Part shown: in pieces, positions 1-64,000 of the stretch
Position numbering within the stretch: the stretch's first letter is position 1
How the letters are laid out: the number at the start of each line of letters is the position of its first letter
Source: Anabaena sp. CCY 0017
GTDB taxonomy: Bacteria; Cyanobacteriota; Cyanobacteriia; Cyanobacteriales; Nostocaceae
Direction: 5' to 3'
Assembly: GCF_963920885.1 (NCBI RefSeq)
Contig: NZ_CAWUDG010000023.1
Location: 1 to 64,000, forward strand
DNA: 64,000 nucleotides
The notes under the pieces: model-generated
Database searches by the model: none
The model's input: the letters and a program-made list of their open reading frames with translations, nothing else
What the model was told of the DNA's origin: nothing
Translations under genes and position numbers: made by a program

Positions 1-559
1 TCTAACAAACATTTTCTCTTAAGTTTTTTTGGGTAATTTATTATTTGGAAGTCCCTAGTATGAAAATTCGGGTTTTGTAGCGAAGGTTACTAGCTGCCCC
101 TCAACAGAAATCTTTTACCGCAGCAGGTGATAATTTGTAGCCAATTTATTAAAACGGGTGTAGAGTAGTTGAGATCGTTTATATTATCCTCACCTTTAAA
201 GCATCCATCTATGGATAGAAAAACCAAACGCCTGTTGTTGCTTGTTTTTTCCTGTAGTCTAACTGGTGTAATTCTCGGTGGTACGTCAAGTTGGGCAGAA
301 AGCAATCGTTGCTTGCAATCCGAAACAGTAACGAGCAATTGTATACAACAAAATCCCATAGAAAAAACTATACAAGGCATGAGTACAGGTTTAGTAGCAG
401 GCGTAGGTGCGGCTGGCGGTGCAGCCTGGAATGTCCGTCATGAAGATTAATTTGTAAGACAGCATCCCTATTTTCGATAAAATTTGAGCAACGCCCAGGC
501 GTTGCTCTGTTCTTGGAAACAGTGGCTTCTAACCTGTAGGCATTTTTGCCCAAACAGGG

Positions 560-1300
560 TTAAAAAGTATAATTTCGCTCGCGCACCCACAAACTAACGG
601 GTACAGCATTACCTTGAGGATCGACTTTGACTCTCACCGTAATTGGTCGGATTTGTCTACCTCTATTTCTTCTAGTTTGCTGGACGCTTTGGAAGATATC
701 GTTACTAATTTGCTGCCGTTGCTGTTCTGGAAGATAGTATGTTTCTATTCCATAGGTAATGGCATTATCTTCATATACCCCTCTCAAAGCCACTTGATTA
801 CTGGGAAGAGATTCAGGCAGATTGTTACTCACTCTGACTGGTCTCCAAGCGCTGGGAACACCACGACCAGACGAAATTCGTTGCTCTTGCAAAATCACGT
901 ACAAGTTGGTTCCTGATAGCAGTTGTCTGTTTCTCCCCTGATTTCTCCTGAGTAAATCATCCCAACCGGAAAGTCTTCGCAAATTTTCCACACGGGATAT
1001 GTTGTATTCCAGTGTTAGAGAAAACTCCTGAACAACATTATTTGGGTCTTGAGCCACTGTTTGCAGAATTACATCCCTACCCGCGATATTAGTATACATT
1101 GCTTGGGTAGGAACTGCGAGAATTATTCCTGTTTGAATTAACAGAGGAACTAATAACCGCCAAAAAGGTATCGGTTTGTTCGCTTTTTGTTCAGTAGCAA
1201 TGAGGTAATCTCGAAAAGTCAGCTTTTCGGAGAATTCCACTTCTGGGGATAATGTTTTAAATGATTTATTTCCACTCGATTCAGAGGAATTACTTTTCAT
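560..1300 (-). CDS. GDYXXLXY-domain protein (predicted periplasmic or membrane-associated)
   Basis: 246-aa ORF with an N-terminal TM/signal segment. The C-terminal motif 'ITYGIETYYLPE' resembles the GDYXXLXY signature. It lies immediately downstream of a DUF2157-like polytopic membrane protein, which is the usual gene neighbourhood for this family. Confidence 0.5.
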   Translation of the reverse strand: MKSNSSESSGNKSFKTLSPEVEFSEKLTFRDYLIATEQKANKPIPFWRLLVPLLIQTGIILAVPTQAMYTNIAGRDVILQTVAQDPNNVVQEFSLTLEYNISRVENLRRLSGWDDLLRRNQGRNRQLLSGTNLYVILQEQRISSGRGVPSAWRPVRVSNNLPESLPSNQVALRGVYEDNAITYGIETYYLPEQQRQQISNDIFQSVQQTRRNRGRQIRPITVRVKVDPQGNAVPVSLWVRERNYTF

Positions 1301-1547
1301 GAGCGTAGTCCTAAAATGAAGGGTGATTTTTCACAAATGTGCCTGGTTAAAATACCAGAATTAGGACTGACGCAGAGATCCTCTAAAAAGGGGGAAGTAC
1401 AGAGATTTTACCAATTACTATAGGTCAACGGAAAAAAGTTCCCCATTTGAAATGCTCAAACCCTTACAGAACTGTAATTACGAATTACGTAAAGCCTGCG
1501 GCCTAGCTGCGCTTAGAGCGTAGCTCTCCCAACGGGAGCATTACTAA

Positions 1548-2969
1548 CTACGAATTAGATCCCACAGGTCGGCGACGTTCAAACCACAGTCCGGCGCTAA
1601 TTAATGCTGAACCGCATAAAACAAAGACCAGTGAACGAAAAAGGATGTCAGTGTCGTATTCTAGCACGCGGCTAATAATTTGCAGTGTTAGTAATAGCAT
1701 ACCGCCCCAGAAGGAATTTCTGTTATTTAACTTTAATCCTTCTCGGATTAGCCCTGATGCCAAAAATGCCAACAGTACATTGAAGATGAAACTGCCTAAT
1801 TCATCAATGCGCGTGATAGCTAGATGCCAGAAAGGTGTAATGATGATGAAAGCCAAGAAGGTGGTAACAACAGCAAGAGTGAAAATTATCTCCCGGCGAG
1901 GAGGGTTATTTCTCAGCCGCAGCAGCGACAACCATTGTAATACTGCTAAACCACTGAGGACTCCTAAATCGATCACAGGCAGAGACATGAACAGGTTGTT
2001 TGTGTTATTTGGCACAAAAGAATTAAAGGCTGGGGCTACCCATTGCCAACGAAAAGATAAGGCATAAAACACCAGTCCAAAAAATATTAAGGCTAGGTTA
2101 CGGGCAAGAGGTTGAAATAACCTGTAATTAACTGTCGGGAACAGCAAATCGTCGTAACTCCAGAATAGTGCCGGCGGTAGTGCGAAAGCAAAAGATGCCA
2201 CCCAAGGAGCCATATTAGAGTAATTCAGCAGTGGTAGAGGATTGAGATTCAACTGCAAAGTACCAGCAAAAACTAAGGCTGCTAAGGCGAAAATCCAGCG
2301 CGAGCGACAAAAGTATGCTAAGGGTACAAAGAGTAACCATGATAACAAGGGCATATGTCGCACTAGCAAACGAACCCAGTTTAAGTCGCCTGGAGAAAAT
2401 GACAAATCTCCTCTTCCCATCCAATACCCGATTTGAATGAGGATAATGGCCATAAATCCCAGGGAACTTAAAGACAGACTGTAAGCCATAGCCAAAACAC
2501 CAAATCCCCAAGCAAAAAACAGTTCGGGCATGGAACCGTTAATGTTAAAAGCTTGTGCCATCAGAACTATGTTTGCGCCTAAAATGAAAGCGCTTAAAAT
2601 TAGTAAACTTTCTCCCAGGATGCGTTTGCCTTGTTGCTGTTTATTCTTTTCGTTGTTGCCTGATTTAGCTTGGTTCCATGTAGAAAAACCAGTGATACTT
2701 GTTGAGAGAAACAAACTCATCATCAGGATAAATTTGACTTCTCGTGACCATGTTTGCCAGTTGGCTGCTACAAAGGTAAGTATACCTAAACACAAAAGGA
2801 TACTACCTATAGAAACCACTACTACCACAAAGCGATCGCGTGCAGCAGCTTCTAGGTTATTAAATCGATAACGTTGTCCGAGGTCTTCGTATTGCGAAGC
2901 ACTAATGAGTCCTTCATCTCGCCACAATTGCGCTTCTCGGCGTAATTTCTGGGGAAAATCATCTAACAT
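1548..2969 (-). CDS. polytopic integral membrane protein, DUF2157/DUF4401-like
   Basis: 473-aa ORF with a charged N-terminus (LRREAQLWRDEGLIS...) followed by at least 10 hydrophobic helices. It is paired with the GDYXXLXY gene downstream. Its length is compatible with a DUF2157+DUF4401 fusion. Confidence 0.5.
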   Translation of the reverse strand: MLDDFPQKLRREAQLWRDEGLISASQYEDLGQRYRFNNLEAAARDRFVVVVVSIGSILLCLGILTFVAANWQTWSREVKFILMMSLFLSTSITGFSTWNQAKSGNNEKNKQQQGKRILGESLLILSAFILGANIVLMAQAFNINGSMPELFFAWGFGVLAMAYSLSLSSLGFMAIILIQIGYWMGRGDLSFSPGDLNWVRLLVRHMPLLSWLLFVPLAYFCRSRWIFALAALVFAGTLQLNLNPLPLLNYSNMAPWVASFAFALPPALFWSYDDLLFPTVNYRLFQPLARNLALIFFGLVFYALSFRWQWVAPAFNSFVPNNTNNLFMSLPVIDLGVLSGLAVLQWLSLLRLRNNPPRREIIFTLAVVTTFLAFIIITPFWHLAITRIDELGSFIFNVLLAFLASGLIREGLKLNNRNSFWGGMLLLTLQIISRVLEYDTDILFRSLVFVLCGSALISAGLWFERRRPVGSNS

Positions 2970-3089
2970 TTATGACCATCTCCTGTACAGTGGGTTAGCT
3001 GAAAAATCATGATCAGAATGGCGGTCATTAGACTTTCAGTATGCAGCCAAACCCCTGAATAGCATTGTTCTTCTGTAACAGTTTTACTA

Positions 3090-4070
3090 ATGGAAAAACC
3101 ATCAAATTTATTACTTAAACTCTCCCGGCGTTTGTTTGAAAACCCTGATAAACAAGAAGATTTTATTGATGCGTTAATTAATCCTCAACCTTTTAATCCG
3201 GCTATTCTTTGGTGTCAAAATCAGCCAGAATTGTTGCCTTTTACCGTGGAATCACCAACGAAATGGCAACCAGATTTTGTCAATCGTTTATTATTAGGAG
3301 AAAAGCCCGGTAAGCATCCCCTACATCAAGAAGGTTATTTTTATTGTTTAGATTTTTCTTCTATATTTGCAGCTTCAGTTTTGTTAACAATTCCTCAGCC
3401 AGTCCGGTTAGTTTTTGATATGTGTGCTTCCCCTGGCGGTAAGAGTGTTTTCGCCTGGAAAGCTTTGCAACCTGATTTACTGATTAGCAATGAAGTTATT
3501 GGCAAACGTTTAGGGATGCTAATATCTAATCTTAAACGCTGTCAAATTAGCCCTTGCACTGTAGTTAATCGAGATTCTAGTATTTTTGCCGAAAATATTC
3601 CCTTCTCTAGTGATTTAGTTATAGTAGATGCTCCTTGTACTGGGCAATCTTTACTAGCTAAAGGGGAAAAAGCACCAGGATGTTTTCATCCCACGGCTAT
3701 TAATAGAAGTGCTAATCGCCAAAAAAGAATTATAGCTAACTCTGCTAAATTAGTTGCACCACAAGGATATCTGGCTTATATGACTTGTACTTACTCTGCT
3801 GAGGAAAATGAGCAGGTTTGTGAATGGTTTTTGTCAAAGTTTCCTCAGTTTCAAGCAGTGAAAATTACTTATTTAAATGAATATCAGTCCCACTTAAGTA
3901 ATATTCCTTGTTATCGGCTTTTTCCCCAAGACAGACTGGGTGCGGGTGCGTTTACGGTGCTTTTGCAAAATACTGAAGTTGGTAAAGCACAAGAAATAAA
4001 TTTAGATGATTTGTCTGGGGTTTGGATGAATACGAACCACAGAGGCGCAGAGAACGCAGAGAATTTTTAA
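3090..4070 (+). CDS. RsmB/RsmF (NOP2/Sun) family RNA m5C methyltransferase
   Basis: SAM-binding motif DMCASPGGKS. Catalytic motifs IVDAPCTGQS (motif IV Pro-Cys) and YMTCTYSAEENE (motif VI Thr-Cys). There is no N-terminal NusB domain, so it is RsmF-like. Confidence 0.8.
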   Translation: MEKPSNLLLKLSRRLFENPDKQEDFIDALINPQPFNPAILWCQNQPELLPFTVESPTKWQPDFVNRLLLGEKPGKHPLHQEGYFYCLDFSSIFAASVLLTIPQPVRLVFDMCASPGGKSVFAWKALQPDLLISNEVIGKRLGMLISNLKRCQISPCTVVNRDSSIFAENIPFSSDLVIVDAPCTGQSLLAKGEKAPGCFHPTAINRSANRQKRIIANSAKLVAPQGYLAYMTCTYSAEENEQVCEWFLSKFPQFQAVKITYLNEYQSHLSNIPCYRLFPQDRLGAGAFTVLLQNTEVGKAQEINLDDLSGVWMNTNHRGAENAENF

Positions 4071-4238
4071 ATGAATTAACCACAGATGTACACAGAATTT
4101 AGTCAGGCGCATCTGTGGCTATACCAGCTATCAGACAGAATATGTATAAGTAAACTTATGGTTATTCATAGAGAAAACAGGGGTAACTTTGAGTAAAATT
4201 ACTGAAGTACATTACTGAGATTTAATCTTAAAATATAC

Positions 4239-6722
4239 TTGGATATTTATGGATATTTAATCATGTCAGAAGTGCCTACTCAGTGCCAAAATTTAGCAGA
4301 ACAAGTTGAGTCTATATTAGAACTTTTACAGCAAGAACCATCTTTACGGTCTCAAGATATTACACCTGTGCGGACTTCTTTAGGAAAAGTTATTTCTCCA
4401 AAGTTTGAAATTGTGTTTGCTGGTGCATTTAGTGCGGGTAAGTCAATGTTGATTAATGCACTACTAGAACGGGAGTTATTATATAGTGCAGAAGGACACG
4501 CTACAGGTACAGAATGCAAAATTGAATATGCAGAAATAAATGCAGAACGGGTTGTTTTAACATTTTTAAGTGAAGTAGAAATTCGCGAACAAGCTAGTTT
4601 TTTATGTCAACAGTTGGGAGTTAAAACAGCCGTTAATATCAATGAAGCTGAAATAGTTAATGTCTTGCGTCAAGGTTGTCAGGGTATTATTCAGCACGAA
4701 GGTGGGGAAAGTAGATCGGAACGCGCAAAGCAAGCGCAGGCTTTAATATTGCTGCTGGATGGTTATGAGGCGAATCGCCAACATATTCATACTATGAATA
4801 ATGCCACATATTCGATGGAGGAATTTAATTTTTCTAATCTCAAGGAAGCGGCTGGCTATGCGAGACGTGGTAGTAATAGCGCTGTTTTAAAGAGAATTGA
4901 ATATTACTGCAACCATCACCTTTTAAAGGATGGTAATGTCATTATCGACACACCAGGAATTGATGCGCCAGTAGAGAAGGATGCACAGTTAACTTACGCC
5001 AAAATTCAACATCCTGATACATCGGCGGTGGTGTGTGTGTTGAAACCTGCTTCTGGTGGTGATATGACGAAGGAAGAAACGCAACTGTTAGAAAAAATGC
5101 GAGACAATGCGGGAATACGCGATCGCATCTTCTACACCTTCAACCGCATTGACGAAACTTGGTATAATACCCAATTAAGGCAGCGTTTAGATGATTTAAT
5201 TAGCAGCCAGTTTCGGGATACGAGTAGGGTTTATAAAACCAGTGGATTACTAGGATTTTACGGGAGTCAAATTAAACAGACAAGTATCCAGGATAGATTC
5301 GGTTTAGATTCGATTTTTGCAGAGAGTATTAAAAGTCTGGATGGTACAGAAGAAACCCCGCAATTTATTCATGAGTTTAATAAATACTGTATCTCCGGTA
5401 AACTTGCACAAACTCAGTTCAACATTTACTTCAATAATGACACTCCCAATAAAAATTATGTGCGGATTTTATCTGAACATGGAACGCCTTTAATTAATCA
5501 GCTAATTCGAGATAGCGGTATTGAGGAATTCAGCACAGCTATTACTAAATATTTAGTAGAAGAAAAGCGTCCACAGCTTTTTAAAACCCTGGCTGATGAT
5601 TTGCAAGAAATTTGTATTAAATTGAAAAAATATTATCAAGATGAGCAAAGAGATTTAGATAGTCAACCACGAGAAATTGAGGCGATGAAGGCGCAAGAGT
5701 TGCAACGCCTGAATCAGCAATTACAGCAAGTAGGAAAAGATTTTGACGAGCATATCAAAGATGAAGTCAACGAAATAATTAATAATTCCTGTGATAGTTT
5801 TGAGTCCGATTTTCGATTACTACAATCACGGATGATTCGACGTTTAGATGAGTTGGTAGATACTTTTTCTGCAAGTGATGCTTATCAACGTTCTACTCGC
5901 AGTCATCCCCGGAATTCAACTGCGCCTTTACTAGCTGTTTTAGTAGAAGCATTATACTATTTAGCAAATGAATTAGAAGATGTTTTGATAGATGCTTCCC
6001 AGGAATTAGTTGCTAATTTGTTTCGGCAATTAATGGAAAAGATTCGCCAATCAGAATACTATCGTCAATTGTATCGCTTGTTAGGTAATGATGGCGGCAT
6101 TGAACAAAAGGTAAAAACTGTAGAAAAAATAGTGTCTCAGGTTTTAACAAGTGATGCTAGTGTAGAGTGCGATCGCTTCGTGAAAGAAAGTCATAGATTT
6201 TATGATGAAGGTACTTTTTCTATCTATCAATTTCGCCAAACTTTGCTGCAAACCTCCCAAGGTTATGACTCCCAAAGCATAGTAGAAGCAGAACCAGCAA
6301 TTAGACAATTGTTAAAGTTAGATTTTGAACCAAAGGTGAAGAAAACAATTCGCCAAACCTTCCGCCAAACTATCAACCAAACTATCAACACTCAGTTGTT
6401 ACCAATGGCGGAACAACAAGCCGATGATATTTTGCAGCAGTACCCCCAAGCACGTGCTTACTTAGAGAAAACTTTGCAAGAAGAAGCTGAAGATAAAATT
6501 ATCAAGAATCAACGTTTATTGAGTGTTATTGAACAAAAAGTAGCAGATTATAATTCCGCAGTTTCACACGTTAATAATTGCTTAGAATCCATGCAATTGT
6601 ATAAGCATTTATTACCTGTAATTGGTAATGACGATATTCAACCACTTGTAACCGATGCAGAAGTTGTGGAATTTGCCAATAAAGATGTTTATATTGCTGA
6701 TAGTTTAGTCGGGAATATATAG
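4239..6722 (+). CDS. bacterial dynamin-like GTPase (DLP1)
   Basis: 827 aa. G1 P-loop GAFSAGKSMLINALL, G3 IIDTPGIDAP, G4 FNRID. A long helical neck/trunk region (coiled-coil-like, Q/E/L rich) follows the GTPase domain. The architecture matches BDLP-type dynamins. Confidence 0.8.
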   Translation: MDIYGYLIMSEVPTQCQNLAEQVESILELLQQEPSLRSQDITPVRTSLGKVISPKFEIVFAGAFSAGKSMLINALLERELLYSAEGHATGTECKIEYAEINAERVVLTFLSEVEIREQASFLCQQLGVKTAVNINEAEIVNVLRQGCQGIIQHEGGESRSERAKQAQALILLLDGYEANRQHIHTMNNATYSMEEFNFSNLKEAAGYARRGSNSAVLKRIEYYCNHHLLKDGNVIIDTPGIDAPVEKDAQLTYAKIQHPDTSAVVCVLKPASGGDMTKEETQLLEKMRDNAGIRDRIFYTFNRIDETWYNTQLRQRLDDLISSQFRDTSRVYKTSGLLGFYGSQIKQTSIQDRFGLDSIFAESIKSLDGTEETPQFIHEFNKYCISGKLAQTQFNIYFNNDTPNKNYVRILSEHGTPLINQLIRDSGIEEFSTAITKYLVEEKRPQLFKTLADDLQEICIKLKKYYQDEQRDLDSQPREIEAMKAQELQRLNQQLQQVGKDFDEHIKDEVNEIINNSCDSFESDFRLLQSRMIRRLDELVDTFSASDAYQRSTRSHPRNSTAPLLAVLVEALYYLANELEDVLIDASQELVANLFRQLMEKIRQSEYYRQLYRLLGNDGGIEQKVKTVEKIVSQVLTSDASVECDRFVKESHRFYDEGTFSIYQFRQTLLQTSQGYDSQSIVEAEPAIRQLLKLDFEPKVKKTIRQTFRQTINQTINTQLLPMAEQQADDILQQYPQARAYLEKTLQEEAEDKIIKNQRLLSVIEQKVADYNSAVSHVNNCLESMQLYKHLLPVIGNDDIQPLVTDAEVVEFANKDVYIADSLVGNI

Positions 6723-6773
6723 CCTTTTTCATCGTATAGCTATTTATCTCGTCTTCTGTTTGTACAACATACA

Positions 6774-6804
6774 GATCCCCGACTTCTTGAAGAAGTCGGG
6801 GATC
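6774..6804 (+). terminator. perfect 14-bp stem / 3-nt loop hairpin downstream of DLP1
   Basis: GATCCCCGACTTCT-tga-AGAAGTCGGGGATC lies 52 nt after the DLP1 stop. No U-tract follows it, so it may be a Rho-independent-like terminator or a regulatory palindrome. Confidence 0.4.
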
Positions 6805-6842
6805 TAAGCCTCTCGCTTGTGCCAAATCAACGAGGGTAATTC

Positions 6843-7088
6843 ATGAATAAAACGCCCCGCATTCCTATCCCGCCTTCAGTGAGAAAATATGTCTTTGAAC
6901 GTGACAAATACCAATGTCAAAGCTGCGGTAAAACCAAGTTAGAAACTAACTTGACAATTGATCATATCATTCCTCTAGCCCGTGGCGGTCAAAACGATAT
7001 GAGCAACTTACACACCCTCTGCTTTACTTGTAACCAGCAAAAAACCGATAAAATTGACCCGCGATTCCGGCGACATTTTCAGGATTAG
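6843..7088 (+). CDS. stand-alone HNH endonuclease (81 aa)
   Basis: A CxxC...CxxC zinc-finger frames an HNH core: 'CQSCGK...DHIIPLARGGQNDMSNLHTLCFTCN'. Confidence 0.75.
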   Translation: MNKTPRIPIPPSVRKYVFERDKYQCQSCGKTKLETNLTIDHIIPLARGGQNDMSNLHTLCFTCNQQKTDKIDPRFRRHFQD

Positions 7089-7245
7089 ACATTTCCCAAC
7101 AATCCCATTTACTTTGTGCTACATTGAGTAATGAGGCGTAATACACAGGCTTTGTTATGGTTTGGGTTCTGTATACCCAACTGGCGCGCCAACCACTGGA
7201 TTGACCGTGTACTACAAAGTAACCTGTAACGTCACACATAAACCC

Positions 7246-7317
7246 AAGGAGTTAGCTCACTGGTAGAGCAATCGACTAGAAATCGATGTGTTACAGGTTC
7301 GATTCCTGTACTTTTTA
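7246..7317 (+). tRNA. tRNA-like gene with canonical cloverleaf but anomalous anticodon loop CUAGAAA (anticodon AGA); possible pseudo-tRNA or orphan tRNA
   Basis: Folded by hand. Acceptor AAGGAGU/ACUUUUU with G3·U70 and G4·U69 wobbles. U8, D-arm GCUC-ACUGGUA-GAGC (A14, G18G19). Anticodon arm AUCGA-CUAGAAA-UCGAU (U33 and A37 present). 5-nt variable loop. T-arm ACAGG-UUCGAUU-CCUGU. Discriminator A73. CCA is not encoded. Confidence 0.45.
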
Positions 7318-7742
7318 CCCACCCTTCCAAGGTGAAAACACAAACCTGAAAAGGTTACTAGAAACTCTGTAATGTAGGCTTACTAGCGCTCATCACTTGT
7401 GGTGTTCGGTAGTAGCAGTGAAGAAGCCAGCGCCAATTTTCTCTCCCTGACTTGAGTCTGTCCCTTCGGTTTCCCTATCCAGAGTTCTGGAACTGGCTAC
7501 CTGAACGGCAGATTTGAGGGTTGTTGTCTGTTTCTAGATTACCCAAGGGTAGTTTAGGAATAAGTACCAGCCTTCTTAATCCAGTTTTGGATGTGACATT
7601 TGCCCGCAACTGAACTGTAAAAACCTACATTTGCAGAGTTTTAAAATTTAATGTAGTATGTGTAGTATTAAGGCAAAAGTTATCTGCTAATTAAGTTATT
7701 GGCACTAATGCCTGATAACGGGAGCATCCCACTTTTTTAGCC

Positions 7743-7960
7743 CGTCATTGCGTTCGCGTAGCGTGGCTTTAGCCATACGTAACGAAGTAGAGTGAAGCAA
7801 TCGCAAAATCTTTCACTAAGAACGAGTCCATGCGATTGCTGAGTCGCAAGGCGACACGCTACGCGGTAAGCGTTCGCGTTAGCGTGCCGGAGGCTCTAGC
7901 TATGCCGAAGGCTTTACGTCGTTCCTCCTCTCTGCGAGACGCTACGCGAACGCAATGACA
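7743..7960. repeat. compound palindromic short dispersed repeat (GTCATTGCG...CGCAATGAC family)
   Basis: Terminal inverted repeats TCATTGCGTTCGCGTAGCG / CGCTACGCGAACGCAATGA, with internal CGCGTAGCG-type sub-palindromes. It shares GAAGCAATCGCAA and ATGCGATTGCT cores with the element at 59298-59397. Confidence 0.6.
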
Positions 7961-8019
7961 ATATTATTCTTCTACTGAGGAATAAAAACTGGGATGCACC
8001 CCTGATAACTCCTTTACCT

Positions 8020-9606
8020 ATGTTTTTATTAAACTTTTTTCGTCGGCTAAAACTGCCTAAATTATCTATGAAAATTTCTTTGTGGAAAACTTTTTATATC
8101 AAGCCTAACGAAATTGGGATTTTGTATCAACGCAGTGATTTTCAGAAAATTTTGCAACCTGGTACTTACAACTATTTTGGTCGGCACTGGAATGTAAAAA
8201 CCTATGACCTCAATCAACCAGAGTCTCAAATTGAGAACTTGGAATTGTTGCTGCGAAATCATAGCGCAGAGTTACAGCCACATCTGTTAGTAGTTAAAAC
8301 GGCATTTAATGAAACTGCTTTAGTTCGCTGTGGTCAAAATTGGGTCAGTGTTGCCCCTAATCAATTAAAGGCTTTTTGGCGTGGTTTTATTGAAGTAGAA
8401 TCCCATGTTTTCAACTTAGATGAAAACTTGGAATTACCTGCTGAATTTGTGCAGCAACTACGGGTAAATACCTTAAATGGCATCAAAAAATTCCAAATTT
8501 TTGAGTACGAAATTGGTTTGCTGTACGTGCAGAATAATTTTGTACGCCCCCTAGTAACCGGAGAGTACGCTTTTTGGGCTGTAAATAGAGATGTTTCAGT
8601 GCGGACTCTCAGCCGGATGATTCCAAATCCAGAGTTTCCCTTAGAAGATATCTTGATTTCACAACATCCCGATTTTGTAGAGGCTTATTGCAAAACTGTC
8701 GAATTACAAAATCAACAAGTTGCGATCGCTCGTTATCAAGGTAAAGTCATTAGTATCCTACCCCCATGCAGTCGCAAGCTGTTTTGGCGAGATGTAGAGG
8801 TCGAAGTAATTGACATCAGCACCGATGCTAAATTGTCCTCTGACTTAGTTGCTGAGTTAGTTGTGGGTCTACCTGAAGCTGTAATTTTGAGCCTCAATAG
8901 TTTACATATTGCCTACATACCCCCCCAGTATGTGGGACTGTTGTACATCAATCAAGAGTTTCAAACACAACTCCAGTCCGGGAATCACGCTTGGTGGGTG
9001 TTTGGGCGTTCTGTAAACACAGAAATTTTTGACCTCCGCCAACAAACAATGGAACTATCCGGCCAAGATATTTTATCCAAAGATAAAGTACCTTTGCGCC
9101 TCAACTTAACTGCTGGCTACCGCATCACCGACCCACTCACAGCCAAAAACCGTTTATCGGATCTCACTAGCTACTTATACAAAGAGCTACAATTTGCTTT
9201 GCGTGGTGCTGTAGGTGAAAAAACTCTAGATGCCTTACTAGAAGATAAAGGGGCAATTGATAGCAGTATTTTTGATTACATTCACCAAAAAACCGCCGAC
9301 TATGGCATAGAAATAGATTCGGTTGGAGTCAAAGATATTATTCTCCCTGGTGAAATTAAAACGATTTTAGGGAAAGTAGTAGAAGCAGAAAAAATAGCCC
9401 AAGCTAACGTTATCCGTCGTCGTGAAGAAACGGCTGCTACTCGCAGTATGTTAAATACTGCCAAAGTAATGGAAGATAACCCCGTAGCATTGCGTTTAAA
9501 GGAGTTAGAAGTATTAGAAAGAATTGCTGAGAAGATTGAGAAAATCCAAGTCAATGGAAGTTTGGATAGTATTTTGACCGACTTAGTGCGGATGAATCGC
9601 GATTAA
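8020..9606 (+). CDS. SPFH/band-7 (stomatin-prohibitin-flotillin) domain protein with triplicated N-terminal segment
   Basis: 528 aa. The C-terminal part (LRLNLTAGYRITDP ... EAEKIAQANVIRRREETAA ... ALRLKELEVLERIAEK) is typical SPFH core plus helical tail. It is preceded by three tandem about-150-aa segments, each beginning with an EIG(I/L)LY...F...L.(P/T)G.Y.(F/W) element that resembles the first beta-strands of SPFH domains. Confidence 0.7.
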   Translation: MFLLNFFRRLKLPKLSMKISLWKTFYIKPNEIGILYQRSDFQKILQPGTYNYFGRHWNVKTYDLNQPESQIENLELLLRNHSAELQPHLLVVKTAFNETALVRCGQNWVSVAPNQLKAFWRGFIEVESHVFNLDENLELPAEFVQQLRVNTLNGIKKFQIFEYEIGLLYVQNNFVRPLVTGEYAFWAVNRDVSVRTLSRMIPNPEFPLEDILISQHPDFVEAYCKTVELQNQQVAIARYQGKVISILPPCSRKLFWRDVEVEVIDISTDAKLSSDLVAELVVGLPEAVILSLNSLHIAYIPPQYVGLLYINQEFQTQLQSGNHAWWVFGRSVNTEIFDLRQQTMELSGQDILSKDKVPLRLNLTAGYRITDPLTAKNRLSDLTSYLYKELQFALRGAVGEKTLDALLEDKGAIDSSIFDYIHQKTADYGIEIDSVGVKDIILPGEIKTILGKVVEAEKIAQANVIRRREETAATRSMLNTAKVMEDNPVALRLKELEVLERIAEKIEKIQVNGSLDSILTDLVRMNRD

Positions 9607-9800
9607 TTAATATCAAATCTGGTTAATTAGTTTTTAAATTCCGTCTATTTTGGAACCTGGAATTCTTGAGCAGAGTATATTATTCAGTTGTAGCTTGATT
9701 TCTAAACTGTAACCTCATTACAAAAACTACGGTTTTCAAGGTGGTCGCGGTCTAATATGACCTAGTATTCTGACGGTTTACCACTTTTTCTAAGATACAA

Positions 9801-9874
9801 GGGTGTGTTGTCGCCTAGCGCTACGCACCATCCCAGATTCTCGGTGCGTTATAGGTGTTCAACCTAACACGCCC
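9801..9874. repeat. palindromic short dispersed repeat (GTGTTGTCGC-TAGCG...CGCACC family)
   Basis: GGGTGTGTTGTCGCCTAGCGCTACGCACC...GGTGCGTTATAGGTGTTCAACCTAACACGCCC. Related copies lie at 1488-1545, 16039-16095, 35701-35775 and 47040-47228. Confidence 0.5.
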
Positions 9875-10116
9875 TATGCTTTACCTGCAATCAGCAAAAA
9901 ATCCGTCACCCTGATGCTCACCTCCGGCGGCGGTTTCAGAACTTTAAAGAGCAGTTTTAATGTACCTGTACAGTGTAGTTATTATTAAAGCAAGGCAGCA
10001 CAGCGTTTAAAATATATACTTCTAATAGAAAAGTGTTTATAATTACCTTTACAGATATTAAATAACCATCAGCCAATTATCGCAGGATTTAATCTGATTG
10101 AGAGATAAAGGTATTA

Positions 10117-12249
10117 ATGAATTTCTCTAGTAATTTTCAGTTTATTGGGTCTTGTAGTCAACAGTTGGAAGAACTTGGAAAGAAAGCAGAACGGCTTTAT
10201 AGCCTGAATGAACCCATTCCTTGTTTAATCACTCTCCGTACTTATGCGGAGTATTTAGTTGACCTAGTTACTATTAAGTTGGGTATTTATGCTCCTGAAG
10301 AAACCTTAAGCGATCGCCTCAGACATATTGAAGCTACCTTTCATGCCCAAAAAGCAGATATAGTTTTTATCCTGCAACGATTGCATAAACTCCGACGGGA
10401 TGGTAATCGAGCCGTGCATCAATTTGCAGGAGATAACAAAACTGCTGCAACCAATCTCTGCATCGCTTATGAAATAGGTATTTGGTACTTTAAAGCATTC
10501 AAGAATACTGATTTTATTCCCCCTAATTTTGTATTACCTAAATTTCAGCCTGACATTGATATTTTGCAAATTCAGGAATTGAAATCTACCCAACAAACAT
10601 ATCAGGAGTCTCAGCAGGTTAAGATAGAACTTTTACAAGCTGATCTTGAGCGATTGAAGAACGGGGTACAGATTAATAACGCTAAAGTAGCAACGGACTT
10701 AATGAGAGTAATGATTACAGATATAGAAAATGAAAGTGAACTCAACTGTTCCCAAGAATGGTCTCAGGGATTTGATCATACTACCGCCCTCTTCCACAAA
10801 GCAGAATTGATTTTACGGCAAATTAGCACTTTGATTGGTAAACGTAACTCTGAACCGTTCAACCTTTCCTCCAATGAAAGTATTCTGCCCGGTTTAGGTT
10901 TAGTCAACGATGCCATAGCCTTAGAAGCTAAAGCCGATGACATACAACAAGGTATTTTCAAATTAATTGTCATTGGTGAATTTAAACATGGCAAGAGTAC
11001 TCTTTTAAATGCCATACTTGGTAGTAAAGTCTTACCTGTATCTGCTATGCCAGCAACCGCAGTTATTACTATGTTGGTAGCTGGTGAGCATCAGCAAGTA
11101 GAAATTTATGAAGCAGGAAAAGATGAACCCCGCACAATCAGTTTGGAAGAGTTTAACCGGGAATTCCGCCTGAGTCCACAAGATATTGAAACTATTAACA
11201 AACAAGGTTTTTTAGATCGATTCGAGAATATTCAGTACGCCAAGATTCAGTGTCAGCACCATTTTTGTACTCAAGGAATTAGGCTCATCGACTCACCTGG
11301 ACTAGCTGAACAAGTTACTAGAACGAGGGTAGCAACTAACTTTTTTGAACAATCGCAAGCTGCTATATTTGTACTCAATGCTAAACAACCGTTAGGAGAA
11401 GCTGAACGAGAATTTATCCAAACTCACTTCAAACCTGGTTTTGTTGATCATGTTTTCTTTGTTGTGAACCAGATTGACCTCATAGATGAGGACGAAGTTG
11501 AATCACTCAAAGATTACTTCCGATTATATCTCAAAGATTATTTTCTCAATATGGCTGGGCAACCTGACTTAGAAAAGTGTAACAAACATTTGTTTTTTAC
11601 CAATGCTAAAGCTGCTTTAAAAGCCCGTCAATCTAATCCAGTGAATCAGCCGAAACTAGAAGCATCCGGCATTTTGGAATTGGAAAAAACACTAGAAATA
11701 TTTTTGACCAGTGCGGAGAAAGTTCGGGCTGGCTTAAGTTCCGCCTTTAAGCTGCTAGTAAGTATTATCTATGAAGCTCATATCCGAATTGACTTAGGAA
11801 AGGCTGCTTTAGACCAATCCTTGGCAGAATTAGAACAGCGCCGAACTGAGTCAGAAACTCGACTACAGGCTTTGGAGAAAAAGAAAGAAGATATTCAGGA
11901 AACTATTCGACTTTACAGTGAAGTAATTGCAGTCAAGCTTTGCGCGAGTTTAGATCAGCATATTACAGACATGAATACTCTTTGGCTATCTGAAGCTGGT
12001 GAATATATTACAGTAGAGATTTTTAATCCCCTAACTATTGCTAAAGCTTTAGTTGATTCCTGCGCAAAGGAAAGACTCAAACGATCAGCTTCAAGTGATG
12101 TCCAGAGATATTTAGAGGCTAAATTTAAAGACTGGGCTGACCAAGGGGAGCAACGCGAAAATGTGAGATCGAATTTTATATCTCAATTACCAGGGCTGAT
12201 TCCTAATAAACCCTGGTCGAAGTTCCCTATTTTTACCTTTTCTAGGTAG
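10117..12249 (+). CDS. bacterial dynamin-like GTPase (DLP2), GTPase-neck-trunk portion ending at an in-frame TAG
   Basis: 710 aa. G1 GEFKHGKSTLLNAILG, G3 LIDSPGLAEQ, G4 VVNQID. Helical trunk. It ends at TAG 12247-12249, and the same reading frame stays open into 12250-13062. Confidence 0.8.
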   Translation: MNFSSNFQFIGSCSQQLEELGKKAERLYSLNEPIPCLITLRTYAEYLVDLVTIKLGIYAPEETLSDRLRHIEATFHAQKADIVFILQRLHKLRRDGNRAVHQFAGDNKTAATNLCIAYEIGIWYFKAFKNTDFIPPNFVLPKFQPDIDILQIQELKSTQQTYQESQQVKIELLQADLERLKNGVQINNAKVATDLMRVMITDIENESELNCSQEWSQGFDHTTALFHKAELILRQISTLIGKRNSEPFNLSSNESILPGLGLVNDAIALEAKADDIQQGIFKLIVIGEFKHGKSTLLNAILGSKVLPVSAMPATAVITMLVAGEHQQVEIYEAGKDEPRTISLEEFNREFRLSPQDIETINKQGFLDRFENIQYAKIQCQHHFCTQGIRLIDSPGLAEQVTRTRVATNFFEQSQAAIFVLNAKQPLGEAEREFIQTHFKPGFVDHVFFVVNQIDLIDEDEVESLKDYFRLYLKDYFLNMAGQPDLEKCNKHLFFTNAKAALKARQSNPVNQPKLEASGILELEKTLEIFLTSAEKVRAGLSSAFKLLVSIIYEAHIRIDLGKAALDQSLAELEQRRTESETRLQALEKKKEDIQETIRLYSEVIAVKLCASLDQHITDMNTLWLSEAGEYITVEIFNPLTIAKALVDSCAKERLKRSASSDVQRYLEAKFKDWADQGEQRENVRSNFISQLPGLIPNKPWSKFPIFTFSR

Positions 12250-12288
12250 CGATCGCTCAATACCCAGGTAACTTATATTACAAATTTT

Positions 12289-13062
12289 TTGCACCTCACA
12301 AAATCGCGTTGCTCCCCTGACCAAGTACCTTTAGTTGCTGAGGGTGAATTGCAAAGATTAGCACTTAAATTAGAAGGTGAGATATCTACTTTTGCCAAAG
12401 AACTCTCCAATATCGAAAACTTATTTTCCGGGAATATGCCTCATGTTTCATCTACAGTTGAGGAGATTTCTAAAAATCGTGTAGATAAAATTTTACAACT
12501 AGCTGTTGGTTTAGTCATGATGGACTTTAGCGGATTTGCTGGTACTCTCATGGGGAGAGGAAATTGGATAGGTTTCATCCAAGCCGCAATTTTTCAAGCA
12601 GCATTAGGAACTTTTATCTTTTCATTATTTGAAGGTCCATTTGGTATTGTAACTTTCGTGTTCGTAGAAATTTTCCAATTTGTCATGAATCAAAATAGAC
12701 ATGAGCAAGAGATTCTCAAAAATATTGGTAAAAAAATACATGATGAACTCAAAAATCGTTCTCCTGAAATGAGGTTATCTCTCACTTGTAGAACCAAGGA
12801 ATCTTTCTGGAACCTTTCAGATAAACTAACACAAACATTACAAAAACAGATTGACGAAGTGAGAAATGAACAAGAAAGAATTATTACCCAAAAACGAAAC
12901 TATACATTTTCTACAAATGAAGAAAAAAATCGTATGAATCGAATTGGAGACGAACTTTTGCAACTTTTCAATAATTTGTCTGAAGTCACTTATGGTAAAA
13001 CATATACCCTAGAACAGTTAAAGTGGTTAGCTACAGGTAAAAAAATGTTGGAAGAGAAATAA
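12289..13062 (+). CDS. hydrophobic paddle-like plus helical segment, in-frame continuation of DLP2 after a TAG (read-through product, pseudogene half, or separate small membrane protein)
   Basis: Same frame as 10117-12249, with 13 sense codons (12250-12288) between the TAG and the TTG the ORF-caller used. There is no recognisable RBS. It contains an about-60-aa hydrophobic stretch (ILQLAVGLVMMDFSGFAGTLMG...IVTFVFVEIFQFVM) followed by charged helical sequence, as expected for a BDLP paddle and returning trunk helices. Confidence 0.5.
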   Translation: MHLTKSRCSPDQVPLVAEGELQRLALKLEGEISTFAKELSNIENLFSGNMPHVSSTVEEISKNRVDKILQLAVGLVMMDFSGFAGTLMGRGNWIGFIQAAIFQAALGTFIFSLFEGPFGIVTFVFVEIFQFVMNQNRHEQEILKNIGKKIHDELKNRSPEMRLSLTCRTKESFWNLSDKLTQTLQKQIDEVRNEQERIITQKRNYTFSTNEEKNRMNRIGDELLQLFNNLSEVTYGKTYTLEQLKWLATGKKMLEEK

Positions 13063-13073
13063 ATATAATATTC

Positions 13074-15242
13074 ATGTTAATTAATGAAAAAATTGAATCT
13101 GGTATTATTACCCTCTTAAAAAATCTCAATACACCTCCTCAATCTATACTTTACACCGAATATCAAGCTTATTTAACACCTTTAAAAGAGTTTGAATTAC
13201 AACTAAAAAAGCAGAATAAACAAGCTGTAATTTTCGGAGCTTTTAAAGCAGGTAAATCTACACTCATCAATGCTTTGTTGGGTTCATCTTGGCTACCATC
13301 TCGAAGTAATCGAGCCACAGGAGTTCCCACTCATATTGTTTACCATCACCTACCTGCTGCTTGGGTTAATCATAGTCAATTAATTTCTCCAGAGCAGATT
13401 GGACAGTACATCCTCTTAGATACTTCTCAAGGTAGCTCGGAAGCACCGGATGGTGTTCAATCCGTTAAACTAGGTTTGCCATTACCCCTACTCAAAAATC
13501 AGTGGTCTTTGGTGGATACACCTGGGTTACTAGATAATGCGACTCTTTCAGAAGTCACACTCCAACAACTTCAACAGGCGGATTTGGCAATTGTTGTCTT
13601 GCTTGCCAGTAAATTGTTGGCTGAAGCAGAGCGAGAGGTAATTCAGCAAGTTAACACTTTACTCAAAGGTAATTTAGTTATTATTATCAATCAAATTGAT
13701 CAGATTGATCTAGAAGAAAGAGAACTTCTGATTTCCTGGGCTAATAGTTGTTTAACAGGTATAGGAAATCGATTAGTGGGTTTTCCAGCCCTGTTTACAA
13801 CTGCTGCAAAAGCTTGGCTCAAACAAGATGAGCCAGAAATGCTAGAAACACGAATAGCCTTCCAAAACCACATGAAGATGATTTTCTATGAACTGTTGGG
13901 AAATCGAGTAGCTTTATTGTCTAGACTGTCAATTCTTGAATCTCACTTGCAAGAAAGAACTGCTTATTTTAAAATTCAGTTACTGAATATAAAACAACAG
14001 ATTCAAAAACTGGAATTGGAGGCAGAAGAAGACCTCAAACATCGACAAATTACTTTTAACAAACTTATTGAGGAGATAACTTGCGGAATAGATTTAATGC
14101 AAGTACCATTAATTACTTCCTTGGCACAAATGGAGATGGATTGTTGTAGAGAAGTTAAATTTCAAATTGACAAAAATAATCCTGAATGGTTAGGTGCTGC
14201 TCGTGGTCAAATAAATAATGCTGCCAATGCTTATATCATTGAAGTAAAACAAAAATCTTCTGTTATACTTAATAAAATTAAGATTGTTTTACCTATCTTT
14301 AATCGAGAAGCTTTAGATATCTGTCAACAAGCCAGTATTAGTGAGGATTTAGCAACCAGAATAACTAAAACCATAGGTAAATCTGAAGCTCTGGGATTCA
14401 TTCGTGGCGCTGCAAAAGTATTTTCTTTAGATTTAAAACAGAAGAATTTAGAGAAAGTAAAATCATTGCTGCAAAAGTGTGTTTATCAGATGCGGCAAAA
14501 TACGCAAGAATATATTGATAATTTGCATAGCTTAGTCGCAGATTATCAGGTAGTACATCAACCAAAGAGAGAGATATCTGACAAGCTCAAAAATGCATAT
14601 CAAAATAGTGTGGATTATGAAAAATTCATAAATTGGATTAGTTCATGCCGAGAAAATATTCAACCTATTATAGAAGAAGTAATGAGTGTAGTTTCTGAAT
14701 TTGAGGATATATGGGATAAATTTACTAAGCTGGCCGTTAGTGAATTTATGCAAAAGCGTCAGGATAAGAAAAATAAAAAAATTGACCTAAATCAACTAGC
14801 AAATCAAGTTATTAAAGAGAATTGCCAAACCAGATGGGATAATCCATCCCATTATAATTATGCCTGGTTAGAAAAATTAAAGCGTGAAAATTATGAAGTT
14901 GGACAAGAACTCAGTGATCTTATTCATTCAGTAAGTATTAATAAACTATTGAATAAGAAAAAACTTATAGATAGAAAAGAGGTTGTGATATTAGTAATTA
15001 CTATTGTTTTATCATTAGTTATTTTGTTGTGGGGGCAAAATATTCAAGATATCAGAGTTTTCAGTTTTTCTAGACAATCTGCCATTAGTATGATAATTTT
15101 GTCTTGGGGTTATTTTTTTATGAAAAAAAGTATGGATGAGCGTGATAAGAAATTTGAACGAAATCTCCATCAAACTATTAAAACTGAGATAGAAACATAC
15201 AAGTTGCAGGCAATAAATATTTTAAAAAGAATTAATTTTTAA
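13074..15242 (+). CDS. bacterial dynamin-like GTPase (DLP3) with C-terminal hydrophobic hairpin
   Basis: 722 aa. G1 GAFKAGKSTLINALLG, G3 LVDTPGLLDN, G4 IINQID. Hydrophobic segment VVILVITIVLSLVILLWG...MIILSWGYFFM near the C-terminus. Starts 11 nt after the preceding stop, so it is operonic with DLP2. Confidence 0.8.
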   Translation: MLINEKIESGIITLLKNLNTPPQSILYTEYQAYLTPLKEFELQLKKQNKQAVIFGAFKAGKSTLINALLGSSWLPSRSNRATGVPTHIVYHHLPAAWVNHSQLISPEQIGQYILLDTSQGSSEAPDGVQSVKLGLPLPLLKNQWSLVDTPGLLDNATLSEVTLQQLQQADLAIVVLLASKLLAEAEREVIQQVNTLLKGNLVIIINQIDQIDLEERELLISWANSCLTGIGNRLVGFPALFTTAAKAWLKQDEPEMLETRIAFQNHMKMIFYELLGNRVALLSRLSILESHLQERTAYFKIQLLNIKQQIQKLELEAEEDLKHRQITFNKLIEEITCGIDLMQVPLITSLAQMEMDCCREVKFQIDKNNPEWLGAARGQINNAANAYIIEVKQKSSVILNKIKIVLPIFNREALDICQQASISEDLATRITKTIGKSEALGFIRGAAKVFSLDLKQKNLEKVKSLLQKCVYQMRQNTQEYIDNLHSLVADYQVVHQPKREISDKLKNAYQNSVDYEKFINWISSCRENIQPIIEEVMSVVSEFEDIWDKFTKLAVSEFMQKRQDKKNKKIDLNQLANQVIKENCQTRWDNPSHYNYAWLEKLKRENYEVGQELSDLIHSVSINKLLNKKKLIDRKEVVILVITIVLSLVILLWGQNIQDIRVFSFSRQSAISMIILSWGYFFMKKSMDERDKKFERNLHQTIKTEIETYKLQAINILKRINF

Positions 15243-15399
15243 CAGAAAAATAGGCTATAGATAATACCTGGATGAGTAAAATTAAAACTGAATCTGCTTT
15301 TTAAATTTAATAGTATTCTAATATTTTATCCCGCATATATTGCAAAATAAAAACCTACAATAAGTAGGTAAAAAGCATATTAAAACTCCTATGGTATTC

Positions 15400-15909
15400 C
15401 TATACTTTTTCTTCTTTTGTTTCCGGGGTGATAATCTTCGCACCTTCAAAAAAACGAGACATCCAAGGTAAAGCTGCAAGAATTCCCGCTAAAACTACTA
15501 GAAATAGAGAAATTGCCAATATTTGATCACGAGGAATTTCCAGAACACCACGTAAAATTACTTCTCGCAAAGCCGAAACAATAGTAATTTCTACGGCTGC
15601 ACCTACAGAAATACGCTGTTCTTGTAAGTAATCAAGTAACAATCGAAATAACTCAACTAAAATCAAAATAAATAAGATATCAGAAGTTACTTCTCGTAAA
15701 TCCAAAGGATGTAAAAAGGAAGAAAACATATCTGCTAATCGAATTAGCATCACAGCAAACAATCCCAAGCACAGAGCAATAACAATAAAGTCTTGAAAAA
15801 GTTCTAAATTACTGACAATTCTCTCTCGTTTAAACCAACTTTGTACTTCTATAATTACCCGCTTGGGCATAGTAACTCCACACATTTTAGATTCTTGTCC
15901 CTTCATCAT
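15400..15909 (-). CDS. small 4-TM membrane protein, PsiE-like (phosphate-starvation-inducible E family) (tentative)
   Basis: 169 aa with four hydrophobic helices and an ELFRLLLDYLQE-type motif. The family assignment rests on recollection only. Confidence 0.35.
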   Translation of the reverse strand: MMKGQESKMCGVTMPKRVIIEVQSWFKRERIVSNLELFQDFIVIALCLGLFAVMLIRLADMFSSFLHPLDLREVTSDILFILILVELFRLLLDYLQEQRISVGAAVEITIVSALREVILRGVLEIPRDQILAISLFLVVLAGILAALPWMSRFFEGAKIITPETKEEKV

Positions 15910-16109
15910 AGGGAATTAAAAAATTTAAAAGTTATTATTGAGAACTTTTTAGATAAAGGTGTAGAGACTAATATGTAAGTCCTAATACAAAACCAAATCT
16001 AGTTAACTAAAGAGTATCCTTTCTCCCCTCTTAAACCTCCGCGTACCTTTGCGTTAAAAAAAGGTGCGTTGCGCTGCGCGACAACACACCCTACAAATTT
16101 GATACTGAT

Positions 16110-18770
16110 TTAATCCAACTTACTCAAAATATGGTTGACATCAACAGCTAACTTTTTCCCTAACTTCAGCAATTGACGACATTGATTATTGTCTTCTTTA
16201 TTGCTAAAATTTGTGAGACACAATGGCACAATTTGACTTTGCAAACAACTGAAATATAACTCTTGCGATTTATGTAAAGAAATACCAATATTTAGCTCAT
16301 AGCTAACATCAATTAACCGTTCTAAACATTGAATTTCTATGGCAAAACTACCGTTAGCATCGTGTAACAATTGCCAAAGTAATCGCATGATCAATTGTTC
16401 TAATATCTGCTTGCCTTCGGGTATATTCAGCCGACAATGTAGATGTTTCGCCTCAGTAGCGATCGCCTCTAATTCTATAACATGACTTAAGCTCAAGGCC
16501 GATTCCGTGATATCTTGCTCAAGCGATCGCAACGTCAGCATACAACGCGATCCCAAAGCAATCTCGGCGGCTACCTGCAACTCTTGCGGAACCTCTAACT
16601 CATCCCGGTGAAACGCCATCAAAATACCGTAATTATTCCGATAGACTTGGCTATAAAGTTGATCTAAACGGGTCAGTGTTTCCTGACTGAGTAGGCGCAT
16701 AATCCGGTGACGTTCTTCAGCAAACAGATTCTGCAAACTGAATGTTTCTTCTTTAAATAGCTGTGTCATCACCAAGATAGTTTGAGCCGCACTCGCCTGT
16801 TCTAAAGAACTAAACAGCTTTTCTTTCAACTTGCTGTAGTCCCGTCTTCCGGTAAATAATTGAGTACAGCAGTGGAAATCCCATCCGCCCAAATGCAGTA
16901 CAGCAAATACTAAACTCTCACTTTCCCAGGTAATTTCTGACACTAGCTGTAAATGTCCCACCGCCAGCGTCAATGATCCCATCCGTTGCAGTTGGTAATC
17001 TATCTCATTGACGGTGTAACAATAAACTCGCTTTTGGTCTGGATGAGGATATTTAGCTTTTCCAGGATGAGGATTGGGCTTCTCTGTAGATTTAGGATTA
17101 CCAAACAGAGAAGTAATGGCATAGTGAGCAGCTACTTGCTTTACACTAACCTGGGCAGTTTGCACCAGTTGACGATAGACTTCCCCACCATGTTTGAAAC
17201 TATCCACATTACTGGGGGCTAATCCCAAGCGTTTGAGGAAATTCTTTTCCAACTGCACACCAGCCACATCTCCAGCCAATTCCAAAGCACGGGAAGCATA
17301 GCGGAGGATTTGCGTACCTTCTGGACGAGAAATTTCTTCAAAAAACCAGCCGCAACTGGTGAACATCAGCAAAGCGTGACGCTGCATTTCCAGCAAGCGC
17401 AAAGCATCTACTTGTTCGGCTGCGGTGAGTTTGTGGGTTTGATGGCGAGACAGGAAGGAGTTAACATTAGCAGGAGAGCGATCGCGCATCACTTGAATAT
17501 ATTCATCTCGTGCTAACCAGGGATCATTAAATAGCAACCCAGCATTTTCTTCATACACCAAAATCAGCTGATCCCGCAGCCAATTTAAACTATCCCGCAA
17601 AGGTCGCCGCCATTTTTGATGCCAGACACCACCTTCACCACCACAACCACAGTCATCTTGCCATCTATCAACACCGTGGGCGCAACTCCAAGCTGTGGCG
17701 GGTTTAATTTCCGCTTCCCAAGTGGGAGTATTCAGGCTGAGGTAGTGAGCAAAATTTGTCACCGTCCAACCGTGTTTAGGAAACTCACCGATAAAAGCGT
17801 AGGCTAAAGTTTTTTCGGTTCCTTTCTTATGGTGTCCAAAGGTTTCCCCATCTGTAGCCACAGAAATTAATTGGGCTGGACGGTGATCCCCACGTACCGC
17901 CGAACCGATGCGTCCAGCAAAGTGACTGGAATTATAAACCACATCACTAAAACCCATATCCCGTGAAATGGGACCATCGTAGAAGAAGACATCAATGTAA
18001 GGGCGGGTATCAGTGTCGCTACTTTCTTTGAGATAACAGCGATAAGGACGGGTAGGATCAATTTGACTACCGCCAACTTCTAACCATTCCGGGTGGGGAT
18101 CATTCTCTGTTGGTAGGGGACGGCAACGCTGCGCTTGAGATGGTGCGAGGATAATGAAGCGAATACCTTCGGCAACCAAAGCTTCTAACGTGGGGTAGTC
18201 CACACCCGTTTCCGCTAACCACATACCTTCGGGATCACGCCCAAACCGAGAGCGAAAATCTGCTTTTCCCCAGCGAATTTGGGTGTATTTATCCCGTTCA
18301 TTGGCCAAAGGCATAATAATGTGATTGTATACCTGCGCGATCGCATTCCCATGACCATGCAAGCGCTGACAACTCTTGATGTCTGCCTCTAAAATGCGCT
18401 GATACACCTCAAAATCGTAGCGTTCTAGCCACGACATCAGCGTTGGCCCCATATTAAAGCTGAAATATTCGTAATTATTCACAATCTCCACTACTTCACC
18501 CTGGTCATTGCAGACCCTGGCAAAAGCGTTGGGGCGATAGCATTCCCAGTGAATGCGTTCATTCCAATCATGGAAAGGTGCAGCACTGGGTTGACGTTCA
18601 ATCGCGTCTAAATAAGGGTTTTCCCGTGGTGGCTGGTAAAAATGACCATGCACCGTGACATAAACACCAGTCGCCTGTTTCAGGGGATCAGTCTGGTGAG
18701 TATCGTGGGGAGTTGAATGTGATGTAAAACTTACGCCAGGGTTAACTGGCCTTTCAGCAGCAGAAGTCAT
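16110..18770 (-). CDS. glycoside hydrolase family 57 protein (cyanobacterial long form with C-terminal extension)
   Basis: N-terminal VHGHFYQPPREN signature of GH57. The 886-aa length is typical of the cyanobacterial GH57 plus C-terminal DUF architecture. Confidence 0.85.
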   Translation of the reverse strand: MTSAAERPVNPGVSFTSHSTPHDTHQTDPLKQATGVYVTVHGHFYQPPRENPYLDAIERQPSAAPFHDWNERIHWECYRPNAFARVCNDQGEVVEIVNNYEYFSFNMGPTLMSWLERYDFEVYQRILEADIKSCQRLHGHGNAIAQVYNHIIMPLANERDKYTQIRWGKADFRSRFGRDPEGMWLAETGVDYPTLEALVAEGIRFIILAPSQAQRCRPLPTENDPHPEWLEVGGSQIDPTRPYRCYLKESSDTDTRPYIDVFFYDGPISRDMGFSDVVYNSSHFAGRIGSAVRGDHRPAQLISVATDGETFGHHKKGTEKTLAYAFIGEFPKHGWTVTNFAHYLSLNTPTWEAEIKPATAWSCAHGVDRWQDDCGCGGEGGVWHQKWRRPLRDSLNWLRDQLILVYEENAGLLFNDPWLARDEYIQVMRDRSPANVNSFLSRHQTHKLTAAEQVDALRLLEMQRHALLMFTSCGWFFEEISRPEGTQILRYASRALELAGDVAGVQLEKNFLKRLGLAPSNVDSFKHGGEVYRQLVQTAQVSVKQVAAHYAITSLFGNPKSTEKPNPHPGKAKYPHPDQKRVYCYTVNEIDYQLQRMGSLTLAVGHLQLVSEITWESESLVFAVLHLGGWDFHCCTQLFTGRRDYSKLKEKLFSSLEQASAAQTILVMTQLFKEETFSLQNLFAEERHRIMRLLSQETLTRLDQLYSQVYRNNYGILMAFHRDELEVPQELQVAAEIALGSRCMLTLRSLEQDITESALSLSHVIELEAIATEAKHLHCRLNIPEGKQILEQLIMRLLWQLLHDANGSFAIEIQCLERLIDVSYELNIGISLHKSQELYFSCLQSQIVPLCLTNFSNKEDNNQCRQLLKLGKKLAVDVNHILSKLD

Positions 18771-19217
18771 GTATATTTATCCAAATAAAAAACTTACATT
18801 TGCGCCGAAACCTAGGATTTAAACCTTACTACAGAGGTTTGAATCAAAAATCCGGTATACAGCAAAACTATGATTATAGAATACAGTCAAATTGGCGAAA
18901 AAACTGTTTGACTAAAGCCGGAAATCTGCGTTATCACACAGCCATTAGGGGTTTTGATCAGCAGCATTAGTCAAATACATCAGGGTCTTTTTATCTATTA
19001 AACCCTATATTTCATGAAAAATCCTAGCTTTAATTAATATTTTTGCTACGAAAGTTTGCAGAAACTCCATAAATTGCAATTTTATTTTACATATCGAGTA
19101 CTAATGTAGAGACAGTATAATTTCTCAGGACACCGCAGACACTTCAGAGTATCCTAGTGTCTGTTTGCAAAATATTGCGAATTATCTGTGCATGATACTC
19201 TCACCTTAAGGTAACAA

Positions 19218-20309
19218 ATGTCAGTTAAAAATAAACTTTTTCTCGTTTTATTAGTGTTTATTCCAGTTTCCCTAGCAGCCCACTTTTTGGAGTGGGGAGA
19301 GTTGGTAGTTTTCATTACAGCTGGTTTAGCAATTCTGCCCTTAGCAGCCTGGATGGGTACAGCTACAGAAGAAATAGCTGTAGTAGTTGGCCCTTCATTG
19401 GGAGGATTACTCAATGCCACTTTTGGCAATGCCACAGAATTAATTATAGCTCTAGTTGCCTTGAATGCCGGCTTGGTGGATATAGTCAAAGCCAGTATTA
19501 CAGGTTCGATTATCGGTAATTTACTACTGGTCATGGGTCTTTCCATGCTTTTGGGTGGACTGCGTTTCAAGGTACAGACATTTCAATCGGTTGTCGCGCG
19601 GGTGAATGCTTCGGCGATGAATTTGGCTGTAATTGCCATTTTGTTGCCAACGGCTGTGAATTATACTTCCATCGGAATTAACGAAAAAGTTCTACAAAAT
19701 CTTTCGCTGGCAGTTGCAGTTGTGTTAATTCTGGTCTACGTTCTGACGCTGTTATTTTCGATGAAAACCCATGCCTATTTATATGATGTGGGTGTTGCAG
19801 AGATAGAAGAGGAAGAAACACCTCATACCAAGCCTAATATCTGGCTATGGAGTGGTGTGTTGTTAGTATGTACTCTTTTGGTGGCACTGGAATCAGAAAT
19901 GTTGGTAGGTTCTTTGGAAGTAGCCACATCTCAACTCGGTTTGACATCACTGTTTACAGGGGTAATTTTGGTTCCCATTGTTGGTAACGCGGCTGAACAC
20001 GCTACCGCAGTCACCGTGGCTATGAAGAATAAGATGGATCTTTCTATATCGGTCGCTGTGGGATCAAGTTTACAAATTGCCCTATTTGTTGCACCAGTTT
20101 TAGTAATAGCTGGATGGGTACTTGATAAACCGATGGATTTGGATTTTAACCCTTTTGAATTAGTAGCTGTGGCGGTGTCAGTTTTAATTGCTAATAGTAT
20201 TAGTTCTGATGGTGAATCTAATTGGTTAGAAGGGGTTTTACTATTAGCTGCTTATACAGTTTTGGGGTTTGCTTTCTACTTCCATCCTGTAATTGATGGT
20301 ATTGGCTAG
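19218..20309 (+). CDS. Ca2+/H+ antiporter (CaCA family, Cax/ChaA-like)
   Basis: Two alpha-repeat signatures GNATELIIALVA and GNAAEHATAV. 10-11 TM helices with an acidic loop (EIEEEE) between the halves. Confidence 0.85.
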   Translation: MSVKNKLFLVLLVFIPVSLAAHFLEWGELVVFITAGLAILPLAAWMGTATEEIAVVVGPSLGGLLNATFGNATELIIALVALNAGLVDIVKASITGSIIGNLLLVMGLSMLLGGLRFKVQTFQSVVARVNASAMNLAVIAILLPTAVNYTSIGINEKVLQNLSLAVAVVLILVYVLTLLFSMKTHAYLYDVGVAEIEEEETPHTKPNIWLWSGVLLVCTLLVALESEMLVGSLEVATSQLGLTSLFTGVILVPIVGNAAEHATAVTVAMKNKMDLSISVAVGSSLQIALFVAPVLVIAGWVLDKPMDLDFNPFELVAVAVSVLIANSISSDGESNWLEGVLLLAAYTVLGFAFYFHPVIDGIG

Positions 20310-20395
20310 TACCGCAGGGCGAAGTCAAAAGTGCGATTTTGTAGGTTGATTTAATATTTCACGGCATGACCTCACCCTGGTTTTGCTATGCAAAA

Positions 20396-20434
20396 CCTGT
20401 CCCTCTCCTTGGTAAGGAGAGGGAAATATAAACT
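20396..20434 (+). terminator. hairpin after cax (CCCTCTCCTT-ggt-AAGGAGAGGG)
   Basis: 10-bp perfect stem 86 nt downstream of the cax stop. The following tract is A-rich, not U-rich, so this is a weak call. Confidence 0.3.
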
Positions 20435-20932
20435 CAACTGTTCACTTAGCAATTTTTATGCCTGGAATAGGAATGAGGCGGTTATTTTTATTACTTGGCT
20501 GGAATTGGAAAAATTCTATTTTTTCAATGAATAGCTGGCTTGCAGTTAAAGATTTTACAAACTATAATTATACTTATGATTCCCAAAAGTGCTTATTATC
20601 TAAAAATGCTCAGTTTTATTACTGGATGAAATATTTTGTGCATATATTTATTTACCGCTATTAATTACTGAGAAAGTTGATGAGACTTTGGGAGGAAGAA
20701 AGCAAATACTAGGTTATTGTACATTTAACTAACTTAAATTTAAATATAGCAGATGCAATTAATCGCGTCTCTACAAATGGGAAGAATTAAATAATAACTG
20801 AGATATGAAATGGTTGATAAATAATAATTACAAATAAAAAATACATGATTTTTGGAATGTTTCTGTATATACCATTCCAGACACATAACAGGTGTTTTTG
20901 TCAAGTTATAGTATAAATTGTTGATAAAATGA

Positions 20933-21502
20933 ATGACAATGAGCGAAATTAGTCTGCTGATGACGGGTATATTAACTGCAAAAGGACTATCTTTACCCAA
21001 TAAATTACCGAAGCAACAACCATTGGACATGGAAAATAGCTTGGATAACCTCACACAGAATAACTTCACTCAATTAGTTGCAAATCCTGACGTTACACCA
21101 CCTGAGTTCATGCAAACAGATCACATTTCTTCAGTGAATTCATCTGCATCCCAGCTAGCTAAAGACAAACTATTTGAGAAAATCACAAAAAGGCATATAT
21201 TTTCAGGTTCGTTAACTCTGGCGAAGAACAACGATGCCCCAGTTATCAGCGATAATAGTATTAATATAGCAGCGCGATCGCCTAGATTTACTGGACCACC
21301 TTTACCTACTCTACGTTTTGGCAATTCCGGTACTTCTGTGAGAATTTTACAACGTTTATTAGTTTCTAATGGCTATGCAATTCGAGTGGATGGGGCTTTT
21401 GGTCCCCTGACTGAAACTGCTGTTAAAGCCTTTCAAAACCAGCGTAATGTCGGGGTAGATGGAGTCGTGGGGCCAGTTACTTGGCAAAATTTAAGCATTT
21501 AG
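20933..21502 (+). CDS. peptidoglycan-binding domain (PG_binding_1) protein
   Basis: The C-terminal 60 aa (LRFGNSGTSVRILQRLLVSNGY...DGAFGPLTETAVKAFQNQRNVGVDGVVGPVTWQNL) is a canonical PG-binding helical bundle. The N-terminal part is low-complexity. Confidence 0.7.
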   Translation: MTMSEISLLMTGILTAKGLSLPNKLPKQQPLDMENSLDNLTQNNFTQLVANPDVTPPEFMQTDHISSVNSSASQLAKDKLFEKITKRHIFSGSLTLAKNNDAPVISDNSINIAARSPRFTGPPLPTLRFGNSGTSVRILQRLLVSNGYAIRVDGAFGPLTETAVKAFQNQRNVGVDGVVGPVTWQNLSI

Positions 21503-21551
21503 TCAGTTGTCAGCGTGGAAATTAACAACTAACAACTGACTAATTATATTT

Positions 21552-23975
21552 CTAACGATGCTGATGCTGTTCTAATAATGCTTGGGCTTTGGGTTTGTAA
21601 ATTAGATAGAACAAAGCTTCCAAGTAGCGCAACAAATCTTCCCGGTTTTCCTTGGAAGTAAAGTTCCAAAATCCATAAATCCGTGCTAAAGATAGCAACT
21701 TGGTGGTATGAATTTTCCAAGTATATGTACTTAATACTCGGTTAATTCCTTCCTGAGAAACTGCATCCCAATATTGAGGACTGTGATCACACTTGCTCAC
21801 AAATTCTAAGATTTTTTCGGCTGTTTCTTCTAAATTTGTGGGGTTAATGTAAAAGCCATTGATTTTATCTTGGATAATTTCTAATGGTCCACCAAATTGG
21901 GTAGCAAAAGTTGGTATTCCTGAAACCATAGATTCTAAAATTGTCAAACCAAAGGCTTCAAATAAAGCTGGTTGGACAAAGATACCTTTGCGATCAGCAA
22001 TGACTCGGTAAATTTCACCGGAATCAGATTTGCTTAAGCGCACACCTAACCAACGAATCTTACCGTAAAGATTGTACTGTTCAATGATTTGATAGAGTTT
22101 GATAATTTCGTCGCGTTCTTCGTTGTCGCCTGAATCTTCTACACGCAACTTACCCGCAATTAAGATTAAGTTGCAATGTTCCTGCAATTCTGGACTCTGA
22201 CCATAGCATTCTGCTAAACCTGTGAGGTTTTTAATCCGGTCAAGTCGCGCAACGGAGAACAGAGGGCGTTTTTTGGGATCATCCAGTTTACCAAAGATTT
22301 GATTGGGATCTTCCAAGTTAAACAGGATATCAGCCAGGCGATCGCTATCAGCTTCTACTCGGTCTTCTTTACGAGTATAAGGGAAGTAGTAATTCTCGTT
22401 GACTCCAGGAGGTACAACGTTAAATTTGGGACTAAATAATTCAATCCCGTTGACTACGTGGTATAACTCCGGCATGGTGAAACATTTGTACGATTCGTAC
22501 TGTCCCACGCTATCGGGTGTCCCGACAATTTCTTGATAGGTACTGCTAACCACGAAGTTTGCAGCATTCATTGCAATCAAATCGGCTGTAAATTGTAAGG
22601 AGAAATGATATTTATCCTCTAATTCTTCCCAATAAAGGTTACTAAACAGGTATTTGGATTTTTCCAAAGCGTGGGCGATGTTGCACTGAGTCACATCCAT
22701 CCGCCGTGCTAACAGAAACGCTACCAAGTTACCATCAGAGTAGTTACCCACAATTAAGTCGGGTCTACCTTGAAATTCGGCGAGGAGTTCTTTTTCAGAA
22801 TCAATGGCAAAACTTTCGAGATAAGGCCAAAATTCAAATCGAGATATCCAGTTTTGCGTCATATTGGGGTTGAATTCCCGCAGAGGTACGCGCAAAATCC
22901 AGGCGTTCTCTGTACCGTGAACTTTTTCTAGCCGTTGATTACACAATGTCCCGTCACTATTGGGAATCAAACGGGTGAGAATAATTACTTTTGGCTCAAC
23001 GTTCAGTCCATCTAAACCAGCTAAATGAGCATCTTCTTGGAGTTGCTTTTGCAGATTCTTAGCTTGGTCGAGGACATAAACCACTTGTCCACCAGTATCA
23101 GGACGACCCAAAACGCCTTCTTGACCAAACCAACCGTGCGACGATACTAGGACGATTCTAAAAATCATCGGGATGCGAGAAATAAAGGCTTCAATGGTTT
23201 GGGGGTCAGGAGAATCAATCAGTTCATCTAAAATATCCAGGGTGTCATGTACCCGCTTGGCTGTGTTACCCCAACCCGGTTCAAAACCCATCATTTGCAA
23301 TTCAAGGCGAAATTCTTCGTAGGGTTCATCCTGGGGGCGATCGCTCATCACAAAGGTGATGGCTTTTTTAATTTGCTGAGAAAGTTGCTGCTTAGTTTTG
23401 ATGCGATCGTTGATTAGCAGTTGGACACCGTTGTATTGGTGGAGACGCAAGAAATTTAATAAGCTGTCCAGCAACTGTGTTGAGTCTTGGAAGATTTTGC
23501 TGGATAGATAGCGGTTGAGGAATTGTACCCCTTTACCAATATTTTTCGGGTCGCGGATTATGGGGGTGTAGTCATAAAAGGGACCGAAATCTAGTTCCAG
23601 CAGATCACCTTCTTGGGGATGAAATTTATCCACGAAGCGATCGCGTAGATCCAGCAATTCCTGTACTGTCATTGGCTCAACGTTCAAATCCTCTGTGAGC
23701 CGATAAACTTCTTGACTAGCAATTTTAGGACGAATAATAAAGCACAGGCTGGAATCCTCTTGAATAATTTCCTGAGTATAGTAAATTAGTTTACCTAACC
23801 GGGAAGAAGCCGCAGCAGTTTCTGATTTCTCTGACTTGGAGCAATAATCAATAAAAACATTCAGGATGTCGTTACGCAGCAAGTAATTTTTTTCTTCCTG
23901 GCGTAATTGACTAACGAAGGAACGCAAATCGCTTTTTTCTTCGCTATCCAGGATTGCTTGGATTAATTCAGACAT
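21552..23975 (-). CDS. susA: sucrose synthase
   Basis: 807 aa, with glycosyltransferase-4 core motifs (HGWFGQEGVLGRPDTGGQVVYVLDQ). The N-terminus (MSEL.QAILDSEEK) and overall length match Nostocales SusA. Confidence 0.9.
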   Translation of the reverse strand: MSELIQAILDSEEKSDLRSFVSQLRQEEKNYLLRNDILNVFIDYCSKSEKSETAAASSRLGKLIYYTQEIIQEDSSLCFIIRPKIASQEVYRLTEDLNVEPMTVQELLDLRDRFVDKFHPQEGDLLELDFGPFYDYTPIIRDPKNIGKGVQFLNRYLSSKIFQDSTQLLDSLLNFLRLHQYNGVQLLINDRIKTKQQLSQQIKKAITFVMSDRPQDEPYEEFRLELQMMGFEPGWGNTAKRVHDTLDILDELIDSPDPQTIEAFISRIPMIFRIVLVSSHGWFGQEGVLGRPDTGGQVVYVLDQAKNLQKQLQEDAHLAGLDGLNVEPKVIILTRLIPNSDGTLCNQRLEKVHGTENAWILRVPLREFNPNMTQNWISRFEFWPYLESFAIDSEKELLAEFQGRPDLIVGNYSDGNLVAFLLARRMDVTQCNIAHALEKSKYLFSNLYWEELEDKYHFSLQFTADLIAMNAANFVVSSTYQEIVGTPDSVGQYESYKCFTMPELYHVVNGIELFSPKFNVVPPGVNENYYFPYTRKEDRVEADSDRLADILFNLEDPNQIFGKLDDPKKRPLFSVARLDRIKNLTGLAECYGQSPELQEHCNLILIAGKLRVEDSGDNEERDEIIKLYQIIEQYNLYGKIRWLGVRLSKSDSGEIYRVIADRKGIFVQPALFEAFGLTILESMVSGIPTFATQFGGPLEIIQDKINGFYINPTNLEETAEKILEFVSKCDHSPQYWDAVSQEGINRVLSTYTWKIHTTKLLSLARIYGFWNFTSKENREDLLRYLEALFYLIYKPKAQALLEQHQHR

Positions 23976-24333
23976 AGTGACACCTAACGTTGATTTTTAT
24001 TTTTTGACTGACAGGACAAAGCTCACACCTCCTCCTTGAGCCTAATCACATATAAACACAAACAAACACAGACAAATTCTCTCTGTGTTCCTTAGCTCAT
24101 CCGTGAGCAGGTATCTTCATTTGTGTTTCTCTTTAGTCAGAATATATGCTACTCAGTATTTTTGCACTCTAACTAAGGACGGACAATTTTTCATCCCGCC
24201 GATGAATGTATGTCATGATTTTCACACAAAGTTGGAAAAATATTGGTAACTATAGAAAAAAGATTTTTTGGCAATTAATTTTTAATTTAATTGCTCTGGA
24301 TTACGATTTAGATCAATAATTTGTTTAAAATAG

Positions 24334-24407
24334 GGCGAACGATGGGAATTGAACCCACGAATGGTGGTACCACAAACCACTGCCTTAACCACTTGGCTAC
24401 GCTCGCC
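24334..24407 (-). tRNA. tRNA-His (anticodon GTG) with encoded G-1
   Basis: The reverse complement folds by hand as G-1; acceptor GCGAGCG/CGTTCGC (one G·U); D-arm with GG; anticodon arm GTGGT-TTGTGGT-ACCAC (GUG); T-arm GTGGG-TTCAATT-CCCAT. C73 pairs with the extra 5' G that is typical of tRNA-His. Confidence 0.85.
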
Positions 24408-24530
24408 ATTCGATATTCCTGATTATAGCACCTTGATCAGAAAATAAGCAAGATTTTTTTTCAAGGAACGGATTTTGTTAATTTAGAGTCTTTAGACTCC
24501 AATAACTACAGATAATTAAAGCTAGAACAA

Positions 24531-24911
24531 ATGAAAGCACTTACTATTATAGCCTGTTCGGGAGCAGTAGGATTAGCAGCCTTGGGGGTGGCAATGGCCA
24601 CAACCAATCCTTCTCAGGTTGAATACGAAGAGTATGCAGAACAACGGCTTACAGAGTATCTCAAAAACGACATTTGCCAAAAAACTACCAATTTCTTGGA
24701 AAATTTAATCAAATCTCAATGCGAAACTTTGGTAGATCAAGTCACTCCCCAAATGCGGGAAGTCTTGGCAAGAAGTTCAGAACAGCAGAATTTCGTGATT
24801 TTTAGTATTTATAGAACGAATTTAAATCTGAGTTCCTTGATACCGGTTTATAAATTTGAAACCGTGGGAGCATTTAATAACTTTTATACTTACACTGCCG
24901 AGCAGCAATAA
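24531..24911 (+). CDS. small membrane-anchored conserved hypothetical (DUF4359-like)
   Basis: 126 aa with an N-terminal hydrophobic anchor, then a hydrophilic domain. The family assignment is tentative. Confidence 0.4.
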   Translation: MKALTIIACSGAVGLAALGVAMATTNPSQVEYEEYAEQRLTEYLKNDICQKTTNFLENLIKSQCETLVDQVTPQMREVLARSSEQQNFVIFSIYRTNLNLSSLIPVYKFETVGAFNNFYTYTAEQQ

Positions 24912-24959
24912 GCCAAAATGGGGAATACTAATCGGTAAGCCCAATCAAAGCTTCCCCTT

Positions 24960-26279
24960 GTGATGAAACTCTGTCCAAATGTTGGCTGTCTATATTCGCA
25001 AAATCCCGATACGGATCTAGTTTGTATCAAATGTGGTGAAAAACTCTTGCTTCAAGACCGTTATCACTTGCTGCGGTGTCTTGGAAGTGGTGGCTTTGGC
25101 AAAACTTATTTAGCTGTGGATGAACACCTTCCCTCCAAACTCAGGTGTGTGATCAAACAACTCTGCTTTCAGGTGTCAGACAGGGAAAGCTTTGACAAAG
25201 CTGTAGAATTATTTCGCCAGGAAGCAGTGAGTTTGAATAAATTGCAGCATCCCCAAATACCGAAGTTATTAGGGTACTTTGAACAGAAGCATCAGCTGTA
25301 TTTGGTGCAGGAATTGATTTTAGGACAAACCCTAGAACAGGAACTGCAAGCACAAGGAGTTAAAAACGAATCCCAAATTGGGGAATTACTCCGCAATTTG
25401 TTACCAGTGCTGCAATTCATTCATGACCGAAAAGTGATCCATCGGGATATTAAGCCAGCAAATATCATGCGTCGTCTACCCCAAGGGGATTTGGTGTTAA
25501 TTGACTTCGGGGTGGCGAAACACGTCACGGCTACAGCATTGTCCAAGACAGGGACAAGCATCGGTAGCCCAGAATATATTGCGCCTGAACAAACACGGGG
25601 AAAAGCTTTACCAGCCAGTGATCTTTACAGCTTAGGTGTTACCTGTATTCACTTACTGACGGGAATTCCTCCCTTTGATTTGTTTGATGTGATCAGCGAT
25701 CGCTGGGTATGGCGTGACTATATATTGAGTGAGAATCGGGTCAGCCATGCCTTCGGTCAAGTTCTGGATAAACTGCTGCACAATACCCTTGCTAAACGTT
25801 ATCAATCTGCCGATGAAGTTCTGCAAGCCCTGAATATAGCCACATTACAGCTAGATAATTTCCAGGTAGAACTTGATTACAGCCGATTACGCGATTTACT
25901 GACTTTACGCCAATGGGAACAAGCAGACAAAGAAACTTGGGCGCTGATGTGTGAAGCCATCTCGAAGCCAATTGGTAGCTATATTTTTTGTAATGATTTA
26001 AAAAAGTTACCAGATGAGATATTACAAACAATTGACCAATTATGGTTGAAGTATAGCAACGGGCGTTTTGGCTTTAGCGTCCAGAAGCAAATTTACGAAA
26101 GTGTTAACGGTGACTATGGCAAGTTTGCTGCTGCTATTAGCTGGAATTCTTATTACTCCAACTCTATTCCAGAATTCTTTTTTATTTGGTTTGCTCCCAA
26201 AGGATACTTCCCTTCTAGGATTTGGGCTGGTGGGACTCAAGTTTGGCAACACACTCAGGTTTTAGTGTCCAAGTTATAG
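24960..26279 (+). CDS. Ser/Thr protein kinase with N-terminal zinc-ribbon and C-terminal GUN4-like domain
   Basis: N-terminal CPNVGC...CIKCG. Kinase subdomains GSGGFGKTY, HRDIKPANIM, DFGVAK, GSPEYIAPE. The C-terminal part (WEQADKETWALMCE...LWLKYSNGRFGFSVQKQIY) matches the GUN4-like fold. Confidence 0.8.
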   Translation: MMKLCPNVGCLYSQNPDTDLVCIKCGEKLLLQDRYHLLRCLGSGGFGKTYLAVDEHLPSKLRCVIKQLCFQVSDRESFDKAVELFRQEAVSLNKLQHPQIPKLLGYFEQKHQLYLVQELILGQTLEQELQAQGVKNESQIGELLRNLLPVLQFIHDRKVIHRDIKPANIMRRLPQGDLVLIDFGVAKHVTATALSKTGTSIGSPEYIAPEQTRGKALPASDLYSLGVTCIHLLTGIPPFDLFDVISDRWVWRDYILSENRVSHAFGQVLDKLLHNTLAKRYQSADEVLQALNIATLQLDNFQVELDYSRLRDLLTLRQWEQADKETWALMCEAISKPIGSYIFCNDLKKLPDEILQTIDQLWLKYSNGRFGFSVQKQIYESVNGDYGKFAAAISWNSYYSNSIPEFFFIWFAPKGYFPSRIWAGGTQVWQHTQVLVSKL

Positions 26280-26311
26280 AAAAGTGCTGAGTCCTGAGTA
26301 AATATACGACG

Positions 26312-26360
26312 CGGTAGGGGCGCAATGCCTTGCGCCCCTACAACAAATGTGGTTCAAATA
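26312..26360. repeat. palindromic dispersed repeat TAGGGGCGCAA-N4-TTGCGCCCCTAC + TGTGGTTCAAATA tail
   Basis: 12-bp perfect hairpin GTAGGGGCGCAA/TTGCGCCCCTAC. A near-identical unit with the same TGTGGTTCAAATA flank lies at 55658-55706. Confidence 0.55.
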
Positions 26361-26450
26361 CTTGGGGATTGTTATAATTCGTAATTCATAACATCAGTCT
26401 TGGGCTGGGTTTCTATATTTGTGTTTGTCTTATTCTGCTTTTAAATTTGT

Positions 26451-27158
26451 ATGACATCTGGGTATTTACTAGTATCTCACGGCAGTCGTGACCCCCGTCC
26501 AGAAGTTGCTATGCAGCAATTAGCAGGGTTGGTATCTGCACAAATGGGTAATTCTCAACATCAGGTAGGTATAGCTGCTTTGGAATTACAACCTCAGCCT
26601 TTACATCAGCAGATCCAAAAATTTGCTACTTCGGTTGACGAGGTTGATTGCTTGCAGGTTGTCCCGCTATTTCTGCTACCGGGTGTCCATGTAATGACGG
26701 ATATTCCTGAGCAGATTACTTTGGCAAAACAGGCTCTTGGTGAAAATATGATGATTAACCTGCATCCCCATCTAGGTAGTCATCCTGGTTTAATTACGTT
26801 ACTATCCGAGCAAATGGCTACAATGAAAGCCGAAACCACAATTTTGTTAGCTCACGGTAGCCGTCGTCCTGGTTCTTTAGAGCCAATAGAAACCATAGCT
26901 GCAAGATTGGGAGCAGTCACCGCTTATTGGGCTGTAGCTCCTAGTTTAGAATCACGTATAAAGGATTTAGTTGCTGCTGGTAAGCGGGAAGTAACAATTT
27001 TGCCGTACTTTTTATTTACAGGTGGTATTACTGATGCGATCGCTCAGTCCATAGAAAAGTTAAAATTACAATTTCCTGCTGTCACTTTCCAACTGGCAGA
27101 ACCTTTGGGAGCAAGTGCAGAATTAGCTAAGATCATTGGGGATTTAATAGATACATGA
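26451..27158 (+). CDS. cbiX: sirohydrochlorin chelatase, CbiX-type (two-domain)
   Basis: Two CbiX halves, each with an HGSR motif (LLVSHGSRDPR; LLAHGSRRPG). It overlaps the cobA start by 4 nt. Confidence 0.7.
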   Translation: MTSGYLLVSHGSRDPRPEVAMQQLAGLVSAQMGNSQHQVGIAALELQPQPLHQQIQKFATSVDEVDCLQVVPLFLLPGVHVMTDIPEQITLAKQALGENMMINLHPHLGSHPGLITLLSEQMATMKAETTILLAHGSRRPGSLEPIETIAARLGAVTAYWAVAPSLESRIKDLVAAGKREVTILPYFLFTGGITDAIAQSIEKLKLQFPAVTFQLAEPLGASAELAKIIGDLIDT

Positions 27159-27934
27159 GCCGCACAGAGAAAGAAGCGCAAAAGTGTTTGGGTAAGGTTT
27201 ATTTGGTAGGTGCGGGGCCAGGAGATCCAGGACTCATGACCCTTAAAGGTAAGGGTTTATTAGAATGTGCAGATGTAGTGATTTATGATGCTTTGGTCAG
27301 TCCAGCGATTTTAGCTATGATTAATCCCCAAGCTGAAAAAATCAATGCTGGTAAGCGTATGGGGAGACATTCATTATTACAGTCAGAAACTACCCATTTG
27401 TTAATTGAAAAGGCGCAAGAAAACGCTGTAGTGGTGCGGCTAAAAGGTGGCGACCCGTTTATTTTTGGTCGTGGTGGCGAGGAAATGGCTGATTTAGTCC
27501 AAGCTGGCGTATCTGTGGAAGTTGTGCCGGGTATTACAGCCGGAATTGCGGCTTCTGCTTATGCTGGCATACCTTTAACTCATCGGCTTTATAGCTCTTC
27601 TGTGACTTTTGTAACTGGACATGAGTCAGCAGGTAAGTATAAACCCCAGGTAAATTGGCAGGCGATCGCTCACGGTTCAGAAACCATTGTCATTTACATG
27701 GGCATTCACAATTTACCTTATATTGTGGAAGAGTTAAATCAAGCTGGGTTAGATTTAGATACACCCATAGCTTTAGTCCGTTGGGGTACAAGACCAGAAC
27801 AAGAAGAGTTGATTGGCACTTTAGCAACCATTATTGGACAAGTCGAGGAAACTGGATTTAGCGCCCCTGCGATCGCAGTCATTGGTTCAGTAGTAAATAT
27901 GCACGGTATTTTATCTGGTTGTCGTCCTGTGTGA
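27155..27934 (+). CDS. cobA: uroporphyrinogen-III C-methyltransferase
   Basis: GKVYLVGAGPGDPGLMTLKG and VVRLKGGDPFIFGRGGEE signatures of SUMT/CysG-C. Confidence 0.85.
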   Translation: MSRTEKEAQKCLGKVYLVGAGPGDPGLMTLKGKGLLECADVVIYDALVSPAILAMINPQAEKINAGKRMGRHSLLQSETTHLLIEKAQENAVVVRLKGGDPFIFGRGGEEMADLVQAGVSVEVVPGITAGIAASAYAGIPLTHRLYSSSVTFVTGHESAGKYKPQVNWQAIAHGSETIVIYMGIHNLPYIVEELNQAGLDLDTPIALVRWGTRPEQEELIGTLATIIGQVEETGFSAPAIAVIGSVVNMHGILSGCRPV

Positions 27935-28011
27935 TAGTTGCCTGTTTTATGCATCAGCTATTGATCAGCAAATTCCAGGTTGTTTAACGGCCATTTTAAT
28001 AAATAATAGCA

Positions 28012-28449
28012 ATGACTTTTGCAGAAATTGAGTATCAAGACAAAGCAGAACTTAGCCGTAATCAAGTAATCAATCTTTATTCACAATGTGGATGGTCATC
28101 AGCAGACAAGCCTGAACAACTTTTGTTAGCTCTTACTAACTCGCACACAGTGATTTCAGCATGGCATCAGAATTTGCTGATTGGTCTTGGTAATGCCATT
28201 TCAGATGGTGCTTTGGTTGTTTATTACTCTCATTTATTAATATTGCCAGCATATCAAAAAAGAGGTATAGGACGGGAGATTATGAAACGTCTACAAAGTC
28301 GTTATATTAATTTCCATCAGCAAATCTTACTGTCAATAGATCATGCTGTTCCCTTCTACGAAAAACTTGGTTTCCAGGATTCACAAGGTGTCACACCAAT
28401 GTGGATATATGATGGGAATGATATTGATATTGCCAAAAAGCATGATTGA
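28012..28449 (+). CDS. GNAT family N-acetyltransferase
   Basis: 145 aa with acetyl-CoA-binding motif QKRGIGREIMKRL. Confidence 0.75.
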   Translation: MTFAEIEYQDKAELSRNQVINLYSQCGWSSADKPEQLLLALTNSHTVISAWHQNLLIGLGNAISDGALVVYYSHLLILPAYQKRGIGREIMKRLQSRYINFHQQILLSIDHAVPFYEKLGFQDSQGVTPMWIYDGNDIDIAKKHD

Positions 28450-28485
28450 TACTCACCGCTAAATATTGCAAGGAGGTATGGGGTG

Positions 28486-28575
28486 GCACAAATTATCATT
28501 GTAGGTGCAGCCCTAGCCCTACTACTGGTGAAACGTGGTATTAATGTCACGCTAATTGAAGTTGTATGCTGTTGC
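28486..28575 (+). pseudogene. 5' fragment of an FAD-dependent monooxygenase gene (decayed paralogue of 32346-33554)
   Basis: ATGGCACAAATTATCATTGTAGGTGCAG... aligns with the first about-100 nt of the intact gene at 32346. It carries a 15-nt deletion that removes GPTGA of the GxGxxG motif, and it reaches an early stop (MAQIIIVGAALALLLVKRGINVTLIEVVCCCHIAL*). Confidence 0.6.
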
Positions 28576-28673
28576 CATATAGCTCTATAAGTAATAGACT
28601 CAGCATTAATTTTATAATTTTTACCTTTGCGAATTTCTGATAAAATATCAGTATCAATTAAAGATTTTCTCAC
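28576..28673 (-). pseudogene. truncated PIN-domain (VapC-like) toxin gene remnant
   Basis: The N-terminal 33 aa (MRKSLIDTDILSEIRKGKNYKINAESITYRAIW) match the first beta-alpha of PIN domains (conserved D-T-D). The rest of the 105-aa ORF is antisense to the monooxygenase fragment and the GNAT gene, so it is not PIN sequence. Confidence 0.45.
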
Positions 28674-28681
28674 GCCTAACT

Positions 28682-28906
28682 TTAGTCTCTATAATTCCTG
28701 TGTTTTAAAATATCTGCGACCATTTCATCAACTAATTCAGCATCATCAGCCCATTTACCGATAAATGAATTATTAAGAATTTCTGGTTGTGTTAATTGCT
28801 CAATCATGGCTTTAATTATGTCAGAAATTTCGCAATTATAGGTTTGTGCCAATTGGTTGATTTTGGCAAAGGTTTCTTGATCGAGTTCTATTTCTAGTTT
28901 TTGCAT
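28682..28906 (-). CDS. putative antitoxin partner of the decayed PIN gene (VapB-like)
   Basis: 74-aa acidic protein that ends 8 nt upstream of the PIN remnant start on the same strand, a typical antitoxin-toxin arrangement. Confidence 0.4.
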   Translation of the reverse strand: MQKLEIELDQETFAKINQLAQTYNCEISDIIKAMIEQLTQPEILNNSFIGKWADDAELVDEMVADILKHRNYRD

Positions 28907-28965
28907 AGGTGATTAAGAAGTTGAAAATTAACAGCTTATATTAATTATAAGTGAATGGACGTTGT

Positions 28966-31716
28966 TTACCGCCGAAACCAAGAGCGAACCCAACGCCAAA
29001 ACCGCCACAACCACGACCAAGAACCACGGCGAAAAACTACAGGCGTTTGTGGTTGAGAAAGACGCTCAATGGCATCGTTGCAATTTTGCAAATTAGTATC
29101 AATTCCCATTGTCTGAAATAGTTCGCGGGCATTGCGATAAGCACCCAGCGCGTCTGATTCTCGGTTGACGTTTTTTAATGTCAAACCTAAATTAAACCAG
29201 GCGTTTGCTTCCCCTCGAATATCGCCTATCTCTCTAGAGATATCCAAAGACTGCTGGTAGAACTCAATCGCCCGTTGGTACTCTTCCAAGCTGTCGTAAG
29301 CATTGCCTAAATTGATCAAGGAATCACTTTCACCATTGCGATCACCTATTTGCCGTTTGATTGCCAAAGACTTTTGGAGGAAATTAATTGCCTGTTCGTA
29401 CTGTTCGAGGGAGTTGTAAGTATTACCCAAATTGCCTAAGCAAATACCTTCACCAGGGCGATCTCCTATCTCTATAGCTATGTCCAAAGACTGCTGATAG
29501 AAATTAATTGCCTGTTGATACTGCCCCAGGGAGTTAAAAGCATTGCCTAAATTGCCCAAGGAAATACCTTCGCCATTGCGATCGCCTATCTCTGTAGCTA
29601 TGTCAAAAGACTGCTGGTGGAAATCAATTGCCTCTTGGTATTTTCCACAGTAACGGTAAGCATTGCCCAAATTGTTTAAAGCATTACTCTCACCTGAGCC
29701 ATCACCTATCTCCCTAGCTATGTCCAAAGACTGCTGATAGAGATAAATTGCCCGTTGATACTGTCCCAGGCAGTTGTAAGCATTGCCTAAATTGTTTAAA
29801 GCATTACCTTCACCTGAGCGATTGCCTATTTGACGTTTGATTTCCAAAGACTGTTGGAAGAAATTAATTGCCAGTTGGTACTGTCCGAGAGAGTTGTAAG
29901 TATTGCCCAAACCCATTAAGTAATTACCTTCACCATAGCGATCGCCTATTTCGCTGGCTATAGCCAAAGACTGCTGATAGAAATCAATTGCCCGTTGGTA
30001 CTGCCTCAGGGAGTTGAAAAAATTACCCAAATTGCCTAAACAAATACCTTCACCATAGCGATCGCCTATTTCTCGTTTGATTTCCAAAGACTTCTGGAAA
30101 AAATTAATAGCCTGTTGGTACTGTCCCAGAGAGTTATGAGTATAGCCTAAATTGACCAAAGCAGTACCTTCACCATAGCGATCGCCTATTTCCCGTTTGA
30201 TTTCCAAAGATTTCTGGAGAAAATTAATAGCCTGTTGGTACTGTCCCAAAGAGTTATGAGCAACGCCCAAACCGTTTAAAGCTTCACTTTCTGCGTTATA
30301 ATCACCTATCTCCAGAGATATTTCCAAAGACTGCTGATTGAACTCAATCATTTTTTGGTAATCTCCCAAAAAGTAGTAAGCATTCCCCAAAAAGATAAGA
30401 GAATCCCGATATTTCCAATTGTCGTGATCGCCAATTTCTTGCCATTTATTGACCAACTGCCCATATAATTCCACTTGGTCGATGTAATAACCCCGCAAGC
30501 TTAAAAAATCATCGCAAACGCGAATGCTATCAAAGGCAGAGTTATAATCTTCCAACTGATAAAAGTGATCAAAAATTTCTAAGTATTCTTTGACATCTTC
30601 TTTTGTTGTCCAGGGTGGTTGTTTAGCAATTGAGCGATAATAATCAATAGCTCGTTGATGCGCCTCTGTTTGATTACCTGCTTTATACCGCACATACTCC
30701 AAAACCACTGGCTGAAACTCAAATCGCCGCTTACCATTGAGTTTTTCTACCAACAAAGAACGCTTAACCAGATTCCTTAACTCTTGCTCAATTTCTGCTT
30801 CTGAACTTTCTGGCAATACTGCCAAGGCTGCTGCGCTACTAATTGCACCACGATACACACTAATATTCAGCAATAACGCTTTTTGCAGTTCACTCAATCT
30901 TGCAAAACTGGCATCCAATACCAACACCATTCCCACATTTTCCCGGCGATGCACACCTACCACTTGGGGGTCTGTCAACAACTGCTGCAAGTTGCCTAAA
31001 CCTAAATCTGCTAGTCTGCTTAAATCTGGGTCTTGAGAATATTCTTCTTTTAATAAATCTGCTACCAATCTCAACAATAAGGGATGCCCATCTACCAGTT
31101 TGACAAACTCAGCTAAATCTCCCCGAATGCCTAATGCAGTTAACAGTGCGACTCCTTCCTCTACTTGCAAACCTTTCAGGGTTAGCCATGCAAAGCCTTT
31201 TGGTAATTCAGGTCTTTCCCTAGTGGTGACTAAGACTTTACTCTTACTGCCAGATTCCACCCAGGCGTTAAAGAAATCACCATAAAATAGACTTCCCCAT
31301 TGTCTATCTGCTTGTAATAAACTCTCTAAATTGTCAATAATCAGTAAAAATTGACCAGTTCGTAAACACCTAATCAACGCCTCGACTAACTGCGTTTCTT
31401 GTTCTGGAACCGGAAAGCCAAATTCTTGTAATACTTTCCTCGCTAAATCGCTAAAACTTGCCCCGTTACCGACATCAGCCCAAAAACGTTTAGGAAAACC
31501 CCCAATTTCATCGTAAATTTTAGCGGACAGAGTAGATTTCCCTGTACCACCAATGCCTTCTATGCCAATGAGAAATGTATTTTCATCAGTTAACCATTGC
31601 TGTATTTGGGCTATTTCTTCTGTTCGTCCTTGCCAATAAGCCAAGCTTTTGGGCGAGTCACCTGCTTTCAAAATCCCTGGTGATTCGGCTTTGGTACTGC
31701 GTTCTATCAACTCCAA
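28966..31716 (-). CDS. STAND NTPase: NB-ARC domain + about 13 tetratricopeptide repeats
   Basis: P-loop GIEGIGGTGKSTL and Walker B LLIIDNLE, then a winged-helix-like region. After that come about 13 x 40-aa TPR units (GEG.ALNNLGNAYNSLGQYQQAI.F.QQSL.I..EIGDR). Two adjacent 120-nt repeat units (30040-30159 and 30160-30279) are nearly identical at the DNA level. Confidence 0.85.
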   Translation of the reverse strand: MELIERSTKAESPGILKAGDSPKSLAYWQGRTEEIAQIQQWLTDENTFLIGIEGIGGTGKSTLSAKIYDEIGGFPKRFWADVGNGASFSDLARKVLQEFGFPVPEQETQLVEALIRCLRTGQFLLIIDNLESLLQADRQWGSLFYGDFFNAWVESGSKSKVLVTTRERPELPKGFAWLTLKGLQVEEGVALLTALGIRGDLAEFVKLVDGHPLLLRLVADLLKEEYSQDPDLSRLADLGLGNLQQLLTDPQVVGVHRRENVGMVLVLDASFARLSELQKALLLNISVYRGAISSAAALAVLPESSEAEIEQELRNLVKRSLLVEKLNGKRRFEFQPVVLEYVRYKAGNQTEAHQRAIDYYRSIAKQPPWTTKEDVKEYLEIFDHFYQLEDYNSAFDSIRVCDDFLSLRGYYIDQVELYGQLVNKWQEIGDHDNWKYRDSLIFLGNAYYFLGDYQKMIEFNQQSLEISLEIGDYNAESEALNGLGVAHNSLGQYQQAINFLQKSLEIKREIGDRYGEGTALVNLGYTHNSLGQYQQAINFFQKSLEIKREIGDRYGEGICLGNLGNFFNSLRQYQRAIDFYQQSLAIASEIGDRYGEGNYLMGLGNTYNSLGQYQLAINFFQQSLEIKRQIGNRSGEGNALNNLGNAYNCLGQYQRAIYLYQQSLDIAREIGDGSGESNALNNLGNAYRYCGKYQEAIDFHQQSFDIATEIGDRNGEGISLGNLGNAFNSLGQYQQAINFYQQSLDIAIEIGDRPGEGICLGNLGNTYNSLEQYEQAINFLQKSLAIKRQIGDRNGESDSLINLGNAYDSLEEYQRAIEFYQQSLDISREIGDIRGEANAWFNLGLTLKNVNRESDALGAYRNARELFQTMGIDTNLQNCNDAIERLSQPQTPVVFRRGSWSWLWRFWRWVRSWFRR

Positions 31717-31757
31717 TATTTCTTGCTGTGCAGTACCATAAACAGCAATATAGTTAG

Positions 31758-32192
31758 TTACTTTGGGCTGTTAGTATTCCTACTCAAGTCATAGGTTGGC
31801 TGATTAACATTGCCTGCTGTATTGATCTGTATACTTTCATCGTAAGATTCAGCATTGAGACTCACAGAGGCATCACTTGATTTTTGTTCTTGCAAAATTT
31901 GAGCTATTTCCTCTGCCAGTGCGGTATCAGCATCCAAAATCTTCTTCAATTGCACCCGCAAACTTGCTTGTAAATCTTGATTCTCTGGATTTTCAGCTAC
32001 ATCTGTCGCCGCTTCTTGGGCTGCTTCTTTAGCCTCTACTTTAGGTTGTAACTTACCCCAAATAGCCTTGGCTTTATTCCAACCATCTTCACCAACTTTC
32101 TGAGATGCTCCTTCTATGGCTTTATTACCTGCATTCAGCAAAAATGGCAGATAGGGAGCCACAAGTTTGACGATTGAGCTGATGATATCCAT
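31758..32192 (-). CDS. hypothetical protein co-oriented immediately upstream of the NB-ARC/TPR gene
   Basis: 144 aa with an N-terminal amphipathic/hydrophobic helix (IISSIVKLVAPYLPFLL), then K/E/A-rich helical sequence. 41 nt separate it from the NB-ARC start. Confidence 0.4.
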   Translation of the reverse strand: MDIISSIVKLVAPYLPFLLNAGNKAIEGASQKVGEDGWNKAKAIWGKLQPKVEAKEAAQEAATDVAENPENQDLQASLRVQLKKILDADTALAEEIAQILQEQKSSDASVSLNAESYDESIQINTAGNVNQPTYDLSRNTNSPK

Positions 32193-32345
32193 TTATTTAC
32201 GCAATTTATCGCAATTAGTTATACAAATGTATACTAGCGCATCATAATTCTGAATTACGCCAATAGGGTAATACAGCAATTACTCATCAGGAATCCAAGT
32301 TTCAGAAAAATTTCTTAAAGTCCCCTTTTTTAAGGAAGGCATAAA

Positions 32346-33554
32346 ATGGCACAAATTATTATTGTAGGCGCAGGTCCCACAGGTGCAGCACTGGCTTTAC
32401 TCCTAGTAAAACATGGCATTAACGTAACCCTCATTGAAGCTGCAAAAGACTTTCATCGGGTATTTCGCGGTGAGGGATTAATGCCTAGTGGGTTAGATGC
32501 GCTCACACAAATGGGACTATCTACACTTTTAGAAGAAATTCCCACTCGCCCACTCGATGGCTGGGAGTTCATCATTGAGGGAAAACAATTATTTCGCATA
32601 GACGAGCCAATGGGGTCAACTCGTCCCTGTACACTGGTGTCACAACCGCCACTGCTCAAAGCCTTAATTTCCGAAGCTCAAACCCATGATGGATTTGAAT
32701 TTATCCAGGGTGTTGCGGTCAAAGATTTATTTTGGAGTAATCAGCGTGTTGCAGGTGTGATACTCAGTGATGGGCGACAACTTACGGCTGATTTAGTCAT
32801 TGGGGCGGATGGTCGGAATTCAATCGTGCGGGAACGTGCTGGATTAAAGTTAGTACGTCAACCTAAAAATATAGATATTCTCTGGTTTAAGTTGGCAGCT
32901 AGTCCCCAGTTTGCAGATGATAATGTATTTCGGACAATTGTAAATAGTAATCGCATCTTTAGCATCTTTCATGGTGCAGAGTCAGGTAAATTACATTTAG
33001 CTTATGTAATCTCCGCCAACGAAAAAACCGACTACAAACAAGCAAATTGGGCAGAAATTTTCGCCTCACTATCCCCCTCATGGCTAGCAGAACATTTTCG
33101 CAATCATGCAGATACCATCGAATCTCCCATTAAGCTGTCTGTTGTGGTGGGTTATTGTCCTCAATGGCACGCACCCGGTATATTACTTTTAGGTGATGCT
33201 GCACACCCCATGTCTCCTGTCCGCGCTCAGGGTATAAATATAGCCTTGCGTGATGTAATTGTTGCAGCTAATTATTTAGTACCGATATTGCAAGCAGACG
33301 CGGAACACCAAAAAATTGATACTGCACTATCACAGATTCAAGCCGAACGTCAGCCAGAAATTATCCGCGCCCAGCAACTACAGTTACACGAAGCTGCACA
33401 AGGCGAACTGCTGCGAAAAAATTCCTTAGTGCGATCGCTCTTGGTTCAATTTGCGCCCTTACTGCGTACAATAATTAAACTGTCTTGGTTAAGGCGACAA
33501 CGTGAAATGCGCGAGGGCATAACACAGGTTAAATTATGTCAATATGAACCATAA
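32346..33554 (+). CDS. FAD-dependent monooxygenase (UbiH/COQ6-like)
   Basis: N-terminal IIIVGAGPTGAALALLL dinucleotide-binding motif and a DG..S motif (ADGRNSIVR). The C-terminal LLGDAAHPMSP is the FAD-binding 'GD' motif. Confidence 0.8.
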   Translation: MAQIIIVGAGPTGAALALLLVKHGINVTLIEAAKDFHRVFRGEGLMPSGLDALTQMGLSTLLEEIPTRPLDGWEFIIEGKQLFRIDEPMGSTRPCTLVSQPPLLKALISEAQTHDGFEFIQGVAVKDLFWSNQRVAGVILSDGRQLTADLVIGADGRNSIVRERAGLKLVRQPKNIDILWFKLAASPQFADDNVFRTIVNSNRIFSIFHGAESGKLHLAYVISANEKTDYKQANWAEIFASLSPSWLAEHFRNHADTIESPIKLSVVVGYCPQWHAPGILLLGDAAHPMSPVRAQGINIALRDVIVAANYLVPILQADAEHQKIDTALSQIQAERQPEIIRAQQLQLHEAAQGELLRKNSLVRSLLVQFAPLLRTIIKLSWLRRQREMREGITQVKLCQYEP

Positions 33555-34296
33555 ACAGAAAGATATATTTTTTCAAATTCATCAGAATATACCCAGAGAA
33601 GGGCCTGGTGATTCAGAATCTACGAAAAATGCCTTCTTAAAATCGGTTGATTTGCCACCACATCCCCAAATTCTAGATATCGGTTGTGGCCCTGGCTTTC
33701 AGACTTTAGACTTAGCCAGCCTGACTAATGGCAAAATTATTGCTATCGATAATCATTCTGTTTATGTAAACGAACTCAAACAGAAAGTACTTCAGCAAGG
33801 ATTATCAGAAAAGATTACTGTAATCAACGCTGATATGTTTGCTCTTGATTTTCCTGATGCAAGTTTTGATATTATTTGGGCGGAAGGTTCAATATACATT
33901 ATTGGGTTTGAAAATGGACTGAAGCAATGGAAACCCTTGTTAAAACATGGAGGGTACTTAGTAGCTTCAGAACTTACATGGCTTAAACCTAACGCACCAA
34001 CAGAATTACAAGAATTTTGGAATGATGGTTATCCAGCCATGCAGGATATTGAAGGTAATTTAAAGATTATCCAATATAGTGGCTACAAAATCATTGATTA
34101 TTTCGTACTACCAGAATCAGCTTGGTGGAATCATTACTATCAACCTTTAGAAGAAAAATTACAGGGTTTACGAAAGCATTACCAAGATGATACCGAAGCT
34201 CTGGAAGTGATCGATATGGAGCAATTGGAGATTGACCTTTATCGTAAATACTCTGAATATTATAGTTATGTGTTTTACATTGGGCAAGCATTGTAA
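33544..34296 (+). CDS. class I SAM-dependent methyltransferase
   Basis: ILDIGCGPGFQTLDLA motif I. It overlaps the stop of the preceding monooxygenase gene. Confidence 0.75.
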   Translation: MNHKQKDIFFQIHQNIPREGPGDSESTKNAFLKSVDLPPHPQILDIGCGPGFQTLDLASLTNGKIIAIDNHSVYVNELKQKVLQQGLSEKITVINADMFALDFPDASFDIIWAEGSIYIIGFENGLKQWKPLLKHGGYLVASELTWLKPNAPTELQEFWNDGYPAMQDIEGNLKIIQYSGYKIIDYFVLPESAWWNHYYQPLEEKLQGLRKHYQDDTEALEVIDMEQLEIDLYRKYSEYYSYVFYIGQAL

Positions 34297-34761
34297 ATCA
34301 TCATTAAATATACCTGATAAATCATCACCAAAACAAGAATCTATGCTTTTTTTAGCCAATTAGCTGATGCGTTGAAAAATTATCTTCAATAAATTATCTT
34401 GGATAAAAAATTTAGCTAAAAAGCCTGAAGCTTTACCAGCGTTGCTCTAGCTCTATCAAACAGCCCAGTTGCAAAAAATTGTAGTGGCGTGGCAAGCTTA
34501 AAATGTTGTATTAGCCAAAGTCCATATCATCGGCGTACCCTTCGGGAAGCAAGCTACATCGGCGGGTTTTCACCTCCAAAGTAATGCACTATTTTAAGCG
34601 TGTCAGTCCACTAGAAATTGAATATTTTTTGATTTGTCAGTTGTTTATAGTTAAAAAAGTCTAATTGATTACAATCACAGCACGAAGTAAATAGGCATAC
34701 CATTTTAGTAAGCTCAAAATACAAAAATACAAGCCTTTTAACTTTTGATTTCACGGCGGTA

Positions 34762-35601
34762 CTAGCCTTTAGTCTCTAACTGCGGAGATGCTTTGATTTG
34801 ATGTTCTACAAAATTTTGCTCTCGTAAGATTTTATAGAGATTAATATTGTGTTCTAGTAAACAGGCGTGTCCACTGTCAGGTAATACAGCCATCTTGGGG
34901 TTAGGTAAAATATTTAGCAAACGTTGGGCTTCGTTGATTGAGGGTAATAGGCGATCGCTTGCACCAACAATCAACAAAACTGCTTGAGTGAGTTGGCGTA
35001 ACTGCGCTTCAGTTACACTAAATTCCTTCAGGAGAGACAATCGCCAGGTAAGTGTAGCTGGGGGTACAGAACGCATAGTTTTCAGCAGTTCATGGCGCAG
35101 ATGACGGGGAATACGTGCCAAGGATGCCAAAAAAGGTAATAATCCTAATGCGCCCAGGTCATAAAAGCATTCTGGAACAAAATAAGTAAATTGGGATGTC
35201 CAACTCAACCAAGGGCGTAGCTGAAAGGCTGATGCTGGGTTAATCAGAATAATCCGCTTAAATAACTGTGGTGCTTGGGTCGCTACTTTCATCGCCAAAC
35301 AACCTCCAAAGGACTCGCCACACAGGTAAACTGGTCTGTGTGAGCTTTTTTCTAATTCGGCATGGATCAAGTCCAAGACGTTGTTGCTTAACTCCTCCCA
35401 GGTCGTGAGGTCTTGTCTGGGAATCGCCAAACACCGGACATCAAAGCCAACCTCTAAGCCCGCAGTTTGCGATCGCAATAATTCACCAGTTCCATCTAAC
35501 CCTGGTAAATACACAAACAACGGATACTCTATTTGGACTCGGTTAGGAGTCAGGAAACACGGCTTTAGCTCAACTTTTGGCATTGTAAAATATAAATTCA
35601 A
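34762..35601 (-). CDS. alpha/beta-fold hydrolase
   Basis: Nucleophile elbow GESFGG, with Asp/His residues later in the sequence. 279 aa. Confidence 0.7.
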   Translation of the reverse strand: MNLYFTMPKVELKPCFLTPNRVQIEYPLFVYLPGLDGTGELLRSQTAGLEVGFDVRCLAIPRQDLTTWEELSNNVLDLIHAELEKSSHRPVYLCGESFGGCLAMKVATQAPQLFKRIILINPASAFQLRPWLSWTSQFTYFVPECFYDLGALGLLPFLASLARIPRHLRHELLKTMRSVPPATLTWRLSLLKEFSVTEAQLRQLTQAVLLIVGASDRLLPSINEAQRLLNILPNPKMAVLPDSGHACLLEHNINLYKILREQNFVEHQIKASPQLETKG

Positions 35602-35959
35602 CTTTTTTGTTTTATGATAGGATCATATCGTCTGTAGTAAAAACTACCATTAAATAATAAAAATCATAAGTCATTCCTAAAATTTTTTTTCCATTTCACC
35701 TGGCGACTAACGCCCTGGGGGCATACACTACGCGTTAGCGGAGCTTTCGCTTTAGCGATAGGCTGTTCGCTCATCTTCATAAATCATCTACTATTGTAGA
35801 TAACTTAAATAATTAACATTAACTCCATTGATAATCAGCCTGTCAAGGATAGACTAATCAATATAAGAATACTCCTGAAAAAACTATGAGTGATGCTTAC
35901 TAGAAACATCTTCCAAAAAGCGAGCAGCATTACATATATCGGTACAATTATTCCAGCAT

Positions 35960-36685
35960 TTAATAACAACCTTGCACTAGTAAACTAGCAATTTCATCTT
36001 GACAATGTTTAGTTAGTTCATTCACAACATTTTTCGCTTGTTTGCCGTGATATTTCTGTTGATGTTGTGGTGTAATCCAATAAGGGCGACCAATTAACAC
36101 AGCCACCCGATTATAGATAACTAAGGGATGTAAACCTGGTTGATTAAATAAAGGTTCTGAAGGGTCAAAGAAACTTAACAGTCGCAGAGGTAAGCCATAA
36201 GTATTGACTTCTTCTAAAGAAGCGATCGCAATTGGTAAAATTGCTAAATCATCCACAGTAGAACGCAATGCTAAATGAGCAAATCCTCTGTGAAATTCAC
36301 CAACTTCATTTGGTTTGGTAGATGTCACCATTGGCCGAGTTCCTTCAGGAAAAACACCCACCATTTGCTTTGACTGCAAAATACGCTGTGATTTTTCAAA
36401 AAAGCTTTGCTGGCTGCTGGCTGTCTCCTCCAGAGGAAAACATCCCAATTGTCCCGTGACAATTTCCCGCATCAGTGGTACTTGTCCCATATAGTGATGA
36501 CAAGCAAAGCGAATTGGTCTAGATAGCGCCGACATTAAGATCAGTGCATCCATAAAACTACGGTGATTACTGACTACCAAAACGCTAGCATCTCTGGGAA
36601 TGCGATCTTCGTGATAGCGAAAAATTCGCGTTGATAACGCTGTCAGAAAATAGCGAGAAATATCCAGGGGACTATTTGGACTCAT
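35960..36685 (-). CDS. 1-acyl-sn-glycerol-3-phosphate acyltransferase-like (PlsC family)
   Basis: HX4D motif (NHRSFMD) and FPEGTRP motif. Confidence 0.75.
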   Translation of the reverse strand: MSPNSPLDISRYFLTALSTRIFRYHEDRIPRDASVLVVSNHRSFMDALILMSALSRPIRFACHHYMGQVPLMREIVTGQLGCFPLEETASSQQSFFEKSQRILQSKQMVGVFPEGTRPMVTSTKPNEVGEFHRGFAHLALRSTVDDLAILPIAIASLEEVNTYGLPLRLLSFFDPSEPLFNQPGLHPLVIYNRVAVLIGRPYWITPQHQQKYHGKQAKNVVNELTKHCQDEIASLLVQGCY

Positions 36686-37064
36686 GGGTAATTAATATAT
36701 TTTTGGAAAAAATATCGGCGATGATCTTGACTTAATTTTGACATTTCCCTATTGATACTAGAGTAGTCTTAAGGCAGAAAAAATTTATCCATAAAGGTAG
36801 CTACATTTTCAGAATTTAGACTTATGTATTCCCAGTCACAATTAATATGATAGCAATGATTAGAAATGATTATGAGTAGATCAATTATGTCTTGTGAGTA
36901 AAGGCTACCTGGATTTATACACATCAATAAAAAATTCTGGTCGCCAGAAATTTGCTAATATTAAGTTATGCTTTGTCAAACAAGTAGTAATATCATAAGA
37001 TTGCGTGAATGTACCAGTAAAAGTACAATAGAAAACGTTTTAATAATTTATTTTTTTATTTTGT

Positions 37065-38666
37065 ATGGATTTAGTGGATAAAACAGAAAAAAAATTTGCA
37101 TTGACAACACCCCTATATTATGTGAATGATGTTCCTCACGTTGGCAGTGCTTACACCACAATAGCAGCAGACGTAGTGGCACGGTTTCACAGGCTGTCAG
37201 GACATCAGGTATTACTTATTACAGGTACAGATGAACATGGACAAAAAATTCAGCGTTCAGCAGAGAGTTTAGGGAAACCGCCACAAGAATTTTGTGATCA
37301 AATCGTGCCTAGCTTTATCAAGTTATGGCAGTTATTAAATATTCAGTATGATCGCTTTAGTAGGACTACCGCTTCTCGTCATGAAGCCATCGTCAAAGAG
37401 TTCTTTTTGCGAGTCTGGGACAAAGGCGACATCTACCAAGGCAAACAGAAGGGTTGGTACTGCGTATCTTGTGAAGAATTTAAGGAAGAACGAGACCTAC
37501 TAGAAGGAAAGCGCTGCCCTATTCATACTAACAAGGAAGTTGAATGGCGGGACGAGCAAAACTACTTCTTCCGTCTATCTAATTATCAAGCCCAACTCGA
37601 AGAATTTTACCAGTCTCGACCAGATTTTATTCAACCTGAAAGTCGTCGAAATGAAGTCTTGAGCTTTGTCAGCCAAGGTTTACAGGACTTTTCCATTTCG
37701 CGGGTAAATCTGGATTGGGGTTTCCCTGTCCCAGTTGATCCCCAGCATACCCTTTATGTCTGGTTTGATGCGTTGCTAGCTTATGTCACCGCATTATTAG
37801 AACCAGATGCAGAACCAACCTTAGCCAACGCCTTAGAAACTTGGTGGCCAATTAACCTACATCTAATTGGTAAAGATATCCTCCGATTCCATGCAGTTTA
37901 TTGGCCAGCCATGCTGATGTCCGCTGGTTTACCCTTACCAGGACAAGTGTTTGGACATGGGTTTTTGACTAAAGATGGTCAAAAAATGGGTAAGTCTCAG
38001 GGTAACACCCTCGATCCCATCTGGCTAGTTCAAAGTTATGGTAGTGATGCAGTTCGTTATTACTTCCTTAAGGAAATCGAATTTGGCAAAGATGGCGATT
38101 TTAATGAAGTTAGATTCATTAATGTTTTGAATGCAGATTTGGCCAATGACTTAGGTAATTTGCTAAATCGGACCTTAAACATGGTGAAGAAATACTGTGC
38201 TGCTGATGGACTAACCATTGGAAATGAAGCCATTAATGACGAAAACCCTTTGAAAAAAATTGGTATAAGTCTAGGGGACAAGGTGCAACAAGCATATCAA
38301 GCGCTAGCTTTCAACCAAGCCTGCGAAGCGACCCTTTCACTAGTACGAACTAGCAATAAGTTTATTGATGATCAAGCCCCTTGGTCACTATATAAACAAG
38401 GCAAGCAGCAGGAAGTGGAAGCAGTCCTGTACGCAGTTCTAGAATCTGTTAGACTAGCAGCTTATCTTCTTTCCCCAGTCATTCCGAATATCAGTAACGC
38501 TATTTATCAGCAACTGGGCTTTGGAATTGACTTTAATGATCAAATAAAAACTTCAATGCTTGCCCCTTTTGTGACCCATGCCAAATGGGGGTTACTCAGC
38601 AGTGAACAATCGTTGGGTAAACCACAGCCCGTCTTTAAACGCATCGAGATTCCCAAAAACGATTAA
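37065..38666 (+). CDS. metG: methionine--tRNA ligase (short form without C-terminal domain)
   Basis: N-terminal HVGS(AYTT) class-I signature and a zinc knuckle (CVSCEEF...CPIH). KMGKS (the KMSKS loop). Conserved anticodon-binding domain. Confidence 0.9.
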   Translation: MDLVDKTEKKFALTTPLYYVNDVPHVGSAYTTIAADVVARFHRLSGHQVLLITGTDEHGQKIQRSAESLGKPPQEFCDQIVPSFIKLWQLLNIQYDRFSRTTASRHEAIVKEFFLRVWDKGDIYQGKQKGWYCVSCEEFKEERDLLEGKRCPIHTNKEVEWRDEQNYFFRLSNYQAQLEEFYQSRPDFIQPESRRNEVLSFVSQGLQDFSISRVNLDWGFPVPVDPQHTLYVWFDALLAYVTALLEPDAEPTLANALETWWPINLHLIGKDILRFHAVYWPAMLMSAGLPLPGQVFGHGFLTKDGQKMGKSQGNTLDPIWLVQSYGSDAVRYYFLKEIEFGKDGDFNEVRFINVLNADLANDLGNLLNRTLNMVKKYCAADGLTIGNEAINDENPLKKIGISLGDKVQQAYQALAFNQACEATLSLVRTSNKFIDDQAPWSLYKQGKQQEVEAVLYAVLESVRLAAYLLSPVIPNISNAIYQQLGFGIDFNDQIKTSMLAPFVTHAKWGLLSSEQSLGKPQPVFKRIEIPKND

Positions 38667-38832
38667 TTTTTTTAATTTTCCATCATTTTTTGATTTTGTT
38701 CAATTTCTTAATTTTCTCAAAAAACTGATCGGGGCTTAACTTATTAGATTAGCTCCGAATCCTTATCATAAGTCGTTCTAGCATAACATCTCGGTAAATC
38801 CGTATCAAATATAACAAGCATAATAATGAGGT

Positions 38833-39471
38833 ATGACAACAATGTTGAATAATCTAGAAAGTGACTCAATCTTTACACCGGAACAAGTCTTGGAGAATCG
38901 AGGTCGTGTAGCTATATTCATTGATGGTTCCAACCTGTTTTATGCTGCATTACAATTGGGAATCGAAATTGACTACACAAAGCTACTATGCCGATTAACT
39001 GGCGGTTCTAGACTATTACGGGCTTTCTTTTACACTGGTGTAGACCGCACAAACGAAAAGCAACAAGGGTTTCTGTTGTGGATGCGTCGCAACGGCTATC
39101 GAGTCATTGCTAAGGATTTAGTACAGCTACCTGATGGCTCCAAAAAAGCCAACCTAGATGTAGAAATTGCCGTAGATATGATGGCCTTAGTTGATTCCTA
39201 TGATACCGCAGTTTTGGTCAGTGGTGATGGAGATTTGGCTTATGCGGTCAATTCAGTCAGCTATCGTGGTGTGCGCGTAGAAGTTGTGAGTTTGCGCTCC
39301 ATGACCAGTGATAGTTTAATCAATGTGAGCGATCGCTATATTGATTTAGAAGCCATCAAAGAAGATATCCAAAAAAACCCCCGTCAAAGCTATCCATATA
39401 GACCTCTATCCAGCATGGGTTTTCTGGAAGATATGAGAGAGGCTGATCAACAGTTAGAAATCCAAGATTAA
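38833..39471 (+). CDS. NYN-domain (LabA-like) protein
   Basis: VAIFIDGSNLFYA ... GVDRTNEKQ ... VLVSGDGDLAYAV. The acidic residues that characterise the NYN/PIN-like fold are present. Confidence 0.8.
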   Translation: MTTMLNNLESDSIFTPEQVLENRGRVAIFIDGSNLFYAALQLGIEIDYTKLLCRLTGGSRLLRAFFYTGVDRTNEKQQGFLLWMRRNGYRVIAKDLVQLPDGSKKANLDVEIAVDMMALVDSYDTAVLVSGDGDLAYAVNSVSYRGVRVEVVSLRSMTSDSLINVSDRYIDLEAIKEDIQKNPRQSYPYRPLSSMGFLEDMREADQQLEIQD

Positions 39472-40730
39472 TGAATTATCAAAAAGGCAGGCGGCAAAAG
39501 AGAGTAAATTATGCTGATAAAGGGCAAAATACACCATATTTACCCCACTTATTTTCATCACTAGCTCTCGGTTTTTTTCGACGAAAAGCAAATTTGTTTT
39601 ACCTGCCTTTAACTTTTTTATTGGTACTTGGATTAGTTGCTTGTGGGGGTAAATCCCCCACGCCTTCTCAACCAGATGATGTTGATTCAACTCCCCAAGA
39701 AAGCAATTTAACCTTCTTTGATGTCACTTTAGAACAAGCCGACGAAGTTGGAAGACCTGTTTGGAAAGTACGATCTAAGAAGGCGATATATACTAAAGAA
39801 AAACAACTTGGTCAGGCGGAAAGTCCCGTTGGTGAACTATACCAAGATGGCAAACCAATTTACCAAATACAAGCAGACAAAGCAGATATTGAACAGGATG
39901 GTCAGAGGCTATTTCTCAAGGGAAAAATTCTGGCTACAGATCCCGTCAATGGTATTGTATTGCAAGGTAATGAATTAGAATGGTTGCCTCAAGAAGATTT
40001 GTTAATTGTCCGTAATCAAATCAATGGGACTCATAAACAACTAAAAGCAGTAGCGCAAGAAGCACGAGTTAAAACTCGCGAACAGCGGATAGAATTTTCT
40101 GGTGGCGTAATAGCCAATTCCGTTGATCCCCAAATGCAAATGCGAAGTGAAAATTTAACTTGGCGAATTAAAGAAGAAATATTAACTAGCGATCGCCCCA
40201 TACAAATTGACCGTTATAACAATAATCAAATTACTGACCGTGGCAGAGGAGATGCTGCCGAAGTTAACTTAAAAACTAAAATTGCTACGATCAAAAAAAA
40301 TTCCCAGTTAGAGTTAGTAGACCCACCCACACAAATAGCTAGTAACTCTATGACCTGGGACATGAAAGCAGAAACGGTGAAGACAAATGCCCCAATTACT
40401 GTTGTCCAGCGTGCCGAAAATGTGACTGTAACCGCCAATCAAGGCGAAATGAAAATACAGCAAAAAATTGTCAATTTAGCAGGTAATGTCACCGCTATAG
40501 GTCAACGTCGTCAATCCCTGAAATCTAATCAATTAAGTTGGTATCTGGACAAAAAATTATTAGAAGCGCAGGGAAACGTGATTTATCGTCAAGTTGACCC
40601 ACCCATAAATTTTACAGGTGAAACAGCCGTTGGTAATCTGCAAACAGAAGACATTATAGTTAAAAGTGGTAAATCTGGCCGCAGAGTAGTCACAGAAATT
40701 ATTCCTCAAGATGCAGGAATTAGAAATTAG
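39471..40730 (+). CDS. secreted lipoprotein with repeated beta-rich modules (possibly OstA/LptA-like fold)
   Basis: The lipobox LVAC precedes an internally repetitive beta-strand-rich sequence. The family assignment is uncertain. Confidence 0.35.
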   Translation: MNYQKGRRQKRVNYADKGQNTPYLPHLFSSLALGFFRRKANLFYLPLTFLLVLGLVACGGKSPTPSQPDDVDSTPQESNLTFFDVTLEQADEVGRPVWKVRSKKAIYTKEKQLGQAESPVGELYQDGKPIYQIQADKADIEQDGQRLFLKGKILATDPVNGIVLQGNELEWLPQEDLLIVRNQINGTHKQLKAVAQEARVKTREQRIEFSGGVIANSVDPQMQMRSENLTWRIKEEILTSDRPIQIDRYNNNQITDRGRGDAAEVNLKTKIATIKKNSQLELVDPPTQIASNSMTWDMKAETVKTNAPITVVQRAENVTVTANQGEMKIQQKIVNLAGNVTAIGQRRQSLKSNQLSWYLDKKLLEAQGNVIYRQVDPPINFTGETAVGNLQTEDIIVKSGKSGRRVVTEIIPQDAGIRN

Positions 40731-40813
40731 GAAGAAGCAGATGTGCAGGGGGACTGAGTAAGCAAACTATCAAGAATTAAATGGGATTCGATTCCTGTAT
40801 TACGAACTACGAA

Positions 40814-42190
40814 TTATAAATTACTTTTATTCGCAACTAACAAAATTTCGTTACGACTAGCCGCACCCAATTCCGGTGAAAAATATTTAGGAGAATGGGG
40901 AGTAATTGTAGAGGGAATATTGGGAACTACTTCTAACTTTTCTACCAGAGCTTGTAACAGCTTATCTTGATTAGCGCGGAAAGCTGGTATTTGTGGACCA
41001 CGGTTAATAATAGCAAACCATACCAAACCGCGATCGCGTGTAGGAATGACTCCAGCTAAAGCGCTCACCTCTCGCAAAGTACCAGTTTTCATCACAGTAG
41101 CATGAGGCATATTTCTATATCGCATTGTTCCCCGACGGTCAAATCCAGAGCTAGGAAACAAGTCAGCCACATTAATTTTATGGGTCGATGCTTCCCGTTG
41201 AATCGCCATTAACATCGCACAAGCGGCTCTCGGAGAAATGCGATTGTCTACTCCTAATCCTGAACCATTAATTAACTGAATTTCTGCCTCTGGTACTCCA
41301 GCCAATTTAGCAGCTTTCGATTGCATGACAGCAGCGCCTCCCACCGATTCCGCCAACATTTCTGCCATGACGTTGTTACTGAACACGTTCATTTCCTTAA
41401 TTAATTGCTGCAAAGGTAAAGAACGGCGACGTACCAGTAGGGTTTCTTGAGGATTTGGTTGGGTTGCTACTTTCACATTTCCCGCAATTACTACTTGAGG
41501 TTTAGCTGTACCCTTCGGCATAATGGAATATATGTAATTTGCTGGACGAGTCCAAGTTGCATAATTCAGTGCCTGCTTGAGCATTTGCCCAGCTAATATG
41601 GGATTGGGTTCAAAATTCATGGCGAATTTGCCGTTTATGAGCAGATTTCCCTTTACCTGCTTAATACCCATTTTATTCAGAGTATTACCCAGTGCGATCG
41701 CTTCTTCCCAAACAAACATCGGATCACCACCGCCGGTAATCACCAAATCACCCTGCAAAACCCCGTTAACTATTCGCCCTGTCGTGCTGACCAAAGTCTC
41801 AAATTGGTGGTCTGGCCCCCAAGTTTTCAAAGCCACAAGTGAAGTCGCAATTTTGGTTAAAGAAGCAGCAGGCAGAGGTGTAGTACCTTGATGATTAGCC
41901 ATCAACATCGGCCCCGACTGCATCCAAATGCCTTGACTCTCCGCTAAGTTTTCCGCTACCAGCTTCGAGGAAATCATTCCCTGCAAATATTTCTGAACTG
42001 TAGTCGAACCGGCTGGATTGGGGTCAGGTGCCAGAACCAAGCCAGGGCTACTTTGCCAAGCTAATGCCTGTAAGGCTTCTGTAGGCTTAATTTGTACCCC
42101 AGCCATTTCTAGCCATACAGAAACTAAACCTGAACCCAATAATTCCAGCATACTTTCTTCCTCTAAATAGTTTCCTGTGCTAATATACAA
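40814..42190 (-). CDS. dacB: D-alanyl-D-alanine carboxypeptidase/endopeptidase (PBP4 / peptidase S13 family)
   Basis: SxxK active site (ASLTKIATS), SxN (FSNN) and KTG (MKTGT) motifs in the correct order. 458 aa. Confidence 0.8.
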   Translation of the reverse strand: MYISTGNYLEEESMLELLGSGLVSVWLEMAGVQIKPTEALQALAWQSSPGLVLAPDPNPAGSTTVQKYLQGMISSKLVAENLAESQGIWMQSGPMLMANHQGTTPLPAASLTKIATSLVALKTWGPDHQFETLVSTTGRIVNGVLQGDLVITGGGDPMFVWEEAIALGNTLNKMGIKQVKGNLLINGKFAMNFEPNPILAGQMLKQALNYATWTRPANYIYSIMPKGTAKPQVVIAGNVKVATQPNPQETLLVRRRSLPLQQLIKEMNVFSNNVMAEMLAESVGGAAVMQSKAAKLAGVPEAEIQLINGSGLGVDNRISPRAACAMLMAIQREASTHKINVADLFPSSGFDRRGTMRYRNMPHATVMKTGTLREVSALAGVIPTRDRGLVWFAIINRGPQIPAFRANQDKLLQALVEKLEVVPNIPSTITPHSPKYFSPELGAASRNEILLVANKSNL

Positions 42191-42253
42191 GCTTTTCGAG
42201 CATAATCAGCAGGATGCATTGGGCGGTACAAGAACTTACATCTTGATAAACCA

Positions 42254-43309
42254 TTATTTTGCTGATATTTTTACACCTTCAATGATGCTGATCGAAGAAG
42301 GGGTAGGAATAATCTTAGTAAGTTTAAACCCAGCAGCAGCAAAGAGTTCTTCAAATTCGGTTGCGGTGCGTTCACGGCCTCCAGAAGTCATTATTAACAT
42401 TTCCAAATCGAGGAATTTACTCAGGGAAGGTTCGTTAGGATTGGGAATGACATTTTCTACAACCAGCACTTTCCCGTTGTCTGGCATCACATGGTGACAA
42501 TTTTGAAGAATTTTGATGGCACTTTCATCATCCCAGTCATGAATGATGTGTTTCATGATATAAGCATCACCACCACTCGGTACAGATTCAAAGAAGTCGC
42601 CACTCAATAATTGCCAACGCCCCTCTAATTCTGATGCTTCTAAATGTTGCTTTGCTCCCTCAATTACTTGTTCTTGGTCGTAAACTATACCCTTAACTTT
42701 AGGGTAATTTTTGAGAATGCTAGCAAGTAAAGTCCCATGTCCACCACCCACGTCAATTAAGGTGTTGATAGAAGAAAAGTCGTAACTAGACACCACAGGA
42801 TTGATATACGTGCTGGAAAAACTTGTCATGCAAGTGTCAAATATGGCTGCGGCTTCTGGTTTTTGAGCCAAGTAGGGAAATAAAGACGTTCCAAAAACGT
42901 CATCAAAAGCTGGTTTACCTGTTTTGATACTGTAGAGAATATTGCCCCAGGGTTGCCAATGCCAGTCTTCAGAACCGAACATGATAGCCATCGCCTGTAA
43001 CGAATCTGGAACATCACTGCGGAGATATTCGGCCATTGGTGTGAGCTGAAAACGGCGATTTTCCAGTTCTGTAAATATAGCAATGCTACACAAAGCACGC
43101 ATTAAGCGATACAATGATTCTGCATCAACTTCTGTAGATTTTGCTAACTCTTCTGCACTTTTAGCACCATCTTTTAGTAAATCAGCAATCCCCAACTTAG
43201 CGGCTACATAGATTGATTGCGTTAACCAAAAACCACAAATCATTTGCTTAAGTTGTTCGGCCAAAGGTATTTGACTTGTTGACTGGTAAGTGTCCTGTTG
43301 AAATCCCAT
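42254..43309 (-). CDS. SAM-dependent O-methyltransferase (class I, plant-like OMT family with N-terminal dimerisation domain)
   Basis: LIDVGGGHGTLLASIL motif I. The N-terminal helical dimerisation region is typical of the OMT family (PF00891). Confidence 0.8.
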   Translation of the reverse strand: MGFQQDTYQSTSQIPLAEQLKQMICGFWLTQSIYVAAKLGIADLLKDGAKSAEELAKSTEVDAESLYRLMRALCSIAIFTELENRRFQLTPMAEYLRSDVPDSLQAMAIMFGSEDWHWQPWGNILYSIKTGKPAFDDVFGTSLFPYLAQKPEAAAIFDTCMTSFSSTYINPVVSSYDFSSINTLIDVGGGHGTLLASILKNYPKVKGIVYDQEQVIEGAKQHLEASELEGRWQLLSGDFFESVPSGGDAYIMKHIIHDWDDESAIKILQNCHHVMPDNGKVLVVENVIPNPNEPSLSKFLDLEMLIMTSGGRERTATEFEELFAAAGFKLTKIIPTPSSISIIEGVKISAK

Positions 43310-43337
43310 GATTTGTGAAAGATAAACTCTATAAAAT

Positions 43338-44423
43338 TCACTTCCTTTCTGGATGTGCCTTTTCTTCCTGAGAAGGAGTACCCATCTGGTTAATTAATGC
43401 AATCATTTGATACAAACGACCCAAATCACGCTGGTTAAAGTACAACACCAAGCGGGGTAGTTCGGCTGTTTCATCTTGGTTTTCTTGAGGTAAAGCTGGG
43501 CTTTTGGCAATTTTTCCTTTTACCAAAATATCGCTAAAGTTAGCATTTAACTTTTCTACCGCAGCATCTGATAAATCTGCTGACAGACGAATCACTAATT
43601 GCTCACCTACATAGCGGCTAGAGTGATAAACTTGATAAAAATTGGTAATCGCATTACAAGCTACTGCCAGGTTATCTGTGACTGTGTAAAGGCTAGGGTC
43701 TTCGGGACTCACAAGACCTTTCTGCACCAGTTGTTGATCAATATATTCGCTCCAAGACCGCCAGTAATCGCCACCTGGATGATCTATTAAAACTACAGGA
43801 ACAGGGCCAAATTTACCTGTCTGGCTTAAGGTCATACATTCAAAAGCTTCATCTTGAGTGCCAAAACCTCCAGGAAATAAAGCCACAGCGTCACTTTCTT
43901 TGAGGAGAAATAGTTTGCGGGTAAAGAAATATTTAAAATGAATCAGCTTCGGATCACCTTCAATAAATGGGTTCGCTTGCTGCTCAAAGGGTAACTGAAT
44001 ATTTAAGCCAAAGGAATTATCTCGTCCAGCGCCTTCGTGACCCGCCTGCATAATACCGCCGCCACCGCCTGTCATGACCATGAATCCTAACTGACAAACA
44101 GCACGAGCAAATTCAAGGGCGATTTGATACTCTGGTGTTTCTGGAGATAGACGCGCTGAACCAAAGATAGTAACTTTGCGAACGTGTCGATAGTCATAAA
44201 ATAGCTGGAAACCTCGTTCCATATCTGCTAAGGCAGATGACAAGATTTTCCAATCAAGACGTTCAATTTCAGTCTCAGCTAAACGCACTATAGTAGCCAG
44301 TGCTTGCTGAATCAGTTGCTGATTTTTTAACGTTGGTAAACGATCAAATAGTTCAGCAATATCCGCCTGGAGAGTCTCTAATGTGTCAAAAGACGCAGAT
44401 GAGGTCATGAGAACTGTCGCCAC
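43338..44423 (-). CDS. LOG-family (TIGR00730) Rossmann-fold nucleotide-binding protein with N-terminal extension
   Basis: VTIFGSARL and PGGFGTQDEAFE(CMTL) signatures of LOG / lysine-decarboxylase-like proteins. Confidence 0.75.
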   Translation of the reverse strand: MATVLMTSSASFDTLETLQADIAELFDRLPTLKNQQLIQQALATIVRLAETEIERLDWKILSSALADMERGFQLFYDYRHVRKVTIFGSARLSPETPEYQIALEFARAVCQLGFMVMTGGGGGIMQAGHEGAGRDNSFGLNIQLPFEQQANPFIEGDPKLIHFKYFFTRKLFLLKESDAVALFPGGFGTQDEAFECMTLSQTGKFGPVPVVLIDHPGGDYWRSWSEYIDQQLVQKGLVSPEDPSLYTVTDNLAVACNAITNFYQVYHSSRYVGEQLVIRLSADLSDAAVEKLNANFSDILVKGKIAKSPALPQENQDETAELPRLVLYFNQRDLGRLYQMIALINQMGTPSQEEKAHPERK

Positions 44424-44540
44424 AATGGCATTACATTTTACCTGATTTTGGAATGCAGTTTACAACCGCTTCACTCGGTGGTTATTTAAAACTCCATAGT
44501 TTTTGACTATTAACATATTAAAGACTATTCATAATCTCTT

Positions 44541-44620
44541 ATAGCGGTTTTGACATGAGTTAAAACAGTGTTAATAGCTCAAAGCCTTACAGCCAGTGGC
44601 TTTATCCTCAGCACTTTGCC
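44541..44620. repeat. about-80-nt conserved intergenic element (copy A; copy B at 52765-52866)
   Basis: Shares GGTT..AACAGTGTT(A/G)AT(A/G)GCTCAAA(G/A)GC ... GG(C/T)TTTAT ... CTCAGCACTTTGC with the element downstream of mutS2. Confidence 0.35.
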
Positions 44621-45039
44621 ATAAAATGAAAAAGCACCTGTGGTTAAAAATTCACCAAGGCACTGCTCAAGAATTCAATAGACATACAGCAATCTAATTT
44701 AATTCGGTGAATTGACTGCGGTAGTCCAGAAAATGGTAACAGCAAGATGAAATAGATGGCATTGAGTTTTGTCAGCGTATGCTATAGGCAGGCTACGTCA
44801 ACAAAAATCAAATAGAAGTATATCGCACCAAGTCGTTAGATAAACGCCAAAATGCTGTAAAAGCCACACTACATTTTTAGAACCAAGTATGACTGGGGTC
44901 GTGGACATCTAACACTGTTGACCACAAGAAAAAGTTTTTTTGAGACGCGAGTTTTCGCGCCTCGCAAACTTCTTCACAAAGATTTACCTAAATCTTAAGC
45001 AAATGGCAGACTCAAAAGGATTGTGCTACCAATTGAGTC

Positions 45040-45363
45040 TCAAAGATATTTTTCCAAAGTGTTAGCTAATGTAGTTTTAGGCACGGCTCCGACAACCATA
45101 TCAACCTTTTGCCCATCTTTAAAAATCATTAAAGTAGGGATGCTGCGGATGCCATACTGACTGGCGACATTAGGATTCTCATCAGTATTAACTTTCACAA
45201 CTTTGATTTGACCTTCATATTGACCGGCAATTTCCTCTACAACAGGAGCTACCATGCGGCAGGGACCGCACCAGGGGGCCCAGAAGTCAACTAAAACTGG
45301 TACATCGCTTTCGAGTACTTCTTGCTTAAAACTAGAATCTGTAACTTGTTCGGCTGCTGTCAT
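45040..45363 (-). CDS. trxA: thioredoxin
   Basis: WAPWCGPCR active site. 107 aa. Confidence 0.9.
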
Positions 45364-45704
45364 GCCTAAAAACCTTTGCCAATTATATTTCTGAGTTTGG
45401 TGAAAATTCTACCATAGCAAAAACAGCCGCTAAGAAGTCAAAAATGTACATTTGCAACGAAGTTAAAGAAATTATGGACAAACATAAGGAACCGCCCAGA
45501 CAATAGTCCGGGCGGAGTGTGGTGTGAGGAGTGAACGGAAACATCTGTCTCCGCTATCTCTATTGTAGGCGACATATCGGATTTTTCCAGAGATTGTTTA
45601 AGAGTCTGGAAAATTTTTTCAACAAGAATTTGAGTTGGGGACTGGGGATCAGTAAAGAATTTATTTCTTATTAGTGATTCCTACCTCCCTATTCCCCATT
45701 TTCT

Positions 45705-46868
45705 TTATTTACCCATGCCTAATTGTTGGGCTTTTTGGTATACTTTACCTTCTGTTAGTAGGGAAGGAGCGATTACCACTTCAACTTGCTGCATTTCTTT
45801 GATGTTTTTGGCTCCTAATGTCCCCATGCTAGTTTTTAAGGCTCCCACCAGGTTATGAGTGCCATCATCCAGTCCGGCAGGACCGATGAGTATTTGCTCT
45901 AGGCTGCCAGTTGTACCAACGCTAATGCGAGTCCCACGGGGCAGTAAGGGGCTAGGAGTTGCCATTCCCCAATGATAGCCCCTACCTGGAGCTTCGGCGG
46001 CTCTGGCAAAGGGAGAACCGATCATCACACCATCAGCACCGCAGGCGATGCACTTGCAAATGTCGCCACCAGTAATTAAACCACCATCGGCAATAATCGG
46101 GATATAGTTACCAGTTTCCTGATAATAATCATCTCTGGCGGCTGCACAATCTGCGATCGCAGTTGCTTGTGGTATGCCCACACCCAAAACGCCACGAGAT
46201 GTACAAGCCGCACCAGGTCCAATTCCCACTAAGACCGCAGCCGCCCCAGCTTTCAACAAATTTAACGTAACTTCATAGGTAACACAGTTCCCCAACGCCA
46301 CTGGGATGGGCATAGAACGGCAAAATTCAGCCAAATCGAGGGGAACTATCGACTCTGGCGATAAATGTGCCGTAGAGACTACTGTAGCCTGGACAAAAAA
46401 CAAATCTGCCCCGGCTTTTGCCACTATTTCACCATATTTACTGGCTGCGGCTGGAGTAGCACTCACCGCCGCAATACCACCTTGTTGTTTAATTTCCTGA
46501 ATACGTTTTTCAATTAATTCCGGCTTGATGGGTTCGGCATAGAGTTCTTGCATCAAGGACACAAATTCACTTTTACCGACTGAGGCGATTCGTTCTAAAA
46601 TCGGCTCTGGGTCAGCATAGCGAGTTTGGATACCTTCTAAGTTGATGACTCCTAATGCTCCTAACTGTGACAGTTTTACAGCCATTTTGACATCGACTAC
46701 GCCATCCATTGCACTGGCAATAATTGGGATTTCTCGCTCAATATTGCCAATAGTCCACTTTGTATCTGCCAGACTCGGATCGAGTGTTCTGCTACCAGGG
46801 ACTAGAGCAATTTCATCAATTCCATAAGCTCTACGAGCTGTTTTTCCCCGCCCAAGTTGAATTTCCAC
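45705..46868 (-). CDS. IMP dehydrogenase family protein lacking CBS domains (GuaB-like / GMP reductase-like)
   Basis: TIM-barrel with a catalytic Cys loop [20 protein letters not shown]. At 387 aa it lacks the CBS subdomain. Confidence 0.75.
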
Positions 46869-47039
46869 GCTTTAACTTTTTTCAAATCTGTTTAAGCTAG
46901 GGTATCAAATTGTGAGGGGATTTGGAGCGTTTTTTTTGGACAGCAACCACTAATTTTTAGAGGATAAGAGTTTGGAGCAAATTGTGAACTTGCATGATGA
47001 GGACGGACAAGACTTGTACTGAGCAGTTCGGCAAGCTCA

Positions 47040-47228
47040 CTGTAACACTTGTCGTAAAGCCTACGGCATAGCTGCGCTTACCGCGTAGCGTCTCGTATAG
47101 AAGTATGCCCATCCCACAAGATATTCAGTCAAAATTATGTTTTGTAGGGTGTGTTGTCGCGTAGCGCAACGCACCATCTTCAATTCTCCGTGCGTTAGGA
47201 CTAGCGTCCATAATGCACCCTACAAGGT
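47040..47228. repeat. two tandem palindromic dispersed repeat units (CGCGTAGCG... / GTGTTGTCGCGTAGCGCAACGCACC...)
   Basis: Same family as the repeats at 9801, 16039 and 35701. Located downstream of the flotillin gene. Confidence 0.5.
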
Positions 47229-47247
47229 TCGTTCACTGTTAACTGAA

Positions 47248-49200
47248 TTAACCTATTTCTTTGTTGCTTTGGTTGGGGGTTGGTTTTGGGTTATGAACTA
47301 AGGAAAGATTGTTGTTTGTGTCAGTTGTTATTGGGTGATTACTACGGACTAATTGGCTAATTTGACCGATTAATTCGCCTAATTTACCTTCATCAAGTAA
47401 CGTATTAATTAAGGAAAGCCCACTGGTAGATAGCATGAGTTTGTTAATATCTTGAGCGCCATTACTGCCATTTGCACCAGGGAATGAGTAAATCCGGGTA
47501 TCTCCTAAAACTCCCGGTTGTGGGGCTAGGGCTGTGAGGATTTCTGGGAGTTTAGCAGCTAATTCTGGCCAAATTGTAGTCAGCATTTGGGCTGTAAGGT
47601 TGGCGCTACTGATTGTATTTTCGGCGGCGATTTTGACTTTTAGGGCTTCTGCTTCTGCTAAAACTTTATCGCGGTTAGCGGATGCGATGATCCGAATGGC
47701 CTCTGCTTCTAATTCTGCGGCTTCTTGGGCGATTTCAGCTTGACGGCGACGGCGGAAGGCATCGATTTCGACAACGTTGCGATCGCTTATACTGCGTTGT
47801 TGGGCTTCTCTTTCGGCTGCAATTGTCGATAACCGCTTGTTACGTTCGGCTTTTTCAATTTCCCCGGCTGTATTCACAGCTTCTTCGGCTGTGGCTTGTG
47901 CTGCTTGGGCGAGGAAGCTTTCACGTCTTTTCGCAGAAATAGCAATCTCTAAATCTTCTTGAGCAATTCGTGCTAGTTTTTCTGACTCGACTATCTCCAC
48001 TTGAGCTTTGAGTCTACCAGCATCTACCTTCTGTTTACGGGAAATTTCGGCAATTTCTGCTTCCTGCTTTTGCAGTGATTGTGACACCTTTAAATGTTTA
48101 TTGCGTTCGTCTAGAGCAATATCGGCTTCAATTTGGCTTTGTTGCAAAGATAATTTTCGGCGAATTTCTTCTTCTTCAACTGATCTTTCTTGCAAAATTC
48201 TACTGCGTTGAATCGCTGCGGCTTCTTTATCTTTTGCTTCTTGGATTTCCCGTTCTCGCTGTGCCTTGAGTGCCTCTACTTGAAACTTTTGCTCTAATTT
48301 AGCACTTTCTTGTTCTTGGGCAATTTGTAGCGATCGCTTTTGAGCATCTAGTTCTTTTTGCTCAATTGCTACTTGACTTGTTAATTCAACTTCTCGTTTT
48401 TGTTGAATTGAACGCTGAATAATTTCTGTTCTTAAACGCACACCTTGAGCATCAAAGAAACTATCAGGATCGTATGTAACACTTTCTAAAATTTCCGAGA
48501 TGGCAATATTATTGAGAGTTAACCCCACTTTTTTCAAATCTGAACCCATTAAATTCAAAACTTCTTGAGCAAAACCCAATTTATCAGAATCAATTTCGGC
48601 TATTTCTTTGGTTTTAGCTGCGGCTCTAATAGCATCATCTGCCCGTTTGTCTAAGGCGTTTTTAATGTCATCAGAAGTAATTATTGTACCACTTTGAGAT
48701 AATTTTGCTGCTGCTGTCAAAACATCTTCTTCTGAGGGATTAATACACACATAAAATGTGACTCTAATATCTGCTCTTAGATAATCTTTAGTCCGCACTG
48801 CCATTTTCCCAGTGCGTTCTACATCAATAGAAATTTCTCGCAAAGGTACACGGGTGAGTTGATGAAATCCCGGTAATACAATACAACCACCATAAAGAAT
48901 TACCGATTTCTTTTTGGTAAACAAACCCCCAGTTCTGACAAAAGCCTCGTTATTGGGTGTGACTACATAAATTCTGGTGTAAGCATATAAGCTTGCTAAA
49001 AGCAAGAAAACTAAAGCAACAATAATTCCTGGTAAGACTAAGCCATTATTGATTTGAGCGATAGTAGGCTGAAATGTGACTGGTGAAATACTTTGAGCGA
49101 GTGTTCTAGTTTGCTGCTGTTTTGGTTGTAACTGAATTGTGGGAATTTCCGATACAGGAATAGTTGGTAAAGACTGGATAAAAGTTAACCAAAATAACAT
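47248..49200 (-). CDS. flotillin-like SPFH protein (YqiK/FloT-like)
   Basis: N-terminal TM helix, then SPFH domain (VVTPNNEAFVRTGG...ISIDVER...KDYLRADIRVTFYV). About 300 aa of E/A/Q/R-rich coiled-coil (EA-repeat) region and a C-terminal tail follow. Confidence 0.85.
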   Translation of the reverse strand: MLFWLTFIQSLPTIPVSEIPTIQLQPKQQQTRTLAQSISPVTFQPTIAQINNGLVLPGIIVALVFLLLASLYAYTRIYVVTPNNEAFVRTGGLFTKKKSVILYGGCIVLPGFHQLTRVPLREISIDVERTGKMAVRTKDYLRADIRVTFYVCINPSEEDVLTAAAKLSQSGTIITSDDIKNALDKRADDAIRAAAKTKEIAEIDSDKLGFAQEVLNLMGSDLKKVGLTLNNIAISEILESVTYDPDSFFDAQGVRLRTEIIQRSIQQKREVELTSQVAIEQKELDAQKRSLQIAQEQESAKLEQKFQVEALKAQREREIQEAKDKEAAAIQRSRILQERSVEEEEIRRKLSLQQSQIEADIALDERNKHLKVSQSLQKQEAEIAEISRKQKVDAGRLKAQVEIVESEKLARIAQEDLEIAISAKRRESFLAQAAQATAEEAVNTAGEIEKAERNKRLSTIAAEREAQQRSISDRNVVEIDAFRRRRQAEIAQEAAELEAEAIRIIASANRDKVLAEAEALKVKIAAENTISSANLTAQMLTTIWPELAAKLPEILTALAPQPGVLGDTRIYSFPGANGSNGAQDINKLMLSTSGLSLINTLLDEGKLGELIGQISQLVRSNHPITTDTNNNLSLVHNPKPTPNQSNKEIG

Positions 49201-49219
49201 GATTTTACACCCTAATTAT

Positions 49220-49885
49220 TTAAGTTTTATTTTTCTGGCTGGAGTTAGCTAACCAAAGTTGTTCATCTGTGCTATCTTTGGCAATTACCAGATAATTTTG
49301 CGGTTGATTTTCAATGACAATCACTTCCTCACCACGTTGTGGTGCAATGGTTGCCCATTCTGGTAAAGCGGCACTAATTGTAAGAAAATTACGTTTTGGA
49401 TCTAATACATCTACTTGTCCAATTTTACCTTCAGTTTCACTAGGAATATAAAAAGAACTCACAGTACCAATACAACCAATCAAGCGATCGCTACTGGCAT
49501 CTTCTCCAAAATCTGCAAAAAGTTTACCAATTATTTCTGCGATAAATCTTCCCACTAATAAACTGAGAATTAACGAGACTAATAATACAATAATTCTAAC
49601 CAATGCACTGAAACCACCATTAATTATTCCACTCCCTAAAGTATTTAATATCAGTCCAAAAACGCCCCACAAACTCAAATCTGCTGCTAGTAATAAGATG
49701 AGCGGAGCCTTACCAATACCTAGCCATCCCAATGCTTGAACAAAGCTGAAATTTGCATCGGTATCCGCATCAAATTCGGCATCTGCATCTGCATCTTCCC
49801 CACCGGAGATAATCACAAACAGAAACAGCACTACTCCCATTCCCAGGAATATCCAATAAGGCAAGTTGGCGGGACTAAACAGCAT
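49220..49885 (-). CDS. NfeD-like membrane protein (YuaF-like), upstream partner of flotillin
   Basis: N-terminal TM helices and a C-terminal OB-fold-like beta domain (GKIGQVDVLDPKRNFLTISAALPEWATIAPQRGEEVIVIEN). 19 nt separate it from the flotillin start, the conserved nfeD-floT arrangement. Confidence 0.55.
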   Translation of the reverse strand: MLFSPANLPYWIFLGMGVVLFLFVIISGGEDADADAEFDADTDANFSFVQALGWLGIGKAPLILLLAADLSLWGVFGLILNTLGSGIINGGFSALVRIIVLLVSLILSLLVGRFIAEIIGKLFADFGEDASSDRLIGCIGTVSSFYIPSETEGKIGQVDVLDPKRNFLTISAALPEWATIAPQRGEEVIVIENQPQNYLVIAKDSTDEQLWLANSSQKNKT

Positions 49886-50238
49886 AAAAGTTTGTTCCTG
49901 CTATGTATTTAGCAGTGGTGCTACACTAAATTATTATGGTTATCAAAATTACACCTGTCCAGGCAACATTGTACATTTGATAACTCGGAGTTAATTTTTA
50001 TTTGAATACAAGAAAATATTTATTTATATTTTTTAGGATTTCTACTTAAAAGTTAAGTTGTTTGTAAACCGAATTTATTCGGTGGTGATACAATAAAATG
50101 GTTCGCTAACGCGAGTTAAAATTCCGTGGTGAACAGCTTATGGGCAGGGCGTTGTCCATTGGGCGAGGAACCCTATAAGACGCGCTACGCCTGCAATTAC
50201 TGTTTAAACCCAGAATCTCCCGTCATTTATGCGGGGGA

Positions 50239-52713
50239 GTGTGTCAAAATTCTTTCAGATTCGACATTGAAGCCTTGATCCAATCTGAGACCTTAGAACT
50301 ACTCGAATGGCATCGCCTTTGCCAGCATCTTTCCACATTTGCGGCAACTAAGCTAGGGGCGATCGCATCACTTAATCTGAACATCCCTGCATCTCAAGCA
50401 GCAAGTCAGCAGTTGTTAGCACAAACTAAAGAAGTCTACCAACTGGAAACTCGGACAACAACAGGACTATCTTTTGAAGGGATTCAAGATATTGGTGATT
50501 CCTTAGAACGCGCTGAACTTAGCGGTATTTTAGCAGGGGATGAACTGCTGGCGATCGCTACAACTTTGGCCGGGACAAGAAATTTACGCCGTGTCATTGA
50601 TAACCAAGAAGATTTGCCCACATTAGCGGATTTAGTCGCCGATTTGCGGACTTATCCCGAACTAGAGCAAGAAATACACCGATGTATTGATGAACGAGGC
50701 CAAGTAACCGACCGTGCGAGTCTGAAACTGGGAGAAATTCGCACAGATTTACGTAAAATACGCAGTCAAATTACCAAGAAACTGCAAAATATTTTACAAG
50801 CAAAATCTGGAGCGGTTCAAGAACAGATCATTACGCAACGGGGCGATCGCTATGTCATCCCGGTGAAATTACCCCAAAAAGATGCCATTCCCGGCATTGT
50901 CCATGATACTTCCACCAGTGGTGCGACTCTTTACGTAGAGCCTAATTCGATTGTGCCTTTGGGAAACCAATTGCGGCAGACAATTAGAAGAGAGCAAACA
51001 GAAGAAGAAGCGATTCGCCGCACTCTTACACAAAAAGTAGCAGAAGTCAAGCCAGATTTAGAACGGTTGTTAGCAATTGTGACGACGTTGGATTTAGCCA
51101 CCGCCAGAGCGAGGTATAGTTTCTGGTTAGGAGCAAATCCCCCCAGATTTATCAACCGTGAAGACAATGAAATCATTACCCTGCGCCAATTACGGCATCC
51201 TCTGCTAGTGTGGCAACAGCAACACGAACAGGGTCAAGCTGTGGTTCCTGTGGATTTGCTGATTAGTCCCCATCTGCGGGTAGTAACGATTACCGGACCG
51301 AATACCGGGGGTAAAACAGTCACTTTAAAAACCCTCGCTTTAGCAGCATTAATGGCCAAGGTAGGGTTATTTGTTTCCGCCCGTGAACCTGTAGAAATAC
51401 CTTGGTTTGAGCAGGTATTAGCTGATATTGGTGATGAACAATCCTTACAGCAAAGTTTATCGACATTTTCTGGACATATTCGCCGAATTAGTCGAATTTT
51501 GAATGCGTTGGATAACGAAGAACAGCCAGAAAATGCTACCCCATCTCCTGCTTGTACAGACGCGATGAATCGCGTCTCTAGCAACGCACTCGTCCTCCTG
51601 GATGAAGTCGGGGCGGGAACTGATCCAGTAGAAGGTAGTGCTTTAGCGATCGCCTTGTTGCAATATCTCGCCAATCATGCCCAGCTAACCATTGCCACAA
51701 CTCACTTTGGTGAATTGAAAGCGCTGAAATATGAAGATGAGCGATTTGAAAATGCTTCTGTAGAATTTGATGAAAGTACCCTTTCGCCTACCTATCGTTT
51801 ATTGTGGGGCATTCCTGGACGTTCCAACGCCTTGACAATTGCCCGGCGTTTGGGTTTAAAACCAGAAGTGGTGACACAGGCTAAAACTCAGGTAGGAGGG
51901 GCTACAGACGAAGTTAACCAGGTGATTGCTGGGTTAGAAGCACAACGCCGCCGCCAAGAAACTAAAGCGGCGGAAGCTCAAAGTTTGTTGCAGCAAGCGG
52001 AACGTTTATACAAAGAAGTTTCGGCAAAATCTGATGCTTTGCAGGAACGGGAAAAAGCTTTGCGGGCTGATCAGGAAGTAGCAGTACAGCAAGCGATCGC
52101 TCAAGCTAAAGGTGAAATTGCCCAAGTGATTCGCCGTTTGCAAAAAGGCACACCAAAAGCCCAAGATGCCCAACAAGCCACTGATGCGTTAAATCAAATT
52201 TCCCAAAAATATCAGCCAAAGGTAGCACCAAAGCCCAAAGTCGGGTTTATGCCCAAAGTAGGCGATCGCGTCCGGCTTTCCCAGTTTGGGCAAACAGCAG
52301 ACGTTTTAACCGCCCCCGATGCTGATGGTGAATTTAGCGTCCGTTTTGGCATCATGAAAATGACCGTAAAGCTGGAAGACATCGAATCTTTGGATGGTCA
52401 GAAACCTGAACCAGTTGTTAAACAAAAGCCAGCCCCAGCCCCAATTACTCAACCCGAACAAAGCGCCCCTGTGATTCGCACCTCTCGAAATACAGTGGAT
52501 TTGCGTGGGAAACGGGTAGCTGATTCGGAGATTATTTTAGACAAAGCAATCTCGGAAGCCACAGGCCCCTTATGGATTATTCACGGACATGGAACCGGGA
52601 AGTTGCGCCAAGGAGTTCACGCCTTTTTGCACCAACACCCCAGAGTTAGCCACCATGAACCCGCAGAACAGGCAGATGGTGGCAGTGGTGTCACTATTGC
52701 CAATATTAAATAA
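50239..52713 (+). CDS. mutS2: endonuclease MutS2 (MutS domain + C-terminal Smr)
   Basis: Walker A GPNTGGKTVTLKTL and Walker B LVLLDEVGAGTD. The C-terminal Smr domain (VDLRGKRVADSEIILDKAISEA...IIHGHGTGKLRQGV) is present. Confidence 0.9.
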   Translation: MCQNSFRFDIEALIQSETLELLEWHRLCQHLSTFAATKLGAIASLNLNIPASQAASQQLLAQTKEVYQLETRTTTGLSFEGIQDIGDSLERAELSGILAGDELLAIATTLAGTRNLRRVIDNQEDLPTLADLVADLRTYPELEQEIHRCIDERGQVTDRASLKLGEIRTDLRKIRSQITKKLQNILQAKSGAVQEQIITQRGDRYVIPVKLPQKDAIPGIVHDTSTSGATLYVEPNSIVPLGNQLRQTIRREQTEEEAIRRTLTQKVAEVKPDLERLLAIVTTLDLATARARYSFWLGANPPRFINREDNEIITLRQLRHPLLVWQQQHEQGQAVVPVDLLISPHLRVVTITGPNTGGKTVTLKTLALAALMAKVGLFVSAREPVEIPWFEQVLADIGDEQSLQQSLSTFSGHIRRISRILNALDNEEQPENATPSPACTDAMNRVSSNALVLLDEVGAGTDPVEGSALAIALLQYLANHAQLTIATTHFGELKALKYEDERFENASVEFDESTLSPTYRLLWGIPGRSNALTIARRLGLKPEVVTQAKTQVGGATDEVNQVIAGLEAQRRRQETKAAEAQSLLQQAERLYKEVSAKSDALQEREKALRADQEVAVQQAIAQAKGEIAQVIRRLQKGTPKAQDAQQATDALNQISQKYQPKVAPKPKVGFMPKVGDRVRLSQFGQTADVLTAPDADGEFSVRFGIMKMTVKLEDIESLDGQKPEPVVKQKPAPAPITQPEQSAPVIRTSRNTVDLRGKRVADSEIILDKAISEATGPLWIIHGHGTGKLRQGVHAFLHQHPRVSHHEPAEQADGGSGVTIANIK

Positions 52714-52764
52714 AGTGGCAATAAATATCACAATCACAGATTACTAGATTGTTAATGTCTATTT

Positions 52765-52866
52765 ATAGCAACCGTCATATCGGTTAGAACAGTGTTGATG
52801 GCTCAAAAGCTGAATGCAAATGGGTTTATACTCAGCACTTAGCACTCAGCAATCAGCACTTTGCTA
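52765..52866. repeat. about-100-nt conserved intergenic element (copy B of 44541-44620) with AGCACT iterations
   Basis: See copy A. Additional AGCACTNAGCACTCAGCAATCAGCACT iterations are present here. Confidence 0.35.
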
Positions 52867-53168
52867 TACTAATTACCTGAGTATTTAAAGTAATTAACAA
52901 TTAGATATTAACTAAATTTAGTAATGTTTATTTATACATTTCTACTGAAATCATAGTTTTCTGGGGGAAGAGATTAATCACTTTTATCAAGTAAATTTCT
53001 TGAAAATAAATTTTCATCTAGTAGAGTAAGACAAAGACTATTGCTGTTTACCAAAATGAGCAAAGCTTGCGGCAGCTTCTAGCTAATAGCGATGGGAACC
53101 CAACCTTGATATTTCAGAGTCTGGTTTCAAAATGGGTAACAGCAACAGCCCCTACAGCCTGATCACCT

Positions 53169-53774
53169 ATGCTAAAAGTTATGCACTCGGCCGCCGATTC
53201 AGCCACACCAAATCCCCAGTGGGCGGATTTAATTAAGCTTCCAGCCCCAAACACAGTGGAATGGGACAACATCAAAACCCAATTAGACTTGGTGCTGTTG
53301 GCGCTAGAAACTTTCACTGGTATTGGTTCCGAGGCCATGCTGTCTGCGGCAATTAATCTGAATTTAGAGTCAAGAGTGCCAGACCGGGTAGCTTTATGGC
53401 GCTTGCGTCAGTCTAATCCTTTGCGTAAAGGTCAAGGTGGGCGAAAAAAGCTAGATGTGGAAGAAGCGCGATCGCTTGTTCTCATTACCTGCTACCTCGC
53501 CAAACAGCACCAGGAATTGATTCGCCGTGCTGTTGGTCTACTCGAACAAATGGCGGAAAAGAAGCGGGAACCTCATCAGGTTGCCTTACTTGGAGATTAC
53601 ATCGATGCTTTTTGCAATACTTACCAAGAACGGATGGAAGACGACGACCAAATAACCACGGATCTACTTACCCACTTGGCCCTAAAGCTGCTTGTAGATT
53701 TATTGTTTTACAGTGCGCCTGGTGGACATCGCCGTTTCTGGCTAGCACTCATAGACAGTTCTGCAAAATTTTAG
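53169..53774 (+). CDS. conserved cyanobacterial hypothetical protein
   Basis: 201-aa ORF with coding-like composition and no recognisable catalytic motif. It lies immediately upstream of a second hypothetical on the same strand. Confidence 0.5.
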   Translation: MLKVMHSAADSATPNPQWADLIKLPAPNTVEWDNIKTQLDLVLLALETFTGIGSEAMLSAAINLNLESRVPDRVALWRLRQSNPLRKGQGGRKKLDVEEARSLVLITCYLAKQHQELIRRAVGLLEQMAEKKREPHQVALLGDYIDAFCNTYQERMEDDDQITTDLLTHLALKLLVDLLFYSAPGGHRRFWLALIDSSAKF

Positions 53775-53801
53775 ATAATCGTCTCCCTCGCCGTTTCTGC
53801 C

Positions 53802-55421
53802 ATGCCATCATTAAATTCTGTCATTCGACGTTACACACCACCAACTTGTACCTTAGAAATATTGGCGCAAAGTTCACCTTTATCCCAGTGGATGGGAAAA
53901 ACGGTGATCAAACAGTTAACCTTTGAACTCCACTTTGACGACCCCCAATTACCAGACGAAAGTAAAATTCCCATTCGGGGTGATAGAGATCAACTAGAAA
54001 TGTTGTGTGATGTTGTCACCAGCTATGTACAAGAATTTCTTCAACAACCCCCAGATAACTTTTGGCTCAGTCTTTGTGAACCCCAAGATTCTAGTAAAGT
54101 ATCTGATAATTCCGAGTTCACAGATTTTCAGCCATCTTTACAACCAACCATTAAAAATCTTAAATCCTTTACAGCGCAAACAGAGAACAAAATCTACTTA
54201 GAAACAGGCAGTTATTTAACTCACAATCTGTTTCTTGGCTCCCTCGCTAACGAAATCTCTGGTTCTGTAATTCAACTCAGTCTTTTGCAACTATTCGATT
54301 TAGCAACCGCTTTAGACGAATATTCTGCTGATGTCATGGCTTTACCAAATCTCCATAACAATAATAAAGTTCTACGATTACCTGCTTGGTCTCCTATTGC
54401 CGCAGTCATGGTTTTAGGTATAGGTTTATTACCAATAACTTTGCAGTTTGCCAACAATAACAGGCAAAATCAACCACAAATAGCGGCAACATCAGACTCA
54501 GAAGCGGCGAACACTGCCCTAGAACCCTCAGCGTCTCTCGATGTTCCCCCATCGCCACGGGGATTTACACCCCCAGATAATTTGACATCGTTACCGCTTC
54601 CAGGTGCAGACTCTCAATTTCCTACCGCTAGTTTCCCTCAACAGCCCTCGACAGCACCTAATTCGAGTCTCTTTACAAATTCCGCCTCATCCTTACCATC
54701 TCAAGAAGATCCACTATCTATATTTGAGACCAAAATCCCCAACATAGACAGCAATTCACGCAGTATAGCCTCTACAAGAATTCCCGAACAGCAACTTACT
54801 ATTCAGCCCAATAGCCAGACAGACCTCACAGGCTCAATTCCTCAGAGTGAAACTGCGATCCCCCAAAGGCGGACTTTACCACCCAGCCTATCTGCTAACC
54901 CAGACACATCACTCAGTAGCTCATCAGTTCCCTTGTCTGTGTCCACGAATCCCAATCAAAATAGGAGGCAGACTTCTTCTTCATCTGACCCACGCATCCA
55001 GATACAGCAAATAGAAGAAGCAATGAAGTCTTCTGTAAATGTCGCAACTGAGGCAGATCAGAATGCCTTAGTTAGTAGATTAAGTAATGAACGCGTCAAG
55101 CCGCAATCAGAAGAATTTACCTCTGCTCCGACTTTGTTTGACACACCTCAAGTAGCAGAAGCTAGAGAAATTTTTACAAAACGCTGGCAGCCCCCGACTG
55201 GATTCACACAAACATTAGAATATAGTTTAATGGTGGGTATTGATGGTAAAATTGAAAGAATATATCCTCTAAATCAGGCAGCAAGAACATTTGTTGAAAA
55301 TGTGGGAATGCCTGAAATTGGTCAACCCTTTGTTTCTGCCAATAAATATGGGCAAAATATCAGAATTCGAGTTGTTCTCGGTCCTGATGGTAGGGTTCAA
55401 ACATTCCCTGAAAGTGAATAG
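53802..55421 (+). CDS. conserved hypothetical with a long Pro/Ser/Thr/Gln-rich low-complexity linker
   Basis: 539 aa. Structured N-terminal region (about 200 aa) and C-terminal region (about 120 aa) are separated by a P/S/T/Q-rich disordered segment. One TM-like segment (IAAVMVLGIGLLPITL) is present. Confidence 0.5.
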   Translation: MPSLNSVIRRYTPPTCTLEILAQSSPLSQWMGKTVIKQLTFELHFDDPQLPDESKIPIRGDRDQLEMLCDVVTSYVQEFLQQPPDNFWLSLCEPQDSSKVSDNSEFTDFQPSLQPTIKNLKSFTAQTENKIYLETGSYLTHNLFLGSLANEISGSVIQLSLLQLFDLATALDEYSADVMALPNLHNNNKVLRLPAWSPIAAVMVLGIGLLPITLQFANNNRQNQPQIAATSDSEAANTALEPSASLDVPPSPRGFTPPDNLTSLPLPGADSQFPTASFPQQPSTAPNSSLFTNSASSLPSQEDPLSIFETKIPNIDSNSRSIASTRIPEQQLTIQPNSQTDLTGSIPQSETAIPQRRTLPPSLSANPDTSLSSSSVPLSVSTNPNQNRRQTSSSSDPRIQIQQIEEAMKSSVNVATEADQNALVSRLSNERVKPQSEEFTSAPTLFDTPQVAEAREIFTKRWQPPTGFTQTLEYSLMVGIDGKIERIYPLNQAARTFVENVGMPEIGQPFVSANKYGQNIRIRVVLGPDGRVQTFPESE

Positions 55422-55657
55422 AATCCCCAATTTGTAGTGGACTGACAAGCCTAAAATAGTGCATTAAACGTAGGTTGGGTTAAGCGCAGCGCAACCAAAC
55501 GCTGCCAATATAGGAAAGTCCTGAGTAAAAACCAAGTAGGGGCGGGTTTACAGATATGCTCAATTACTAATAATAATTTTAATAAGCCCGCCCTTACATC
55601 AAGGCTTTCAGCAATCAAAAATCTCCTAACCTCCTTGGCGGTTGCTATAAATAGACC

Positions 55658-55706
55658 ACACTGTAGGGGCGCAAGGACTTGCGCCCCTACAGTGTGGTTC
55701 AAATAT
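55658..55706. repeat. palindromic dispersed repeat (second copy of TAGGGGCGCAAG...CTTGCGCCCCTACAG + TGTGGTTCAAATA)
   Basis: CTGTAGGGGCGCAAGGACTTGCGCCCCTACAG, a 14-bp stem. Compare 26312-26360. Confidence 0.55.
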
Positions 55707-55803
55707 ATAAAAACTGGCACTCAGCACTTTTTTATATCAGGTAGGGATTTCTATCTCCACCTGATACAAGATAGCCTATGAAAGGTTTTCTAATTACGAA
55801 TTA

Positions 55804-56262
55804 TTAATGGGGTTTTTGGTTTTTTAACTTTTGTTTTTTACGTCGCCGTTCAGCAGCATATACAGCCTGTTCAACTGGATAGCCTGCAATAGGTATAGCC
55901 TGATATTTACGTTCTTCTTCTAACTTTTTCAGTTCGGTGTAATCAACCCAATGGATGCAATCGACTGGACAAGTATCAATTGCTTCTTGGATGATATCCT
56001 CCCCGTCACCATCTTGGCGAATCACACGCGATCGCCCATAATCTGGTTCAATGTAGAAGGTGTTACGTGCCACATGAGCGCAGTGTAAGCAGCCAATACA
56101 GGTGATTTCGTCAACGTAAACACCCTTCTGACGCTCAATACCACCCAATTCCGGCTCTAAACCAGAGCGTTCTGGGTCATCTCGTAAGAAGCCACCTAAC
56201 TCTGGTTCCAAACCGTTCTGGTTGTCTTCTGGTTCTGACTGCGAGGGCAAAAAATCAGCCAT
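55804..56262 (-). CDS. 4Fe-4S ferredoxin-domain protein with N-terminal LEPELGG repeats
   Basis: CIGCLHCAHVA ... CPVDCIHW forms a two-cluster-type Cys motif pair. 152 aa. Confidence 0.7.
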   Translation of the reverse strand: MADFLPSQSEPEDNQNGLEPELGGFLRDDPERSGLEPELGGIERQKGVYVDEITCIGCLHCAHVARNTFYIEPDYGRSRVIRQDGDGEDIIQEAIDTCPVDCIHWVDYTELKKLEEERKYQAIPIAGYPVEQAVYAAERRRKKQKLKNQKPH

Positions 56263-56648
56263 TACGCACTCCAGCGTTGTACTACTAAGCGAATTGAGCC
56301 ATCTTGATTTTTTTCTTGTTCAGTCACTTGAAAGCCTGCGCGAGCAGTTTCTTTCACAACGGACTGATAAGCATAGCGTTGAGTTACTTGGCGTAAGAAG
56401 CCATCGACAGACAAGCCTTGTTGCCAATATTGCAAGTCAGCCACCAACTCATATTCTTTGCCATTCCATCTAAAACCGATGTCATAGCCGTTTTCCTGCT
56501 CAATCGTGACTTCCGCAGGATGAGTTTGACCGCGATAGCCACGGACTTCGCGTGGGCCTGGTCTCCAGTCTATGCCCAATTCTGTTAGAGCATCTTTCAA
56601 AGAATCAAGGTTACGGATTTGAGTTTTAATTTGGCTAAAGTGTGACAT
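56262..56648 (-). CDS. DUF1257 (Ycf35-like) protein
   Basis: 128 aa starting MSHFSQIKTQIRNLDSLKDALTELG, which resembles the conserved Ycf35 N-terminus. The assignment rests on recollection only. Confidence 0.5.
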   Translation of the reverse strand: MSHFSQIKTQIRNLDSLKDALTELGIDWRPGPREVRGYRGQTHPAEVTIEQENGYDIGFRWNGKEYELVADLQYWQQGLSVDGFLRQVTQRYAYQSVVKETARAGFQVTEQEKNQDGSIRLVVQRWSA

Positions 56649-56687
56649 GGCAGTTGTGAATAAATGACACGAAACTTTTAAGAAAAT

Positions 56688-56909
56688 TTACCAATCGCTG
56701 TATGTGGCTTGGGTAGTGGCTACAGCTGATTGTTGCACCTGTGCGGCGAAGAATTCTGAGGTTGGCTGATGACTAAGTACTTGTCCCAGTTGTGCTTCTA
56801 TTGCTGCTGTAACCTCAGCGCAAGAATTGCCCACAATACCAGTGACTGTTTCTTGTACTCGACCGTCTGGATAGATGATGAACTCTAATGTCTCCATGCT
56901 TTTAGCCAA
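56688..56909 (-). CDS. small DUF2997-like protein commonly adjacent to ycf35
   Basis: 73-aa ORF directly upstream of DUF1257 on the same strand. The family assignment is tentative. Confidence 0.4.
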   Translation of the reverse strand: MAKSMETLEFIIYPDGRVQETVTGIVGNSCAEVTAAIEAQLGQVLSHQPTSEFFAAQVQQSAVATTQATYSDW

Positions 56910-57355
56910 CCTTGATAGTACGTTTGAACTTTACTGCCTAAGCAGCAGGCTAAAAATATAGCCATCGGAACATTGTTACTTAGATACAAACTTGCCATTT
57001 GTGAACAAATGTTCCATCTCTCAAAATATATATCTCAGAATCTTTACAAATTTTATTAATATTATAAGCACATACTTCAGTTATTAGTTAGTTTCGCTTA
57101 ACATACTAAATTAGTCAAGCTCACAATTACGCTGCCAAAATCAGCGACAAAAGTCCTCAAAGCAAGCATTAGCAGTAGTTTAGCCAGTTATCCCCTTCAT
57201 AAAAGTATACAATTTATTGAAAAATTTTATCATTACCATTGAATATACACTATTCTTGCCATAGATAGATTCAATCAGGGTTGTTTAACCCACTCGGATT
57301 ATTTCATATATGCGCTACGAGATGCGATCGCCCCACTGATTTTTTTACAAAATAG

Positions 57356-57985
57356 CTAAATAGACTGCAACCACCCTAAAAAATATTTGGTACTGGCGAA
57401 ATATTTTTGTATTCCTGCTGCACCCAATATTTGCTTAATCTCTTTTGTCCCAAAGTCTTTAGAGTTTCCAGTCAACAGAACTTTCTGATCATCTGAAGAG
57501 GTTTTAGCGTGATTAAGAATAGAATGTAAAATTAAGTTATCTGTGGGATCAGGAATAAATTTTTGATTAAGGCTGTCTATAAATATTGATGGTTCTAGAT
57601 TTATTAAATCCACATTATTTGCAGCCCACTTCAAAACTTCAAAAAGGCGATTTTCAATATCATCCGTCATCGCTTCGTTATTAAGTTTGGCAATTTGAAA
57701 AGAACGCAAAATTTCAGCAGAATATTTTGATTTAATATTTCCTTTTAGTTCGTTCCTTTCTTTTTCTAACTTTTCTGTAAAATCATGTCTCCTTCTGCGT
57801 TCATCTGCTAAAACAGAAAGAGACTCCATATAACAAATTGCAGGAGTCAAAATTGTAATATTTGAGATTTCCTCCAACTGTTGAGGATAAATCAAAATTT
57901 CAGCATTTTGATCCTGATTTTTAGCAAAGCTAATAAAAAAATTAGTTTCAATATAAAGTGTAGTCACTAGATTGTATACTCCCAA
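57356..57985 (-). CDS. hypothetical protein with PIN-like acidic-residue pattern (candidate nuclease/toxin)
   Basis: 209 aa. LYIETNFF ... ICYMESLSVLADE ... DPTDNLILHSIL ... LLTGNSKDF resembles the four conserved acidic positions of PIN folds (E replaces the first D). Its start abuts the stop of the upstream ORF (57985/57986). AT-rich codon usage. Confidence 0.4.
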   Translation of the reverse strand: MGVYNLVTTLYIETNFFISFAKNQDQNAEILIYPQQLEEISNITILTPAICYMESLSVLADERRRRHDFTEKLEKERNELKGNIKSKYSAEILRSFQIAKLNNEAMTDDIENRLFEVLKWAANNVDLINLEPSIFIDSLNQKFIPDPTDNLILHSILNHAKTSSDDQKVLLTGNSKDFGTKEIKQILGAAGIQKYFASTKYFLGWLQSI

Positions 57986-58432
57986 TTATGCCGCATCTGC
58001 CAGCTTTTCCACAAAACCTATTTGCTCTAACTCTTGTGATTTAGGAGGATTATCTGTTTTCCAGTTGTACGCTAAATCTCTTAACCAACTCTCAACTAAT
58101 GTTTCTAGATAAAATTCAGAAATTCTCTTGGTTGCAAATTCGGAATCGTATTCAGTCATCACTTCATGAGTCGGGAAGGTGTAGACAGTTGCTAGATTAT
58201 TACCATCCCATTGAAAAATATTAATGTATTCAGGAGTAGCGGTCATCCCATAAGGAAGTATGAGATGATTATGTTCATACTCAAATTTGAGGATTTCTTC
58301 TACTTTTCCTTTAATATCTTCCTCAATATCTCTGGCTCTAATTTTTGATACTAAAAGCTTTTGTCCGTTTTTATCCCAAGCTGTAATATCAGATACTTCT
58401 ATTGTTGGGCTACTTAGTTTTTCAACATCCAT
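57986..58432 (-). CDS. hypothetical protein, upstream partner of the PIN-like ORF
   Basis: 148-aa acidic protein with no recognisable motifs. Translationally coupled to 57356-57985. Confidence 0.4.
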   Translation of the reverse strand: MDVEKLSSPTIEVSDITAWDKNGQKLLVSKIRARDIEEDIKGKVEEILKFEYEHNHLILPYGMTATPEYINIFQWDGNNLATVYTFPTHEVMTEYDSEFATKRISEFYLETLVESWLRDLAYNWKTDNPPKSQELEQIGFVEKLADAA

Positions 58433-58655
58433 TTTTTTAGTCCTCGTGACATTGATTATTGCAACACCTTTATTGTAAAGGATGAGCGAATAAATCAGTC
58501 AGAATAGAAGAGTTAAACCTTGTCCATCATGAAAGGTGGAGTTTTTGTCATTGCGACGTAAGGAAGCAATCTCACCATCTTGACTAAAAACTACAGTTCT
58601 CAAAGTAGACAAGGTTTAGTACAAGAAAATCAAACAAAACTTTTGGAGGCTTGGG

Positions 58656-58937
58656 ATGGGTATTTTGGCAGTTAGGGCGGAAGAAAGAGTTAAGAATGTA
58701 TCCTTTACTGAAGAAAGCATCAGTGTTGATTTAATGGATGGACGCACAATTACAGTACCATTGGTGTGGTATCCCAAGCTGCTTAATGCTACTCCTGAAC
58801 AGCGATTAAAATGGGAAACCTGCGGGGGTGGTTACGGTATTCATTGGGAAGAAATTGACGAAGACCTCAGCACTGAAGGTATGTTACGTGGCGCACCTGC
58901 ACCAAGGGCTGTAAATCAACTACAATCTAATAAATAG
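58656..58937 (+). CDS. DUF2442-family small protein
   Basis: 93 aa. VSFTEESISVDLMDGRTITVPLVWYPKL ... LKWE..GGGYGIHWEEIDEDLS matches the DUF2442 pattern. Confidence 0.55.
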   Translation: MGILAVRAEERVKNVSFTEESISVDLMDGRTITVPLVWYPKLLNATPEQRLKWETCGGGYGIHWEEIDEDLSTEGMLRGAPAPRAVNQLQSNK

Positions 58938-59236
58938 TGTTCAAGTGGATCGTAACTATGAGCGTCGTTATTCCTAATGAAATATTAACCACAACTCGCA
59001 TGAATGAAGAGGAAATGAAGCGAGAAATTGCGGTGATGCTCTTTCAGAAAGACAAGTTAACTCTTGCACAAGCAAGTCGATTTGCTGGTATGAATCGTAT
59101 AGCTTTTCAGCATTTACTCGCAAGTCGTGAAATCCCAGTGCATTATGGGGTTGAGGATTTTGAACAAGATATCAAGAATTTGCGCGAAATGGGTAGACTG
59201 TTATCATTATTAGCGATACTTCACTTATCAAAATAA
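58937..59236 (+). CDS. UPF0175-family small protein (antitoxin-like)
   Basis: 99 aa. Its start overlaps the DUF2442 stop (ATAGTG / ATG context). The helical ribbon-helix-helix-like sequence is typical of UPF0175. Confidence 0.5.
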   Translation: MFKWIVTMSVVIPNEILTTTRMNEEEMKREIAVMLFQKDKLTLAQASRFAGMNRIAFQHLLASREIPVHYGVEDFEQDIKNLREMGRLLSLLAILHLSK

Positions 59237-59297
59237 TTTATATTCATGATAATAACGCGGGGTGCATCCCAGTTTTTATTTCGCAACAACATAATAA

Positions 59298-59397
59298 TTG
59301 TCATTGCGAGGAGGAACGACGAAGCAATCGCAACATCTCCGACTAACAACAAACCTATGCGATTGCTTCATTCCACTTCGTTCCATTCGCAATGACA
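59298..59397. repeat. palindromic dispersed repeat (TTGTCATTGCGA ... TCGCAATGACA family)
   Basis: Terminal inverted repeats plus internal GAAGCAATCGCAA / ATGCGATTGCTTCA inverted cores. Same family as 7743-7960. It abuts the truncated xisH remnant. Confidence 0.55.
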
Positions 59398-59420
59398 TAC
59401 ATTGAAATTTTTACGCCGAC

Positions 59421-59567
59421 TTAACTGAATAATCTTTTTGCACCTAAACCAACAAATAGATTTTTACCTCTCGCTAAACGAATTCGTAAAGGGTCATAGA
59501 CAATTTTCCAGCCATCTTTGACGAGTGCATTTTTTACGGTGCTGTGATAGATGTCTCTAGCTGGCAT
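59421..59567 (-). pseudogene. truncated xisH-like gene remnant (fdxN-element excision controlling factor family)
   Basis: A 48-aa minus-strand ORF MPARDIYHSTVKNALVKDGWKIVYDPLRIRLARGKNLFVGLGAKRLFS* matches the conserved XisH N-terminus (MPAKDI(F/Y)H..VKNAL.KDGW.I..DP). It stops after about 1/3 of the usual about-138-aa length, and no xisI follows. Confidence 0.5.
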
Positions 59568-59789
59568 AATTAAAAATCAGATTTTCAAATCTGAGCAACC
59601 TACTCATATTTTGTATTTTCTGTCAAGTCGTAAGTCCCATAACAATTGTAATCTAAACATCACCTTCTTTATAGCCAAGCTCAAATCTGCAAAATATTCT
59701 GGTAAAAAAATTATTAGTCAGCTAACGAAGCAAGGATAATGGAGCATAATTAACCTTTATAGCTGTTAACACAACGCCACAAATTTACT

Positions 59790-60794
59790 ATGAATACACA
59801 ACCAACAAACCAACCTATCCGCGTCGGAGTCCTGGGTTTCGGTGGACTGGGACAAGCCGCCGCTAAACTCCTCTCCAGCAAACGGGAAATGATCTTAGTC
59901 GCAGCCGCAGACCAAAAAGGCTACGCTTACTCTAGCGAAGGTTTAAATACTCAAGAATGCATTAAAACCTACCAAAGTCAAGGTTCTGTCGGTTATTTAG
60001 AACCAGTTGGCAGATTAAGCAATAACAGCATTCAAGATTTAATCGCTACCACTCAGCCTGTAGATGGGTATTTCCTCGCTTTACCCAACCTCCCGAATGA
60101 CTTTATTCCCTCCGTCGCCCAAGAATTTATCAAATCGGGTTGGCGGGGTGTGCTAGTAGATGCGATTAAACGCACCAGTGCAGTAGAACAACTTTTGGCG
60201 ATGAAAAACGAACTGCAAGCCGCCGGAATTACCTATATGTCTGGATGTGGTGCGACACCAGGACTATTAACCGCCGCCGCCGCTTTAGCCGCCCAAAGCT
60301 ACGCCGAAATTCATAAAGTAGAAATTACCTTTGGTGTCGGTATTGCCAATTGGGAAGCTTACCGCGCCACAGTTCGGGAAGACATTGGACATATGCCTGG
60401 TTATAGTGTAGAAACTGCGAGGGCGATGACTGATGCTGAAGTTGAAGCCTTATTAGATAAAACCAATGGCGTGCTGACTTTAGAGAATATGGAACACGCT
60501 GATGATGTGATGTTAGAATTTGCGGGAATTTGTTCACGCGATCGCGTTACAGTTGGTGGAGTCGTCGATACTCGCAATGCCAAAAAACCCCTCAGCACCA
60601 ATGTTAAAGTCACCGGACGCACCTTTGAAGGTAAAATTTCCACCCATACCTTTACATTAGGAGATGAAACCAGTATGGCAGCCAATGTTTGCGGTCCTGC
60701 CTTTGGCTATCTCAAAGCTGGTAGACAATTACACCAACGCGGTATTTATGGCATTTTCACTGCTGCGGAAATTATGCCCCAATTTGTGAAATAA
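59790..60794 (+). CDS. NAD(P)-binding Rossmann-fold oxidoreductase (saccharopine/homoserine dehydrogenase-like)
   Basis: N-terminal [19 protein letters not shown] dinucleotide-binding motif. 334 aa. Confidence 0.45.
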
Positions 60795-60826
60795 GCCACT
60801 ATTAAAACCCAAAATTAGATTTCAAT

Positions 60827-60901
60827 GTAGGTTGGGTTGACGGCAGGAAACCCAACATTTTCGTTGCTTTGTTGGGTTGCGCTGTGCTTAACCCAACCTA
60901 C
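60827..60901. repeat. nested palindromic dispersed repeat (GTAGGTTGGGTT ... AACCCAACCTAC)
   Basis: The outer inverted repeat GTAGGTTGGGTT/AACCCAACCTAC encloses two inner GTTGGGTT...AACCCAAC hairpins. A shorter related copy lies at 55470-55506. Confidence 0.5.
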
Positions 60902-60921
60902 TTCTCTTCCGTGTAGCAGTA

Positions 60922-61473
60922 TTAGCGGTTAGCCTCTAGCTCCGCCTGAATTTCCTCTTCTAGTAAAAAAGAGGGTGTTTGCATAATAAATGGCAGTTCT
61001 GCCCCTACAAGACCCCTCTGAATGCGTTCTGAAGTCTCGCTAAAAACCACAAATAGAGGATAGACAGTATTCGCCCCATCACTCAAAATATGCCTGTGAC
61101 GTAGAGGCATTAACCATTCATAATCTTTATCTAGCAAAACTTGCGTTTTTCGCCAACGCCCTAATAAATCAGAAAAGTCTTCATGGGGACGATGAATAAA
61201 AAGTAATATTTCCACTCCTGTTTTGATTTTCCACTCTGGGTCACACATAATAATTGCTATGTCACAGGGTAAGCAAGTTGTGTGTGCATCTGTTGTAGCA
61301 GTGCCACGGAAGCGAACAATCGGTAAAGGTATAGTAATAATACTGTCATCTGGACGACGCAAACTGGGAATCATTTCTAAGTATGGTCGGTGTTGCTTGA
61401 GTAAAGCGATCGCAGCTAAATTATTGCTATACTCTGCCAAACTGGCTTCATAGTGAGATTTTTTGACAGGCAT
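60922..61473 (-). CDS. hypothetical protein
   Basis: 183-aa ORF with coding-like composition and no recognisable motif. Confidence 0.4.
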   Translation of the reverse strand: MPVKKSHYEASLAEYSNNLAAIALLKQHRPYLEMIPSLRRPDDSIITIPLPIVRFRGTATTDAHTTCLPCDIAIIMCDPEWKIKTGVEILLFIHRPHEDFSDLLGRWRKTQVLLDKDYEWLMPLRHRHILSDGANTVYPLFVVFSETSERIQRGLVGAELPFIMQTPSFLLEEEIQAELEANR

Positions 61474-61616
61474 AATTAATTTACTAATTCGTAATTCCTA
61501 GTTTGTAATTCGTAATTAAAATAATTATTTTGGGCTTTTCAGCAAAATCCCAAATTATGTAGAGTTAGGAATAAACAGTTTTGACCCCTAACTCTTTTTC
61601 CATGAATTCTAATCAC

Positions 61617-62837
61617 TTAACCCAAAGTTTCAAACACTTTAAACATCGGCAAATACATCGCCAACAAAATTGTCCCCACCATACCCCCTAAAACCACAAT
61701 CATCAATGGTTCCAAAACACTCGTGAGTGCTTTAACGGCCTGTTCTACTTCATCTTCATAGAAATCAGCAACTTTCATCAACATGGCATCTAATTCACCA
61801 GTTTCTTCACCAATACTAATCATCTGAATAGCCATAGCCGGAAAAACTTGATCTTGTTGCAAAGCCAAGCTAATCATTCCTCCTTGCTGAATATCTACAC
61901 GGGCTGCATCGATAGCATTCGCAACCACTTGGTTTCCTGATGTATCCCGAACGATTTCCAAACAAGTGAGAATTGGCACACCAGAACGAGTCAGAGCGCC
62001 AAAAGTTCTACTAAAGCGTGCAACTGATGATTTTTGAATCAAATCACCAAACAAAGGCATTTTCAGAGAAAGGCGGTCAATCGTTATCCGACCAACAGGT
62101 GTTTTGTAGTATTGCTTATAAGCAATACTAAATCCAATCAAAGCACCAACAACAACTAAAGACCACCAACTTCTCAAAATTTCACTACACGTCATCAAAA
62201 ATTGGGTAAGGGCTGGTAATTCTGTTCCCAAATCTGTAAAAATATTGGCAAAAATGGGAATCAGAAAAACAGTCATCCCCACAAAGATAGCGGTTGCTAA
62301 AAAACCCACAACCACTGGATAAGACAATGCTGATTTAATTTGGTTTTGTAATCTAGCAACATCCTCTAACAACTTAGCCAAACGATTCAGCACTTCATCC
62401 AAAACACCGCCCACTTCACCGGCTTGAACCATACTGACATATAGACCATCAAAGCAGGCGGGATGTTTACGCATAGAATCGGAAAGATTCATCCCACTTT
62501 GCACATCATTACTGATGTCAATGAGTGCTAGTTTTAATTTAGGATTGCTACATTGTTCAGACAACACCCCTAAACTTCTAACAATTGCGACACCTGCATT
62601 CACCAAAGCCGCAAATTGACGGGAAAATACCGCTTTATCTTTAACCGTCACCTTAGTCATTGCCAATGTAATTTTATTCAAATCAAAACTGGCAAGACTC
62701 TGATGCGGCTTTAAGTCCTGGACAACAAAACCCTGGTCTCTAAGGTTAGTGCGGGCTTGTGACAAGGATTCGGCAACGACTTTTTCCTTTCGGGATTTTC
62801 CTTGAGAATCCCGAATACGGGCTACATAAGTTGGCAT
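61617..62837 (-). CDS. pilC: type IV pilus assembly inner-membrane platform protein (GspF/PilC family)
   Basis: 406 aa with two GspF repeats, each followed by TM helices (...FSRQFAALVNAGV... / ...FSRTFGALTRSGV...). Confidence 0.85.
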   Translation of the reverse strand: MPTYVARIRDSQGKSRKEKVVAESLSQARTNLRDQGFVVQDLKPHQSLASFDLNKITLAMTKVTVKDKAVFSRQFAALVNAGVAIVRSLGVLSEQCSNPKLKLALIDISNDVQSGMNLSDSMRKHPACFDGLYVSMVQAGEVGGVLDEVLNRLAKLLEDVARLQNQIKSALSYPVVVGFLATAIFVGMTVFLIPIFANIFTDLGTELPALTQFLMTCSEILRSWWSLVVVGALIGFSIAYKQYYKTPVGRITIDRLSLKMPLFGDLIQKSSVARFSRTFGALTRSGVPILTCLEIVRDTSGNQVVANAIDAARVDIQQGGMISLALQQDQVFPAMAIQMISIGEETGELDAMLMKVADFYEDEVEQAVKALTSVLEPLMIVVLGGMVGTILLAMYLPMFKVFETLG

Positions 62838-62879
62838 GGCTGAAGTAATTTCAAATTAGATAATTGAAAGTGGAGAAAT

Positions 62880-63998
62880 TTAACGCGCTCTGGTAGCACC
62901 AGCACCAGGTCTTGCACCTGCTGGTGGCGCAGAAGTACCGATGAGACGTTGAACTTCGTCTGGCTTGGAAGTTTTAGACATTGCTGCTTCAAAAGAAATA
63001 GTTCCAGCTTTGTATAAATCAGCTAAAACCTTTTCCAAAGTTTGCATTCCCAATTTACCACCAGTCTGAATAGTTGAGTAAATTTGTGCGGTTTTTCCTT
63101 CTCTAATTAAGTTAGAAATAGCAGGAGTAACAATGAGAATTTCTTGCGCCATTACCCGGCCAAATTCACCTGGTTTAGGATTTTTCTTTTCTACCAAAGT
63201 TTGGCTAAATATGGCGACTAAAGAGTTAGATAACTGCACCCGCACTTGAGTTTGCTTTTCATGAGGAAACACATCAATAATCCGGTCAACAGTCTGTGCT
63301 GCCGAACTGGTGTGCAAAGTCCCAAATACCAAGTGTCCTGTTTCCGCCGCCGAAATAGCCAAAGAAATCGTTTCCAAGTCCCGCATTTCCCCAACCAAAA
63401 TAATATCTGGATCTTCCCGTAAAGCGGCTCTCAAAGCATTAGAAAAACTCTTGGTATCTTCGTTTAGTTGTCTTTGGTGGACGAGGCTTTTAATTGGTTC
63501 ATAAACAAATTCAATCGGATCTTCTACAGTCAGAATATGCTCTGCTTTAGTGCGGTTAATTAAATCAATCATTGCCGCTAAGGTCGTTGTCTTCCCGGAA
63601 CCTGTGGGGCCTGTCACCAGAATTAATCCTCTGGGTTTATCTGACATTTCCCGCACCACATCTGGCAGACCTAACTTTTCAAAGTTAGGAATTTTGGAAC
63701 TCAAAGCCCGTAAACAAGCCGCATAAGCACCACGTTCTTTATAAACGTTGACCCGGAAACGAGCTAAACCTTTCACACCATAGGAACAGTCCAACTCCCA
63801 CGTTTGTTCTAAGGTTTTACGCTGGGTGTTATTGAGCATACTAAAAATCAGCCTTTGGCACTGGTCTGCACTCAATATTTCGTCACCTATGGGGGTCAAT
63901 TTGCCACTGATGCGAAAGTAAGGAGGCAAACCTGCGGATAAATGCATATCCGAGCCACCCATTTCAATCATCTGTTCCATCAAGTCTTCAATCATCAT
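62880..63998 (-). CDS. pilT: type IV pilus retraction ATPase PilT
   Basis: Walker A GPTGSGKTTT, Asp box, Walker B ILVGEMRD and His box (GHLVFGTLHT). The N-terminus MMIEDLMEQMIEMGGSDMHL has the typical PilT start. Directly upstream of pilC. Confidence 0.9.
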   Translation of the reverse strand: MMIEDLMEQMIEMGGSDMHLSAGLPPYFRISGKLTPIGDEILSADQCQRLIFSMLNNTQRKTLEQTWELDCSYGVKGLARFRVNVYKERGAYAACLRALSSKIPNFEKLGLPDVVREMSDKPRGLILVTGPTGSGKTTTLAAMIDLINRTKAEHILTVEDPIEFVYEPIKSLVHQRQLNEDTKSFSNALRAALREDPDIILVGEMRDLETISLAISAAETGHLVFGTLHTSSAAQTVDRIIDVFPHEKQTQVRVQLSNSLVAIFSQTLVEKKNPKPGEFGRVMAQEILIVTPAISNLIREGKTAQIYSTIQTGGKLGMQTLEKVLADLYKAGTISFEAAMSKTSKPDEVQRLIGTSAPPAGARPGAGATRAR

Positions 63999-64000
63999 TT

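Follow-up and report, generated by a model that had tools for sequence, protein, structure and literature searches.

Two consecutive ORFs in the 64-kb window analysed here (a stretch of 64,000 nucleotides from Anabaena sp. CCY 0017) share one reading frame and are separated by a stop codon, which raises the question of whether they represent two genes or one broken gene and, in the latter case, what broke it. The upstream ORF (positions 10117-12249) starts with ATG and specifies 710 aa, and the downstream ORF (12289-13062) starts with TTG and specifies 257 aa. As a first, sequence-only reading of this DNA had described, the translation of positions 10117-13062 contains a single stop, the TAG at 12247-12249. 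This stop interrupts the match to PF21808, the Pfam profile (373 positions) for the helical domain of bacterial DLPs, positions 10-172 matching the upstream ORF and positions 187-373 the downstream ORF, with the match of each half alone scoring slightly under the gathering score. Since this profile is divided between both ORFs, their co-linearity is not a matter of chance, and the ORFs are the halves of one gene; together with the single-protein orthologues described below, this bears out the earlier proposal that both are parts of one BDLP-type dynamin gene.

The native 5' part of this gene (10117-12145, plus strand) comprises codons 1-676 and the first base of codon 677 and encodes a domain resembling HsdR-N, followed by the dynamin GTPase and the initial half of the helical domain. 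In the upstream ORF, the N-terminal match to NF008521 covers aa 4-193 and the Pfam match to PF00350 (Dynamin_N) covers aa 284-452 (E = 1.3e-24); the 5' part shares ~91% amino acid identity with the orthologue P0001. The native 3' part (12326-13062, plus strand) encodes the hydrophobic paddle (nt 12481-12696) together with the final trunk helix preceding it and the helices of the C-terminus, as judged from PF21808 positions 187-373, hydropathy, and an alignment with PDB 2J68. The downstream hydrophobic segment, previously estimated at about 60 aa, was found and spans ~72 aa (aa 65-136). The accompanying statement that the 710-aa product has no hydrophobic segment did not hold literally, since there is one hydrophobic 19-aa window at aa 304-323, but it held in substance: this window is not a membrane segment and lies within the conserved GTPase core (PATAVITMLV).

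A block of 60 codons around the TAG is missing from all nine uninterrupted orthologous sequences compared, i.e. seven full-length proteins (916-974 aa) and two metagenome loci in which the coding sequence continues across the site without interruption. Whether relatives encode one protein of about 980 aa had been asked from the sequence alone, and each orthologue proved to be a single protein; none is split, the opposite of the universal two-gene arrangement that had been set out as the contrary outcome. When the window was aligned with the DNA of the orthologous locus L001, exactly 180 extra bases were present in the window, and the flanks were about 96% identical. The sequence CTGACCAAG occurs in two copies in the window, 180 nt apart, and in one copy at the empty site of L001. 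Deletion of positions 12146-12325 yields an open frame of 921 codons, which encodes a BDLP-type protein of 921 aa. A point nonsense mutation (e.g. CAG or TGG to TAG) was ruled out, as the alignment displays an insertion of 60 codons and no substituted codon. The first of the four possibilities offered by the sequence-only reading, a recent nonsense mutation or pseudogenization, was therefore nearest to the truth in respect of recent pseudogenization and wrong in respect of the mechanism, which is a MITE insertion that brought the TAG. That reading had overlooked that the stop lies in the middle of a 180-nt insertion missing from every orthologue.

The body of the inserted element (12146-12316, with a one-base ambiguity at either end) is 171 bp long and non-coding, and its termini match IS ends. 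It is flanked by the left (12137-12145) and right (12317-12325) target-site duplications, which are perfect 9-nt direct repeats with a spacing of exactly 180. Terminal inverted repeats (TIRs) of 22-24 nt are present (GGGAGCAACGCGA...TCGCGTTGCTCCC). The left TIR (GGGAGCAACGCGAAAATGTGAG; 12146-12167, plus strand) was identified by an inverted-repeat search and by alignment with IS ends, and the right TIR (reverse complement GGGAGCAACGCGATTTTGTGAG; 12295-12316, minus strand) agrees at 22/22 positions with each of the two ends of the IS copies at two other loci (L028 and L042). The inverted repeat found in the search (I1) has 24-nt arms at 12144-12167 and 12295-12318 that are 88% complementary. 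The size of 171 bp, which falls within the ~100-500 bp of MITEs, the lack of coding capacity, the TIRs, and a target-site duplication (TSD) that is single-copy at the empty site are all hallmarks of MITEs. The RNA of the element is predicted to fold strongly (-59.2 kcal/mol, z = -6.2). At least one stop is present in each of its six frames, and only one stop falls in the frame of the gene. The octamer GCGATCGC, read from the sequence at 12249-12256 inside the element, is what we take to be the cyanobacterial HIP1 palindrome. Consensus scans of positions 12146-12316 detected neither an outward promoter nor a terminator, a result of little weight in either direction. Explanations of the block as an intein, an intron, or a known structured RNA were also rejected, because it bears the hallmarks of a transposon and no significant Rfam match was obtained at 12000-12500. 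The 39 nt downstream of the TAG and the TTG start that follows, which had been read as a linker and a start, are element sequence rather than evolved coding or regulatory sequence.

The TAG itself (12247-12249, plus strand), which ends the 710-aa product, is part of a conserved motif of the element, TAGGTAGCGAT, that is common to the four closest copies, all in other genomes (L102, L032, L056, and L020). The presence of the TAG within this motif in all four copies indicates that it came with the element, and a later mutation of an initially open, in-frame insertion was ruled out on the same ground. These observations also bear on the possibility of a sequencing or assembly artefact, in which case the real genome would carry an intact single gene. 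In favour of an artefact, the sequence comes from a draft assembly, and repeats of this family frequently interrupt assemblies, many of the matches to the terminus pattern being found at contig ends. An artefact, however, would not generate a perfect 9-bp TSD around a complete element with both TIRs at a site that is single-copy in L001, and the conservation of the TAG in four other copies means that a base-call error at this codon is not the cause. A sequencing error, the second possibility raised from the sequence alone, is therefore very unlikely, and we regard an artefact of any kind as barely conceivable.

The 23-nt terminus pattern was identified in 100 genome-sequence stretches, all of which belong to Nostocales where an order-level name is available; a few are named only as cyanobacteria. 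Elements delimited by paired termini measure 149, 170-216, about 500-560, or about 1950-1990 bp. Target duplications of 7-9 bp (mostly 8 bp) were recognized in 24 of 42 terminus pairs, and that of the copy in the window is 9 bp. There are 28 paired short copies, many of which have their own 8-9-bp duplications. The closest copies include one on a plasmid of Nostoc flagelliforme, where it lies between annotated genes (90% identity over 172 nt), and one in a Trichormus MAG (95% identity over 131 nt). Within the 64-kb window, neither further copies of the element nor a matching transposase gene was found. A 14-mer with two mismatches is present at position 41120. A search of the literature for the terminus sequence returned only unrelated papers.

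Termini of the identical type bound IS copies of ~1.96 kb in many Nostocales genomes, and the termini in the window agree with the ends of such copies (L028 and L042) at 22/22 and 19/22 positions. The 1.96-kb copies encode a protein of 487-518 aa that matches NF033572 (ISKra4 transposase) over profile positions 64-422 of 422, with E = 9.4e-34 and a score of 117 bits that is below the 205-bit cut-off. The same protein matches NF033529 (ISLre2) with E = 2e-8, its homologues on plasmids are named 'ISLre2 family transposase' by PGAP, and it has no Pfam matches. As judged from these sequence comparisons, the element can be classified as a type I MITE, having termini common to a transposase-encoding IS, and the parent IS appears to encode a DDE transposase of the ISKra4/ISLre2 type (prokaryotic Mutator-like). 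The ISKra4 and ISLre2 families, which correspond to p-MULT 3 and 4 among the prokaryotic Mutator-like elements, have been reported in Cyanobacteria (Guerillot et al. 2014, PMC3942029), and direct repeats of 8 or 9 bp have been reported for both families (PMC3942029). The putative parent IS resembles them in having a single DDE transposase, a size of ~1.7-2.0 kb, termini starting with GGG, and 8-9-bp duplications. Its termini (GGGAGCAACGCG), however, differ from those of the listed Calothrix ISKra4 members (GGGTGCGACTC...), and the insertion described here lies within a gene, whereas some ISKra4/ISLre2 members have been reported upstream of a promoter.

Disruption of a gene by a MITE is of an ordinary kind in Anabaena. 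In Anabaena sp. 90, 15 ORFs have been described that were disrupted by MITEs and became pseudogenes (PMC3542288), MITE-caused pseudogenes in Anabaena have also been documented elsewhere (PMC10969869), and the mcy genes of Baltic Sea Anabaena have been inactivated by MITEs of 127-204 bp (Fewer et al. 2011, as cited in PMC3184786 and PMC10969869). The MITEs of Anabaena sp. 90 and of the mcy genes share with the present element a size of about 130-220 bp, the lack of coding capacity, TIRs, a flanking direct repeat, and a strong hairpin, and the loci concerned are alike in belonging to the same host group and in having an ORF that is broken in one strain and intact in relatives. The MITEs of Anabaena sp. 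90 were, however, described as type II, the genome of that strain containing no IS with the same termini, whereas the element here is type I; this comparison is by description only. The Nezha MITE of Anabaena variabilis and Nostoc sp. PCC 7120 (about 130-170 bp) has TIRs and DRs common to the full-length ISNpu3, and its recent mobility was demonstrated by a comparison of filled and empty sites (Zhou et al. 2008, as described in PMC3184786). The element here is similarly a Nostocales MITE with termini common to a full-length IS, a likeness that is again by description only. In a scan of species representatives, no exact match to the 23-nt terminus was found in records named A. variabilis, PCC 7120, or N. 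punctiforme, and the plasmid matches likewise included none from these three.

The timing of the insertion can be estimated from the two halves of the gene. In the restored frame, the dN/dS values against L001 are 0.29 for the upstream half and 0.30 for the downstream half. With P0003 as the outgroup, the amino acid changes specific to the window and to P0001 number 16 and 22, respectively, in the upstream half and 3 and 11 in the downstream half. Equal purifying selection in both halves and the lack of an excess of lineage-specific changes indicate that the insertion into the DLP gene is recent. We thus consider it highly probable (roughly 0.93) that a recent MITE insertion of 180 bp (171-bp body plus 9-bp TSD) split a BDLP-type gene, the truncated product of which is most likely non-functional, so that the gene is a young pseudogene.

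The restored protein provides an indication of what would have been lost. Its closest solved relative is Nostoc punctiforme BDLP (E = 1.8e-38; 634 residues aligned, 2J68 residues 48-679), and it shares with this protein (PDB 2J68, 2J69, and 2W6D) the order of GTPase, helical neck/trunk, hydrophobic paddle, and returning helices. It differs from BDLP in having an extra N-terminal domain of ~190 aa that resembles the HsdR N-terminus and in being interrupted by the MITE in CCY 0017; one uninterrupted polypeptide, a feature of BDLP-type proteins, is encoded by all compared orthologues and not by this strain, in which the TAG lies in the MITE. The most plausible course of events is that a non-autonomous MITE, presumably mobilized in trans by an ISKra4/ISLre2-type transposase, entered the DLP gene of Anabaena sp. 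CCY 0017 within the coding region of the helical domain, some 60-75 codons before the start of the hydrophobic stretch that aligns with the paddle. The 180-nt length, by chance a multiple of three, keeps the downstream half in frame, and the one TAG of the element in the frame of the gene would stop translation after 676 native and 34 element-encoded residues. The predicted product would consist of the GTPase and half of the stalk and would lack the paddle and the C-terminal helices that complete the neck/trunk bundles.

The downstream half is intact and in frame, with possible starts at TTG 12289 and at TTG 12349, the latter preceded by GAGGG. It is conceivable from this arrangement that the MITE is real and that the gene still works as a two-piece DLP, in which the 710-aa GTPase/half-stalk and a separately initiated paddle/C-terminal fragment (about 240-257 aa, from TTG 12289 or 12349) would both be translated from a single mRNA and associate again via their helical bundles. 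Both halves are free of extra stops and frameshifts, and the downstream half exhibits no relaxed constraint, but the recency of the insertion accounts equally well for the absence of decay. The GAGGG located 4 nt upstream of the in-frame TTG 12349 is SD-like, yet the GAGGG-TTG is ordinary coding sequence that is also present in the intact L001. No terminator-like sites were found in or after the element; against this, the N-terminal fragment would end in 34 junk residues, and none of the full-length relatives compared is split. A library of 1.84 billion proteins contains ~20 short (100-275 aa), C-terminal-only DLP sequences, but these lack genomic context, and several start in mid-protein and resemble fragments from contig ends. 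These sequences are not evidence for a split family. An exhaustive HMMER search for stand-alone paddles yielded mostly proteins of at least 650 aa with the match at the C-terminus. A word-indexed search with a 270-aa fragment recovered nothing but the 257-aa ORF of the window itself; as it failed to find evident homologues, P0001 among them, it is uninformative on stand-alone paddles. The two-piece arrangement consequently appears highly improbable, and no support was found for the related suggestion of a DLP that is split by design and receives its paddle in trans; no orthologue is split.

Programmed or leaky read-through of the TAG, which would give a full-length DLP with an insert of 59-60 residues and a soluble truncated isoform, is more doubtful still. 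The 180-nt insert amounts to 60 codons with only one stop in the frame of the gene, and in-frame fusions of MITEs with host ORFs are known, e.g. the RPEs of Rickettsia (PMC10969869). These elements resemble the one described here in being small palindromic mobile elements in a coding region with a frame-preserving length, but they are open in the host frame and translated, whereas every frame of the present element, that of the host gene included, contains a stop. In addition, its TAG belongs to a DNA motif that is conserved in copies outside genes, and both the stop and the 180 nt around it are absent from all orthologues. No tRNA with a CUA anticodon (amber suppressor) is present in the window, in which the two tRNAs have anticodons AGA and GTG, and neither an Rfam family nor a recoding structure was found at 12000-12500. 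In the alignment with 2J68, the unrelated residues would be inserted into a trunk helix, where they would probably be disruptive. Programmed read-through, as put forward from the sequence alone, is therefore unsupported. Overall, there is only a slim chance that the MITE-split DLP is still active, be it through low-level read-through giving soluble and membrane-binding isoforms or in the form of two chains that come together again, with the paddle supplied in trans by a chain re-initiated at TTG 12289 or 12349; if so, it would be a transposon-made natural split or dual-isoform membrane-remodelling GTPase.

The interruption of the gene may also affect a neighbour. A second DLP gene of 722 aa (13074-15242, plus strand; Dynamin_N, E = 2.4e-20) begins 11 nt after the split gene, and the spacing is equally tight at the orthologous locus L001, where the corresponding genes lie at 8001-10925 and from 10935 onwards. 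This partner probably shares an operon with the split gene and could be affected by the premature stop.

The main relevance of these results concerns annotation. The NCBI models 'dynamin family protein' (710 aa) and 'hypothetical protein' (257 aa; 12289-13062, plus strand) are halves of one MITE-disrupted gene, and both should carry a pseudogene or interrupted-gene mark. The downstream ORF, annotated in the source as a separate protein, is 100% identical to P0086, 'hypothetical protein [Anabaena sp. CCY 0017]'. Transposon sequence accounts for the final 34 residues of the 710-aa model and for the initial 10 of the 257-aa model, including its TTG start, and hypotheses about soluble and membrane-bound DLP isoforms should not rest on this locus. 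The analysis also delineates a MITE/IS family that is widespread in Nostocales, with termini GGGAGCAACGCGA, 8-9-bp duplications, and a transposase of apparent ISKra4/ISLre2 type, to which no named element was matched; as the family breaks many draft assemblies, its description is useful for repeat annotation. Strain CCY 0017 is, in effect, naturally mutated in one member of a cluster of several DLPs, and its comparison with an empty-site relative could address the function of the interrupted DLP.

The second of three dynamin-like GTPase genes in the cluster at 4239–15242 is a DLP gene of the BDLP type (10117–13062, + strand), which consists of two ORFs. The upstream ORF (10117–12249, +) starts with ATG, specifies 710 aa and ends at TAG 12247–12249, and the downstream ORF (12289–13062, +) starts with TTG and specifies 257 aa. 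Translation of 10117–13062 revealed one stop only, confirming the sequence-only reading of two ORFs in the same frame separated by a single TAG. A dynamin GTPase domain (PF00350, E = 1.3e-24) was identified by Pfam in the upstream ORF, and the bacterial DLP helical domain (PF21808, 373 positions) is shared between the ORFs (positions 10–172 and 187–373, respectively); they are thus halves of one gene. The hydrophobic stretch expected downstream is present (~72 aa, nt 12481–12696), but the upstream product, previously described as having none, contains one hydrophobic window (aa 304–323), which is part of the conserved GTPase core. The 710- and 257-aa products are 100% identical to P0002 ('dynamin family protein') and P0086 ('hypothetical protein'), respectively, both of Anabaena sp. 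CCY 0017 (Nostocaceae), indicating that the public annotation handles the halves as separate genes.

The orthologue comparison proposed in that reading showed that relatives encode one protein. Seven orthologues are single full-length proteins of 916–974 aa, i.e. P0001 (974 aa, ~91% identical over aligned positions), P0003 (930 aa), P0004 of Cyanothece sp. PCC 7425 (952 aa), and P0005, P0006, P0009, and P0034 (916–954 aa), and in two metagenome loci (L103 and L104) the site is uninterrupted and the frame is read through. In the multiple alignment, a contiguous block of 60 residues comprising QGEQRENVRSNFISQLPGLIPNKPWSKFPIFTFSR, the stop, and RSLNTQVTYITNFLHLTKSRCSPD is found in the window sequence and is absent from all seven orthologues, indicating an insertion rather than a substituted codon. 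A nonsense mutation was thus ruled out as the source of the TAG.

The insertion was delimited by DNA alignment with L001, a JGI metagenome contig that encodes P0001 and was used as the empty-site reference. The flanks are ~96% identical and are separated by one clean gap of 180 nt. The empty site reads GACTGGG-CTGACCAAG-TACC, with CTGACCAAG in a single copy, and the same sequence occurs twice in the window (12137–12145 and 12317–12325), spaced by exactly 180 nt. The insert is bounded by 24-nt inverted repeats (AGGGGAGCAACGCGAAAATGTGAG and CTCACAAAATCGCGTTGCTCCCCT, 88% complementary), folds as RNA into a long hairpin (−59.2 kcal/mol, z = −6.2 versus shuffles), and contains at least one stop in all six frames, with exactly one in the frame where it is inserted. 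Because of its terminal inverted repeats, target-site duplication, small size, lack of coding capacity, and empty site in a close relative, the insert is a MITE. An assembly artefact is very unlikely: the element is complete, its target duplication is perfect, and the orthologue has only one copy of the duplicated site.

Close copies of the element are present on plasmid pNFSY06 of Nostoc flagelliforme CCNUN1 (90% identical, between annotated genes) and in a Trichormus MAG (131 nt at 95% identity); Anabaena cylindrica UHCC 0172 and an uncultured cyanobacterium have such copies as well. All contain TAGGTAGCGAT, the second TAG of which is the TAG at 12247–12249; thus, the stop came with the element. 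This shared motif rules out a later mutation as well as the base-calling error that had been offered as one explanation, against which the complete element with its perfect duplication also speaks. The element also supplies the 39-nt 'linker' and the TTG at 12289, which explains why this start lacks a ribosome-binding site, as had been noted. Programmed read-through of the TAG, another earlier proposal, finds no support: every orthologue lacks the stop and its context, no amber-suppressor tRNA is encoded in the window, and the region matches no known RNA family.

Removal of 12146–12325 gives an open frame of 921 codons. The dN/dS values versus L001 are 0.29 and 0.30 for the upstream and downstream parts, respectively, and amino acid changes unique to the window lineage and to P0001 (outgroup P0003) number 16 and 22, respectively, in the upstream part and 3 and 11 in the downstream part, indicating that the cut-off downstream half has not decayed. 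The target duplication is perfect and nucleotide divergence from L001 is roughly 6%, relative to which the insertion is recent. The earlier interpretation is partly supported: recent pseudogenisation is the likely event, with transposition rather than a nonsense mutation as its cause. It is highly improbable that both fragments are made from the split gene and form a functional two-piece DLP. The downstream half is intact, and a GAGGG motif (12340–12344), 4 nt upstream of an in-frame TTG (12349), resembles a ribosome-binding site that could initiate the C-terminal fragment internally; however, this segment is ordinary coding sequence also present in the intact orthologue L001, and the resemblance is probably fortuitous. 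Moreover, the full-length relatives are all encoded in one piece. In an exhaustive HMMER search, the C-terminal fragment matched mostly proteins of at least 650 aa, aligned at their C-terminus, plus ~20 short sequences that lack genomic context; several of these clearly start mid-protein. The locus is an ordinary MITE-disrupted gene, and its value lies in the annotation correction and in the delineation of a MITE/IS family widespread in Nostocales.

The restored protein resembles Nostoc punctiforme BDLP (PDB 2J68, E = 1.8e-38) most closely, its residues 259–892 aligning with BDLP residues 48–679. The MITE is inserted at a trunk position equivalent to about BDLP residue 461, upstream of the stretch aligned with the hydrophobic region. 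The 710-aa product would comprise an N-terminal HsdR-like domain, the GTPase domain, half of the helical domain, and a tail of 34 residues encoded by the element; the paddle and the returning helices would be missing. In the BDLP architecture, the returning helices are needed to complete the bundles of the trunk and neck, so the truncated product has most likely lost its function. The N-terminal region (aa 1–193, 10117–10700) resembles that of HsdR, a type I restriction enzyme (NF008521, E = 1e-26), with a PADLOC match to REase_I (1e-12) and a match to PDC-M16A (4e-19), and PF13643 is found in five of the seven aligned orthologues, all more distant ones. The protein would combine a BDLP-type dynamin with an N-terminal domain of the restriction-enzyme kind. 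The partner DLP gene (13074–15242, +) lies 11 nt downstream of the split gene, and a C-terminal hydrophobic segment was seen in it by eye. Consensus scans found no terminator-like or promoter-like site within the element, so the partner gene may still be transcribed; if it relies on translational coupling, this coupling would be disturbed.

The 23-nt terminus pattern GGGGAGCAACGCGAWWWTGTGAG matched exactly in 100 stretches of a species-representative genome collection. All matches with an order-level name belong to Nostocales (Nostoc, Anabaena, Trichormus, Nodularia, Calothrix, Rivularia, Scytonema, Sphaerospermopsis, and others), and the names of a few MAGs go no further than cyanobacteria. 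Many of the matches are located at the ends of contigs, as would be predicted for a repeat present in multiple copies. In several Nostocales drafts (loci L003–L089, e.g. Nostoc sp. CCY 9925 and Anabaena lutea FACHB-196), the terminus lies 30–130 nt from contig ends, and in some, whole contigs of 56–59 nt consist of it, indicating that the family often breaks draft assemblies. Paired inward-facing termini fall into size classes of 149 bp (the commonest), 170–216 bp (including the 171-bp window copy), about 500–560 bp, and about 1950–1990 bp, and 24 of 42 pairs are flanked by direct repeats of 7–9 bp, mostly 8. The 149-bp class shares only the terminal 28–45 nt with the window copy.

The ~1.96-kb copies (e.g. 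L028 1704–3667 and L042 4716–6681) each contain one ORF of 487–518 aa, which matched the NCBIfam model for ISKra4 transposases (E = 9.4e-34) with 117 bits against a cut-off of 205 bits, gave a weaker match to the ISLre2 model, and hit no Pfam model. Homologues on Nostocales plasmids are annotated as 'ISLre2 family transposase', and the window termini match the full-length IS copies at both ends in 22/22 and 19/22 positions. ISKra4 and ISLre2 are prokaryotic Mutator-like transposases present in Cyanobacteria, and their reported direct repeats of 8 or 9 bp fit those of the window element family (PMC3942029). In L028 (Nostoc sp. UHCC 0252, 1376–4181), a full-length copy of the putative parent IS has an 8-bp duplication (ACATTTAG) and lies between same-strand ORFs (1376–1771 and 3630–4181) that by eye look like halves of a methyltransferase-like gene; if they are one gene, this would be a second interruption of a coding region by the family. 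A 14-mer at 41120–41133 (−) in the window differs from the MITE terminus at two positions (GGGGAACAATGCGA). No element sequence adjoins it according to a BLAST search with the element, and the 14-mer may be fortuitous or a very old remnant.

MITE-made pseudogenes are well documented in Anabaena, with 15 ORFs disrupted in Anabaena sp. 90 (PMC3542288), and published accounts include MITE inactivation of microcystin genes in Baltic Sea Anabaena (PMC10969869, PMC3184786). The present family, widespread in Nostocales, was matched to no named element; the closest by description is Nezha, which PMC3184786 describes as a 130–170-bp MITE of A. variabilis and PCC 7120 sharing its termini with ISNpu3. 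No record named A. variabilis or PCC 7120 was among the exact terminus matches in the species-representative collection, and the terminus sequence appeared in no paper of the literature searched.

The cluster also contains the first dynamin-like GTPase gene (4239–6722), an 81-aa HNH-type ORF (6843–7088), and a 528-aa SPFH/Band-7 protein gene (8020–9606). Weak PADLOC matches to LeoA/LeoBC hint that it may be a defence or membrane-stress island. A 74-nt tRNA gene (7246–7319, +), flanked by the DLP/HNH pair and the SPFH gene, was called Ser with anticodon AGA by ARAGORN (Rfam tRNA, 62.9 bits); a long variable arm is missing, the acceptor stem is weak and G-U-rich, and the anticodon and overall shape are atypical of a tRNA-Ser in bacteria. 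Elsewhere in the window, the cyanobacterial small RNA Yfr1 was identified at 45490–45554 (−; Rfam RF01116, 57.7 bits, gathering score 38).

Follow-up and report, generated by a model that had tools for sequence, protein, structure and literature searches.

An inserted Bell/NLR cassette in Anabaena sp. CCY 0017 with a candidate frameshift site at the end of its effector gene

The window, a 64,000-nt stretch of contig NZ_CAWUDG010000023.1 from Anabaena sp. CCY 0017, contains an islet of ~3.8 kb, a minus-strand block flanked by the genes for a GNAT protein and an FAD-monooxygenase (MO). On that strand lie a truncated vapC (PIN), an intact RHH antitoxin gene, a gene for a 916-aa NB-ARC/TPR NLR and a gene for a 144-aa Bell protein; no phage genes flank the islet. 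The right end of the block is the intergenic region (32193..32345) that separates the divergently oriented effector and intact MO genes. The elements that the first-pass annotation had described in the islet are all in place, although some of them have to be read differently.

The NLR (WP_414552044.1; 28966..31716, minus strand) is annotated from a TTG at 31716, upstream of which its reading frame is open from 31770. Pfam detects NB-ARC at residues 32-222 (1.6e-13) and TPR_12 (2.5e-95), and the P-loop GIGGTGKS occupies residues 54-61. The tandem TPR array (29221..30336, minus strand) is built of 120-nt (40-aa) units, of which TRF counts 8.8 copies (about 9) with ~75% identity. The array is presumed to be the ligand-sensing part of the NLR, and its length varies by strain: the NLR has 916 aa here, 652 in Nodularia UHCC 0506 (locus L002), 807 in Anabaena 7120 and 1049 in Nostoc UHCC 0926. 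The protein had been likened to Avs and bNACHT, but PADLOC returned generic TPR matches only and no Avs or bNACHT model, which places it outside both families.

The vapB-like antitoxin gene (28682..28906, minus strand; 74 aa) is intact and now an orphan. Its RHH signature is weak (RHH_1 E=0.005, under the Pfam cut-off), and it is 86-89% identical to the gene that precedes the intact PIN139 in L002 and in Nostoc PCC 7524 (L118). What is left of vapC is a pseudogene (28562..28673, minus strand; GTG start at 28673) with 37 of 139 codons, not the about 33 counted earlier; in the 105-aa ORF at 28356-28673 (minus strand), PIN is confined to these first 37 codons. The stump matches the start of the intact 139-aa PIN gene of L002 with 97% identity, and the alignment breaks between ...CATACAA and CTTCAATTAG, at an illegitimate joint with an MO remnant (28561/28562). 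From about 28561 leftwards the PIN frame runs antisense into the MO fragment, as had been noticed, and the decay then ascribed to the vapBC pair is confirmed for vapC, with vapB intact. As in VapBC type II toxin-antitoxin systems, an RHH-type antitoxin gene is followed by a PIN toxin gene, and the pair is intact in the cassette copies of L002 and Nostoc 7524. In the islet, however, with its toxin down to 37 codons, the pair cannot work as a toxin-antitoxin system.

The MO remnant (28450..28561, plus strand; aligning to 32346-32440) consists of a leader with an AGGAGG Shine-Dalgarno (28450-28482) and the first ~26 codons, 80 nt from GTG 28483 to ~28561, which abut the PIN stump. The leader and its Shine-Dalgarno had not been part of the earlier description. 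The translation, VAQIIIVGA[-GPTGA]ALALLLVKRGINVTLIE, has an internal 15-nt deletion. The remnant had been taken for a diverged paralogue of the intact gene, but it is 83% identical to the GNAT-linked MO 5' ends of L001/L004 versus 67% to the intact copy; it is the resident GNAT-linked allele, an allelic leftover of the recipient locus. The spacing from the GNAT stop to the remnant equals that of the empty site.

Empty sites, with GNAT directly followed by MO, are found in Nodularia LCM1.Bin15, SMAG_U11082, Trichormus and a LEGE strain (loci L001, L004, L015 and L032), and the block adjoins MO in Nodularia UHCC 0506 and N. chucula (intact in L002, partial in L005). The related Nodularia genomes thus show either an empty site or a block-bearing locus, and the block at the GNAT/MO locus is an insertion, in keeping with the first-pass annotation. 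Over the 150 nt that precede MO, identity is 93-94% to block-bearing L002/L005 versus 42-64% to empty-site genomes, and the MO start codon is ATG here and GTG in the empty-site type. Nostoc PCC 7524 also carries a Bell-NLR-RHH74-PIN139 cassette, at a different locus. The islet would then be a mobile four-gene cassette (Bell effector, NLR, vapB, vapC) that came from a Nodularia-like donor into the GNAT/MO locus, its right end probably formed by recombination in or beyond MO and its left end by illegitimate joining that broke off the vapC of the donor at codon 37 and the MO of the recipient near codon 30.

The effector gene (WP_414552045.1; 31758..32192, minus strand; 144 aa) lies on the same strand 41 nt upstream of the NLR gene, and co-transcription of the two is plausible. 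An AF2 model shows a helical bundle (residues 1-101) and a disordered C-terminal tail; helix 1 is hydrophobic (MDIISSIVKLVAPYLPFLL), with Asp at position 2. Fold searches with this model gave no link to any solved pore-forming domain, and Pfam found no domains in 185 relatives. The genes of these relatives are always followed directly by an NB-ARC/TPR gene in the same orientation, and one of the relatives (P0065, AFZ24262.1) forms with the NLR AFZ24263.1 a BASS pair in Table S2 of Dyrka et al. (2020, bioRxiv 10.1101/2020.01.06.895854). The 144-aa protein is a member of the Bell-domain cell-death effector family (1,750 representatives). As this family is NLR-paired, the earlier proposal that the effector of the NTPase is encoded separately is borne out.

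In sister loci, the C-terminal tail of the effector matches the N-terminus of the NLR (BASS10-type motif). Unlike the NLRs of these loci, the islet NLR has no BASS10-type N-terminal motif. Local scores of tail versus NLR N-terminus are 36-77 in the 14 non-variant-A loci that retain the downstream NLR N-terminus, versus 20-34 in the 9 loci scored of variant A, the type found in the islet. The tail motif itself (residues 110-136, VSLNAESYDESIQINTAGNVNQPTYDL; 31785..31865, minus strand) is kept in 62 protein clusters and aligns with the variant-B tail NIQxSANAYDQSxVKQVGKIEAxEVxF, a motif classed as bass_09/bass_10 (Dyrka et al., 2020, bioRxiv 10.1101/2020.01.06.895854); it is a putative diverged BASS10-type amyloid-signalling motif. 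The string 'SIQINTAG' does not occur in the matched-pair table of that study, from which variant A is absent.

The closest known system to the islet core is the Bell/BASS-NLR amyloid-signalling pair. The BASS10 pair AFZ24262.1/AFZ24263.1 of Cylindrospermum stagnale shares with it a homologous helical effector domain (~100 aa) whose helix 1 is hydrophobic and whose residue 2 is acidic, a homologous effector tail, and a collinear NB-ARC/TPR partner of the same NLR clade. It differs in that the islet NLR is without the N-terminal motif copy and that the islet ORFs are linked by a conserved -1 slippery heptamer. The functional core would thus be a regulated-cell-death pair of the amyloid-signalling type, in which the variant NLR has apparently lost its own motif.

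The candidate -1 frameshift site (31758..31767, minus strand) consists of the heptamer C_CCA_AAG (31767-31761), which lies in the effector frame, and the effector stop codon TAA (31760-31758) immediately after it; -1 reading at the heptamer, CCC AAA GTA ACT..., is the NLR frame. At all 15 of 15 variant-A loci the effector ends xxC CCA AAG or GAA AAA AAG before TAA/TAG (the heptamer of Sphaerospermopsis is A_AAA_AAG), and the -1 frame then stays open for 167-1065 codons, the short lengths reflecting contig ends or one decayed NLR. The proteins of 62/62 variant-A clusters end in PK or KK, one of these in PKSS. From codon usage alone the heptamer is expected in about 2.4% of lineages, and none of 1,422 background ORFs shows the same succession of heptamer, stop and open frame. 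In E. coli, C_CCA_AAG is highly shift-prone (Atkins et al., 2016, PMC5009743).

The 'intergenic' stretch (31717..31760, minus strand), in which the NLR frame reads VTNYIAVYGTAQQEI, is a putative transframe linker: its -1 frame is open in all loci and both other frames have stops, indels between heptamer and NLR are multiples of 3 only, and in variant-B NLRs the homologous stretch is translated, as the linker that follows the motif. In six loci (L088, L089, L090, L091, L113, L114) the first ATG/GTG/TTG comes 37-48 codons into the NLR frame, within or after the conserved ESPGxLKAGxxxKSLAYWQGR, and NCBI labels several variant-A NLRs without an early canonical start 'partial'. A possible H-type pseudoknot (31692..31748, minus strand) begins 12 nt 3' of the heptamer, with TTGCTGT (31748-31742) pairing with ACAGCAA (31729-31723) in S1, and TGGTACTGC (31738-31730) with GCAGTACCA (31700-31692) in S2. 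Pairing holds in 91% of cells across 13 loci versus 18-60% with slid partners, and one pair covaries (GC 6 / AU 5 / GU 2); the structure is suggestive only. Against a frameshift speak the start of the pseudoknot at 9-12 nt from the heptamer, beyond the usual 5-9 nt, its poor formation in Sphaerospermopsis and Calothrix, the presence of an upstream Shine-Dalgarno-like element in some loci only, and the fact that how slippery A_AAG is varies with the tRNA-Lys repertoire of the organism.

Because a heptamer at the end of the effector gene leads on into the frame of the NLR, frameshifting probably supplies the N-terminal effector domain that this NLR seemed to lack. We propose a mobile Bell/NLR cassette in which a programmed -1 frameshift would yield a Bell-motif-NLR fusion beside free effector for triggered cell killing, and give this reading as a whole a probability of about 60%. 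Most ribosomes would stop at the effector TAA and release the free 144-aa Bell protein with its C-terminal motif. A minority would slip on C_CCA_AAG, aided by the adjacent stop and possibly by the downstream pseudoknot, and produce a ~1075-aa fusion of Bell, motif, linker, NB-ARC and TPR containing the peptide VTNYIAVYGTAQQ.... With a fusion beside free effector, one motif copy would serve both partners. A trigger bound by the TPR array would make NB-ARC oligomerise and the fusion motifs cluster; these would act as templates for the identical motif of the free effector molecules, and hydrophobic helix 1 of the Bell domains would be freed into the membrane, killing the cell. The frameshift itself, amyloid templating, membrane attack and a defence role are what we infer for the pair. 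If true, one gene pair yields both a free killer protein and a killer-sensor fusion.

The logic proposed here is that of Podospora anserina HET-S/NWD2 and E. coli Bab/Agp (Ibarlosa et al., 2024, bioRxiv 10.1101/2024.11.07.622273): an amyloid fold nucleated by a sensor spreads to the C-terminal motif of a small, helical, pore-forming effector, which then kills the cell. Neither has a sequence match or a detectable fold match to the islet pair, both have two separate motif copies where we propose a single one shared by recoding, and Agp is not an NLR. Natural in-frame fusions also exist: P0204 is Bell-motif-NACHT-TPR, P0267 and P0315 are Bell-NB-ARC-TPR, and in P0146 a Bell-like domain is fused to the islet-type NLR clade. 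The all-in-one proteins P0204, P0267 and P0315 have the architecture predicted for the transframe product but use a single frame, so the same gene gives no free effector. In lambda gpG/gpGT, E. coli dnaX and copA, too, a short ORF has an X_XXA_AAG heptamer close to its end; that of copA is reportedly C_CCA_AAG, the same as at the islet site. These three make mostly the short product and, in a fixed ratio to it, a minor fusion extended at the C-terminus (Atkins et al., 2016, PMC5009743). The islet site, a candidate from sequence, differs from them in its immediately adjacent stop codon, in a downstream structure that is further off and weakly supported, and in an extension that is a whole 930-aa receptor. 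Avs/AVAST and bNACHT, finally, are anti-phage STAND NTPases that likewise have a sensor of C-terminal repeats and are presumed to act by abortive infection, and some share a Bell-like N-terminal helix motif (Ibarlosa et al., 2024, bioRxiv 10.1101/2024.11.07.622273), but the islet NOD is of the NB-ARC type, the effector is on a separate ORF and the protein matches no Avs or bNACHT model of PADLOC.

It is possible, though on the unlikely side, that the pairing is real and serves something other than anti-phage defence; in filaments it could control cell death during development or under stress, or kin discrimination. Bell/NLR pairs are enriched in multicellular bacteria (Dyrka et al., 2020, bioRxiv 10.1101/2020.01.06.895854), the islet has no flanking phage genes and PADLOC does not recognise the pair. 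However, the related Bab/Agp is an experimentally shown abortive-infection system (bioRxiv 10.1101/2024.11.07.622273), and the cassette is mobile and patchy and travels with toxin-antitoxin pairs, like defence islets. As this alternative concerns the trigger and not the mechanism, it is compatible with the cassette model proposed above.

We consider it unlikely that the genes encode two ordinary separate proteins without a shared motif, the NLR starting at TTG 31716 or at near-cognate codons, perhaps by translational coupling, and activating the effector for example by direct tail binding; ...CCA AAG TAA would then combine a needed C-terminal Pro-Lys with a coupling RNA element. PGAP annotates exactly the 916-aa product, and a TTG or ATG lies 16-26 codons into the frame in 9/15 loci; with TTG 31716 in the window and an ATG in A. 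cylindrica, independent initiation is possible there. The other 6 loci have no canonical start before strongly conserved residues, although ATT and ATA could serve as near-cognate starts. Between heptamer and TTG, entropy is 0.51/0.43/0.36, third codon positions being the most conserved, a non-coding-type pattern that indicates nucleotide-level constraint and fits an RNA element. Yet the last three effector codons show no synonymous variation, and the sole change leads to A_AAA_AAG, the other classical heptamer, altering the amino acids (NEKK) and keeping the slipperiness; moreover, the -1 frame never has a stop and indels are in frame. The tail (NAES..IQINTAGN) is weakly similar to a conserved NLR segment, KAESPGILKAGD, but its KAESPG part occurs equally in variant-B NLRs that have their own motif, and is thus not a variant-specific tail partner.

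Very improbable is a decaying module, in which sensor and effector were uncoupled when the NLR lost its motif by deletion, the locus is turning into a pseudogene as its vapC has done, and the heptamer is an accident shared by descent: vapC is truncated here, the Tolypothrix NIES-4075 NLR is truncated with a -1 frame open for 305 codons only, and a second ORF after the in-frame fusion relative P0146 suggests breakage, but variant A makes up 62 of the best 120 protein clusters, is spread over Nodularia, Anabaena, Nostoc, Calothrix, Tolypothrix, Aphanizomenon/Dolichospermum and Sphaerospermopsis, and has intact effector ORFs with a conserved tail and NLR frames open for 670-1065 codons where sequence suffices.

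The 144-aa ORF at 31758-32192 lies on the minus strand, directly upstream of a collinear 916-aa ORF (28966-31716, minus strand; gap 41 nt) in which Pfam recognizes NB-ARC and TPR domains, and which we refer to as the NLR. The N-terminus of the smaller protein, MDIISSIVKLVAPYLPFLL, is a hydrophobic helix with Asp at position 2, and its AlphaFold model (AF2) consists of a helical bundle over residues 3-101 and a disordered tail. This is the build of a Bell domain (about 120-140 aa, with a helical domain of about 100 aa, a hydrophobic helix and an acidic residue at position 2-3). Searches with the protein gave no Pfam and no PADLOC match, but it is homologous (E=1.8e-45) to AFZ24262.1 of Cylindrospermum stagnale (protein relative P0065), which Table S2 of Dyrka et al. 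(2020, bioRxiv 10.1101/2020.01.06.895854) pairs with the NLR AFZ24263.1 as a Bell/NLR pair with bass_09/bass_10 motif. The motif residues given in that table are exactly those that we had aligned independently. On the strength of this homology, we identify the 144-aa protein as a Bell-domain effector. The earlier suggestion that the effector of the NTPase is separately encoded has held up. The gene was directly upstream of, and collinear with, the NB-ARC/TPR gene in every genome that we opened.

The effector has 185 close relatives, all of about 135-150 aa and all from Nostocales, within a wider family of 1,750 representatives at 50% identity. The first approximately 100 residues are well conserved in the alignment, and the last 35-45 differ by type. 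Fold searches with the effector model gave no link to Bab, HeLo or MLKL. As Bell-type folds vary widely in topology (Ibarlosa et al. 2024, bioRxiv 10.1101/2024.11.07.622273), we count these searches as uninformative, not as negative. The Bell-like domain is also found joined to CHAT (caspase-like) domains, either as CHAT-Bell-tail or as Bell-tail-CHAT, in proteins of about 340 aa from Scytonema, Nostoc and metagenomes (P0150-P0173; L097 461-1513 and L104 180-1304, where L numbers denote loci fetched from related genomes).

We distinguish variant A, in which the NLR has no N-terminal motif, from variant B, in which the NLR carries its own motif of the BASS10 type; variant A, to which the window belongs, makes up 62 of the best 120 protein clusters. 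Outside variant A, 14 relatives have a contig that includes the downstream NLR start, and in these the N-terminus of the NLR resembles the effector tail (local BLOSUM62 scores 36-77). The matched pairs include NIQxSANAYDQSxVKQVGKIEAxEV versus IKMEGTAxDESKLTQVGxVDAENF, FNINAQGSNIGLIGDG versus YNIDAQNSNIGVIGDH, and matches of the IQQxVxGNxNQVIGQ types. Judged by these alignments, they display the published amyloid-signalling architecture. For variant-A NLRs, comparisons with the tail score 20-34 (27 in the window), and all of these matches are spurious. The variant-A tail, ...SLNAESYDESIQINTAGNVNQPTYDLSRNTNSPK, is homologous to the BASS10-type tail, though diverged, and the annotated N-terminus of variant-A NLRs, MELIERSTKAESPGILKAGDSPKSLAYWQGR, is the equivalent of the post-motif segment of variant-B NLRs (...HVDAENFHLTAEQVQILVQLESSTKAESPGVLKAGNP...). 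The variant-A motif was not found in the published pair table of Dyrka et al. (2020). In the window, then, the same motif is not present on both partners, and only the frameshift fusion that we propose below would place it there. We classify the window pair as a Bell/BASS-NLR type that lacks one defining feature, the motif on the NLR.

What seems to stand in place of the NLR motif is likely a conserved -1 frameshift site, in our view the most interesting result of the analysis. The effector gene ends in ...AGC CCA AAG TAA, and therefore contains, in its own frame, the candidate slippery heptamer C_CCA_AAG (31767-31761), which is also the heptamer of copA, followed directly by the stop codon. 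The frame of the NLR is already open 13-31 nt ahead of the effector stop. In the window, the -1 frame, which codes for a conserved protein, stays open over 934 codons, from 31770 to the NLR stop: CCC AAA GTA ACT AAC TAT ATT GCT GTT TAT GGT ACT GCA CAG CAA GAA ATA TTG GAG... reads PK-VTNYIAVYGTAQQEI-LELIERSTK..., which continues into the NLR. All 15 readable variant-A loci (13 distinct sequences) have such a heptamer in frame with the effector and a TAA or TAG after it, the stop being directly adjacent in 14 of them, and conservation extends to synonymous positions. The loci are three of Nodularia type (including the window), Anabaena 7120, A. cylindrica, Sphaerospermopsis, Calothrix NIES-2100, Tolypothrix NIES-4075, Nostoc UHCC 0926, Nostoc 7524 and five metagenomic contigs. 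The sole substitution is A_AAA_AAG in the Sphaerospermopsis type, where the protein ends in NEKK instead of NSPK; judged from the heptamer, the amino acids have changed and the slipperiness is kept. For E. coli, C_CCA_AAG has been described as a highly shift-prone sequence (Atkins et al. 2016, PMC5009743).

At the protein level, the C-terminal residues are PK or KK in all 62 variant-A clusters (PKSS in one) and in none of the 53 variant-B clusters, and the stop follows PK/KK directly in all of the 62 except the PKSS cluster. If selection acted on the amino acids alone, xxC CCA AAG would be expected in only about 2.4% of lineages, given how this genome uses AAG (26% of its Lys codons) and CCA (32% of its Pro codons). 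No stop interrupts the -1 frame in any of 13 aligned junctions, compared with 0-5 stops in the other two frames, and all indels are multiples of three. Among 1,422 ORFs of at least 100 aa from the window and 80 related loci, the combination of an in-frame X_XXY_YYZ within the last 15 codons and a -1 frame open for at least 150 codons occurs only in the three effector genes. We found no literature that links frameshifting to NLR or Bell systems, and a -1 frameshift in place of the NLR motif appears to be undescribed so far.

The NLR could also be started independently, from the TTG that is present at 31716 in the window, and from ATT or ATA codons in loci without a regular start. In favour of frameshifting, six loci have no ATG, GTG or TTG in the frame of the NLR until 37-48 codons in, within or past the conserved ESPGxLKAGxxxKSLAYWQGR segment. 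Many NLRs of the clade are labelled 'partial' by NCBI even in complete chromosomes (P0137 of Calothrix NIES-2100, P0121 of Nostoc cycadae), probably because there is no valid start codon ahead of the conserved N-terminal region; the labels would then be an annotation symptom of the proposed recoding. In a codon-position entropy test, the stretch between heptamer and TTG (31717-31760) is most strongly conserved at third codon positions, which indicates constraint at the nucleotide level rather than a typical coding pattern, and this constraint could reflect a stimulatory RNA. As the test gave no coding-type signal for translation, we have dropped a coding-like substitution pattern as an argument for frameshifting; for this stretch we retain only that its frame is open, that indels stay in frame, that start codons are missing and that it is homologous to a translated linker. 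With an A-run of just three bases in most loci, transcriptional slippage can be rejected.

A candidate H-type pseudoknot may serve as stimulator of the frameshift (S1 31748-31742/31729-31723, S2 31738-31730/31700-31692). Its pairing holds in 91% of cells across 13 loci, compared with 18-60% in slid controls, and includes a single covarying pair (GC 6, AU 5, GU 2). It starts 9-12 nt from the heptamer, where 5-9 nt would be expected, and is poorly formed in two lineages. Four loci do not conserve the simple hairpin TTGCTGT/ACAGCAA by itself; conservation is better for the longer stem, though with little covariation. A Shine-Dalgarno-like AGGAG 8-11 nt upstream of the heptamer is present in only some loci. 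The adjacent stop codon may itself stimulate the shift through slow termination, and other frameshift sites beside stop codons are known. Slippage on A_AAG would be favoured in genomes that lack tRNA-Lys(CUU). Rfam contains no known RNA family matching 27900-32500, and a promoter and terminator scan gave counts not above those of shuffled controls.

The predicted transframe architecture already exists as single-frame genes in the Bell family. P0204 combines Bell, a IQIVQNVTGNRNHVIGQVAGG motif, NACHT and TPR in one frame, P0267 and P0315 combine Bell, NB-ARC and TPR, and in P0146 a Bell-like domain is fused in frame to an NLR of the clade found in the window. A search for in-frame fusions of the variant-A effector and NLR gave none at high coverage, and only P0146 as a related Bell-like fusion.

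Together, these data suggest a model in which a conserved -1 frameshift at the last two effector codons yields abundant free effector and a rare effector-motif-NLR fusion from one mRNA, so that a single motif serves as nucleator and substrate, and recoding wires the sensor to the executioner. We consider this model somewhat better than an even bet (probability roughly 0.55). Free Bell-motif protein would be the main product of the operon, and frameshifting would add a small, fixed share of Bell-motif-linker-NB-ARC-TPR protein. Ligand recognition by the fast-evolving TPR array would cause oligomerization of the NB-ARC domains, as in NLR/STAND biology. By analogy with HET-S/NWD2 and Bab/Agp, the clustered motifs would then seed amyloid folding, and the fold would pass on to the identical motif of the free effector, releasing its helix 1 for membrane damage. 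With one shared motif copy, two copies would not need to co-evolve, and the pair would be insulated from the many paralogous Bell/NLR pairs of the same genome. The model predicts -1-frame peptides upstream of the annotated NLR start (VTNYIAVYGTAQQK in 7120, VTNYIAVYGTAQQEILELIER in CCY 0017) and, after Glu-C digestion, the transframe junction peptide ...NTNSPKVTNYIAVYGTAQQE. It is directly testable in the model strain Anabaena PCC 7120, which carries the variant; overall, the variant is represented by more than 60 protein clusters of Nostocales.

In bacteria, Bell/NLR amyloid-signalling pairs are what HET-S/NWD2 is in fungi, with RHIM-based necroptosis signalling as a looser parallel. A receptor synthesized as a continuation of its effector would be a new way of keeping sensor and executioner of such pairs matched and correctly dosed. 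If the model is correct, recoding would fix the stoichiometry of effector and NLR and guarantee motif identity among many paralogous pairs. It would also represent a new role for programmed frameshifting in cellular (non-viral, non-IS) genes, and explain many cyanobacterial NLR genes that are annotated as 'partial' or seem to lack an effector domain.

The sensor itself varies in length. Its TPR array (29221-30336) consists of about 9 tandem copies of a 120-nt unit with 75% identity, and NLRs from otherwise near-identical cassettes have 916 aa (window), 652 aa (Nodularia UHCC 0506), 807 aa (Anabaena 7120) and 1049 aa (Nostoc UHCC 0926), which suggests that repeats are gained and lost through unequal recombination, a process described for fungal NLRs. 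The C-terminus (28966-29060, minus strand) is a Trp/Arg-rich amphipathic tail, RRGSWSWLWRFWRWVRSWFRR, conserved in the Cylindrospermum and Tolypothrix relatives; the Anabaena 7120 NLR instead ends in a hydrophobic, transmembrane-like tail, FILCFIFGLIAFPFALVWLILLFLW. Judged by these tails, the sensor may itself be membrane-associated. The first-pass annotation had likened the NTPase to Avs/bNACHT, which the data do not support. Avs/AVAST and bNACHT have their own STAND/NACHT models and an N-terminal effector in the same polypeptide, unlike the window NLR, whose nucleotide-binding domain is Pfam NB-ARC. PADLOC returned only generic TPR models (PDLC01169 and others), no Avs/bNACHT match and no defence-system assignment.

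Judging from the nearest loci and exact protein matches, Anabaena sp. CCY 0017 is Nodularia-like within the Nostocales, and the history of its islet can be read from related genomes. On the plus strand, cbiX (26451-27158), cobA (27155-27934) and a GNAT acetyltransferase gene (28012-28449) precede the islet, and an intact FAD-monooxygenase (MO) gene (32346-33554) and a methyltransferase gene follow it. On the minus strand, a 105-aa ORF with a PIN stump (28356-28673) and an intact 74-aa RHH antitoxin ORF (28682-28906) lie 3' of the NLR. Directly 3' of the GNAT stop, the plus strand reads AGGAGG-N5-GTG GCA CAA ATT ATC ATT GTA GGT GCA / GCC CTA GCC ... ATT GAA, which is the start of an MO gene, approximately 26 codons long and shortened by a 15-nt deletion (loss of GPTGA). 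This remnant aligns to the start of the intact MO at 32346, which, with the ORFs, confirms the islet features that had been noticed from the sequence, namely a decayed vapBC pair, an MO fragment and an NB-ARC/TPR NTPase.

We retrieved 80 syntenic loci with the MO protein as query and mapped the window proteins onto them. GNAT leads straight into MO at empty sites in Nodularia LCM1.Bin15 (L001), Nodularia SMAG_U11082 (L004), Trichormus (L032) and LEGE 11386 (L015), with a spacing of 33-36 nt that equals the spacing between GNAT and the remnant in the window. Nodularia UHCC 0506 (L002) has no GNAT gene and the order cobA, intact PIN (139 aa), RHH (74 aa), NLR (652 aa), 143-aa protein and MO, and in N. 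chucula (L005) the NLR, 143-aa protein and MO run up to the contig end. The claimed insertion or rearrangement is thereby borne out by synteny. The vapBC pair is decayed: the stump retains 37 of 139 PIN codons, 97% identical to those of L002 and without a Pfam PIN match, up to 28561/28562, beyond which antisense MO begins. The MO fragment had been taken for a diverged paralogue, which can be ruled out. Together with its leader, it is 83% identical to the GNAT-linked type (L001/L004) and 67% to the start of the intact copy, and is by identity the resident allele. The 150 nt 5' of the intact MO are 93-94% identical to L002/L005, compared with 42-64% to the empty-site genomes.

The simplest history compatible with these comparisons is that a donor segment (PIN, RHH, NLR, 144-aa gene, leader and MO) replaced the resident MO from about codon 30 on. 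One end would be an illegitimate joint of PIN codon 37 to MO codon ~30, the other a homologous crossover in or beyond MO. Inside MO, identities to the empty-site and the block-bearing genomes form a mosaic, so that the right-hand crossover could not be placed there. That vapC is truncated and vapB an orphan is collateral damage of the insertion and lies outside the proposed mechanism. Thus read, the locus is a clean natural case of a defence-type cassette gained by one homologous and one illegitimate crossover, with empty and donor-type sites both kept in sister genomes. The deletion in the remnant (28509-28510) removes GPTGA of the FAD-binding GxGxxG motif and lies between two 8-nt near-repeats AGGYGCAG (AGGCGCAG and AGGTGCAG in the intact copy), consistent with later replication slippage once the fragment was non-functional. 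Between cobA and GNAT, which are just 77 nt apart in the window (27935-28011), L001 has a 205-aa methyltransferase gene (8875-9492) that is absent from the window, and L004 has about 5 kb of extra DNA. By this comparison, genes are repeatedly gained and lost in the cobA-GNAT-MO interval.

The cassette also travels with other passengers. Bell, NLR, RHH (74 aa) and PIN (139 aa) recur together at an unrelated locus in Nostoc PCC 7524, and other strains have a different toxin-antitoxin (TA) pair 3' of the NLR: Anabaena 7120 a PIN_3 type, four further strains DUF433/DUF5615. A pair of one of these three TA types, depending on the strain, comes after Bell-NLR in most relatives (L113, L115, L116, L117; L081 8938-9715), and a TA module thus seems to accompany the cassette regularly while being exchangeable. 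Decay is under way in some copies. In Tolypothrix NIES-4075 (L116 5414-6331), just 305 codons of the NLR frame are open, and the P0146 fusion is split into ORFs of 226 aa and 523 aa beside IS605-type transposase fragments (L119 4001-6243). The window has Ser/Thr protein kinase genes a few kb away from the pair (24960-26279), and in Cylindrospermum and Tolypothrix such genes are directly upstream of it (L083 1-5162; L085 3896-5707); this could be coincidence or a recurrent neighbourhood. Finally, ARAGORN places a tRNA-Ser with anticodon AGA at 7246-7319 of the window. Bacterial tRNA-Ser for UCN codons normally has the anticodon GGA, UGA or CGA, and AGA is unusual; the call may be a miscall or an odd tRNA.

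Follow-up and report, generated by a model that had tools for sequence, protein, structure and literature searches.

A pair of intact, adjacent genes on the minus strand of Anabaena sp. CCY 0017 contig NZ_CAWUDG010000023.1 (positions 57356-58432 of the 64,000-nucleotide stretch analyzed, referred to here as the window) was found to encode a PIN_12 nuclease-domain protein and an upstream partner with a predicted PD-(D/E)xK fold, each of which is almost always accompanied by the other in the filamentous cyanobacteria where relatives occur. The original prediction had seen in this locus the hallmarks of a toxin-antitoxin or abortive-infection module. Judging from sequence comparisons, our preferred reading is a toxin-antitoxin or abortive-infection module that is VapBC-like but non-canonical; we put its probability at roughly 0.45, somewhat short of an even chance. 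The relevant features are as follows.

57986..58432, minus strand: upstream partner gene ("UP"), 148 aa, ATG start, TAA stop at 57986-57988 (open reading frame and homologs)
57356..57967, minus strand: PIN_12 (PF16289) nuclease gene, 203 aa from a GTG at 57965-57967
57979..57983, minus strand: Shine-Dalgarno-like GGGAG, 11 nt upstream of the PIN GTG, within the 18-nt intergenic spacer (sequence reading)
58433..58500, minus strand: 5' region of the module, kept wherever the clade of the window copy occurs (alignment of ten clade-A upstream regions)

Both open reading frames were present as originally described, namely, 57986..58432 (148 aa, ATG) and 57356..57985 (209 aa from a TTG), both on the minus strand. 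The stop and start codons were said to abut, which is correct for the reading frames themselves (TAA at 57986-57988, TTG at 57983-57985) but not for the likely start of the PIN gene. All 47 of the 47 aligned homologs begin with M-x-x-L-Y-I-E-T-N and are ~203 aa long, indicating that translation probably starts at the GTG; this codon is located 18 nt past the upstream stop and, hence, the genes are closely spaced rather than abutting. The 5' region of the pair contains a -10-like TACAAT (58472-58477), for which relatives have TATAAT, and a GAGGA (58441-58445) situated 8 nt before the ATG of the partner gene. Homology to copies in other contexts begins at ~58455-58517, as judged from blastn boundaries. 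From these sequence features we infer a putative promoter role for 58433..58500, such that a promoter-like region and two genes would form a compact module of ~1.15 kb (roughly 57351-58500). A generic promoter and terminator scan yielded no more matches than in shuffled controls, and no Rfam matches were detected across 56500-60000.

The downstream protein is a full-length PIN_12 domain of the VapC structural group. A PIN/NYN-like nuclease fold had been guessed from the sequence and proved right as regards PIN, with a Pfam match to PIN_12 (PF16289, formerly DUF4935) of 57.5 bits against a cut-off of 32 that covered profile positions 1-172 of 172 and an AlphaFold model with a pLDDT of 94. The same profile was matched by all 48 aligned homologs. 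Invariant residues in the homolog alignment, counted from the GTG start, were E7, T8, N9, E48, D140, T142, D143, and N168. The four acidic motifs originally picked out do contain family-invariant columns, i.e., E7 in YIETNFF, E48 in MESL, D140 and D143 in PTDNLIL, and N168 in the fourth; the acidic residue of this last motif (D171 of GNSKDF), however, is not invariant, being D or E in most homologs. The second strand of the PIN fold is followed by a long insert, residues 44-118, in the form of a helical hairpin. The protein has a pI of 5.3, and its residue pattern is consistent with a metal-dependent endoribonuclease that would cut RNA.

The 148-aa partner is acidic, as had been stated (pI 4.57, net charge of about -13), and its AlphaFold model (pLDDT of 91.4) is that of a well-folded globular protein. 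No Pfam match was obtained for the window partner at E <= 1, HSDR_N_2 (PF13588) included. Its family, which comprises about 360 clusters, was more informative: 35 of 69 homologs matched HSDR_N_2 (best E of 8.8e-7), and the window protein was homologous to these members in profile searches (E of 1e-30 to 1e-42). A precomputed PF13588 assignment was present on many of the members found at a chromosomal site beside ispF (described below), relatives carry the NCBI name [quoted passage not shown] and fold searches with the model returned restriction-endonuclease-like proteins. The partner, thus modeled, looks like an HsdR-N-like PD-(D/E)xK nuclease fold. When the partner profile was run against PDB sequences, the only match was ribosomal protein L7Ae at E of 0.55, which was dismissed as due to chance.

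The catalytic motif of this fold varies within the family. In a MAFFT alignment of 138 family representatives, D occupied position 15 in 89%, an acidic residue (E or D) was present at position 30 in 74%, and position 32 held a basic residue (K or R) in 76%. In the clade to which the window copy belongs, all 39 members have D15, K30, R32, and T66 where the family consensus has D, E, K, and D. Replacement of D..ExK by D..KxR suggests that the active site of the partner in this clade is dead, a prediction based on sequence; despite the altered motif, these proteins are still 55-91% identical. The C-terminal helix was nearly invariant in the 138 diverse representatives (Y95, Y108, W116, D119, W124, K125, P129, and P130), and the conserved function of the partner is, on the reading of these alignments, not catalysis. 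An intact D..ExK was observed in 43 of 51 partners from the ispF site, suggesting a catalytic role of their own for these proteins.

A search for co-occurrence in other genomes, as proposed in the original prediction, found the pair adjacent in two independently ascertained sets of loci. Of the 82 loci found via the partner, 80 have a PIN_12 homolog as the next gene downstream in the same orientation; of the 77 found via the PIN gene, 76 have the partner as the next gene upstream. Across the family, the distance between the partner stop and the PIN start varied between -68 and +79 nt and was in most cases between -56 and +18, and the PIN start codon was GTG in 90 of 131 pairs. This partner-first order and tight spacing are typical of type II toxin-antitoxin operons. 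Longer family members (P0196, P0273, P0284, and others) had no extra Pfam domain. No fusion of partner and PIN was present among the family members listed (up to 150 partner clusters, the longest of 251 aa, and 120 PIN proteins, the longest of 221 aa), apart from P0289, which was rejected as a functional fusion, being a truncated chimera.

Loss was unequally distributed between the two genes. Among 81 loci ascertained through the partner, 16 had a PIN gene that was missing, shortened, or frameshifted, while a disrupted partner was observed beside an intact PIN gene in 1 of 68 loci (Fisher p = 4e-4 for the asymmetry). Some of the frameshifts came from metagenome-assembled or draft genomes and may be assembly errors; unambiguous deletions were detected in four isolate genomes (L012, L029, L042, and L067) and one metagenome-assembled genome (L065). 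Orphan partners retain the conserved residues, and partners with an intact D..ExK survive at loci from which the PIN gene has been deleted. A model with these roles exchanged, in which the partner is toxic and the PIN protein neutralizes it, was rejected due to this persistence of intact-D..ExK partners without a PIN gene, and is also opposed by the pairing, in the clade of the window copy, of a predicted dead partner site with an intact PIN site.

The family was detected in the genomes of at least 158 species of 185,579 scanned, a lower bound since the scan demanded one short peptide pattern; this pattern was built on a narrower partner alignment (A3), as the broad one (A2) had no sufficiently conserved stretch. 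In about 58 of 82 loci, a paralogous pair occupies a fixed site, trmD-ispF-pair-SBP-purE, across cyanobacterial orders (Nostocales, Microcoleus, Tychonema, Chroococcidiopsidales, Stigonema, and Scytonema). The tree of this ispF-site family follows taxonomy which, together with the fixed position, looks like long vertical inheritance. The clade of the window copy, by comparison, is found between various sets of flanking genes, and one of its members lies on a conjugative plasmid (AP018315). One genome holds a pair of this clade together with a paralogous ispF-site pair, and tandem double pairs were observed at two loci (L044 and L052). The locus of the window copy is the same in Nodularia and several Nostoc genomes. 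The region differs even from that of a 95%-identical relative (L003). The PIN gene was found on 1 of 72,556 plasmids, and no relatives of the pair were detected on viral contigs.

The AT-rich composition noted originally was borne out. GC contents were 0.35 for the partner gene and 0.315 for the PIN gene in a window of 0.405, and the respective GC3 values of 0.26 and 0.245 (~0.25) compare with 0.32-0.39 across nine neighboring genes. Pairs at the ispF site are also AT-rich relative to their neighbors, indicating that this is a trait of the family and no sign of recent acquisition. The elements reported beside the pair were likewise located: DUF2442 (58656-58937) and UPF0175 (58937-59236) genes, a MITE-like nested inverted repeat (59299-59397), and an N-terminal fragment of XisH (59421-59567; profile positions 1-46 of 134). 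On either flank, there are core genes of an ordinary kind (ferredoxin, ycf35/DUF1257, DUF2997, and a pilC-like gene) rather than a defense island. The pair had been called uncharacterized, and so it appeared in our searches: neither protein matched any PADLOC-DB 2.0 defense model at E <= 1, neither had a meaningful NCBIfam or PHROG match, and a literature search found no description of the pair. No counter-defense signal was found in the PHROG search or on viral contigs. The original prediction had set against itself a pair of conserved core genes of known function without a nuclease fold; this is not what was found.

A toxin-antitoxin mechanism for this pair would run as follows. The two genes would be co-transcribed from their own promoter-like region, with the PIN_12 protein as the harmful effector, a metal-dependent endoribonuclease. 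The partner, a putative PD-(D/E)xK-fold pseudo-nuclease that has lost its catalytic glutamate, would bind the PIN protein and hold it inactive, probably via its invariant C-terminal helix (W116-L-R-D119 .. W124-K .. P129-P130). Since the partner has an ATG with a good Shine-Dalgarno sequence and the PIN gene a GTG, more partner than nuclease would be made. If stress, phage infection, or disappearance of the module then removed or titrated the partner, the nuclease would be set free, leading to RNA cleavage and growth arrest. The analysis itself shows the two modeled folds, the patterns of catalytic residues, the almost constant pairing with its order and spacing, and the unequal decay affecting the PIN gene; physical binding, inhibition, the RNA substrate, toxicity, and the trigger are what we infer.

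Several observations favor this reading, namely, the pairing, the operon layout, the asymmetric decay of the PIN gene, the non-catalytic conservation of the partner, and the mobility of the window clade. A phage-protective "PIN12" protein, Cosus, was also counted in favor, its likeness being known by description. Against it, the partner lacks a recognizable DNA-binding antitoxin domain or a disordered toxin-binding tail, and both proteins are acidic, so that the usual contrast between an acidic antitoxin and a basic toxin is absent. The location of about 58 of 82 loci at one site with apparent vertical descent is unusual for selfish toxin-antitoxin modules, and the intact D..ExK of most ispF-site partners, the absence of viral-contig relatives and PADLOC matches, and the single plasmid occurrence were also counted against it, as was the possibility that some PIN frameshifts are assembly errors.

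As in VapBC, a small acidic partner is encoded upstream of a PIN nuclease, which has conserved acidic residues and belongs to the VapC structural group, the genes overlap or are close, several copies may occur per genome, and the nuclease gene decays preferentially. VapBC antitoxins have an N-terminal DNA-binding domain of the AbrB, RHH, Phd/YefM, or HTH type and a flexible C-terminus that binds the toxin. The 148-aa partner is instead globular, with a PD-(D/E)xK-like fold, and a Pfam scan of the window partner detected none of these four kinds of domain. The PIN protein is larger and of the PIN_12 type, with a hairpin insert of ~75 residues and E for D in the first motif. As regards distribution, a large part of the family differs from such modules in keeping to a single chromosomal position, with a tree that follows taxonomy, whereas the clade of the window copy has members in various contexts, one of them a plasmid.

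Matelska et al. 2017 (PMC5499597) described for PIN_12/DUF4935 a long insert of helices behind the second strand, in agreement with the window protein, which matches the whole profile above the gathering score and has this insert. The one survey treating the family described its genes as mostly monocistronic (PMC5499597), whereas the cyanobacterial proteins, of ~200 aa, are almost always encoded behind a dedicated partner gene. Relatives of the partner match HSDR_N_2 and share the consensus D..ExK with stand-alone PD-(D/E)xK proteins (Uma2/DUF820) and the HsdR nuclease domain; the window partner differs in having no Pfam match and a D..KxR motif, an invariant C-terminal helix and a PP motif are particular to the partner family, and the pair is not linked to restriction-modification genes. 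Cosus (brc24) protects E. coli from phage T7, for which its predicted catalytic residues are reportedly needed (bioRxiv 10.1101/2024.07.02.601719). It is likened to the window PIN protein through its reported "PIN12" domain, but is a single gene in a gammaproteobacterial integron cassette without a partner gene.

The main rival explanation is a nuclease of two subunits, stable and non-toxic, that would serve in processing RNA or repairing nucleic acids. The PD-(D/E)xK subunit would recognize the substrate or provide a second catalytic activity, the PIN protein would be the other nuclease, and the window copy would be a paralog whose PD-(D/E)xK subunit is now purely structural. The fixed site by trmD and ispF across orders, with a tree that follows taxonomy, would be expected to suit such an enzyme, as would the 43 of 51 intact motifs and the strong conservation and good folding of both proteins. 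The eukaryotic DUF1308 protein (human C7orf25), a PD-(D/E)xK and PIN fusion with some reported cyanobacterial members (PMC5499597), indicates that the combination can act as one unit. The PIN gene, however, is lost or broken in ~20% of loci while the partner persists, suggesting that it is dispensable and that the two subunits are not equally needed. The sparse distribution (at least 158 of 185,579 species' genomes), the possibility of several paralogous copies per genome, the movement of the window clade between contexts, the lack of fusions among listed members other than the truncated chimera, and the persistent AT-richness relative to neighbors all weigh against an enzyme of this kind, and we regard it as less likely than not. 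A dedicated anti-phage system, in which the PD-(D/E)xK-fold protein senses phage nucleic acid or protein and releases or activates the PIN nuclease, is rather unlikely. Such a system would accord with the defense against T7 by the single-gene "PIN12" cassette, with the plausibility of a nuclease fold as a nucleic acid sensor, and with the position of the window copy in a small variable islet (DUF2442 and UPF0175, XisH fragment, and MITE-like repeats) in a region that differs even from the 95%-identical relative. It is opposed by the absence of PADLOC matches, phage-borne relatives, and counter-defense signals in our searches, by the ordinary core genes on the flanks, and by the residence of most family members at a housekeeping locus.

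That the two genes are mere neighbors with unrelated functions, or decaying remnants, is scarcely credible. Neither protein has an experimental annotation and the upstream protein has no family match of its own, but adjacency in 80 of 82 and 76 of 77 loci across many flanking contexts effectively refutes chance neighborhood, and both window genes are full length and retain every clade-invariant residue in the homolog alignments, which argues against decay. A broader proposal is decidedly improbable: an ancient cyanobacterial PD-(D/E)xK and PIN_12 module inherited vertically beside ispF for most of filamentous-cyanobacterial history, with the partner defining a novel type of PIN regulator (a "pseudo-nuclease antitoxin" in which catalytic activity has been lost more than once). 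The module might also be a split prokaryotic counterpart of the eukaryotic C7orf25/DUF1308 fusion. The two nuclease folds and their order are the same in DUF1308 as in the pair. DUF1308 (PF07000) was absent among the listed matches (E <= 1) of the window proteins and among the families matched most often by 69 homologs of the partner and 48 of the PIN protein; the Pfam matches of both families give no sequence support to a split DUF1308 protein, and the likeness, drawn by analogy, is one of architecture only.

PIN_12/DUF4935 is a large nuclease family, and its cyanobacterial branch now has a strictly linked partner with a predicted nuclease fold. The pairing provides a concrete model of a PIN effector with a pseudo-nuclease neutralizer which, if true, would add an antitoxin or regulator of a structural type not seen before. 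With a paralog fixed at the ispF site across cyanobacterial orders and a roaming clade with a predicted dead site, the family offers a natural experiment that could reveal how a toxin-antitoxin-like module develops from a two-nuclease system, or the reverse. The clade of the window copy includes the bloom-forming Nodularia, Aphanizomenon, and Dolichospermum, hosts in which phage defense and stress dormancy would be ecologically relevant.

The two genes lie on the minus strand, with the following extents at the level of open reading frames (ORFs):

57986..58432, minus strand, ORF of the partner (the upstream gene), 148 aa, ATG start
57356..57985, minus strand, mechanical extent of the PIN ORF, 209 aa counted from TTG

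The original prediction had the two genes directly abutting. This holds at the ORF level only, where the partner stop codon TAA, read from the sequence at 57986 to 57988, immediately adjoins the TTG. As near and distant PIN homologs have ~203 aa and all begin with M-x-x-L-Y-I-E-T-N, the likely PIN start, judged from these homologs, is the GTG at 57965 to 57967, located 18 nt past the partner stop and preceded by a GGGAG element 11 nt upstream. The pair was AT-rich, as had been claimed, with a GC content of 0.35 for the partner and 0.315 for the PIN gene and GC3 values of 0.26 and 0.245, compared with 0.32 to 0.39 in nine neighboring genes. The 148-aa protein was acidic, as described, and strongly so (pI 4.57); the acidity of the PIN protein was mild (pI 5.3). 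The closest matches were from Nodularia and Nostoc (at most 95% identity for DNA and 91% for the partner protein), indicating that the window belongs to a Nodularia-like member of the Nostocaceae.

The larger protein had been proposed to have a PIN-like nuclease fold. It matched the entire Pfam PIN_12 profile (PF16289, formerly DUF4935) with a score of 57.5 bits (cut-off, 32 bits), and in an AlphaFold model generated from a 48-homolog alignment (mean pLDDT of 94) strands 2 and 3 of the PIN core were separated by an inserted helical hairpin of ~75 residues. The fold was thereby confirmed, and the protein is a member of PIN_12. Columns Y5, E7, T8, N9, A15, P42, E48, F63, D140, T142, D143, L145, I146, L147, N168, F172 and L181 were invariant in the 48 homologs. 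Four spaced acidic positions had been predicted; three of the quoted motifs contain an invariant acidic residue, while in the fourth the invariant residue is N168, close to D171, a position at which most of the homologs have D or E. The sole substantive paper found on DUF4935/PIN_12 (Matelska et al. 2017, PMC5499597) assigned it to the VapC group, with function unknown and usually monocistronic genes.

The partner alignment was used to scan a single genome for each species, which gave 158 relatives; the best 80 loci were examined together with two found earlier. In 80 of these 82 loci, an HMM built from the PIN homologs detected a co-directional PIN_12 gene directly downstream of the partner. 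Conversely, when metagenomes were scanned with the PIN alignment, 76 of the 77 loci with room for the partner had it directly upstream. The partner and the PIN gene are a unit. The distance from partner stop to PIN start in 131 pairs from loci L001 to L162 lay between −68 and +79 nt (for most pairs, between −56 and +18), and the inferred PIN start codons were GTG (90), ATG (25) and TTG (16). The C-terminal tail of the partner overlapped the PIN start by 17 to 56 nt in many of the paralogous pairs located beside ispF. Named hosts were mostly filamentous cyanobacteria, plus a few Planctomycetes. Intact pairs were observed in Tepidisphaeraceae and Planctomycetaceae contigs (L038 and L075) and in a metagenome-assembled genome labeled Alcaligenaceae (L035); the unrelated flanking genes of these pairs indicated occasional transfer out of cyanobacteria. 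A PIN homolog was also present in an Isosphaeraceae bacterium of the Planctomycetes (P0157). A metagenomic protein of 250 aa, P0289, was a chimera of the C-terminal half of the partner and the C-terminal two thirds of PIN_12; it had no ETN catalytic motif and is probably a deletion product rather than a functional fusion.

The partner had no match of its own in Pfam, NCBIfam, PADLOC or PHROG. A word-indexed search detected only 46 homologs, with every named source being from the Nostocaceae. Searching 1.84 billion cluster representatives with a profile yielded 362 clusters (E ≤ 1e-3), the majority of which were ~150 aa long. The consensus D-I-x-A-x-D-x5-V-L-x-V-E-V-K of the family alignment corresponds in sequence to the D..ExK hairpin of PD-(D/E)xK nucleases. 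HSDR_N_2 (PF13588) was weakly matched by 35 of 69 family members (best E value, 8.8e-7), a few matched PDDEXK_3, NucS_C, Hjc or Uma2, and more typical members are named 'type I restriction enzyme HsdR N-terminal domain-containing protein' by NCBI. The partner is predicted to be a degenerate PD-(D/E)xK nuclease-fold protein. Conservation of the putative active site in 138 diverse family representatives was as follows:

position 15, D in 89%
position 30, E or D in 74%
position 32, K or R in 76%
position 66, D in 72%

All 39 partners of the window's clade had D15, K30, R32 and T66. The alignment was gapless from D15 to position 32, so an alignment error does not account for the missing catalytic glutamate. 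The C-terminal stretch Y-L-x-x-L-V-E-A-W-L-R-D-L-A-Y-H-W-K-S-x-x-P-P was highly conserved, with Y95, Y108, L112, W116, D119, W124, K125, P129 and P130 being invariant or nearly so throughout the family.

Approximately 58 of the 82 loci had the order cphB< trmD> ispF> partner> PIN> SBP_bac_5> purE> (e.g., L020:4001-5117; also L002, L021, L034, L051 and L076), found in Nostocales, Microcoleus, Tychonema, Floridaenema, Chroococcidiopsidales, Stigonema and Scytonema. These ispF-site pairs clustered broadly by taxon in a neighbor-joining tree, and 43 of 51 partners had an intact D..ExK motif. In 45 of 45 loci the ispF-site pairs were more AT-rich than their neighbors (0.365 and 0.343 versus 0.42 to 0.49); low GC is, therefore, a family trait and not evidence of recent arrival of the window copy. 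The window's clade (55 to 95% identity) was separate and never at the ispF site among the loci examined. The window context (334-aa gene, UPF0175, pair, DUF2997, ycf35/DUF1257, ferredoxin) recurred wholly or partly in the Nodularia-like and Nostoc loci L003 to L006 and L008; the remaining members had differing flanks, with one copy on a conjugative Sphaerospermopsis plasmid. Homology between contexts started ~25 to 70 nt upstream of the ATG and ended ~5 nt past the PIN stop, and the conserved upstream stretch contained a −10-like TATAAT, which reads TACAAT in the window, and a Shine-Dalgarno element that is GAGGA there, indicative of a self-contained cassette of ~1.15 kb. Both kinds of pair were present in Anabaena sp. 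4-3, Nostoc P10160 and Nostoc NMS7. Rhizonema and Iningainema (L044:2814-5065 and L052:3312-5829) each had two divergent pairs in tandem at the ispF site, which suggests that the pair was duplicated long ago and the copies were then differentially lost.

The DUF2442 and UPF0175 genes, the MITE and the truncated xisH that had been reported beside the pair were all found; these and further features of the surrounding sequence were as follows:

58656-59236, plus strand, DUF2442 and UPF0175 genes, one-base overlap at the ORF level
59299-59397, MITE-like hairpin of nested perfect inverted repeats, TGTCATTGCGA..TCGCAATGACA and GAAGCAATCGCA..TGCGATTGCTTC
59421-59567, minus strand, xisH remnant, 48-aa ORF
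58546-58557, 12-mer GTCGCAATGACA, akin to the hairpin repeats
58514-58618, 33-nt imperfect inverted repeat
55804-56909, minus strand, DUF2997, DUF1257 (ycf35-like) and 4Fe-4S ferredoxin genes, tight co-directional cluster

The DUF2442 and UPF0175 genes are a second small toxin-antitoxin-like pair; L003, a relative with 95% identity, lacks the stretch from 58518 to 58911, in which most of the DUF2442 gene lies. The xisH ORF matched only positions 1 to 46 of the 134 in the XisH profile and is thus truncated. The 12-mer (three copies in the window versus 0.24 expected) and the imperfect repeat are located immediately outside the conserved boundary of the module, on its upstream side. The DUF1257 and ferredoxin genes share a start/stop junction at 56262, and their cluster was kept beside the pair in L003 to L005 and partly in L008.

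Loss of the two genes was one-sided. The PIN gene was deleted, truncated or frameshifted beside a full-length partner in 16 of 81 loci ascertained by the partner, while the partner was disrupted beside an intact PIN gene in 1 of 68 loci ascertained by PIN (Fisher P = 4e-4). Three-frame translation demonstrated clear deletions in four isolates (Anabaena 4-3, Calothrix brevissima NIES-22, Tolypothrix FACHB-123 and Floridaenema aerugineum) and in L065, an uncultured Coleofasciculus metagenome-assembled genome; the remaining damaged genes had stops or frameshifts. Orphan partners kept D..ExK in 8 of 11 ispF-site cases and also kept the C-terminal invariants. Of the two genes, it is PIN that is dispensable or costly, and this one-sided loss, together with the motifs kept by orphan partners, rules out the partner as a toxin dependent on the PIN protein.

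The most economical model, to which we assign a probability of roughly 0.45, is a non-canonical VapBC-like module with the partner as neutralizer. The effector would be the PIN_12 protein, a toxic endoribonuclease, and the PD-(D/E)xK-fold partner, produced in excess through a stronger start site, would bind and neutralize it until some trigger frees the effector. Consistent with a toxin held in check by its neighbor are the predicted dead catalytic site in the window's clade together with strong conservation, the invariant non-catalytic helix of the partner, the near-obligate adjacency, the one-sided PIN gene decay and the roaming of a cassette with its own promoter-like region. The pair is not, however, a member of canonical VapBC, its partner lacking the features of the antitoxin expected there. 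Against a textbook toxin-antitoxin system stand the lack of an antitoxin-type DNA-binding domain in the partner, the acidity of both proteins, the very long stability of the ispF-site paralog and the D..ExK motif kept by most ispF-site partners (43/51). This last feature hints at an ancestral system of two active nucleases. A non-toxic heteromeric nuclease is a less likely but serious alternative.

A dedicated phage sensor-effector, which overlaps with the neutralizer model, is less probable again. A possible lead toward defense is 'Cosus', a single-gene integron cassette described as carrying a 'PIN12' domain and reported to block phage T7 (preprint, bioRxiv 10.1101/2024.07.02.601719). DUF1308/C7orf25 has only the PD-(D/E)xK plus PIN architecture in common with the pair, and relatedness is not demonstrable. 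The pair matched none of the PADLOC systems, and a literature search found no publication on the partner family or its PIN_12 linkage, in agreement with the earlier view of an uncharacterized module. The neutralizer model is clearly defined and can be tested, and the pair shows an unusual evolutionary pattern. Rather than a categorically new system, the pair is best regarded as a PIN nuclease module whose partner is of a new class.
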